A DNA stretch of 64,000 bases from Oikopleura dioica (taxonomy: Eukaryota; Animalia; Chordata). The position numbers and the translations under genes are program-made. The DNA lies in NCBI GenBank assembly GCA_907165135.1, contig OU015569.1, positions 7,192,001-7,256,000 on the forward strand, given 5' to 3'. Numbering within the stretch: the stretch's first letter is position 1; each line of letters starts with the position of its first letter. The notes under the pieces are model-generated. The model made no database searches. It was not told where the DNA came from and worked only from the letters and a program-made list of their open reading frames with translations. Shown here piece by piece: positions 1 through 64,000 of this stretch.

Positions 1-12505: not shown

Positions 12506-14759
12506 TTAGAAGTTTGTTTGTCGACTCTACAGTGTAGAGAGCTCTCTTTTGTTACTGGTTCAGGGGTGGACGAAAAAAAAGTCCAGTTCTCATCGGAAGA
12601 GAATTTCCCAGCTAGGTTTTTCTCTCAACTGGTTTTGTAATATCTGTCTAAGAGAAGAGATCTCCTCGTTTTGAGCGTCTAAACAGAGAGAGCGCTTTCA
12701 TCGCGCTTCACTCTTTGGCGCCGCGGAGGAACTAGGAATACGCGCCGCCCACGCCAATTCCATTGAACGACCGGACCAGGGAACCGCCGTTCACCCCGTA
12801 ATAACTATTGTAAATCACATAACACATTAGACAGCATTTTCACCAGATTTTTTTTCACCACACGGGAACGTTTATAAATGTAACAATAAGCAACAAAAAT
12901 GGCAAAATGGATTTTAATTGCTCTATTTATTTTAACCTGGCTCTCTTTCAACTTTTGCTCTAAAACTGTAACCTTTTTACAGTAAGTAGATTTTTTAAGT
13001 GCTTACAATCTCTTCAATATATATTTATGACACACAGGACTACATAAAAATCATAAATATCTTTGCTCCCACGTTGGGAATTTTATTTTTAAACGAATAA
13101 TTTAAGTATTACGAGTTTGATAAGTGTTAGAATCACCAAAGGTTATTTGGATACCTTGATGATGAGGTATAATTCCTTGTATCGTGAAAAAAAAAATCAT
13201 CAAAGATAACATGAAGAGGGTATATTTTAATAAACGGGAAATCTAATTTTATTTTCCAAGTGAAACTGATGTTTTTCGTGACAATAGGAGATTGATGATA
13301 CAAAAAACATTGCGAAATTGGGGTTACAAGGCAATAAATTTATTAGTTGACAGACCGAGTTGACGATATAAACATTATAGCAGAATTCTAGATTATTCAC
13401 CGTTATGAAAGACTTTGATATAAAAAGCCAATCGTTGAAATATTTAAAGGGTTATTATTAGAGTTAGGCAGCCAAATTTAGGCTATATGAGAGCCATTAT
13501 CATATAAATGTGAACTTTGTTGCCGAGGCAAATGTACAAAAAATGTTCAAGTTAGAAGTTTAAAATAGTTAATTTACTAGCGACTGCGTTTAATTAAAAC
13601 GATCTTGGACAGGTGAATCGGAAATATGCGAGTTTCGGAGGGCAAATTTTATATAATTGTTTTTGGTCAATATTGTTTTTTAATTACAATTGAACCTGGC
13701 GAGCGGCGGGGAGAGTTGTTGCGTGGGCTAGTTCAAGCGTAAAGTTCTGGCGAACGGAGGGTGGCGGAGAGCGTAGCTGCGGTGCGAAACGGCGGAGGTG
13801 GAGCCAGGCAGCGTAGGCTACCCCGATTCCGACTCCTGCGCGCGCAACCGATCCCACGGAACGACGCAAGAGTGAAAATGTTTACGCAACTGTTTATTAC
13901 ATAAAGAAAGATCGCACTTTTAAAGATAGAGCTCCCTGCTTTCGCTTCGCGGATTTCGTCTCGTCTCTTCGATACGCCCTTTGAGGTTGCCTTCACTTTA
14001 TAGAATCAGTGCATAAGCGAGGACGAGCTACTTCACAAATTTAAGAAAAAAAATTCGGTCCTTCTTTTGGAAGCTTCTTTCCTGTAGGAAGAAGCTATAT
14101 GGGAGGTCATTTGATCAGTTCTTCTTTTCTTAAAGTTTTTTTTATAAATATTATTGTTGAGACCTCCAAAAACATATTCTATCAGATAGAGTCTTTCTAA
14201 AACTTTTCCTTTTCTTTCACTTCGAGAGATCTCAATTTACCAAGAACATTTCCTAGATCTTGGTAAAACTATAAATGAGTTTGATTAGTACTTCAACAGT
14301 GGCTCATTTTTGTATATAATATATATATATAACCTACATAAAAGCTTCTTCGTTCTCTTATGATGCCAGCGGAGAGAGGCGAAAAGCACAAAACTGAACG
14401 TTAGATAAGCTGCGACTTCTTGAATTTGATAATTTGAAAGCGCACTTTCATACCGAGAAATATTAATTTCATTTGAAAACAAGAGCTGGCTCCGCAGATT
14501 ATCAGCAGTTCTCTTATGTACATTCCGTGGATGCAACTTTTGACACAAAGGGCTAAGTCTGCTAACGACAGCTCAACCTTCTCTTTTGCAACTAGATAAG
14601 GAATATCTTCAAGTGAATAGTTTCCATTGAAATACTGTAATTGATTGACCGCTCATACGCATTAGCAATTCAATTTAATTCCACTCAAAAAAAAAAGAGT
14701 TATAGCAAATAACATCATTAAATAATCATTTATTCATTTTGAATGTTTATTCGATACTA

Positions 14760-17700
14760 TCTAAAGACGTGAGCATTTTTTTGACTTTCTGTCTCTCCCT
14801 AATGTCCAGTGATTTCGACTCGTCTGATTCCCGAATCCATTTTGCGACTGTAGACGCCTTGTTTCCAATCCAATCTAAATAATCATTATTATTTATTTCA
14901 TAATGGCTAATTCAATATTGCGCCAAAAATAAAAAAAAATCCCGAACCTTCCGGGGTCGCAAACTTCCGTCTCACTTGCGGTGAGATCTTTTCAATGAAT
15001 TCGCCCGACTCGATGATCTCCAACACTTTTTCCTCGCGGCTTCTTCTTGGTAAAACCTCCGTCGTCAGCTCTTCTACTTTCTTGACTTCATCTGAGGGCG
15101 GTACAAGACTATTCTCCGATTGTCTCAAATCATTGTCTGGAGTGCCCGGTTTAATCTCGATTTCAGGCAAAATTCTTCTTTTTCAGGGAATAAAAAAGAG
15201 GAGTAAAAAATGAAACCATTTTTGCTTGAATAAAATTTTATCCTTTTCCTTCGAGATCTCGGAGTTGCCAGTGGACTTTCAGAAATTCCTTCTCGAGAAC
15301 AGTTTCGCCTTGGCAATTTTGGAGTACACGGCTAATAATATTCGTCTTTAATTCATTCTGGCTTTAAAGAATTTTTACATTTGATCGTTGTTTTCTATCT
15401 TCTTCCATTCTTCCTTTTACTCCTGCCAATTTCTCCAGCAGCGAATCACTAAACAAGAACTTTCCATCTCTTGCAGATGATTTTTCTTCCTACGCTGTGG
15501 AAGTTTTCATTTTCGAATCGTTTTCATCATTCTGCTTTCCGAAGAATTTCTCTTTAAAACCTTTCATTTCTTCTAATAGCGCCCGCCGGTCGAGTTGTCG
15601 ATCCTTACCCGTCAGTATCACAGAAGTCACTGTTAGAAGATCTTATTGAAAAGCAAATTTTACTTATTGAGAAGTAAATTTTTGGCTATTCTTTCCTGTG
15701 GAAGCTGACACCTTCGTGCTTAAAAAAGCTTAAGACCAAATAATTACTCTGCGCTAACTTTTTCCGATTTGACATATTGCGGCTTCTCTCTTTTCTAAGT
15801 TTTCTCTTGTGATGTTCTAGTCTATTTTTATAGAGTCGCAAAATTCTGCGCTCGTCTAAAAGGTGTAGATAATCATTAACGCTAAAACTTAGCAAACCCT
15901 AAAAGAGTTAAGAGGTGAGAAAATAAATTTTCTTTTTCTGTTGAAAGCCGCCTAGAAGGTCAAGGAGAATGCGACTGGTAGATAACCATATAATTGAGTT
16001 GAAGAGGAAGAATTCCATACTAAATGATGTTTTTATATTTACAAAGTGCCACAGAGTCCAATTTCAGATGGTTCAATAATGATATGGCATGAAATTAATC
16101 AATAGTGTTGAAGTCGTCGAGCTCAGCCGAGTTAGACACTGCTGTTGATTCGCTTCCCTCTCCTCGCCATCTAGTCGGTCTTCTACGATTCGCTGGTCCG
16201 GAGGGTCTTGAGATAGACGGCTTCGCAGTAACGTTAACAAGAGTCACCATGTTAATTTACCTGTGAAGATACTTGTGCCGCTGTCTGTGAGGTGGAAGTG
16301 GACTCGATCGGCTGTGTATCCGCTCGTCGGTATTTTCTATCTTTTGATGGAGGTCCGGCTGAAAGAATTCCTGCAACCATGCTCCTACGTTCGGCCAAAC
16401 TATCCGAAATCGAACTCTTTCCTAAAAAAGAGACACATTATATTCTGCGAAACTTACAGTTACTTACGATCATTGCTCTCAGCTTTGTTTCGCAAAAAAG
16501 TAGGGGCCATTTTTAAGCTCTGTGAGCGCGCAACAGAACCTTAAAATCTTTATTGATGAAATCGCAGAACACTAAGTTGTGTTTTTCCACAGAAATATAG
16601 ACAACCATCTATATTTTTTCTGCTGATAGAAAGGCATGAAAAATTGTCCGATTCAACAATTTTTTCACCTTTAACTTGAGCACCTGGGCTTCTCTGATTG
16701 ATAGCGTTCGCAGTTGCCGTCGCCGGCGAGTTCATCGGTCCGTTAGAATTTCGAAGGAGCTGAACTCGTGAATCCCGGCTCGATTCGAAGATTGAGATTC
16801 GGTCTCGAAGACTGTCCGCACGTTTGAGATTGTCTTTCTCAGTTTTCTCTGAAGCGAAGCACTTGATTGTGGTATAAAATTAAAAAATACCTCTTAGTTG
16901 ACGGAGTTGACGAGTTCGCTCAGCGACAGAACAATCAAATCCTCTCTGAATCTCTTGCTCCTGAGTTTGAGTTAGGTTCGGGGTGGATCCAGAGAAACGA
17001 CTAAGACGCTGGAGAGTGGACAGCTTCGAGCCGACAGACTGCTTGGGTTGCTGCTGCTGAGCACTTCGCCCTAAGTTTGCGGCCGATTCACCTGAAACAC
17101 GATCAATAGCCAGCCCTTTACCTTCATAAATATTTCATCCAGGCGGTAGGTTATAGTTACACTCTTACTCTTTGGTATGCCGTTGCTTTGGACGGGCTTA
17201 GGTTGCGTCGCAATGTTGTTGGCAGTGGCGGACTGTCCGTGGCTATTATTTTGTAATGTCGGATTAGACTGGCGTCTTGGCTGGGCTGTTTGAGTTCGAT
17301 TAGAGATTTGAGAGCCGACAAGATCACGCTCGATCAATCCAGGATTAGAATCTCGGGAAGTCTGCCGATGCTCGTTTTCCATAAGCTAGGCAAACTGTTA
17401 AGACTTGCTTTGCCCAGGTACACTCAATTTGATATCATGCTTAATTGCGAACGATATGAAGAACCATATCATATGATAGAAAGTGACTTTCAAATTGATT
17501 CGAATAAAGCCTGCAATTCAATCACGTCACCTGAACTTTTACTGGATTTATTGAACTAAATGTCAGGTTATCATCACGCAAAAAGTAAATTTTTGCGATG
17601 GTGAATGAATTACAGGTTAAATTCGCGCTAAAACGCTAGGGTCGGCGTATCTCCCACAAAATATACCTTTCGTTCGAACTGCTGCAAAACTTTGGGCTTG

Positions 17701-20700
17701 TCGAAGCCCATTAAATCTCCTCCTCTCGATCTAAAGTTTATTACTAACTGACTACTCTGATAACACTTACTTGCTGGCGAAGGCACGCATTTCAGATGCT
17801 GAAGTATCGGTCTTCGACCGTGCGTACTTCCGCGATCTTCTTGTTTTTGGAACGGGTTCTTCTTCATGTCCTCCGTCATCGGTTGTTTCTCCAGCATGAG
17901 CATTTCGTTTTGCCTATTATAATATGTTATGAGTTATGCCGTATTGCAGATCAAAATAAATTAATTGTCTCAAGGTCACAACTAACCATTGTCAATTATG
18001 ACAGTACCTCAAGCTGTTTAAATCTCTTCATTCGCATTTCTCTGCGTCGTCTTGCCTCGCCATCGTCCGAATCAAACGCGCGTTCATGTCCTTGTCGTGC
18101 CTCTAATTTAACAGAAGGCCCTTGCTTATTTTCGCCAAATCGCACTGAATCATTGGTCAATTCTTGTTTTTCGTTGACTTTTCTTGGTCCGACATTCTCT
18201 TTAAACTCTGTGATACTGTAAAGCCTCATCTGAGAGCAAAATGCGACGCTCTTAAATTCTGAAAAGTGAGCAGGAGAACTTTCTTTCCAGCTTTATTTAG
18301 CGACGCAGAAAAATTCAAGGACTATGAATATTTTAAAAGACACTTGGATCGCGCTAGGTGCACGCCACCAAAATAAGTGTGCTGGGGCAAGTGTCTTTGT
18401 AAGCACAGATCACACTAAGCTACTGAGTTAGAATGCAGCCAAGAAAAAATTGTCTTCCATGATTTCAAAAAATAAAAATGCTTTGCGAGTTAGACAATAG
18501 TACCGTTTTTGCTGTTATCGATTGGAGTTTTTGGAGTTGCAACTTGTTTAGGCGATGGATTGAAGCTTCCTTGCAGGGAAAGATTCGACATGTTTCGCAA
18601 ATTTTGCATTTGAATCGATTGTGTCTGCGGGGGAACAGTCGGCGAGGGAGCTTGCCCGTTGATTTGAGAAATAGGAGATGGCCCAAAAGCGGATGAAGTG
18701 CCATTTACAGCAAATCCAGAGGCAGTTGCTCCACTCTGACCCCATGGAATCGGGCCGTTTAGGCCAGGTACGTTCCTGGGCACAGTAAAATCAGAATTCA
18801 TCTTATTAGAATTACCTCGATGCGCTGAGTCCTCGCGATCCAAAAAGAAGAGACTAAGTTTGGCGATGAATAATTTTAAAAAGCACAATCAAAAATAGAA
18901 AAAAATGATTGATGAAGGCGTTAATGAAAAACATTACAAAGAAATGAGAAATGATGGAGAAATATGCGTATCAAAATATACCGATTTGTCAAAAGGTTTG
19001 ATCGTCAGTTCCTGGTGAAGTCCAGGCAAGACTTTGTTTTCATCGTCAGTTGTCAAGTCGGCGGCGTCAGAAAGAATATCTCGTGAGAACTCTTTAGATC
19101 GCTCGCGTCGAACCAAGTCAAACGAAGACTTTGGCCGAACCGAAGTCAACTCGTCCAAACGAGATGTGGAGCTTGAAATCTGACGTGACTAAAAAAGAAA
19201 TCGAGAGTTTATATAAATTAGCAGAAAATTAACTGGTGCAAAAATAAACACTACTGTGAATCAAGTGAGAGCGTAGCTAAATTGGTGCTTTTACCAGTTT
19301 ATTTGGGCGAATAATTTTTTGCGGATATTTGACGATTTTTTTGAAAATATTTTTCGTCTAAAAATAATCGAAAAAAATGAAATCTTAGATAAATATCGTA
19401 CCATTTGCAGCGTATTTTGCTGATCAGGATTTGTGGAGCAGAGCTGCCTTGAAACAGTTTCGATTTGTTCAAGAGCGTTGTCCAAGCGGGAATTCAACTC
19501 GGCCGAGTTTGACTTAGGAGTTGAGAGGAACTTTCCTTGGTTTAGCTGAAAGTAAATAAGTTTTCTGACGAAATTGCAGAAAATACGCCTGGTCTGGGAC
19601 GGTCTTAATCAGCCAAAGCGTCCCAAACCAGGATTATTTTCGCTCTCGCCTCTGGCGCCACTTTCATATTAAAAAGGACCCCCCAGGCGTGCGCCTTTGA
19701 TCTTTAAATGGCCCGACCGTCCCAAACCAGGGCGTATGATTGACAAGGAAAATCAGGTTTTGCTGTATAAGGAAGTGTAGTCACATGTATCAATAGCAGT
19801 CCTAATTTGCTATTGATAACTCAAACATCCTTTCGCCCAGTGTCCACTCAAAAATTAATTCTCCTAATTCAGGTTTCTTTTATAAATATGTGTCCGTATG
19901 TCTCTGCATTTAACGATATATTCAACTAAAATCTTACCAAGTGGATTTGCTGCAATAACTGATTCTTCTGCTCCTCGTAGTTGAGACGTTCTCGCTCTGC
20001 GGCCTTAGCCATTTGGCATTTCTCGTGACGCAGCTCCTGTACCTTCTTGTGAAGCATTGAAACTCTAAAAAGAAGAGATAATACCGATACACGATTGTTA
20101 TCGACTACCTCGAATCGACCGTTCCCCCGTCTTCTATCCACATTTTCTCTGTTCTCTGGAACTCGTATATCGTCTCATGCAATTGCTTCATTTCTGAACA
20201 AAATGATGAGCCTAAAAATTTAATTCCAAGGACAAACCAGCCATCCATAGTGTACGTTGCTGTATAAACTCTTTCTCCAGTTCATTTCGCTTCGCTTCTT
20301 CGCGCTTCAATTCTGCTCTTTCGAAGCGTTTTAGGCGCGTTTTAAGATAACATATTTCAATGCTAGCTGATAACTATTTTAAGGTCATTGTAGGTGTTTT
20401 ATAACGTTTCCTTAGCTGCTCTAAAATGCCACGAACGTTTCGCAGCACTTGCTGAGAGTTTTCGGTAGCTTTGCATCGCGCAAGAAGAATTTCTCGCTCA
20501 TGCTGCCATTCTCGCTTACGTTGAATATGTTTGCTACAGCAGGGCTCATCATCACTCTCCCAATTATCAATATTGGGTTTCTCACTTTCACAAAAATTCT
20601 CCTTTCCTAAAAGCAGGCCAATCGTATCGATCATTGGCTGGATATCATCAATTCGCTGTTTGTCAAGCACTTTGACATTCTCAGTCGATGGAAATTCCGG

Positions 20701-23700
20701 TATTGCAGGAAGTGGACGCGATATTTGGGGGAGAGACATCCGTCGCTGAGTTTCAAATATCTGAATCTGGCATAATGCAGTTTATCACATTTCCTCCACC
20801 TTTGCTTCCCCCTTTTCGAAAGCTCTGACTCGCTCCGCTGAAAGGGACCTGGAGCGAGGCCGTGACCGCGGTCTCGATTTCCGCCGTGGTTTCGGTTGCG
20901 GAAGAGAAGACGTCTCCGAGTTCGATTCCGACTGGGGCTCGGCATCTAATGAGCTTCAAATGAGTTCGAATTTGGAGGAAAACTCATCATCAACGTTCTG
21001 TTAACTGACAAATTTTGACACTAAGTACAGAACTTTTCCTTTTATCGACCGCCCGTTTCCTCAATCTCGATTGTCGACGTGTAGGAATTGGTGGAGGAAT
21101 CAGCACTTTGACGAGCACTTCTGCTTCATAAATATAAATGTCAGGGAAAAGGCGGAAATTCAAAGCTGCGGCAGTTTCCGTGTCTGTCTCAACGCTCTGG
21201 TTAAGTGCTTCCTCAGGACGCAACTTTAATGCACGCTGTTTTTTCTTTCGTCCTACATGGCTTTTAGTGTCCTCGGATGATCCAAGCTCGAACTTCTTGA
21301 TAGTGTCTTTCTACAGGATAACTATTATTTATAAACCCTTTCAATTTTTCCTCTTGAAGTATCCATTCCTTTTGCCGAAAGGCGTGGAGGCGTTGGCGAC
21401 CGATCTAAGTCATGCCTTGGAACAGGCGGAAGAGATTTCGAAGATCTTGAAGCAGGTTTTGATGATCGACTCCTACTGCTCTCTCGTTGTTGCGATCGCC
21501 CCTCCCTTTCTGTTTTCTCGGCTTGGTTTTCTTCATTGTCGAACCATTTAGTTCTTTCTTCCAGCAGCTGACAATCCTGTTCCCTTGCTAGAATTTTCAC
21601 TCTTTCTTTGCGCTCATGTTCTTTCTCTTCGCGCTGGCGGCGGACCCGCTCTCGAATAGCGCGAATGCTCTCTTCCGCAGCGTCAACAATTACTTCGTAT
21701 TCAGTCGCATACGCTTCTGAGCCGGTCTCGTCCCCACTCAACAGTCCAGCAGATATACGTGAACCTCCTGATTTCGTGCGGCGTCTTCTCGACGAAATAG
21801 GGCGATTTTGGGCCTCTAAAATTATCCATTAAAATGATCATTTCACCGAGTAAAAACCGGAAAGAAAAATTATGCGGCTAGATAACCGATTTGATGAAGC
21901 TGATAATTGACACGGACGTTGTAATGATGAAACAATCTGACTTTGAAAACTTTCCAAAATGTTACTTCTCGGAAACAACTAACGCCATTTCCAAATTGAA
22001 CTGCTCAACTCGATAACTGTCCGTTGATTAAAACGCAAATACGCAATTTATTCAAAACGGAGGCGCCAAATGCGTTGTTAGCGGTCGTTTAACGTTTGAG
22101 TGAGAAAAAATATCTAAGCGAAAAATGCTATACTTTGTTGGTAAGAAAATTCGATCACTCTAAGAAAAGTTAGAAATGTTTGCGAATAAAAGATATTTTC
22201 ACAAGAAGGTCAAGTTTTGGCAGAATTCAAGTTCTAATTGAATTTTTCCTCGCCACCATAAGTGTGGTCACTCAATGACAAAACAAGTCCACAGCGCGGC
22301 GGCTTCGGGGAAAATATCTACATCCGTCAACCACGAGGAGATGTTTTGGTCGGAATCATCATATAATGACAATTTAGAACTCCGCTTTTCGCTTATTAAA
22401 AACATAAATGCGCATCCGATTGACTTGCTAATAAGCATGGGCTTACCTGGCTCTGAGTTGTCTGTTCCGCTGAAAAAGTCTCTTATGCTGAACCTCTTCC
22501 GCTGAAGCCATTCCATACTCTAATTAGTATCCTGGCGATGAGTGTTGAACTTAAACTGATTTAAAAATATGTTTTCGACATTCGAAGTGAAAGATATTTA
22601 AGTGAGTGTGAGTGATGAGTCCTTGTCTTTTGAGCTGCTCATAGAGATTGGCGATCTCTCTCGCTGAGCGTTTGCGACTAGAAAAGGCTGAAAAAGGACA
22701 ACAGACGCTATCAGGAGCTAATCCATCGAGTGACCCAACCAGCTCATCGCTGATAAGACTTTTGTCCTTATTTGGTCATTTTTATAATTTTAAGCCTAAT
22801 GAACGTTCAGAGTTGATTGTCTGCGTGTTTCCTTTCTCATCCCTTCCTGGTCCTCTCGGTTGCCGAGTCGTTATTTGTCGCCACGCCAGAGTCTTCAGTC
22901 AAACGTTTTTGCGGATCAACATTTTTACTTTTATCCTGAAAAACTTCGCTGCCTGACCTGTTCATCAAATTTTTATGATCAAGGCAAGAGAGCCCAAGGT
23001 CAATATCTGCAGCGCTATTTATTGAACTTAGCGAATCGAACTTTCTTTCACTGGTTGAAATCCATTCCAAATTAATTTTATTTTGATTCATTTTTTTCAG
23101 CCAGTTTCTTGGCACTGAATTGAATCCCTGTTGGTTAATCACTGCTGGAAGACTTGTTGGTCGAGTAGCTCTTTTTGATGATAGCACTTTACTGCTAATC
23201 TTTGCAGAGTTTGAACACGCACGTATGCGACTGGGGTCTATTTTGTCCTTCGCAGACAAAAGGCTTCAAAATATATCTTTATAAAAAATATAAAAATAGT
23301 TAAAAGCCGTTTCAGGGACGTCTGGGGCGTGTTCAATTTTAGATCGTGCTGCTGGAGGATCATCTACTATCTCAACTTCCAAAGACTTGATTGAAATATT
23401 TTCATCATCAGAAGACGCGTTTTTCGATGCATCTAGTTCTGATATTTCCATGCTCAAGCTCGAAGTGATTGCAACATTGGACTTATTTTCAATCTTCAAC
23501 ATTTTCGATAGAAGGCTGGGGTACACAACAGCTGATGAACTCGGACTGCTCAAAGGAGACTTGAGTTTGTCTGTTGGTCCGAAAAATGGTGGGAGACTTG
23601 GAGTGGCCGGGGTGAAAGACTCATTCGAGTTTTCGGGGAGTGATTTCGATAAAGGAGACTGCGGGTTAGACGATTTTCCATCAGGTGTACAAGGAAGTTT

Positions 23701-24330
23701 CTTGCTTCCTGCTTTTGAGGCAGAGATCTTTCGTTTTCTCGTCGTCTCATCAATTATGTCATCGTTCTTTAAAGAAATCATTCGTTTGTGCTCAACTTTT
23801 GCCGACACACTTTCTTTCGCCGCGCATTTTAGATCTAAATCGCCATTCTCAGTGATCTCGTTGATTTTTGTTGGTATTGAAAGTCGCAAGTTTGTATCTT
23901 CCTTGCTTGTTTCTACGTCGTCGACGGCTGTTTTCTTTGACCTCTGAGACTTTCGCTTCTTGCTCAATCTGCGCTGGATAAAGCTCTCTTTTTTCTGTAG
24001 CAAGACATCTTCTTTTGATTCTTCTTCTTCGAAATCATCAGGTGGCTTCTGATATGGTTATATACGCATTACGGTTGCTAAATAACAATCATATCAATAA
24101 TGAGCAAATAACTTTTGTTTAACCATATTCTCTACTTTTTCTGGAGTCTGATAAGACTGGCCTGGGAGCCACGAACGGAAAGAGCTCAAGATGGACGAGA
24201 AGTTATTCTTGATGCTTGAACTGTCCACTCCTGAAGAGCCTTTTCTCTCACGTGTCATAATAATTTACTCTTCTCGATCGTATTTGGGAATAGAGAGGAT
24301 GCGCTGTTTTAGAGAAATCATCAAAATAAG
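14760..24330 (-). CDS. One or more long multi-exon genes encoding low-complexity/coiled-coil protein(s), unidentified
   Basis: More than 15 co-oriented minus-strand ORFs (e.g. 23266-24003, 21325-21741, 20374-20739, 19926-20141, 18490-18888, 14907-15170) rich in E/K/R/S/Q with heptad-like stretches, separated by short GT-AG gaps; gene boundaries not resolved. Confidence 0.55.
19584..19736. mobile_element. About 150-bp MITE, TA-flanked (Tc1/mariner-type)
   Basis: TACGCCTGGTCTGGGACGGTC ... GACCGTCCCAAACCAGGGCGTA terminal inverted repeats with TA at both ends; lies in an intron-sized gap between minus-strand exons. Confidence 0.75.
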
Positions 24331-25642
24331 ACAGTCATGCGTAAGATGTGACAAGTCCTTTCCAGGAAAATAATAAGTGCATGATCAGCGCAATCCATGA
24401 ACTTGAGCGTAACGGATTTCATCGCATCCGTAGCTGCAAAGAGATGCATTTGAATATTTTCTAAGTCTGTCGATTGATAATGAATTTGGAATAGGCCACA
24501 AACGACTGCCTCTCGACATTCGGTTATCGAACTCTGGCCGCAAACGGAAGGCTGTCGTCAGCAGAGGCCACTTTCACACCCGCGCACCCTCAAAAGAGGA
24601 TAATTATCAATTTCAAAGGGCGTAATTATGCATAATTTTATGAAAATCTGAACAATTGAATTAGTTTTTCCATTGACACGTTAGCAGTGTCGGTCCGTTT
24701 CTTTCCGGAAACAAGCGTCCTATTATATAGACCCGTCGTGGAAATGATTTTGGGAAATTTGATTATGAGAATTTTCTTAATTCGGAAATGTGAGCAGCAA
24801 ACGATTTGCGTAAGAAACCAGAAACATTTGTCGGACAACTTCTAAATGCGCCTCGTTCTCGGCGACGCTTTGAGCATATCGTGAACATAATTTGATTATC
24901 ACCTCATGACTTGGCCATGTTTTTACAAATGAAATTTCTTCTCATCAAAAGCGATTAGTCGCTAATTTGCCATGTCCAGAATGTAGGAGTCAATGTGCAA
25001 GACGAATCATACGTTTCTTTGTGTTAATGTGGCCCAAATTACATAAAGACACGACTGTCGATCGACCCTCAATCAAAGTTCATTAAAAACTAAATAGCTC
25101 AAGCATTCTAAGATTTTAAGACAGAAAGAACAAAATCAATTTAGCTGTCAGTATTCCATAGACTATGGACGGCCCATAATGATTTATGATAATTTATCAA
25201 TAAACGAAAGCTCTAGACATAAGTTTTATCAAAGTAAAATGTCTTTTCACCGATCGAAAAGCCGGCAGTCTGTTAGACTTAGTATTTAAATTATTATAAA
25301 GAAATTGTAATGTAAGACTTCCAGGAAGACTGACCGACTGTAAATGCAAATGGAACGTGCGCAACAAGGTCTAAAATGTCATGAAAAGCGTTAGACATTG
25401 AGATTTAGTGGGGTAGGCCATGGCCCGACCCGGATGTGGACATCAGTTCTATTCTAATCGTGACAGGGAATGATTTTGGACCGTCATCACGGCCCCGTCA
25501 ATTTAAATATTGAGTGAACCGCCTTTTGCAATAAACCTTAACTTTATCAGGCCATCACTCTGTTCCTCAACAACTGAACAAATCGAGAAGTTAAGCAGAC
25601 GTCATCGGAAAAATCAGCCGACAAAGATTCCTTTGCCATAGA

Positions 25643-28536
25643 TAGGGTGAACGCACAAAAATCAACTTTTTTCTGCAATGTCGGTAGAATTGAAACTTGG
25701 CATGATAAAAGATCATGCAAAAGTTCTTAATTAAATTTTTTTTTCAAGGAATTTTCTCCATGTTTTCAACCTTTTTTGGCTGTCAAAAGATAAAATTGAC
25801 TAGCGAAGCCAGAAAAAAAGGGTTGATAAGTTAAAATCAATTTAGGCTTATTCCTTGGCCCTTTTTACATCTAAAAAATTAGTAACGAAGAAAAAACTCT
25901 AACGGGATCACTTGAAATTTACATTTATAATTCAAAATTTGTTTGTTTTTATCAATGTAGAAGTCCTCCGGAGGACTTTGAACTGTCGGAAGACAAATCA
26001 ATTAAGCTCTTTGAAAACATTTATTTACATTTATAATAAATTGATATAAAATTTAATCACGTGGTCCTTTGGAGGACCTCGGAGGACCTCGGAAGCTGGA
26101 GGAAATTTCCTGCTGGAAGAAAAATATTTTTTTTGCTGAGTTGAGCTAAGCTGAGTTGAGCTTCAAGCAGGGTTAAGCTGAGCAGGAATGAGCTGAGCGG
26201 GCCGTCTCAGCCCCGTTCCTTGATTTTTAATTTAAGGGCTTGACGGCCCTTCGGGCCGTCTCAGCCCCGTTCCTTGATTTTTAATTTAAGGGGCTTGACG
26301 GCCCTTCGGGCCGTCTCAGCCCCGTTCCTTGATTTTTAATTTAAGGGCTTGACGGCCCTTCGGGCCGTCTCAGCCCCGTTCCTTGATTTTTAATTTAAGG
26401 GGCTTGACGGCCCTTCGGGCCGTCTCAGCCCCGTTCCTTGATTTTTAATTTAAGGGGCTTGACGGCCCTTCGGGCCGTCTCAGCCCCGTTCCTTGATTTT
26501 TAATTTAAGGGGCTTGACGGCCCTTCGGGCCGTCTCAGCCCCGTTCCTTGATTTTTAATTTAAGGGGCTTGACGGCCCTTCGGGCCGTCTCAGCCCCGTT
26601 CCTTGATTTTTAATTTAAGGGGCTTGACGGCCCTTCGGGCCGTCTCAGCCCCGTTCCTTGATTTTTAATTTAAGGGCTTGACGGCCCTTCGGGCCGTCTC
26701 AGCCCCGTTCCTTGATTTTTAATTTAAGGGGCTTGACGGCCCTTCGGGCCGTCTCAGCCCCGTTCCTTGATTTTTAATTTAAGGGGCTTGACGGCCCTTC
26801 GGGCCGTCTCAGCCCCGTTCCTTGATTTTTAATTTAAGGGGCTTGACGGCCCTTCGGGCCGTCTCAGCCCCGTTCCTTGATTTTTAATTTAAGGGGCTTG
26901 ACGGCCCTTCGGGCCGTCTCAGCCCCGTTCCTTGATTTTTAATTTAAGGGGCTTGACGGCCCTTCGGGCCGTCTCAGCCCCGTTCCTTGATTTTTAATTT
27001 AAGGGCTTGACGGCCCTTCGGGCCGTCTCAGCCCCGTTCCTTGATTTTTTAATTTAAGGGCTTGACGGCCCTTCGGGCCGTCTCAGCCCCGTTCCTTGAT
27101 TTTTAATTTAAGGGCTTGACGGCCCTTCGGGCCGTCTCAGCCCCGTTCCTTGATTTTAATTTAAGGGCTTGACGGCCCTTCGGGCCGTCTCAGCCCCGTT
27201 CCTTGATTTTTAATTTAAGGGGCTTGACGGCCCTTCGGGCCGTCTCAGCCCCGTTCCTTGATTTTTAATTTAAGGGCTTGACGGCCCTTCGGGCCGTCTC
27301 AGCCCCGTTCCTTGATTTTTAATTTAAGGGGCTTGACGGCCCTTCGGGCCGTCTCAGCCCCGTTCCTTGATTTTTAATTTAAGGGGCTTGACGGCCCTTC
27401 GGGCCGTCTCAGCCCCGTTCCTTGATTTTTAATTTAAGGGGCTTGACGGCCCTTCGGGCCGTCTCAGCCCCGTTCCTTGATTTTTAATTTAAGGGCTTGA
27501 CGGCCCTTCGGGCCGTCTCAGCCCCGTTCCTTGATTTTTAATTTAAGGGGCTTGACGGCCCTTCGGGCCGTCTCAGCCCCGTTCCTTGATTTTTAATTTA
27601 AGGGCTTGACGGCCCTTCGGGCCGTCTCAGCCCCGTTCCTTGATTTTTAATTTAAGGGCTTGACGGCCCTTCGGGCCGTCTCAGCCCCGTTCCTTGATTT
27701 TTAATTTAAGGGGCTTGACGGCCCTTCGGGCCGTCTCAGCCCCGTTCCTTGATTTTTAATTTAAGGGGCTTGACGGCCCTTCGGGCCGTCTCAGCCCCGT
27801 TCCTTGATTTTTAATTTAAGGGCTTGACGGCCCTTCGGGCCGTCTCAGCCCCGTTCCTTGATTTTTAATTTAAGGGCTTGACGGCCCTTCGGGCCGTCTC
27901 AGCCCCGTTCCTTGATTTTTAATTTAAGGGGCTTGACGGCCCTTCGGGCCGTCTCAGCCCCGTTCCTTGATTTTTTAATTTAAGGGGCTTGACAAAGGCC
28001 GGGAAACCTGAGTTGATCAGTCTCAGTTCCGTCCCCAACCCCTCCCACCTCCATCCGATGTAAAAATATATATTTTTCATGTTCAAAGTCTTGTTATGGT
28101 TCTTATCGTTAGTTTTTAAAATAATTTCAATTTGGTCAATGCACATTAGATTCTATGAATTAGAATGATTGATCCACAAGATCTCTCATTCTTCCAGCAA
28201 AAAGTCCTCCGGAGGACCTAATTCCTAGTAAAAAACAAAAAAAATGTTTTAAAATGATGATTGCGGGCCAACCGGGACTCCGTTACTAAATTTTTTGGCT
28301 GGAAAATAATCAGCTCGACACGGCGCGTCGATTAAGCCTACTCACGACTCTTGAGCTTACTTCGCTCGAAAAATAGATTTTTCGGACTTTTCGGTGGCCT
28401 CTAGAATCGCCCGGGGCTTTATAAAATAATTTTTTTGACCAAAAATGTTTTTTAGAGTGTATAAAGAACATATCCTCCAAAAATCAGCCCTTTACTCCCA
28501 CTAGAACTGAATTTGATTTTTTCTGCGTTCACCCTA
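25643..28536. mobile_element. Non-autonomous hAT-type DNA transposon (2894 bp) carrying a minisatellite
   Basis: Perfect 13-bp TIR TAGGGTGAACGCA, extending imperfectly to about 23 bp. Exact 8-bp TSD GCCATAGA at 25635-25642 and 28537-28544. Subterminal symmetry: AAAAAATTAGTAACG / CGTTACTAAATTTTTT, plus a GTCCTCCGGAGGAC palindrome on both sides. No transposase ORF. Confidence 0.9.
26199..27993 (+). repeat. Tandem array of about 33 copies of a 54-55 bp unit
   Basis: Unit GGGCCGTCTCAGCCCCGTTCCTTGATTTTTAATTTAAGG(G)GCTTGACGGCCCTTC; copies differ only in G3/G4 and T4-T6 homopolymer length. Confidence 0.98.
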
Positions 28537-30121
28537 GCCATAGAGGGGGGGCATTTCCGGATCTAGCTATGGATCTCGCGCGATGTGTCGGCGGAAGCGT
28601 TTTGTTCAAGAAAGCGCGATACCATGAAAATCAGAGATTTTCCTCTTAGACGCAAAAATAACAAGAAATCAGCAAGAAGCGCTCACGCAAGAACACGCCG
28701 CAGAAATGCGTGGTGACAACTTTCAAGTTCAGAAAATGCGAAAGGAAATGCGAAATTCACCACGAAATTCTGCATTTGAAGGACCAAAGCGATCCAGTTC
28801 TATTAAATCTCGCTTAAAATTCGTTTTCTTCCGAGTTATTTGCAATTTGGTCTTTCAATAGAGCATTAACTCTCATTAGAGGTTATATTCCGGTCACCTT
28901 AATGTATCATGATTTGCTACGCGTAATTTTACCAGGAGGAAAGCAGTATTTAGAAACTTATGCATTAACTTTACAATTTATCAAAAGCTCGAAATCAATA
29001 CGAATAAAGTAAGTGGCTGTCCACTTCTGTTAATTGCGATTTTTATGTACGCGAGCTACTGTAAAAAGTTGTGAAATGAGTCCAAGTAATCCCCCGGCCA
29101 GTCCAAAGTCTCCCTGGAATGATTTTAATTGATGAAAAAAATACACCTTTAACGATAGAAAACGCATTTGACTTCGAGCTAAATCTGACATGCCACTAAT
29201 GCTCAGGCGTCCTGCTTCTAATGACTCTCCTCATCGAGAAGAATGGCAGTCTAATGTTCTTCTTGTCGCCCTGAGATTTCGACCAAAAGAAACTCGATGA
29301 TCCCTTTTTCACACTAGTATAATACTAGTAGTATTCATAATTCCGAAAAAATATACTTTTTATAAATTTTGGATTGACAATCAAGGATTTCTCGACGGTA
29401 ACCTTTAATTTGACTTAGCATTCTGACCGAAACAATTGATGAAAGTTCGAATAAGATCGCAAATGAAAAGTAAGTAGAGAAATATCATTTAGTATTTATG
29501 TTAAATAAAACTGTTGATCCGGACCTTGGCGGGGAAGGGTAATGGACCCCATTTGCACTCATCATCTTTTTCATGAATCTGGTTTCTTTCGAATCTGCGG
29601 CGAAATCTCTCGGTTGAGCTTCTTGCCTATCTCTCTCTATTGAGTGCCTCGCCACTGGTCACTAGTGTATTCAAAAAGGTTTAGAGATAAAACACAGCCA
29701 CTGTCCAATCGCGCGGACTTTGCCCCAGGCGAGTGAGATATAAAAGTGGCGATTCCTCAGTGGCTTTGCACAGGATTCGTTACACGCTTAGATAACCCAC
29801 TTTTCCCACTCTCCATCTCAGTCCCGAAAAGCCAAAGTCAGGTGCTGATGTCGACCTTTTTTAGTTTTTTAAGACAATATGAAAAGTTGACATCTTTTTC
29901 CCACAGAAATTTAACTCTTAGATTTTAACCTGGAAAAATAGCTTGTCGTTTGAGTTGTTCCCTAATCGTGATGAATTTATCAGAAACAGCCAAGTCGCAG
30001 CCGATTCCAAGTCATCATTATGTCAGAGTTCGACAAACGGGTCTCCACTGATGCTCCAGTTTTAACACAATTTCTAAAACTCGGCTAATTTTCAGTCAAC
30101 TGCAAATGCGACAGTCAATGT

Positions 30122-31200
30122 CTATTGAATATAAAGTGACTCTGCTTTAGTTAGTTTAGGTATTTTATTCTTTGGGGAGCGTTCGGAACTATAATCTTTA
30201 CAGTCTGTGACAGTAAAATTACATGTATGCCATGTATGTCTCCCAGCCGTTTCGATCAGGATCATTGTTGCCTTCTGGTGGAAGAATTCCCAAAAACTTG
30301 AGGAGCTTTCTAGCCTTCTGGCTTTCGCAGACCTTCGCCATCTTGCCGGCATCCGCTGCGGGAGGAATTTTCTTGTCGTGGATCATTCTATCGTTCGATT
30401 TTTATTTCAATTATCATTACGAAATATTAGCGTATCTTTGATACATATATCAAAGGCTATAAATTATAGCCTATAATAGGGTATGTCCGTGAATTTACCT
30501 CTTAGCTGTTCCCGGAGTACGGCTGGCAAGTTGAATGATCTCTTCTTTCTCATCCCACCAGGGATCGTTCGGCTCGAAGTCGAAATTCTTCTCGCAGTCA
30601 AAAATTTCTGGGATTGCGTCGCAGAGCTCGAGGTATTCGCGAGCGCTTAGGCCATCGCCTTCGGCTAGGTTATCAAAATTTAGTTCCAGTTCACTGAGTT
30701 TATGTACATTTTGCCGGTAACTGGAAGTATCGTTTTACTTAATTACCTTGAATAAACTTCTTCTGGCTTTCGCGTAGTTCCTCAGTCTTCGAGAGAATGT
30801 ATGCATCGGTACGCGCTTTGCCGTCCTTGCGCTTGCATTCCTTTTTCCACCAGGTGAAAATTTTCTTCTGCTTTAAAGCTCTGGTCTTTGAAACAAAACG
30901 TTCTAGATCGGCAGGAAGTCGCAGGTACTCAAATTTCTCCGCTTTCCCCTCTATAACTAATTTCATCCGTGATCAAAAAGTTTTTGTTCACCGAAAAATT
31001 CGACGTGATCCTTGATCGCATTTCCCAGCTCACTTGCAAGACACTCTTGATTGAGACTCTCCATCTGAAAGGATGGTGCTGTTATTTAAAAGTTATGGTT
31101 TTTGCTTACTGCTCTAAACTTGTAGCGGATCTCTTTCTTCAACAAGTCAAATTCGATGTCACCTGCGCAACGTATCTTTGGATGTGACTGGATAAAAACC
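30122..31200 (-). CDS. Uncharacterised spliced gene, apparently frameshifted
   Basis: Protein-like segments (HPKIRCAGDIEFDLLKKEIRYKF; MKLVIEGKAEKFEYLRLPADLERF; LSAREYLELCDAIPEIFDCEKNFDFEPNDPWWDEKEE) with short GT-AG introns; a frame change is needed near 30970. Confidence 0.4.
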
Positions 31201-31739
31201 TTTGAAGATGAAAAAAAATAAGTGATGAATCAGGATCAACGGAAACCCCGCGCAGTGGGCCGCGCTGGACATAATCGCTTGGAACACTCTGGAATCCAGA
31301 CCCGAGATGATTTTCATTTATCGGAAATAAAGATCCGGAAAGTGCCTAAACTGTGTCTAAACTGACGATAGGTTTGTCACACTAAGATTTAATTATACCG
31401 AGAAGTTCTCATTGAAAACATGTTTTATCATATATCTTTAATAATAATTTATCCTTGGAAAAGAAGCTTTTCACAAGCTTTAATAGTTATGAAAAAGTTT
31501 GAACCTGATCCAAGGATAAATAATTTCCATAGCTAATCGGTTTCAGTTTATGAGAAATATTAAAAGCTTCTTCTGAGGCGCGCGAGAGCCTTTCAATGGT
31601 GGTGCATATCAATCGCATATATAATCGGCGATCATTAGCGATCAGCTATTATCACTAATCTATCTTACCTTTCTGAAAGATGAAGTTGATTTCCTTTTTC
31701 ATTGCTCTATGTGTTGCTCAAGTAAGTTTTTCATTAGTT

Positions 31740-32494
31740 TCAAGAGTTTCATAAGAGAGATCATCACTCGAACTGGACTGATAACTATGTTCAGGAAAAC
31801 AACACCGATCTCCAAACACGTAGTTGGGAAGATTCTGTTGTAAGAGCTGAGAAAGCAATTGTTCTTTATCGCGAAGTTGCAAAGAAGGCGCTTTACTGTA
31901 ACATGATGAACAAGCGGCGACCAAAGTTCATCTTTCGCTTCCGAAAGACTGTTCTTGACGTTACTTGGCATGTAAAGAACAACTGCAACAACAAGGCTCG
32001 GTTCAAAAGCTTGTGAAATTTGTAAACCCTCGTTCAATACCAACCCCATAAAGCGCTCCCGTCGAAGTGTTTCTGACCTTCCAGATGGAGACTTTTTCTA
32101 CTTTGACAAGAAACAAGCTAAGGGTAAGGGTAAAGGTAAGTTAGTTTTTGACTACGAGGAGTTCGACGCTGAGGGCTACAAGAAAATGGACGAGGAAGTC
32201 GACGATGTTCTCTTTGATCTTTTTATTGCTGATTATGTTGACGTGACTCCTGTATTGCCGAAGCCGACCTTTTCGAAGTCGGCCAGGTCGATGGTCTCCC
32301 CGTTGACCTCAATCAGCAGCGACAATCAAAAACGAGTGACAATGGTCTCCAAAGCAATCAAAACTACAAGAAAAACTGCCTACTCCATTGTTAAAGAGTT
32401 CGCAGATAAGGTTTGCCACTTCACTAGCAACTCTAATGATAACGAATTAAGTGCCCAAAAAGCTCTTCTTGGCTGCGACGAATCGGGGCCATAA
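31740..32494 (+). pseudogene. Frameshifted unknown ORF
   Basis: Two long protein-like frames (DHHSNWTDNY...KALYCNMMNKRRPKFIFRF...; SKACEICKP...RSRRS...LVFDYEEFDAEGYKKMDEEVDDVLF...) joined by a frame change near 31980-32010. Confidence 0.3.
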
Positions 32495-33310
32495 TGAAGA
32501 ACACGCGTCAAGCCTTCAATAAGTGTCTTGAGGTTGCACCCAACGCGTGAATCTAGCCCTGCTTTTTGTCTCCTGCAGTATTTCTTCCTGTACATAGACC
32601 TCATGAATACATGATTTTTGGTGAAATCTCAATATGTTTATAACTTGGATTTTTATTTTTCATTTATTTGGAGGTTGTTGCAGAAGAGGTAGCACATTGA
32701 GAACCTTAACAATGAGGATCAAAGCGAATCACATGAAAAGTTTATTTGTCTTTTGTTCTCCGAAAATATATATTTATTTTGCTTTTGAAAAGTTTTTTGA
32801 GGGTCATACATTCTATTCGGCATATCAAGATAATATTATAATATCAGTCGCTTGTCCGGGATTCTATCATGGTATTTTTGTTATTGATATTTCTGAATTT
32901 TTGTTGAGGCTTTGGGTTTAGTTGAGGTCAGAATGAGGGCATGGAGGTGAGTGAATGCGCGTAGGTTGAGGTTAAAGGTTAGGAGTCCGTTATTGCAAGT
33001 CAAACAAAATCAGACAGAGGGCAATACGTTGACGGAATAATTAAAATGCGAGTCCTAGTCTGTCGTCATTAAAAATGAAAGTGGAAGGTGCATGAAATTG
33101 TTAATTACGAAAAACTCTGCACCTGCCACTTTGTAACAGAACTAGGCGAATAGCCACTGCATTGTTGAGCACAAACCTACCCGCGATAATAGTGTACAGT
33201 TTACAAACATATGGGTAATTGTTGAAATTCATGTCAAGAAGATAAGTGCTCATTCAAAACAGGTTGATTTTCAACATTAAATGAGGGAGACAATGCACTA
33301 AGGATTTTAA

Positions 33311-36300
33311 CTATGGTCTTCGCATTCCAGTTATAAAATACAGTTTAGCGTTTTCATTAGCAGTGGCAAATTCGTGTAACAACGAGAACTCCCATTCTTT
33401 GTCGAGGCCAAACTTGCGAATACTCTGACGCAAACGTCCTGAGTCCGCGGCTACCACGACAATCTTTGCTTGTGGGACGAAGGTTAGTGCAGAAAGCTCC
33501 TGAAGAGTTGGAACCGAACTGGCGGCCGGTTGGAGCTCACAAATCACAAGACCAGAATATTGTCGACTTTGGCAAGGGGTCACGCCAAGAATTTGTACGG
33601 GAACTTGAGCTCCGAAATTTATGTATTTCCCGGAGATGAGAACAGGGCGTGTTGCGCTCGCATCCGTGAAGATACTTCTGCCTTCATGCTTGAAATACTG
33701 ATTCAGCAGATAGAATCCGGGCGCTGAATTAATTATTGATATCCCCGAAAATTATTTGGTGCTTACCGTTTATGTTTTCAGAGTCTTCTTCTGTGGTGAC
33801 ATACTTCGAGACGGGCACTGAAATCTCGAACGGGGGAACTGGAGCTTTGTGATTATGTTTCTCGATATAGCCATAGTTTTCAAGGACAATGCAGCTGTTT
33901 CCGGCAGCGACTTGACGAAGACTTTATTTGTATCAATAATGTGAAAAATCTCAGAGAGAATTTCGACTAATAGTTTTTGAAAGAACTCTAAATATCTTTT
34001 TGATACATTCCAGAAATCAATATCTTCGCCTTCATATTTACTATGATCCATAGAAATATTATTGTACTTTAGGTTGAGCATGTAGCAGCCTTGAACGAGT
34101 CGATTTGAAAATTGACGATCATCTGGTGGCTGACCATCAGCAGTGGTCCAAGGTTTAAGCCCTAGCATCGCCACTTCCGTCTCGGAATTGGAGATCATTG
34201 ATTCTAAGTCGAGCAAAACATCGTGCAGCGGGATAGGATCCCAGGAGCGTGATTCGCTGCTCCACGAGCGAAATTGCGCCACCTGGTCGGAGAGAAAGAA
34301 AACAAACGGCCAACAGTCTGGGGGCGAGAGAGCCCAGGAGTGCTGTAAAAGACGCAGAGCGAAGAGTTTCATGCAGCCGATTCCATGCCTGTTAAACTCT
34401 GCGCCCATGACGAGAAGACAGGAGTTAGGCCAGTATTCTATGTGCGAATAAATACAAAATACAAAGGATATAGTCTATATCATATAGAACTAACCTCGAT
34501 ATTTTTGCACATCGTTATGCTTCACAACTATGAGATGAGTGAATTCGGAATCGCTCATTTTCATCGTCTTCTTGAGATCGTATAGTCCATTTTGAGCACC
34601 AGAAACGCCAAAACTAACGACGATTGTTTTAGGCGAAGGGGATTGTGTACGAGAAGAAGCAACTGCAAGTCTCACTGCTTTTAGTCCATTTGCATCATTC
34701 ATTCCACCAAACTCGAAACGTCTTCGTTTGTCATTCGGGATGACGATCTCAACCTAATTAAAATGATAATGAGCACAATTATTAACTTTTACCGTCACTG
34801 CATTCGGTCCTAGCTGAGGAATATTCAGTTCAATTGGCCAAGGAACTATTGGCTCCACATTTTCTATTCGCGACGAGCTTCCGCTTATCGAAACTTCACC
34901 AAGTTCGATTGTTGCTTTTTTCGATTCTTCCATTTCAAGCTCTGTTCTTCGATTGATGTATTCTAACGCATGATCATCGTTTAGTGTGTTCATGATTGGA
35001 CTAAGCCCAAAATCTTGCTTTCTCAGTAATGCGAAATTTGGACCCGTGATATTGAGATTAAGTTCAGGATCATCTATGATGTTGATAGAGAACTGCGATT
35101 GAATCTGATGATTGAGGGTCGATGCTAAAAATATATGGTTCAATAAAGGACGAGTAAAATATCCAACCTAGCTCAAAGGCGCACGTGATCTGATTGAAAC
35201 CAACAGGTGTCACCAGCAGAAAATTATTTTCTCTTTTCTCCAATTCTTCTTTGTGGATACACGTTGAATAATAGTATTTGTAGAGATAGTCCATTTCGAT
35301 CCTTTCTGGTTCCAAAGAAAGCGTCTCCGGCATTCTGGCACATCTCTCCGAAGGGGTTAGATTCTGGAAATCGAAGCCACGTTTTCCACGGAAGACGTCA
35401 AAAGATTCACTGGACAAGAGTACGCGTGGAGGCTTTCGTATTGATTCAAAGTCGATCATATAATCGGAGTCATCTACTTTTAGACGTTTTTCAGGTGAAC
35501 ATTCGTCGTCAGAAGACATTGAGTCCCCTGAGCGCTTGATCATTCCCAATCCGGCAATCGCCATAAGTTCGTCACGAGTTCTGCTTGATTTTTCTTCATG
35601 AAACAGGTTGCAAAATGGAATTCATCTTCAATTTCCTTTCTTGTGAAAAAGCCCGTGAGCATAAGGCGGCAGTCGACGTAGGCAAATAATGGCACTCTAT
35701 ATTTTTGTCATTAACAGTCGTAGTTTTACTTTTACCTAGTAGGAGTCATTCCACTTATCGTGTCATAATGAACGATAATGATTGGTTTATTGGCAAGTTC
35801 TATGATGTCGCGACATTGATAACTTTGTGAGAATCCAATTGCTTTTTTCGATGCGTCGTTCATTTGAATACCACTTTTATCCCAAATAGCAACACCCACT
35901 TTCGCGACTTCGTAAAGTTTTTCATATATCTGAGTTTTATTGAATGGGCAAGTTTTGTTTTGTGTATGATGGTGAAAACCTTCCTTGGAAATTTTGTCTA
36001 GAAAGCGCTGCATTGAGAGTGTCGTAGGCGGTAGTGGCAAAGTTGATGTCTCTCACTCTGAGCAAAACTGGACGTTTTTGGTAGACAACTTGACGAAGAA
36101 GCTCAAGTGAACGAGGATCAACACTTTCATAGAGTCCACTATGCTCAATGCTGAGGAGAGCGGAAATATAGCACAAGTCGAGGAGCACCACCATACGGAC
36201 GAAGTCAGCATTCGCGGATGTAGTCTTCAGATAAAGACTTCAAAAAGGATTAACAATAAATTATTGTCAATAATGTATCGTTATTAACTCAAAATTAGTA

Positions 36301-38660
36301 ATCAACAAGTAAGCTTTCTATTGAAATCAAGGAAGAGTTCAATCCTTTAACTATATAGATTTTCGAATTCTGGAGACGCAGAAACAGTGGGAGTGTCAGT
36401 CGACAGCGACTTTAAGTGGCTTCTAAAATCGTATGAGGCAGTAGAAAGACCATCAGTCAGCGGAGGGACAATGACGTTATTTGATGGAACTGGAGAGCCC
36501 TTCGCAAATAGTTCATACGGTCGAATACCGAAGTATGTAACCATAACTTGTGCGCGTTGAGAAAGTAAATCTAGGCGTTTGAAAACTTCGAAGTTGTAGT
36601 CCTAAACACAGATGCCTAGCTAGCATTATTTAAAATATTACCTCTGAGTTGACGCCCAATATAAAGAAATTGAACAAAGTTGTTGGATGTTTGTCGATGT
36701 ACTCAACGATACCAGAAAATGCTCTTTCGAAAACTGAAATGCTCAAAACTTCTGGGCTTTGGGTTGGCGATATCTCTTGCATTTTCGTCACGTGCTGATC
36801 ATCTGGGACAATAAACATGCCATGGAAGCATTTGAATCTCTCTAGATCGGTTCCGTAGCATCGATTGAAAGACTCGGCAAATAATTCACAGGTCTTGGCT
36901 ACCATTTCGCCATCGAATGCTTCTCGTGAGGAGGAATCCATTACTTCGAGGATGACTTGTTCCGCTCCTGGTTCAAGTTTAGGTAAAACTGCTTTCGGTG
37001 CATCAGACACTTGAGGAAGTAAGGAATGAATTTCGCTTTTTAGAGCAAGAATCTCTGCAGAAGTTGAAAGCTCGTGAACATCTATCGGAGCTTCATTCTC
37101 CAGACTCGTAATAATTTTCTCCGACGTAGAAAGAACCAAAAATTCTTTTCTTGGACCTTGATAGATGCACAGTATGAATTGTGGTCTGAGAGAATCTTCT
37201 ACAGAAGAAAGTAGTCTGAGAGCGTCTTCGACACAATGAGACATTGATTGTTCAGAGGTCATCACTTTCACAGGTTCCCAACATAAAATAAGACTATTAC
37301 TAGTCTAGACTATGAGATTGAACTTTCTTAATCTTTAAAGAGTATGGAAAGCCATTCCTTTGACCCCAGATGCAGTGGCAGAAACAATATGACTTATACT
37401 CATCAGCATATTCGGAAATAAAATACCGCTTAAATTTATGATAGAAATCCAATCAAAGCCTTATTTTCTACCTGTCGAGTGTACGTTGAACTTCTGGAAC
37501 TGTTTTTGAGAAAGTACGCCGAATTTGCTCCTGTCGAAGAAGAGAGCCTTTCTGCAGTTGACATATTTCATAACAAGTGAGGAAAATCATGCATTCGCGG
37601 GTGAAAATAGTACGGGCTGTTGTGGAGAAATCGAAGCAGCTTTGAAGGTAGTTGGATTCAAGAAGGGTTCCATAGCTATCTTCATAACTTAACTGGCTTC
37701 CCGTACAGTTGAGTAAAGCCACGTGGCCGCGCGGTCGACCAGCTTTTGAAGAGGATTTCAATTTTGTTAGACGCAAATATACTCATTCGTTTTAGAATAA
37801 ATAATCAAATGGATATTCAGCTGTCAAGTAAAATCCTGGCCTAAAATACCTTCGGGAACTTCAATGACACGCTGTATTGGGTTAATTTCCGCCGGTGATT
37901 CCATCGGCGCGATTTGATCAGGCATTTGCTGTTCGACGTCGTTTCCTGCTGGAGGTCTCACTCCCATGCTACCCCGTGACGGAGATTCCGCAATGGTCAA
38001 CTGCGAGCTTCGGCTTTGCGACCAAGGAATCCTCACCAAAAGATCTGCTCTGATCAACATGCTATCAGAGTCCATCTGTCCATAGTACTGGAAAACATGT
38101 TCTTTTGGAAAATTGAGATTGATTCGGAAATGCTCGCAAAATTCGGCGTAGCTAGCCAAATGTCGTCCGCAACCGACACATTTTGCTTGAAAATTGCTCA
38201 TCGAATCTGGAGGGTCGTCTGAAGGAATAACATGGCTCTCCTGTACCAAAACGACGCAAAGAGGCCCGTCCGGATCCGCTTGGGTGAGGATGGCTGTCAG
38301 CATCCACCCATTCGGAATAGTTGATTGAATCGGGTTCCGCTCAAAATGGCTCAGTCGGACATTTGCGTTGCCGGAACACCTGTTTCCGGTTCTCAAATTT
38401 GATAATCAGAATATTCAAATTCGCTTGATCAATTGCACGATGACTAACTTCGTAAATTTAGAACCGTTTTCCTGTGCGAGTCTAGGCCACTTTCCAGAAG
38501 TAAATCTGTGAATATTGTGACGGCAGTAGAGCCAGGTCGCCGAAGCGACTCCTCGATCGAGTTCTTCAATAATTCTTCAAACATTTCTTTCGGATCCAGG
38601 TCAAATGCGGCTATATCCAAAGAACGATGGTCCGGAGGGTGCGCTAGAATTTATTTTTCT
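33311..38660 (-). CDS. GREB1L: GREB1/GREB1-like protein, full length, with C-terminal TAGT-family glycosyltransferase domain
   Basis: Collinear matches to the remembered vertebrate GREB1 sequence: MFEELLKNSIEESLR (GREB1 RFEEVLHNSIEASLR); KCVGCGRHLASYAEFCEHF (NCVGCGKKGFCYFTEFSNH); HPTTLF (NPHTLF); VLLRVRDINFATTAYDTL (VLLRVPCSPLAVVAYERL); HLIVVK...YWPNSCLLVM...GIG; WPFVFF; MLGLKPW; EDIDF; LRQSIRKFGLDKEWEFSLLHEFATAN...YFITG ([26 protein letters not shown]...FFLTG). GREB1 versus GREB1L cannot be resolved, and the start codon is uncertain. Confidence 0.9.
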
Positions 38661-40837
38661 ATCACATGTAACGGTCAACACGCTACTAAAACTAATAATT
38701 AACTTGTTTAACAACTTCAATCGTTGTTTCGGAAATCGAAAATCAGTAGCGTTAAGACGGACGATAAAAACCTTCAATTGGCAAGGGCATTTTAATAATT
38801 TGCTTTCAAAGGCGTTTAATAGGGACATGGGGAGTGTTGTTTATGTGGTCAAAAACAATTAGTTTAAGAGTAGTCGGCGGCGCATACCTATCATTCTTGG
38901 TGCCGGAAGCCACTCTTCATTACATATAAGTTCTTTTCTTCCGAGATCTCTAAGGGGTCGGGATTAAAAAACGAATCTTTATGGTTCTCAACAGTAGACC
39001 AGTTTTGCGCACTAATGGTGGCGGGTTAAAGACGCGCGATGTCCAAAATGAGTCGAAACTCTGTTTTTGACTCGAAAAGGGCAGCAGTTGGCACGGTGCC
39101 AGTGCCAATCGCGCGCGACTACCACATGCTGGCCCAGCGTCAAGGGGCGGACATTCGCCGCTTAGACAGCCTACGCAGCGAAAATACTCACCTACTCCCC
39201 TTGAAACTTTTTAGGGGAGGGCAGGTTACGTCATCTTACAGCTCGAGACAATATCGTTGCGAATTACGTTCGCCCTGATCGCCTTCCTCTCCACAAAAAG
39301 GTCTTGACACAGTTCTTTGAGCGTGGCGTTTAGAATAAAATATGTTCTTGAAGTATAAGATAACTCTACCTACCCTGCTCTGAGAAAATTTAGGGAAGCC
39401 TTTAAAAGATATTCATCACTAACAGCCCTGAATATTTGAAAAGTTTTATATTTGGCAATGAATAAATTTCACTATTAAATCATTTGATTTAATAAGCTTA
39501 TTTTCGACGGTCAAGTATTTTCGCTGGAGATATTTGGTAATTTACATAGAAAAATACTTTTCTATTGAATAAGCGCGATCCTGAAAAGCTGCTAGTCAAA
39601 ACGTGACTTCCAGTTTGGTTTTTTATTGAACTTACCTCATAGCCAGAAAGTCATATGACGATAGAAAATGTTTTCATCGGAAGCATTTGCAAATGTCCAA
39701 AGCTGTTTATTCTCTCTGAAAAAGCTATTAACGTCGAGAATTCATCGGAATTCTTCAGCAACATCTCATTTTATCGCCACTCTTTGAGAGAAAAAGCATT
39801 TTGGGAAGTAGCTCAAAAAGAGTCTAGTCAGTCAAAAGGAATGTCAAATATCAAAATTTTAGAAAAAATCTTTTCCGGCCAGGACGAAATTCATTGTCAA
39901 TAATAAACGAACTTGGCAAAGCCAACAAAATCTAATTAATAAATGGTTAATAATGATGATGGTAAAGTTCAAAGCCAAGGATACTTCACTTCGGAAATCA
40001 GGCTTTCAACTTGATTCTCTTCGTTGATTGCAGCTCTGCCAAAATGTCTTGAGACAATGCGTCAATTCGAAATCGTATGGCAATGAGGCGGAACTGATAA
40101 AGACGAAACGAACAACATGATCAAGAGCGAAATCCATTATGGGAAAGTCGCGTTTATCCAGAATTCCGATAGATCGACCGTGGGCCTCAAAATCATAAAT
40201 TTCCCACGCAGCGCATCATCAACAACGAGTTCATCTTTGTAGTTAACTTATTTCTGAAACCATTTTGTAAATGCAGCAGAACTAAAGTGATACGCTCCGG
40301 ATAATAGAAATTCCTGATAGGTTTTCCATCAGTCACATTTTATGTGAATGTATCGAATCAAACCAATCAGCGCAAGGAGGCCTTCTAGACTTGATCGTCC
40401 GGCGCTCACTGGCCTTTCATTTCTAAAATTTCAACCACAAATTCGCCAAAAATAATTTTTTTGTAAAAACTCATCGAGATCAGAGAGAATGAAGAACTTT
40501 ATCTCAAGAGATTTTCTTCGACAAGAGTTTTCGGACCGCTTTTGCACGGACTGCAATCGGTAATCATTCAAAATTGATCGAATAAACCAATCTTTAAGAT
40601 GCCCGAAAGATCTGATGGAAGTTCCCCAGACTAGCGAACCTGGCCAGGGTCTACAAAAATAGCGTTGTGAACGCTGCCATCGGAATAGCCAATCAGTATG
40701 GGACGGCGAAGAGCCTTTCAAAGCTTTTGAAGGAGAAGAGGACATTTACTTATGTCCCGCGAAAAAATGCGGCGAAAAGGCTTCAATATTTTGCAATGAG
40801 AATTTTGCATGGCTAAATTTTCACATTTCCTACCTGT

Positions 40838-42191
40838 AGTTAGAATTACAGAGAAACTTTTCGAGCAAGTTATTGAAGTCTTTTCTTGTGCTTCATTGAG
40901 CTTTGATCTCTTTTGGACCTTCAGCTGCTGCGATGATGCTCTTAAGGATATAGCCGTTCTCAAGGCACTTTCGTAGCGCCGAAATGGAGCGATAAAATGT
41001 TTTCATTTCAAGACAGGTCCTACCTAAAATTATGTCTAGAATTCGATTCTGATGTTTTTTAAAATTTTTTTCAAAGAAAATTTCTCTCTGGAGCGATTTG
41101 AAATCTTACGATCACTTTTTCTCGAACTTTTTCAATTAAATTGCTAAAACTAAACCGTGTTTTATTATGACTAACTGCTAATCTATCTTCCTAGGGCCTC
41201 AAAATTTCAAAACTTGAGCAAATTTTCATTCTAGCGTCTTCTTCTTTTTGGCTTTTCTTTTTCATAAATGCTGCGTTCAGGGCGCTCGGCCAATCAGCGC
41301 GCTCTTTCACATGCGCGCCTCACCGCGCGATGGAGGAGGGCGCCCAGCGCAGCAAACCAGAGCGCTGTCTGACGCTTCGGCTCACTCAAGTAAGCCTCAT
41401 AAAAATGGCTCTAGATTCGTAAATATTTGGAATCTATTAAAATTTTGGCCCTAGGAATGTAGATAAAGGTCTAAATTTTTTATTTATCAAAAAAACTCGA
41501 CCGATTAAATGGAAAATTCTCGAGAAAAAGTGATCGTAAGATTTAAAATTGCTCTAGAGAGAAATTTTTCCATTAAAAAATTAAAAATAACACTAGAATC
41601 GGGTTTCTTAGGCAATTTTAGGTAGGGTTCCTTTAGAAATGAAAAAAAATTATCGTCCCCTTTTGGCGCTACGAAAGTGCCTTGAGAACGGCTATATCCT
41701 TAAGAAACATGCTCGAGGGACGAAGTTAGATAATATATTTAGATCATTTATTGATTGAAAAGTTCATGAAGCTAGAAAAACTTTTCTAAAAGACGGACTT
41801 GCGAGAGTCAAGCGCGGAGCAAAGAGGGAAATGGAAGAAGCTAATAGTGGAGAAGTTCCATGATGCACAGGATTTCTATGTTAAGAAGAAGGCAAAGTAT
41901 GCAGAAGTGGTCATGGCGGAGATGAAACTCTCGGGAATCGGTCAGGATCGTAAGTAATGATTTATTTGAAATAGAGAGACAAGTCACTTAGTTGATGTAG
42001 AAACGATCGACTCCCGAATGCTTTGCAAAGTATGCACACTGCGATTCAACGATGGCGATCGAGCTATGAGCGTCCTTCCATGCCGACATGCCTTCCGCGC
42101 TTATTGTCTAGAACGACTCGACACTATGAACTGCCCAGTCTGCCGAGGTGTCTTCACGAAGGAGCAGATCCAAAAAATCATCTGGAGCTAA
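40838..42191 (+). pseudogene. RING-finger gene, disrupted
   Basis: Last exon reads MLCKVCTLRFNDGDRAMSVLPCRHAFRAYCLERLDTMNCPVCRGVF...IIWS* (C3HC4 RING with the 5th ligand C replaced by R). There is an in-frame TAA near 41790 and a MITE insertion in the upstream coding frame. Confidence 0.65.
40946..41699. mobile_element. 754-bp MITE with long TIRs and TTAA TSD (Kolobok-type termini)
   Basis: TTAA|GGATATAGCCGTTCTCAAGGCACTTTCGTAGCGCC ... GGCGCTACGAAAGTGCCTTGAGAACGGCTATATCC|TTAA; diverged inverted similarity continues for about 270 bp; GC-rich core. Confidence 0.88.
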
Positions 42192-42349
42192 TATTTTGTC
42201 TCGAGAAAGTTAGGCGAATTACCTGATAATAAAAAATAATAAAACCAAAGTAGTGTTTTCTTTTCGATCTAAGCAGTGAACAAATTGTCATTATTGATTT
42301 ATTTTTATAAATTATCTTTATCTACAAAGGTAAATTGAGACTGAGAAAA

Positions 42350-43050
42350 CTAAACAGAGGCTTCTTTTTCGGCTTTCTTCCGGAGGTAGTTCTTCATTCG
42401 ATTTTTTTGCACGGACATCTCGCGCCACAATTGAATCGCTAAGTATGCCTGATCTAAACAGCTGTCATAAACAAACAACAAAGGAAGATAAATTAATTAG
42501 AAGTTTAATGGAACGCACATCCACTGGCGATAAACAGCAGCATTTGTGATAGATTAACCAGTAATCCAATTATCATCATCACTTTGAACAGGACCTGAAA
42601 GGATGCTTTCTAGCAGCCTATAAAAATGTTATGCAATACCTCGAAGTTGTCCCCTTCTGCAACTGGGCCAGCATTGAAGACTCCCGAAGCGCTGTACGCC
42701 GTTATAAGGATCACGGATGAAGCCGCATTAAAAATGATACAGGCAACAGCTGATAAGTTTGTTTATCACGTGAGGCTGGACCATGTGCTGCGAGTACTTA
42801 CCCGCAAGAATGTGGGCTTTGAGAGGACCACGAAGTCCATGCCGACCCCCACGATAGCCCAAGAACGTTGCTGGAGACTTTGTTTCAGTAATCGCGCAGT
42901 AAATTAAGAGCTTACCAGGCAACAGGAATAATGGGGCGATGCAGAAAGTGATGAACAAGTATCTCTGGATAAAGAGAGCGTAATGATTCCTAGAAAACTC
43001 AATCATCACTCGATCAATGAAGTCCTTCTAACTTGTAAATAAGAAGTTCT
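42350..43050 (-). CDS. Uncharacterised multi-pass membrane protein, spliced
   Basis: Successive hydrophobic exons (RYLFITFCIAPLFLLP; LSAVACIIFNAASSVILITAYS; FQVLFKVMMIIGLLVNLSQMLLFIAS) followed by a basic tail. Confidence 0.5.
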
Positions 43051-43834
43051 GTTAAACCGGCTCCAAATAAAAGGAGAATGGAAGCGATCTCCAAGTATGC
43101 AAGGCCGATGATGTTTCTACATTTGAGGCTTTACGACGGTCTTAAATTGTATTTCCGGACTAATAACTAATTTATCTGATAAAAAATGAAATAACTTTTA
43201 AACCGTATGTTAAACTGACGTGTTAGTCGCTTCTCAGATTTGGATATTACTTTTTTCTCTGTCATTTTTGTTTATTTGGGCGTAGTTAAATCTCTATAAT
43301 TCGCTCATATTTTATTCTTCGTCAACTCCTTGTCTTGACCACCCTGTCTTAGCAACCTGACTAGGCAACAGGTTGGCCAGCTCCAAGTTAAATCGCGCGC
43401 AAGCGATGATAGGAGCACTAATATTAGGAACTATGCAGCAATGTTTCTTGGTACGATGCAGTTGACCAGCATCTACTTGATAGCTGGTCAATTTGAAAAC
43501 TGGACATTCAAAAAATGAATGATGATGTTACAAAAATAGTCTATTATAAATAGATAATGCACGAGAATAGAAAGTCAACATTTTTTATATTGTTTCTTAA
43601 AAAATATCAGGAGATTTCGAACATTAATAATGTGACAAAAAGATTTTTGTCCACTTTTTAAACATGAACAAGAAAGTGAGTGAAGAAATGATAAATTTAA
43701 CTTCGCTTGAAAGGGGTCATGGAAGGTGAGGAGTCCAAATATGCAGGTGGTCTCACCTCGTTGTCTCGGGACCATCCAGATGCGAGCAAGTGCGGCGGAT
43801 CAATAGCGTAAACTGCCCTGCATCGCAGATAAAA

Positions 43835-44500
43835 TCAACATCCGCTACCCCCCTTAGAGAGATAATTTGACGCAAACTGGAATTTTGAATAATATATTTC
43901 GACGATGAAATACAAAATGTACAAGATTTTGAGAAATAAATACAATGAATACATAATGAATATGAGTTTGTACAAATTATAATTCGCAATAAACTGATTT
44001 AAACTGGACGATGAGCTCATCTGGGGAGCCTTATTGGCGGCAAATTTCTCGGATATTTCTAGGAGATCATTAGAATTTTTTAATAAAATAAACCTTCGTT
44101 GCCAATCTTCAGGCTGATTCGAAATCTCTTCAAACCAGCAACGAATGTCAATTTTATGACGAATTTTTACTCTTGGAGTTTTGCCTTCAATTTTTGTTTC
44201 ATAAGATTGAATCAAAGATTTATCCTTGACAGTAAATAAATATGAACCGGAACAAGCTTTGTGAGAACATTGTAAGACAAAAGTGTCTTTGTACGTTTTT
44301 GACAAGTAGAGATTCATTGCAAAATTTCGGGTGTGAGACCCTTTAAATATCCAGAAAATGCTGCTATTTATCCTTTGACCCGCGGTTATAAGATAGACTA
44401 GGGGGAGTGAGAGACCTGGTTTGAATTCTCTGGCCAGTTTTTTGATTTTCGCTTTCACTTCTTCGTAAGTAGGAAAATTAAATTTATGCTTAGCCGCCAT
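43835..44500 (-). CDS. Intronless AT-rich ORF with a C-x4-C motif, possibly a transposase-derived (FLYWCH/WRKY-like) zinc-finger fragment
   Basis: 221-aa ORF with YLSKTYKDTFVLQCSHKACSGSY; no DDE domain follows. Confidence 0.35.
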   Translation of the reverse strand: MAAKHKFNFPTYEEVKAKIKKLAREFKPGLSLPLVYLITAGQRINSSIFWIFKGSHTRNFAMNLYLSKTYKDTFVLQCSHKACSGSYLFTVKDKSLIQSYETKIEGKTPRVKIRHKIDIRCWFEEISNQPEDWQRRFILLKNSNDLLEISEKFAANKAPQMSSSSSLNQFIANYNLYKLIFIMYSLYLFLKILYILYFIVEIYYSKFQFASNYLSKGGSGC

Positions 44501-44743
44501 AATTTTTGCGAATTACGCTTGCACCGAGGAGATCCGTCCCGATTACGACCTTGATTACCATCACTTCTACCCCCAAGCTACTCTTGAACCGCCGCGCTAG
44601 CTCACAGCTGTTATCTCATTTTCAAATCGGTACCTATTTGGACTCCTCACCTTCCATAAACTCGCTTGAAAAGTAATATCGAGTGAAATGTGAGCAATAC
44701 CAGAGCTAAGTTCCCAGGGCAACGAGAAAAAACAGCCGAGAAA

Positions 44744-46581
44744 ATGCGTCAAGCTGCCCAGAGATACAGACAGGTTTATGAAAAGTACTTCGACTCAATA
44801 TCAACCAAGTGTACATCCATTAACGATCTCTATCGGCTACTAGCAGTACTGGGGCTAAGTCCAACAGCTGCGCAAATAAAAGTAAGTGACAAGAGGAAAC
44901 AACAAATCTTTTACGGTAGCGACATTCTGCGGCCAAATAAGCTGTATGCCTTCATCCTCGCAATTAAAGTTTTTAGACAATCTGGACAAGTGCTAAGAGC
45001 AATGAATTTGGTTTTGACGATTTCGTGGAAACCGCCGAAAAGCTGAAAGACACTGCCAGTTCTCAATATAACAATGAGCTCAAAAAGACATTCAGTGAAA
45101 AATTCGGGAAAACACTCTCAAGAAGTGACCTCCGTCGCTTTGTGACATCGTCGGGGAGCAACATGTCAGCCGGAAGACTTGATCAATTCCTTATGGATAC
45201 TTTTGGCGACGAAGAGAGTCTCTCGACTGAATTATTCATGCAGAAGTTTAACGCTCTCCGAAATGATGCGTTTGATGCCTTCGTTAACGACGAATCAAGA
45301 TTATCTCCAGGCAATGAAGATGTTCAGGAACGCTTCATCGTACTTTTTCAATCGCAATTTCGTATTCGAAAAACGTAAAGCGTAAAATAGCCGGAATTCA
45401 AAATTAACTTTTCGGAGTTGAAGAAAAGCGATCTTTCTGATCATGTGATTGAAGAACCGACTTGTTCAGCAAGGGGAGCCTTTTTTGTTGCTGATAGAGC
45501 TGGACACCGTTTCAAAATGACCCTTTCTACTGCTTCTCGATGCTGCATAAATCTATCGATGGACACCAGTGACGTTATCCTTACATTTTTCATCGTCCGA
45601 AATGGTCAGATTGAGGGTGTTGGACAAATACTGCCATCGCACGAGTATATTTCCGCAGTTTGGCAAGGCGATCTTCCTGCCGGAACTTACAACATTCTTC
45701 CCTGCCCTGTGACACTACCAAAAAGGTGAGAGTAGACTTCAAAGCCAGATTTCGAATTCGATAGAGAACGTCCGAGCGGACAGTGGTCGGACCTATCAAC
45801 TAAAGATCAATATGGTGAGACACGATTGACACAGGACTGTAAAAATGCGCTTGCCAAAGTCTTGGCACTCTTTGACACCTCAGGAAACGGGAGACTCGGG
45901 AAAGTTGAGTTTCTCGAATTTGTAAAAAGAACAGAGCCCGAGGGTGTCAAAGAGTTTGATGAATTGTGGGAGACGATCAAAGAAAATTTCAACACGATCA
46001 GGTACCGCTTCCAAAGAACAAACGGAATTACGTTTTCCTAGGGACGAAATTACCCTCAACGGATTGCTTGCTATTCATGAAAGTCAAATCGCGGAATCGA
46101 GCGATCAAGAGCTCTATGAGCTTTTTACAAACCTTGGATTTACATCTGACTTATCGCCACTTGGATGTGCTTCAATAAAGCTTGATGTTGAAACGCCAGA
46201 GTCCCTCTGTAAAGTAGAGGGCCTTCCAATTGACCAGTTTGCAAACGACGGATTGAATCTGGTCATCAAAAACTCAATAAAGCAAAGCGCCAGTAATCTT
46301 CCAGGCTCAATTGAGGCGAAACTGTTCATAATTGATAGGTAATATTTTCATGCCAAAGCAAAAATTCTATTTTATACAGCTTCGCCGTCCTCATCCTCGC
46401 GGCCAACCGAACTCATCGAATATCAGCTTCTGTGCGTGCGAAGAACATCTTGCCAGAACATCCCGAAGCAATGAAAATTATGCTCCGCCCTTCGCGTCCA
46501 GACATAATCGTCTTTGCTAGAAACGACCCGACAAAAATTCCTGAAGCTGCCTTGCGAATAACACAAGTACAAAGTACATAA
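44744..46581 (+). CDS. EFCAB7: EF-hand calcium-binding domain-containing protein 7
   Basis: Spliced: YRQVYEKYF...DLYRLLAVLGLSPTAAQIK|TIWTS...FGFDDF (human YLTVF...QLYLALQHAGRNPSQKTINKYWT...LNFDDF); RLTQDCKNALAKVLALFDTSGNGRLGKVEF...WETIKENFNT...EITLNGL...LGF (human LTKEFKSTLSDIFEVIDLDGNGLLSLEEY...WAVCRENFDT...ELTRQGF...MGY); 39-40 nt GT-AG introns. Confidence 0.85.
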
Positions 46582-49500
46582 GAGCTTGACACTGAAAAAA
46601 AATATTTACATTTTTTTAACAAAATTGATTTTAATAAAGATTTATTTCATTTTCGATTAAACTCTCATTCCGCTATATTTTTATCCGCTATACTTCAGCA
46701 TTCGTCTTCGATAGATGTCTTTTCTCATTTGATCGAAGAACTTCTCGTAGTCATCTTTGCTAAAAGCCCGTCGCTCTACCCGTAATTCCTGGGTTCCCAA
46801 CGCAGACGGACTTATTAGCGAATCTTTTGTTGTCCACGAATCGTGCTGGATCGCAGAACCTTTGACCGATCATTAATATCAAGGGTGATATTTATTATCA
46901 GTATTTAGACAGTAGTAGCCAGCATTTCCCTGCCATAGTAACGAACTTAATCAGAATATCTTGCTCCGATTAATAGCATTACTGTTCAAATAGCGATATT
47001 ATCGATAATTCCTCGTTTCCTGTTGATATATGTTTAATTCATTCTCTAGTTAAAGCATACGTTTTGAGTCTGACTGATAGACTCCAACACCAGAAAATAA
47101 TTTGAAATTAATGACCGTCCCTGCTAAGCCCAAAGTGAAAAGCACTACCAAAAAGATCATTTTATCGCATCAATTCTTTGATTCTATCTTTTAGTAAGCT
47201 TAATACCTGGACCGTCTAATTTATATAAAAGGAATTGAATAATTGAGGCGGCCTGGAGGCCTGGAGGTCAATTAATTATTTGACACAAGATTTAACCGTT
47301 TTTACTTAATCTGGCAAATCGATTACTGTCCATATAAAAGAAGGGAATCGTATTTGATGGCGCAGAATGTGTGCTCGGTCTGAGCAATAAAATTTAACGA
47401 CTTAACTCTGGCGTGAAAATTTCAGAACAAACAGGGCATCCAACTCAATTCGAAATCATTGCGGGGTTTATCTGAAAAGATGACAAACCATTTCACAAAG
47501 AAAACATGGCAGTATCGGTGTGCCAAAGTGTTTGGGCAGGCTTTGCTGTATCCAAAACGTGGCTGTTTGCATGGTGCTCCAGGCTGACTATAGCAACACA
47601 CGCTTCTACCCTGACCACACACGGGACTCACCACCAGCAGGGACTTGCTATTTTCCCATCGACCATCGAAGAAAGCACGCGTTTCTCTGAGCAGAATTTT
47701 TTTTCTGATAGAGGACCAGAAGATGGCGTCCACTATTTTTATGGGCAATGGAGGGGGAGGCGGAGATGTCGAGAAAGCGCTGCGAAAAATAGTGAAAGAC
47801 GAAGTTCGTAAAGAGCAGCTCAAATACGGTAATAATAATTGCTGATTTTTAGATAACTTCTGAATGGCAGGAAACAGTGATTTTCCTTCCCTCATTTTCA
47901 TTTTTATTTAATCAGCATGGGAACGTCGCCTACTAAAATTTCCCACTTATAAATTGTCAAGTAGTTCTTTAATGACTCTCTAAGAGAAAGTTTCTAGGAA
48001 ATCGGCTCTAAGTAAGGCCATTTAGATCTCCTGGCACAGGAAAGAGAAGCGGAACACACCAAACAACTTCAAGATCTGGAAGAAAAACTTTTGAAACAGT
48101 CAGAGATCAAACAAGCTGAACTAGGCTCGGAATAATCATATTACTAAATTAGAAGTACTAATAATATTATAAAGGTAATAATTGTGGCGAATCTAACTCT
48201 AACTTTTGCCCAAAAAGAGGAAATATGTAGGAAATTGGTTACTTTTGCTGAGTACTTTGTAAATAACAAACTCATTGAAGTAGCGGTCAAAAAATGTATT
48301 TACAGTAGTTATTCCAAACAACAGAGCTCGAACTCAAAAAACAGGCGACCAAGAATGAAAAAGCCTTGCAGGAACAGAAAGCGCTCCAAGAAGCACAAAA
48401 ATACAGCCATCGAGCGGCCAGGGGAGTTCCGAAATAGCTCAATTATTAAGTACCTCAACTCTTAATTTCTAAAACATATTCGCTTAACTCTTAAAAAAGC
48501 TCTCGTTCATACAATAACGCACCTTACAATGGATACCAACAGTCGGGGCAAGTAAATCTTTTGAAAATGCCAGGTAATGTCTATGTGCCCCTCGAGCCTG
48601 TTCATTCATCCAAAGATCACGGAAGAAGTTGTAAGATTTTGACAAGAGACCAAATTTGCTTGATTTTTCTATTTAGACACGCCGAGAAGCTCCTCTGGAA
48701 AGGAATAGGGTTCGTTTTGGCTGGCTTTGAAAATGGCTTTCTTCTGAGAATTTTCGCCACCCAATCATTTATAATTACAAATAATTGTATTTAACTTTCA
48801 GAGGATAGCGCTCAATGAGTCAATAAAAATGTAGACGATAAATAAGCGTATCTGACAAGTTCTAAATACGATATTGTCTCATATCCGACCAAGATCTTCC
48901 AGCCAGGGACAATGAAAACCCCACGATATAGTACGGAAGTAATGATTTGGAGTCAAAGATTCGCGAAATTGAACGGAAGCACAAAGTTATCAAGGAAAAG
49001 CTTCAAATTTCAGGTATTTGTGTTCTTTTATAACTAAAGCGGCATTACTAGGAAATCAACTGGCACAGACGAAGTCTGGAGAGTATCACGTGGTTTCTAC
49101 GCCCAACACTCGAAGGTACAATAGGAGCTCAAGATCCACTCGATCCGCACCTCATGATTACTACGACTTAACCTACAGACTAAGCCAGAACAGCCAAAGG
49201 TTTTCCGCTCAACACGCCTCGAATAGTATAGCATATCCTAATCACTGTCGATGTTTCTAGTAGCAATGCACTCGTAGTTAGGAATTATTGAACTCCGAGG
49301 AAAGTTTCTTTATTTTCCATGGATGCGTACGTTGGGGTGCGCATACAGCCGAATTCGCTGTCACTAGTCTTGACTCACTTCTGATCTTATGTTTGTGACA
49401 TACAATTTGTTAACTTTGCCAAAGACTCTTGACTTCATAAGTTGAGCACTGTTAGTCTCTCAGCAGCGGCGCGGTTTTAAAGGCCCTGTCAAGCAAGATT

Positions 49501-49649
49501 TTCCCACAATCAGAACTTTTAAGTGCTCTTTTAGTCTACAGATGATGTCTCCTAAGAGAGTATGTTTGTTCCCAAATTGTATGCGTTTGTTGAAAGGCAT
49601 GATCCGCACATCTGATTTTTTGATGCAATTAACTGATTTTTAAACGTTT

Positions 49650-50288
49650 TTGATTAGGATGGAAGATCTCATTCAAAAAATGAGGGATGCAGACATAAAA
49701 GGACAGACAGATTTGACCAACCACCAGAAGAATTATTTGGAAAAGCTAGACGGAAAGGCTCTAAGATTTTCGCCAAACTTTGGTGGCTCCTTTTTAAAGA
49801 CATCAGTAAGGAGCCTTGCTAGAACTCCTGAAAAATGCTCGGGCATCTGCGATACTGAAGCAAAACCCTCAATTCGTACAGCAACAGCCGATCCCGCAAC
49901 AACAGATCCCGATGCAAAATCCTCAAGTTTTCCAACTCCCGCATTGATTTTGACACGCTCTCGGCCGTTGATTAAACAAACTTCAATAATTTGTATTTCT
50001 GAAAGTATATTTTTAATAAATCTCAGAAAAGACGGCGTCCATTTGATGAGGTATCTTGGGCAACGGGAAGCAGAACCGATTATTAGCTCTCAGATAGGGT
50101 CTAAATTGCCGCAGCAAAGCAACCGAAAGGGCAACTCGATGGAACCCAAGCGAACAGTAATAACTCGGTCACTTACCAGTTCACAAGAATCCTCCAGCAG
50201 TCGAGTTGATGTCGTAGCGGTTAAAAATTTCACTACAGAAAAATTATTCAATCGTATCAATTGCTCAAAGGGGTATTTTTACCCCTAA
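49650..50288 (+). CDS. Uncharacterised ORF (exons of an unknown gene)
   Basis: 212-aa open frame that probably reads through a short intron; S/T/P-rich; no domain recognised. Confidence 0.3.
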   Translation: MIRMEDLIQKMRDADIKGQTDLTNHQKNYLEKLDGKALRFSPNFGGSFLKTSVRSLARTPEKCSGICDTEAKPSIRTATADPATTDPDAKSSSFPTPALILTRSRPLIKQTSIICISESIFLINLRKDGVHLMRYLGQREAEPIISSQIGSKLPQQSNRKGNSMEPKRTVITRSLTSSQESSSSRVDVVAVKNFTTEKLFNRINCSKGYFYP

Positions 50289-51216
50289 AAATGGCATTAG
50301 TTCTAAAACAAAGAGCCCCCTTAAAAGTGCGATTGGCTTATAAAAGAAACGTGGTTTTTATTATGACATTCTTGTTTTATCATTTAAAAATTGCAATCTA
50401 TTCTTGTCGCCCACTAAACGATAGACGCAAATTGAAGAGGAAATGGGCGATAAGGCCCTTGACGAAAGGCCGCGCTCACTCAGGGGGCGCGCGCGAGTCC
50501 GAAGACTCCCGGTCAATCGGTAAAAAATGAGGAGCACTACTTCAGTGTTTCAAAATCTGTCAAGCAAGGCAGCTAAGAGTCAATCCAAAAACCAGTTTCG
50601 AGATCCAAGAGACGTCAGAGAGATCTTTACGAAAAGGTAACTTCGAAATTTATATTCAACTGCACCCTAGCTAGCTCTATTTCTTTTTTTTATTGTCAAA
50701 TAGTCTCGCTAGAGTAAGCAATCAAAATAAAAAGCAAAACTGTTCATTATTGACAAAATTAAGCTGTTACAAGTATATGACTAATTGACAGTGGCATCTT
50801 GAAGTTAAGTCAGCGGACAGCCCGTCAGATTTGGTTGATTCGGTGGCATTGTCCGCCAAATATTTAGAAACAATATTACATGCTGTTGATTAGAAGCACG
50901 TTTTGCGATGCAAAATAATTTATCCAGAAAAATTAAATTAGTCTAAGAATCGACAGAAAACTTTCTTTACATAATCGATGAAAACGAGTTTATCGTTGAT
51001 GATATTCGTTCAGAAAAAAAAATGATTGAATGGTTATTATTTCTTGTGATTACTTTCTTGCAATACCTGACAATATCAGGCTAACATAGGATTGACCTTT
51101 TCATGCGGTCTTTAGACAGGATCATCTCAGTTTACCGTACTTAATTTGGGTTTGTGTTTTCTGCGGTTTCATTTCCTGAAGTCTAAATAGCTTCCGACCT
51201 CATCTCAGTTTAGGAA

Positions 51217-54200
51217 ATGCGGTTGCATATCTCGATTCTCGTATGCCTTCTGATGGCTGTGGTCGCTTCCGAAAAGAGCATTTTGGAAAAAAAGGACTGT
51301 GGGTTAAAATTATCAAAACAAAGCATGAGCATTTCTATTACTCTGATAACCGTTTCTATCCCATTACAAGAAAGCAAGAAAGGATGCACGAATAAAGAGC
51401 CGCTGGAGTAAGAGCAAATCGCTCAATACTTCAAAACCAGCACCGATTCTTGCGCAGAAACCAAATTTTGGAGCAAACTTCAATAGATTCAGGGAGGATC
51501 TCAACTCTGGAAAATTCAGCCTCAAGGCTGGTGCACTCAAAAAGCAACCACTGAAAAAACAGCCAGTCCCTAAAAAACAACCACTCGCCAAAACGACCTT
51601 GTTGAAGAAAGGCAAACCAATTGACGATTTGCCATCCAAACCGATCTCATTCAAAGCTGTGAAGCCGCAATTTACAGCGAAACTAAAATCTGCTCGACCT
51701 GGCCAATCTGTACATTCCGACTGGGCTGCTAGGTGAGCAATTGAATGTTTTGAAATTCTCAATATTTCCGAAAATATATATTGGGAATTTATTTGAACCG
51801 GTGTGTGTTTTTTATTAATGCATGACATCAAGTGAACGCGAGGCTAACTCCCATATCAACGAATATGGTGACATGCATGTTATTGTTAAACGCGGTGCAC
51901 GAAAATCAAGAAAAGAAAAGGCTGCTCGAAACAGACGCCAAGAGAAAAGCAAAGCGGGAAAAATACAACTAACTTGGGACGACTTTAATTTCTTCGGTTT
52001 CCATCCGCGTGGAACTAGCAAGGAAAGGACATTTTACTAAATCATAAAAACAGCGCTTTAACCTCTTTTAACAAAAACACTTATTTCTCTTTTTTCTATC
52101 CTCAAACAGAGCTCAACCTCAACGAAACTCGAAAGCAGTACAACTGCTGCGCCCTCTGCTACATCATTGACAGCAAAACAGCAAAGTGGAAGAATACCTA
52201 TGATGAACTTCATGAGCATGATGAGACGACCGACTGTAATCTCAAAAGAAGAATCAATACTAATAACAGTATCGCCAGAAATAACACGTAGAAAGAAGAA
52301 AACAACTACTGTAGCAGCTAACACATCAAGACTAAGAAGTCAGTCTACAAGTAAACAATTGAAAAAGAGTATGGCTACGACCACAACTAGCACAACTAGC
52401 ATGGGAACAACATCAACAACAATAACTACCACAACAACAACAACAATTTCAACAACGATCACTACAATTACTCCAACAACGACCACGACTACCACATCGA
52501 CTACCAGAACAACTACCACAACTTCAACTTCAACTTCAAAAACTATCACTACAACCACTACGTCAACGACGACGACTACTACATCGACTACCAGAACGAC
52601 TACCACAACGACTACCACAACCTCAACCTCAAAAACGACATCGACAACAACTAATAAAAAGCTGACTACGTCTACCTTCTCAAACATCAGTAGGACAATA
52701 AAGAGATCGAGAACGACACCAAAACCAAGCAAGCTATCAAAAGTAACATCAACGATAGCAACTACGAGTCATTCCACCCGAAATCGAAGAAAACGGCCAG
52801 ATAGCAGCACTAAAACGCCAAAACGGTCAAAGAATGAAAACGTGCAGGTTATAAAGGTGGAGCCATCATCAAAACCGTCTGTATTCAGCGCAGGACGTTC
52901 AATGTTTTCATCGTTTTTCTCAATGTCGTCCTTCGGGAGATTCAAACCAGATATTGCTGAAACCCCAGCAGAAATTAAAACAACAACAAGTGAATCAACA
53001 CTAGCGAGTAAATCAGGGACGACGATTAAGTTAACAGAAACAACAAAATCAACTTCAATTTCCCAAACTACCTCAACTAAGATTGCAGACATAGAAATTG
53101 ACGATGGAGTTTTCGAAACAACGACCCAGTCAATTGAATCAGTCATTCTCCGAATCCCACAAAAACAACTCAAGCTCAATCGGTTTCCTAAAATTTTATA
53201 TTTTAGAGTGGTGTCGTTTATCATAACGTCGCCCTATTGCTTTATTTGTATTCTTACTTTAGGCTCGGGAATGGACAAGTTTCTTCTAACCTCATAAGCC
53301 GTACAAAGGGCTTTGGAAACGTTTTTGGCAAATCTATGGCAACAGATGGTGGAAATAGATTCAGGAATATTCAAGCGCAACCTCCGCTAAAAATAGGCCA
53401 AGTTACTGGAGCTCCTTCATGGGCGCAACGAGCGTCGCGCATTGCTACAACTCGGCGGGTATGTATTTATTTCAGCAATTTAGATAAACCACTGGCTAAC
53501 CAAAATGACCACATGGTATCCGCAACTATCGTTGCTCACACATCCCGTTGAATCCTTGAGATTAAAGAAGCTTAAACATTTTACTTTCTAGACGACAACA
53601 ACTACTGCCTACAATATGTGCTTGAATGGAGGTACGTATCATTTAGGACTTGGCTGCCTCTGCGTTGGAAACTTTGGTGGAGATTTCTGTGACGAATGCT
53701 TGCCAGATTGGATTGGAAGCAATTGTGATACACCAAAAGAAGATATTTGCTCGTATGTATTGTTGCACGTCGCTTTCCATTGATGATGCGTTTATGATTG
53801 ACCTCCTTTTAGAATAAAAGGACCTGAAGTCGACTGTTCCTCAAAGTGGATTTTTAACTTGACACTATTGCACTTGCCTGAGTCTACTCAAAAACTGGAC
53901 ATGGCTTACAATGGTCTCATTAAATCTGGCGCATTCAGACGAAAAATTTCCACTCTCACAAAACTAGATGATATCTGCCTTAGAGGCAATTATATTGCTC
54001 GCTTTCCTTTCAAAATGTTCGACAATCAGGTAGATTTGGAACATAATTTTCTTCAAATCATTATCATCTTAGCCGAGCCTTAAAAAACTCGACATTTCTT
54101 CGAACTTCGTTTTTGCCCTTCCGCCAGATATGTTTGAGAAGTCAGCCGAGCTTTTTGACATTTGCTTCCGACATAATAATATCAAGGTAAAGATGATTTT

Positions 54201-54552
54201 TGAAAAAGAATTACGATTTTTAAGACCCTTTCAAAAACTATCTTCGAGAAGAATTATAAGCTCAGCATAGTCGACATGTCAAACAATAACTTATCCGGCA
54301 TCTGTAAAGGAATTTTTGCCTTCCAAGTGAGCTCTATTTTGAAAGTCATTATCTATATATGAAATTTAGCAACAATTGCAGTTTGTCGCCTTCAATAAAA
54401 ATGAGGAGCTCCCTAAGCCATTGAACAAATGGTTCGGCGAATGCCCTTATTCGAGAGAAGAGTGCGATGCGAATTTCCCCAGTGATCAGTATGGCGGTCC
54501 GCTAGTCAATCTCAGAAGACGTATTGGTGCTTTCGGCGAGAACTGCGAGTAA
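51217..54552 (+). CDS. Secreted protein: signal peptide, Lys/Pro-rich region, Thr-rich mucin stalk, EGF-like domain, leucine-rich repeats
   Basis: MRLHISILVCLLMAVVA signal; poly-Thr tract at about 52370-52660; CLNGGTYHLGLGCLCVGNFGGDFCDECLPDWIGSNC; VDCSSK...LPESTQKLDMAYNGL, LDDICLRGNYI, LKKLDISSNFV, LFDICFRHNNI, LSIVDMSNNNL, LQFVAFNKN; ends GENCE* at 54552 with no TM helix. Confidence 0.8.
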
Positions 54553-54870
54553 TTCGCTTCTTGCTTGATTTTTTACTTATTGAGGTGCAACGAAAGGTGC
54601 AAATCAGCTCACAAACACCCTCTGTACATATTTTTGGAGAAACTTGAAAGTACACCTCTCAACAGAGAATCCGACCCTTGCAAATAAAAGTAACGAATCT
54701 CTCTTTCTACAGCGGAATATTTATTTGTATAATCATTTTTGTGTTCAGCAAAGATAATTTATCAATCACTTAGGCAGTGCTCTGTGAAATATCATCGTCA
54801 GACTTCGTTGCTCAGAAATTTTCGCTGTATTCTGAAGTAATTTTTGAATAAGCTTGACACCGTTAATGGA

Positions 54871-57071
54871 TTACCTCGCGTGACGATTATTGATGTCTCC
54901 AAGTAAACGCTGTCCTCGAGGGATCCAGGTCTGAACCGGAGCGCAGCTTAGAGGATCATCGTACATTTTCAGCAAAGCTTGCTGGAAATGGAAATGAAAG
55001 AGGACCCAGTTACGGAAAGTCTCCGTCATTCTTGCTGCTGCATGAGCTTCTTTCCATCCCTAGACAATTTTTAATAATTCTGCAAATTCTGGCATTAAAG
55101 TTCGTTTTACGAACTCACATCATGCACGAGAAACGCATTGTTTAGGACACTGAATCTATAGCCAGCAACATGTAGCTCACAAATCTGCTCGATTCGATCG
55201 AAGCCATATTGTTTAAACCGTTCGTCGAATAACGGCACGCTCCGACGAGCAATGTAGAAAGGTTCCCAGCTCTTTAAATTGGTTTCACTTTGATAATTTA
55301 GGCTAGGGTTAGGGTTCGCGTTTGTCAAGGGTTTAGCGTTAGAGTTAGGCGGATGCGAGACCAAGCTTATTCCAAGTTGCATTAAAAGCAACTTCCATCC
55401 GGTCATTCTTCGGTTTCATAAGCCAATTATCATGATCTTCTGGTTCGTGACACCACCGGCATGTTGCATTATGAAATGGTCGGACTTCCTTCCGTGTCAT
55501 TTGAGCCTCCTTCAACTCGGCTTTATCGTCTGGGCATTGATGTCCCTTCAATATTTCAAAAACGGGAACAACAAAGACTGCTTTCTCTGTTTTCTCCTCA
55601 TACAATCTTTAAAGGTTCAGAAATAGACCAACATATTAAAGTTTAGCCAGCAACTGCATCATTAATGTAATTGGCCGGTTCAATTTGAACCCTTGGCTAT
55701 ACTGTTTGGCGAATTGGTTAAAACCTTCTCGCATGTGTAAGCTCGGCATAACGTCAACATCGATGAGGAAAACGAACTCTGTAGCCGCGCCTTTCCGTGC
55801 AGCGTTTCGCAGTACATTGTGAGGATAGGGGATGTCTCCTTTGTAGTTTTGACTGAAGAGAACTTTATTAGATATGGTTCCAAGATTAAAGATGAAATTC
55901 AACAGATTTAATCAGAAAAGATATTATCCGGGGTATTCATGAGGATCCACCAAAGTGCACTCTTTCAAAATAATCTCATTATTTATCCCATGATTAAACG
56001 ATAAATTATCGAAGACTATTTCCTATAACTGCCAATTCTAGCGCTATTTTCGGCATCCGTCGAAAAGCTACAGGCATTTGTGATAATTTCTCTGCCAAGC
56101 ACTCGTCGAAACTGTGGCTAGACACAAGTTGTGTCAATAATGCGAAATAAGAAAAATTCATGTTATTATATCAAGCGTAATCAGAGTGCATAAAATGACG
56201 GCTAGGTTAAGTATCAGCCTCGTATTAATAATTCAATTTTTCTGAGTAAATAATTGAACTATTTTACCTGTCGTCGCCACCATAGTCGTGAATGATTTGA
56301 CGCAGCTCTTCGCAAGAGCTGTATTCGAGAGAACCTGAACTTTACTCTCGCGTCTCAAGTGGATTTTTAAGTACAATTATTAATCCAAAGTAAACTGCTG
56401 CCGCATTCAAAGAGTTTCGGTCGACTGAGTTCGAGTTTATACTTAGGGGCTTGATTTGTACGCGATTTCCTTTCTGAAAGATCCGCTTTGTGCTCCGTTG
56501 GGTAGACTAGGTGAAAAGTAACTCGCTTTTTCATGTCAGGCCAGCATTTTTGCATTGAGAGGATTGCATCAGTGGCAAAGGAAGCTTCCAAATTAGGAGC
56601 AAAGACAGCAACGCTTATCGGCCCGGACCAGCGTTCCCAAAGCTTGACCACATGGTGAAGATGATTAGCCGAACATTGCGTTGCCACAGTCACGTCATTG
56701 TATTCCCAATTGCTAAAGTATCCTGGGTCTGTATAGAACATTCGAATCATGTATTCTCCAGAAAAATTAGGAAGAACTCCACTTGGAGTAAGTGCCTTTT
56801 CGACGGCAACATTTCGTGTTCGCTTATAGTGAGATGATTTAAAATCATTGATTTTGGCTTGTTCTAGCAACGATGGTTATCTTGGATCAAAGTTCATCCA
56901 TTCCTGAAGCTTCTGCTTTTCATAGAAAAAGGAGAATGTAAGCAATGCACCGATGAAGAACATGATTTTGCAAAGATAGCATCCTCTGGACTCCTTCTGG
57001 GTCTCTAAAAGCTCTCGCTCTCGTTCTTTCTCTTTTACCGCGTCCGGCGGAGGTGGATCAAAGATGCCCAT
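54871..57071 (-). CDS. B4GAT1: Beta-1,4-glucuronyltransferase 1 (GT49), type II membrane
   Basis: N-terminal TM helix; [31 protein letters not shown]...[10 protein letters not shown] (DxD), [20 protein letters not shown]...[39 protein letters not shown]. Single catalytic domain, unlike LARGE. Confidence 0.9.
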
Positions 57072-57694
57072 TTGAGGATTTTACATAATTATATCCTGGA
57101 CCGAGAAATTTTCCGGGATGAAGAATTGTGAATGGTGCTATTCTGGAGCTAGCACCACCGCCCCCGGCCAAACCGATGCGCAGAAAGTGATAATCACAAT
57201 TCTACTATAGTAAATATGATAAATAAAAGCATCTCCTTCAGCGACCTTCAGGCCTAGATTCTAGACTCTAGAACAAAAACGGGGCTGGTTTACTTAACGA
57301 TAGCAGAATGAGACCGTAAAGAATTATGTGCCTCTTGTCTTACCACATCGATAAGCAATTGTAAAAACTCAAAATATTGTTATTACTATCATTACTTATT
57401 GAAGATATTGGTCCAACATTATTAGATTCGTCAGGTTGGATTTTGCTCAGCATCTTTTGACATTCATTATTCGAGCATAGATTTAAAGTACTTGGCGAGA
57501 GATTGATAAATGGTGTTGGCAGCTTCCTGAGCGGTATTCGCGCTTTCCCGGCGCAGCTGGATCGTAACTTTTAATAATCAATTCAGTTTTATACGATTTG
57601 GATAAATACATTGCGCCTAATACGAGCAACTCAGAGAGATAAAATCGGTAAGAGAGGCGAGTTATATTCAAATCTAACTTTGTTCGCTAGGTTC

Positions 57695-60533
57695 ATGAAG
57701 CTTCACAGGCTCATTCTGGCTGCCCTTGGGGTCGCAGCAGGTACCTTTACGCTCTCAGACTACAGAACACGAGATTATCCAGGTTTTTAGAAACTAAAGT
57801 GCTCGACACCTGGAACAGTGGGGCCAGTGTCCGTGCAAAGGTCACTGCTGATTGCCTTGGAAGTCGAAAAGTTGCTCCACGACCAGTCGAAACCGACTTG
57901 GTGATCGCACTCGACACATCTTTTTGCAATTCTAATCGAATCGACCAGGTCAAGACCAACCTTCTCGATCTCATTGGAACTATAACAACTCCTGAAAACG
58001 GTGGACAAAAACTCGGAGACAGGAAAGGGATTTCAAGTGGCCAGAGAGTACCTGCTTTACTTTGAGGCTATAATTAACGGTAGAAAAATCAACTCATCCT
58101 TATCTCCTTCTATGGCTCAAGATTTTTCATTATTATTAATCGCCACGTTCCGGCGATCATTTTGATGGTAAAATCGTCAAAATCGGCCAAGGAAAATGGA
58201 TTTTAGGACTAGGCTAATGTCCCGGATTCCGCACTAGAATTGTTCTAGTGCTCGGAAGAGGTGATTACTCCATCAATCAGCCCGTCGTTACTCTCAGATT
58301 AAAGAGCAGGCTTTGTTCTACTAGAATCAATTCGGAGAAGTTGTTTGTGGCCGCCGTAGCGAGCACCAAGGGCTCAAGAAGCATGAAAAAGAGGCAAAAT
58401 TGAGGCTGAATTGGTTTGAGTACACCTTGAAAAGCACTTTTTGGCCATTTTTTCATGCTTCTTGAGCTCTTCGTGCTCGCTATAGCGGCCACAAACAATT
58501 TCTCCGAATTGATTTTAGTAGAACAAAGCCTGCTCTTTAATCTGATAGTAACGACGGGCTGATTGGATGGAGTAATCACCCTCTTCCGAGCACTAGAACA
58601 ATTCTAGTGCGGAATCCGGGACATTAGCCTAGTCCTAAAATCCATTTTCCTTGGCGGATTTTGACGATTTTACCATCAAAATGATCGCCGGAACGTGGCG
58701 ATTAATAATAATGAAAAATCTAGAGCCATAGAAGGAGATAAGGATGAGTTGATTTTTCTACCGTTACACCTAGCTATAAGTTATAGCCTATAAGTTATAG
58801 GCTATAACGATTTGAGTCTAAAAATATCTCTGAAATACAATCCTTTGAAAAGTCTTCGTGTATCAGTTGTCAGTTTCAATAGAGATGCTCGAGAGATCTT
58901 TAGTTTCTCGAAATACAACCGGTTGGACAATATTCAAATGGAACTCGAGAAGGCCGTCGACCAAATCATTTTCGACGATGAAACAACTAATTACAACGCA
59001 GCATTTGAACGAATCGAAACGATATATTCATCTCAATTCCGAGAAAACTCGCAGGTATTCATATTTTGAGAGCTTTATGAAAATTGATTGTCTTTACAGC
59101 GTGCCATGGTTATTTACAGTAATGGAAACCAAAATGACGAAATCGACTACAACCGCCTGCGAAATAATCTAGATAACTTGGAGCTGAAAGTATTTGGAAT
59201 GTCTTTTAGTTCCAAATGTCCAGGAAATCCAACAGATGACAGCAATTTGGATCGTGTGTGTCCGAACCGAGTCTTCTTTCAAAAACTGACTGATGACGCA
59301 GGCTTCATCGAATCGAATGAACATAGTACTGCAATGGAGATAACGCGAAGACTTTTTAAACAAGAAGATGACGTCTCCGATGATTTTATTACCGATCGTG
59401 AATGTGAGACTGGTTTCCCCTACATTCACCTCGACGGAGACCAAGGCGAAGTTGGTCCGCCAGGTACAGACGGTGACGACGGACGTCCTGGAGAACCAGG
59501 TGCTCCCGGAGAAGACGGAGAAGCTGGCAGGCCAGGAGAAAATGGACCGACTGGATTTGCTGGTCCACAAGGTGACCGAGGTGAACCTGGACGACATGGA
59601 GAACCAGGAGTGCAAGGACCCCGCGGTCCTCAAGGAAACCGTGGAGAAACTGGACCACGAGGTCCACCCGGCAATCGAGGACGCGATGAAGTAGGACCTC
59701 GTGGCCCTGAAGGACCAGCAGGCCGATCAGGTCAGGATGGTGTTAGAGGATCTCGTGGAAAAGACGGAGCGCGCGGACGAGATGGCGAGCGAGGCCCAGA
59801 TGGCCGAAACGGTGACCCTGGGAATCCAGGTCGAGATGGACCGGATGGTGATGCTGGAAGTGATGGTCTTAAACCAACTTGTGACGAAAGTAGCGCTGCT
59901 GGCGACCGAGGAGCACCAGGTATCCCTGGTAATCCAGGAAAACGAGGTGAAGATGGTCAAAATGGCGAAAATGGCGAAGACGGGCAAAGAGGGCCAGCTG
60001 GTGCTCGCGGTCCAACTGGTGAACGAGGACGACCTGGTCCCTCTGGAGAAGCAGGGCCGCAAGGAAAAACTGGTAAAGCGGGCGAAAATGGGCCTGATGG
60101 CGTTGCAGGCGACCCCGGTCTTCCTGGTCCAGATGGCGATCAAGGAAATAGAGGCCCCTCTGGCGAAGCAGGAATCGCTGGTGATGCTGGTCCAACTGGT
60201 CTTGATGGTAAGAATGGGAATCCCGGAGAACAGGGTGACATAGGTGAATGTGGCCCCGCTGGGAAATCAATTGATGGCTGTCAAGGACCTCCCGGTCTAC
60301 CTGGACCACAAGGCCCTGCAGGATCTGATGGAGATGCTGGCCGACCTGGACCTGATGGTGCAAGTGGATGCCCTGGACCTCGAGGTGCCCCTGGAAACCC
60401 TGGATCACCAGGAGTTATCGAACAGGATGAACTGGAGATTCTCGTCCACATGGCAATTAAAGAGCTCATTGAAGAATGTGAAGACGATTCGGACTCGTCT
60501 TCTGGCCGTGGAGACATTGCAGAACTTATTTAG
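57695..60533 (+). CDS. vWA-domain + short interrupted collagen (about 326-aa Gly-X-Y), secreted
   Basis: Signal [15 protein letters not shown]; v[12 protein letters not shown]...LRVSVVSFN...TNYNAAF...RAMVIYSNG...VFGMSF; Gly-X-Y at 59436-60413 with three imperfections; 39-aa acidic tail. Confidence 0.9.
58075..58766. mobile_element. Young foldback element (about 330-bp near-identical inverted arms, about 30-bp spacer), intronic
   Basis: TAACGGTAGAAAAATCAACTCATCC... mirrored by ...GGATGAGTTGATTTTTCTACCGTTA; the arms differ at only a handful of positions; TA at both ends. Confidence 0.92.
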
Positions 60534-60705
60534 AAAAATCAATGATAAAGCATGCTTTCTTGCGAAGCTTTAAGAACCGTTTTACCTCTCTCATGCTGAA
60601 TGCGATTTTTTTTTTCTTTCTCTCTCTCTTTGGCGACATTGCGTAACACTGTTAAATATAATTATTACAACTACTTCATCATTTGTTTTACAATGAATTT
60701 ATATT

Positions 60706-61837
60706 TTATGAAGCAAAAGAATTACTTTCAAAGCTTGAGCAGTAGCTGTCGATAGAAGTTGAAGAGCGCGAGTCATCATATTTATCTGAGATTTCAGACA
60801 AAGAACTGCTATCGTCGAAATCTTCTTCGTAGTATTCTTCCACGTCTTCGTTGTCTTCGGTAAAAAGTGAGCATTCAAGAAGCTCCTCAGTTGTTGGACG
60901 TTCAATCGGGTCAACTTGGAGAATTTTCAGCACTGTGGTTTTGAATTCAGTGCTAAATGTATCGGGCAATGGTCGGAAGGAACCTTTTGATATCCTGTTG
61001 CAGATAGCCAGAAAAGCTTCACTTTCCCCAAAAGGTTTAGCTTAAAATTTCAGACTAATGATACGGTTTTTCTATACCTAAAGTTGCTAGCTCAACAAGG
61101 ATTGTTCCCAAACCCCAAATGTCCCCAGCAGGGCCAAAAGTAGAATTTTTAAGCAGCTCTGGAGCACAGTATTGAATCGTACCCACGAATGTTTTAGCTT
61201 CGCGACAATCATGATTTATGCGTAGATTCAAGGAATTACCTTTAGATTCTCCCTCCTGCAAAACTCGACAAACACCAAAGTCGCAAATTTTCAGTAGGCT
61301 TCCTGCTGTTATCATGATATTGTCAGGTTTAAGATCACGGTGGAGAACCTTTAGGTCGTGAATGTACTTGAGTGCTGATGTTATTTGTCGCCCAAAGTTG
61401 CAAACTTCCTTCTCCACAAGGGAAGACTTGCTTTCTCTTGTTCTCTAAATCAATCCTGTTATTGTTGGATATCCTGCGACTCACCCTACCAAAATAAGAT
61501 CGGCCAGAGAACCGAGTGGGCAGTATTCCAATATGATCTGGATTTTATCCTCACTTGCGTCGAAACTTAGACATTTCAAGACATTTTTATGATTGAAACC
61601 GCGCATCACTTCAATTTCTCGGAATATTGACTGTTTTTCAATTTTCTTCGACAAACCCACTTCTTTGACTGCCACCAAGTCTCCGGAGCCTCTTGTTTCT
61701 GCAAGGTAAACCCTTAAAACCGTTATCCTACTCAAAGGGTTGACTAAATCCAAACCTGGAAGTCGCCCCGCGACCGATTTCCTTGAGAAAGTTGTATTTT
61801 TCGAATTCTCTGATTGAAGTTCATCTTTCAAGTTCAT
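60706..61837 (-). CDS. NIMA-related (NEK-like) Ser/Thr kinase with acidic tail
   Basis: Spliced: YNFLKEIGRGATS|RVYL...VAVKEV, REIEVMRGFNHKNV, IILEYCPLGSLADLI, LKYIHDLKVLHRDLKPDNI, KICDFG, KTFVGTIQYCAPE, DIWGLG, PF, RPTTEELL. A 1-bp frameshift or an unseen first exon is needed at the 5' end. Confidence 0.85.
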
Positions 61838-62403
61838 TTTTTCATCTGAGATTCTAAAGTTTATGGCGTGTGCTCAGCCTGAGCCCAAGAATACGCTCAA
61901 ACAATGGTAAAAGAGGAAAAGTGGCGATTGGTGCGCACGCCAAATAGCAAACACTCTTCTGTGTTCGAAAAGAACACCAATTAATCGATTGTCTATGAAA
62001 TAAACTACATGTCGGTTTCTTGTCCCTCTGCATTATTGCAGATCAATCAAATAGGGTGAATATATCAGTACAAAGTTGTGAAAAATTAAGAAAATGAAAG
62101 TCATCATTTTAATTAAAATTAAATCGATCTCCGTATACGATTTTTTTCGTTAGACAAGGATGGTTCAGTTTATCTATTTTCGTTACGCGAGCGGAGCTAA
62201 AAACGTAATCAGGGACCATTTTACGATTCGTGGATGCGCGTTGTTCGCCGAAGTCTACAAGATTGTTCGAGTTTAAAGATAGAAAAGAACAAAAAGAAAC
62301 AAATAAACGGCCTGCGGCGAGCGTATATTCTTATAAATCAGCTGATTCAGTTTTGAAGAGAAGAAAAAAGTGAAGACCAAAAAATGATGAAAAAATCTAA
62401 AGG

Positions 62404-64000
62404 ATGAGAAAATTTTTGGCGCTGCTCGTGGCCATAGACGCATTCAATGACGAAATCCTGGGAAACAAAGACGATATCCTCAACGATGATATTAATTTGA
62501 ATCGCAATTGCTACGTGAAACTTCCAAAGCAGTATAACACCAACATTTATCAGCCTTTTAGTAGCTTAAAAAATATCGATATCAGGTGAGAAAATAATGC
62601 CTTGTAGTGGCTCGCTGAATCTTAAATCTAAACACTTTTTCAAGCTGACCCGAGATAATAACTATAAAATAACACTAAAATTACTCTACCAAATAAAAGA
62701 TCTCGAAAATATACAATTTCAAATAGAGAAAGTTGTTGCGGTCCTCATTAAAAGTGGTTATTCAAAGCATAAAACAAAGCTTTGCCGGATTTCTATTTAA
62801 CTTTATCAAAGGTGGTCTCTAAAATGCGAGAACAATGATGTTTTGACATTCTGCGGTGACATTTCAATAAATCTCCGGGAATCGAAAGAAAAGTATGTGC
62901 CGTTTGACATTCGTGACGTTCAGCGACTTACAAAAAAGGAAGAATTTACGGTCGACAGCAGTTCTTGTTACTCAGCGGAAGCTGTAAAAAATAAGAGTTT
63001 AACAACAGATTCCGGATTACTACTAAATTTAAAGACGACGACGATTTCTTACACACAAAATGAACGTGCTTCTTTTGGAATATCTATAGGAACAGGGTTT
63101 TACACTCATTTCTAGTTGATCGGAAGTAACATCGGGAGTTCTGTTAACCCACTGCAGTGATCCAACGCGAAAAATCGGCGGAGAAAGATTTCCTTGAAAA
63201 GCTCTCTTCGCTCATCCAGAAGACGACAAATGATGGTTCAGCACGCGTGACCCTTCTTGGGAACCAGAGTGCAGCACTTGAGTCACACAGAACGCTTGGA
63301 TTCGAAGTCGATGTAAGGGCAGAGCCACTCTGCCCCACCCAAATACCCTTCTTCGACCTTAGCTTCTTAGCTGGGGATCAGTGCTGGCGCCAGGAAAGAG
63401 TCAGCTATACTAAACTATTCCACTGATAGTAAAGCGGGATCAGGCTTGGAAAGGACATGCCTGTCGTAACCTTCGGGGGGAGATTTTCGTCAGAAATAAT
63501 TGTTATCATATAAATGGTTCCCGCGTCGTTAAAGATGACTTCCAAAACAGGAGGCAAAGAGTCCGCGATGTCTTTGCTCGGGTCCATATAATTTAGAAAA
63601 CAAAGTTAATCATGTTTTATTGCTTCTAATCTGCTTTTTCATGAGAACAGATTTCATTCAAGAGCAGCTTGCCTCAATTAACCTTAGCCGAGGTTCACTC
63701 GAGTTAGACCAATTAAATGCCAGCAATAAATATTGTAGAAGACAGTTAATCTTAATAATTATTTACGCTGACCCGGCAAAAGCGTGATATTAACAAAACA
63801 ATCTTGGCAGAGTTAGATAATGATGGGAAAGTTGCGATCCATGGGAAATACTCCTCAGCTGTCTCGTCGTTCGTCATCATTTCTGTCGCTCAAGGAATTC
63901 TCCTAGCAGCTACACTCATTTTTACCATTCTTATTTTCAAGGTATGAGCTCTTAGCTTATTGAAATGACTCCGAAGATATTTTAAGTTAAACTATTATTA
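62404..64000 (+). CDS. Uncharacterised probable type I membrane protein, partial (runs off the window)
   Basis: MRKFLALLVAIDA signal-like start; several short exons; TM exon at about 63811-63940 (FVIISVAQGILLAATLIFTILIFK) followed by a GT donor. Confidence 0.45.

Follow-up and report, generated by a model that had tools for sequence, protein, structure and literature searches.

The window, a 64,000-nucleotide stretch of Oikopleura dioica DNA, harbors at positions 25643-28536 an element of 2,894 bp in which two arms enclose a long tandem array and an adjoining tail. The element is bordered by an exact 8-bp target site duplication (TSD), GCCATAGA, read directly at 25635-25642 and again at 28537-28544 (neither copy being assigned a strand), and an identity of eight out of eight bases would occur by chance at a given pair of sites with a probability of 1.5e-5. 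Its ends are terminal inverted repeats (TIRs) of only 19 bp: the left TIR (25643-25661, plus strand) starts with TAGGGTGAACGCA and pairs with the reverse complement of the right TIR (28518-28536, minus strand), with 13 of 13 bases exact and 18 of 19 matching without gaps. The original prediction had named both the exact TSD and the TAGGG-starting TIRs, and both were recovered as it described them. The TIR start fits the hAT pattern (C/T)A(G/A)NG and is of the TAGGG type, while the TIRs of related carrier families begin with TAGGGT, TAGGGC or CAGAGT. hAT elements prefer target sites of the form nTnnnnAn; this preference was not clearly matched by the TSDs. The insertion site is unique, ORF-poor DNA, and a nested insertion of the element into another repeat is ruled out, as both flanks are single-copy in the genome. 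The element is non-coding, with no ORF that has a Pfam match inside or adjoining it.

The left arm (25643-26134, plus strand) carries GGAGGAC and CTGGAAG subterminal motifs together with the palindrome GTCCTCCGGAGGAC at 25963-25976, of which a degenerate version follows at 26064-26077, and the right arm (28129-28536, plus strand) carries the palindrome at 28204-28217. Its distance to the end of the element is thus 320 bp on the left and 319 bp on the right, which bears out the mirrored subterminal motifs claimed earlier, and within the 64-kb window the palindrome is confined to the element (six strand-matches against 0.75 expected, a level reached in 0 of 100 shuffles). GGAGGAC and CTGGAAG recur in the arms of other carrier families, and the motifs repeated in both arms are candidate transposase binding sites. 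Between the left arm and the array lies a GCTGAG-type minisatellite of 10-17-bp repeats (repeat family D1; 26135-26197, plus strand), and short arrays akin to it are located at C1:3164325-3164494 and C4:4751687-4751777.

The array itself (26198-27993, plus strand) comprises 32.9 units of 54-55 bp according to TRF (period 55, 98% matches) and makes up 62.06% of the element, in agreement with the near-identical units over 62% of its length that had been noted before. Each unit consists of a GC-rich hairpin and an AT-rich spacer of about 21 nt, and is predicted to fold into a 13-bp interrupted stem with a dG of -15.2 kcal/mol (z -5.2 versus shuffles). TRF also gave periods of 109 and 164 bp, but these are simply multiples of the unit length, and units with G3 and G4 succeed one another irregularly along the array; a higher-order repeat structure was therefore rejected. 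Two further identities were considered and rejected, namely a structured RNA gene, for which the best Rfam match was purD with an E-value of 0.67 and a score below the gathering score, and a CRISPR-like array, whose supposed spacers are identical within the array. Directly downstream, and always in the same orientation, follows the tail (27994-28128, plus strand), with the core GTCCCCAACCCC.CCCACC; array and tail are hereafter referred to as the cassette.

A comparison of the 32 full units revealed differences in homopolymer length only (G3/G4, T4-T6) and zero substitutions. The count of about 33 units is taken from one assembly, which is Nanopore-based (PMC8008620), and the homopolymer differences may be sequencing noise, in which case the real array would be even more uniform. 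The same two circumstances, the sequencing platform and the restriction of every unit difference to homopolymer length, could also point to a mis-collapsed or inflated repeat produced by the assembly. We regard such an artefact as very improbable, since dozens of arrays at unique loci each have their own fixed spacer variant, the 1.8-kb array is far below typical long-read length, and its junctions with both arms agree with those of a sister copy of the element.

This sister copy, at C1:4347559-4350777, has a different TSD, ATAATATA, and about 40 units (39-40) of a private 56-bp variant. Its left arm is 94% identical over 477 bp and its right arm 96% identical to those of the element studied here, and the homology is delimited exactly by the TIR ends, running from the first base to the last. 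In the sister copy the arm is joined straight to the array, the D1 minisatellite being missing. The earlier proposal would have been refuted had the arms never occurred with other TSDs; the sister copy has a TSD of its own and differs in array length as well. Close copies with these ends number two and distant ones likewise two, the latter having left arms 72-74% and right arms 75-80% identical to those described above.

One distant member, C5:6063899-6068526, has the TSD CCTATATT and a different, 57-bp array arranged as a palindrome, with long inverted arms made of 127-bp and 57-bp repeats; this 4.6-kb member was considered as a source of transposase, but its ORFs are repeat-derived. The best rotated alignment of its 57-bp unit with the 55-bp unit scores 28, compared to a mean of 2.4 and a maximum of 21 among shuffles, which is suggestive of a kinship between the two units and no more. 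The other, a 991-bp member at C1:4637303-4638293, has one proto-unit and a tail, without an array, where the present element carries its array. Its arms are 78-81% identical to those of the present element, and its tail only 70%. The TAGGGTAAACGCA family has 'variant B' cassettes, but a grouping of this tail with them was rejected, as its identity is about 70% to everything.

The original prediction further considered the insertion recent and the homogenisation ongoing. The TSD and TIRs are indeed intact, but divergence from the nearest copy amounts to 4-6%, and the uniformity of the units is a mark of turnover inside the array and says nothing of when the element inserted; a recent insertion is only weakly supported.

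The cassette was followed through the O. dioica genome, most likely in its Okinawa assembly (OKI2018_I69), with locus-level comparisons taking in loci L001-L079. The genome contains a minimum of 3,437 copies of the 55-bp unit, spread over all five of its large scaffolds, and the tail is present in about 182 copies, compared to 0 for a reversed-pattern control. The tail, about 125-135 bp long, recurs with 80-90% identity at no fewer than 40 other loci and adjoins the array directly in all of the 30 or more loci sampled. Within the sample, the cassette resides inside at least five TIR families with 0-40 units per copy; 13 complete elements combine it with exact 8-bp TSDs, and the TSDs of the sister copy and 11 further carriers are exact, 8 bp long and all different. 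The tail of the present element is 81-90% identical to tails in families whose arms fail to align with its own. Because tail similarity does not track arm similarity, the cassette must have moved between carriers. We conclude that 25643-28536 is a non-autonomous hAT-superfamily transposon carrying a passive cassette of array and tail that has been copied between hAT-like families, and we assign this reading a probability of roughly 0.85. The mobile satellite cassette on a non-autonomous hAT-type element that had been proposed for this locus is thereby upheld, on the strength of the exact TSD, the TIRs and the sister copy at another site; the array was not seeded in this element, however, but belongs to a genome-wide repeat common to unrelated hAT-like families.

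Alternatively, the cassette may be, or formerly have been, mobile in its own right and have entered each carrier by a separate insertion, which would make the locus a nested insertion. Its occurrence at 77-90% identity in carriers with unalignable arms is in keeping with such an origin, as are the start of the tail at a fixed array junction and the left edge of the array, which takes only two recurrent phases in different carriers. However, the cassette edges showed neither terminal repeats nor target duplications belonging to the cassette itself, no conserved head was found left of the array among the sampled carriers, and the right limit of the shared tail varies by carrier, at about 125-135 bp in the family of the present element (f1) and in f5 but about 230 bp in f3 and f4. 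The cassette is also central in every complete carrier, which fits gap repair or recombination better than random nesting. We consider an independent element unlikely.

A birth of the satellite within this hAT family, by tandem duplication of internal sequence followed by spread, appears distinctly unlikely. In the 991-bp member, the equivalent of exactly one unit and a tail occupy the site of the array, but this lone unit may just as well be what is left of a collapsed array, and the tail of this member is the most divergent of all, while that of the present element is closer to those of unrelated families. Moreover, an array at C1:7179230, which belongs to a different TIR family, has the identical unit variant to that of the present element.

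Under the reading of a passive cassette exchanged between carriers, the arms would supply what a transposase acting in trans needs, namely TAGGG-type TIRs, subterminal motifs and a symmetric palindrome, and the cassette would move as cargo with whichever element carries it. Copying between unrelated hAT-like families probably involves recombination or gap repair; from the incongruent similarities of arms and tails, template switching may be envisaged while the double-strand gap produced by excision is being repaired. Slippage, unequal exchange or the repair of gaps across the repeats would alter the unit number at each locus, and this turnover could keep each array uniform with a spacer variant of its own.

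The hairpin stem is the only part that remains constant across loci. Among 27 array consensus units, one of 30 stem and bulge columns is variable, compared to 15 of 23 spacer columns (Fisher p = 1e-6), and in one unit lineage the loop is exactly inverted, from TTC to GAA. The constant stem is explained most simply if units able to form the hairpin are the only ones that amplify and come to dominate arrays. The near-invariance of the stem in independently homogenised arrays could instead reflect a function for the host or the element, for example as a site of replication pausing or recombination, as a chromatin boundary, as a source of small RNAs or as an enhancer of transposition acting in cis, and the loop inversion is expected if the hairpin extrudes. 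Judged from sequence, we hold such a function to be quite improbable: family members without an array, or with another array, indicate that the array is not needed for mobility, Rfam offers no credible match, and amplification bias alone could account for the conservation. It can be speculated, with rather little confidence, that the hairpin core is kept by selection, beyond what amplification bias alone would do, and that the roughly 180 near-identical arrays, borne on active hAT elements, act as fork-pausing or recombination-prone sites driving cassette transfer and rearrangement. If this were true, template switching at extrudable hairpins would copy the cassette into new transposon families, and dispersed array homology would contribute to the chromosome rearrangement between O. 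dioica lineages, which has been reported to be extreme.

With respect to a source of transposase, nine loci in the genome match the profile of the hAT dimerisation domain PF05699, and none of those on C1 was flanked by TAGGG-type ends in a degenerate TIR scan (TAGGGYK...YAAA). A search with PF14372 returned zero matches, as it did in control genomes. An autonomous partner would be expected to bear TAGGGTGAACG-type ends together with GGAGGAC and CTGGAAG motifs. Scans of metagenome contigs for the 55-bp repeat and, by exact match, for the empty site with a single GCCATAGA each gave 0 hits and were uninformative.

The 8-bp TSD, short YARNG (TAGGG) TIRs, subterminal repeats, lack of coding capacity and copies with other TSDs are shared with Ds-like elements and hAT MITEs such as 'mar' of Drosophila. 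The present element differs from these in its 2.9-kb length, 62% of which is a tandem hairpin array, and it is too long for a MITE; in the strict sense (roughly <800 bp, high copy number) this class is rejected, given 2,894 bp, about 1.1 kb even without the array, and few copies. Its TIRs and 8-bp TSD likewise exclude a Helitron or Helentron, which would have no TSD, a 5'-TC, a 3'-CTRR with a 3' hairpin, and insertion at AT or TT. What was found, an array between arms, a variable unit number and many dispersed short arrays, corresponds to a tandem-repeat-carrying non-autonomous transposon. Transposon-borne tandem repeats are an established phenomenon, and MITEs bearing them include miDNA4 and Xstir/Xmix of Xenopus and pearl/CvA of bivalves (reviewed in PMC9659126). 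All of these resemble the present element in a satellite-like array of variable copy number inside a TIR element, in carrier-borne genome-wide dispersal and in local homogenisation. Each of their repeats, however, belongs to one carrier family (Tc1/mariner-like or pearl), whereas the present cassette, with its fixed tail, is common to five or more hAT-like families whose arms are unrelated.

The element accordingly adds one more case to the established association of transposons with satellite DNA and is not a new kind of element, and current understanding of the phenomenon, for which frogs, bivalves and flies offer ample documentation, is unchanged. It nevertheless provides a clean, fully bounded case of a cut-and-paste transposon moving a satellite, with a paralogue that differs in target site and unit number. 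With a shared cassette, an invariant stem, a free spacer and homogenisation array by array, the wider pattern also lends itself to the study, in a natural setting, of satellite spread and uniformity. No description of the 55-bp repeat in Oikopleura was found in the literature searched. The O. dioica genome is among the most compact in animals, and we know of no centromeric satellite in it.

Central tandem repeats on non-autonomous transposons, and many short euchromatic satellite-like arrays, are also features of the CgHINE Helentron of Crassostrea gigas and of DINE-TR1 in Drosophila, but these are rolling-circle elements without the TIRs and 8-bp TSD seen here. The inverted, repeat-built arms of C5:6063899-6068526 recall foldback-type elements such as Tetris of Drosophila virilis, whereas the present element is no foldback, as its inverted ends measure 19 bp and its array is unidirectional.

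The hairpin array inside the window's element, a non-autonomous hAT-type transposon at window 25643-28536, belongs to a cassette shared by several transposon families whose arms have little or nothing in common. The element itself is as originally described. An exact 8-bp TSD, GCCATAGA, stands at 25635-25642 and 28537-28544 (8/8 match at a given position pair, chance probability 1.5e-5) and delimits 2,894 bp, the TAGGG-type TIRs are present as inverted ends beginning TAGGGTGAACGCA (13/13 exact, 18/19 ungapped), and the mirrored subterminal motifs correspond to the palindrome GTCCTCCGGAGGAC, whose distances to the left and right ends are 320 bp and 319 bp. Within the 64-kb window this palindrome is confined to the element (6 strand-matches vs. 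0.75 expected; 0/100 shuffles). The array, found by TRF at 26198-27993 (period 55, 32.9 copies, 98% matches), fills 62% of the element and is followed by a conserved segment, the tail, at 27994-28128; array and tail together form the cassette. Folded as single-stranded DNA, one 54-55 bp unit gives a 13-bp interrupted stem and a 3-nt loop (dG -15.2 kcal/mol, z = -5.2). The 32 full units of the array show no substitutions and differ in homopolymer length only (G3/G4, T4-T6), differences that may be noise because the assembly is Nanopore-based. The left arm and the array are separated by a short GCTGAG-type minisatellite of 10-17 bp (26135-26197); small arrays of it also occur at C1:3164325-3164494 and C4:4751687-4751777.

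The element has no coding capacity, and no ORF inside or beside it gave a Pfam match. Its surroundings are ORF-poor, the closest long ORF ending at 24003, and each 500-bp flank occurs only once in the genome. Animal proteins encoded in the window (C2:7192001-7256000) include a collagen, a GREB1/TAGT protein and a LARGE-type glycosyltransferase. Downstream of the element, a GREB1-family gene is confirmed by ORFs at 33311-38660 that have TAGT and GREB1_N domains (Pfam E = 8e-25 and 1e-7).

Four elements with TAGGGTGAACGCA-type ends were found genome-wide, including that of the window, which carries 33 units and the tail. The sister copy at C1:4347559-4350777 (3,219 bp, TSD ATAATATA) aligns with it from first to last base of the arms at 94% and 96% identity; its interior holds 39-40 units, of a 56-bp variant private to this copy that has one additional G in the spacer, followed by the tail, and it lacks the GCTGAG-type minisatellite. 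The copy at C5:6063899-6068526 (4,628 bp, TSD CCTATATT, arms 72-80% identical to those of the window element) has a foldback-like layout, read from the sequence outside its central 757 bp; its 57-bp array is a different one, split into two inverted halves, and is accompanied by 127-bp repeats. In the corresponding loci (L022:1501-3386 and L003:1-1993), mirrored GGAGGAC-rich 127-bp repeats and the 57-bp array (~42 units) are oppositely oriented on the two sides. The fourth copy, C1:4637303-4638293 (991 bp, arms 74-75%), has no clean TSD and retains one unit-equivalent and the tail with no array. Both the TSD and the array length thus vary among copies of the arms, which answers the doubt, raised with the original prediction, that they might never occur with a second TSD.

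The cassette is far more widespread than this family. A 28-nt unit core gave 3,437 genome matches at ≤2 mismatches, spread over all five large scaffolds, and the tail core ~182 occurrences, with none for either in the controls (a reversed pattern for the unit core); these pattern-search counts, which are lower bounds or vary with the mismatch setting, correspond to a mean of roughly 19 units per cassette. At letter level, ~250 kb of genome sequence was compared in total. The tail (~125-135 bp) follows the array in the same orientation in every sampled locus. On the left side of the sampled arrays no conserved head was found, and arrays start at one of two recurrent unit phases. Screening the sampled loci for YAGRG-type ends bordered by matching 8-bp sequences, and setting chance pairs aside, we identified 13 complete carriers in five TIR families, namely TAGGGTGAACGCA (that of the window element), TAGGGTTCGCAC, TAGGGCTGCCAC, CAGAGTTCGAAATT and TAGGGTGAATTTAC. 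Their 8-bp TSDs are exact and each different, and unit numbers range from 0 to 40 per carrier. The positions of paired ends suggest at least two further cassette-bearing families, TAGGGTAAACGCA and TAGGGCTTCCGTAT. GGAGGAC/CTGGAAG subterminal motifs are common to several carrier families.

Cassette and arms do not share one history. Relative to the window element, the TAGGGTGAATTTAC family has a tail identity of 89-90% with arms of 66-78% that are alignable only over the terminal ~130 bp on the left and ~250 bp on the right, and the TAGGGCTGCCAC and CAGAGTTCGAAATT families each have an 81% identical tail and no detectable arm similarity; the 991-bp copy of the element's own family, with arms of 78-81% in this comparison, has a tail identity of 70%. 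Moreover, the window array shares its unit variant exactly with an array in the TAGGGTTCGCAC family, and the sister copy has a different one. Since tail identity does not track arm identity and a unit variant is shared across families, the cassette has passed between carriers. It is possible that the cassette is a nested, decayed transposon. It is, however, always internal and lacks its own ends and TSDs, and its right limit varies: the shared tail reaches ~230 bp, including a second hairpin, in two of the other carrier families (f3 and f4) and at several further loci, and similarity ends at ~135 bp in another (f5) and in the element's own family. For these reasons we favor passage between carriers through recombination between arrays, or through template switching during excision-gap repair.

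All 27 arrays compared are close to uniform internally, and every one carries a spacer variant of its own. Among their consensus units, 1 of 30 stem and bulge columns is variable, the sole change being C/T with a G-T pair kept, as against 15 of 23 spacer columns (stem vs. spacer, Fisher p = 1e-6); all three loop columns vary. Uniform arrays within arms diverged by 4-6% indicate that turnover occurs at the locus. Double-strand break repair through tandem repeats is known to lengthen and shorten them, and such repair through the units could change array length at cassette loci. In one unit lineage, borne by the TAGGGTAAACGCA carriers L005 and L009 (C4:6737821-6740971 and C4:8243478-8246614), the loop is exactly inverted (GAA in place of TTC) on an unchanged stem, which looks like the footprint expected of template switching within an extruded hairpin. 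In both carriers the cassette orientation is opposite relative to an arm resembling the window element's left arm.

Tandem repeats that are carried by transposons and scattered through genomes as satellite-like arrays have been well documented, including miDNA4 and Xstir in Xenopus, pearl/CvA in bivalves, the CgHINE Helentrons in oyster, and DINE-TR1 and Tetris in Drosophila (PMC9659126). This locus is a further instance of that known phenomenon; what is unusual is the number of unrelated carriers sharing one cassette. Our literature search found no description of this hairpin repeat in Oikopleura. The paper on the OKI2018_I69 assembly of O. dioica (64.3 Mbp, 19 scaffolds, five of them megabase-scale) puts tandem repeats at 1.4-2.6 Mbp, reports no centromeric satellite, and makes no mention of this repeat (PMC8008620).

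Scaffold C3 carries about one third of the first 100 tail matches listed, the highest C3 coordinate seen being ~2.4 Mb (<5% of the genome); judging from these listed matches, C3 may be a repeat-rich, Y-specific scaffold. At two C3 loci, L031 and L046 (C3:105651-108773 and C3:732316-735428), two short arrays directly adjoin coding sequence of a coiled-coil-like, myosin-tail-like kind (KEKKALQEDDQ-type). This sequence, duplicated across the two loci, may be part of a gene that was captured or disrupted beside the cassette.

A PF14372 profile search gave no genome matches, but also none in its control genomes. The hAT dimerisation domain (PF05699) gave nine, seven with identical score, and TAGGG-type ends were not found flanking the four on C1. 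ORFs with this domain (177-aa open frame) occur as pairs ~4.86 kb apart at C1:636914-641973 and C1:732634-737685, sites ~96 kb apart with identical scores, suggesting that a transposase-bearing unit, or else a domesticated gene, was recently duplicated.
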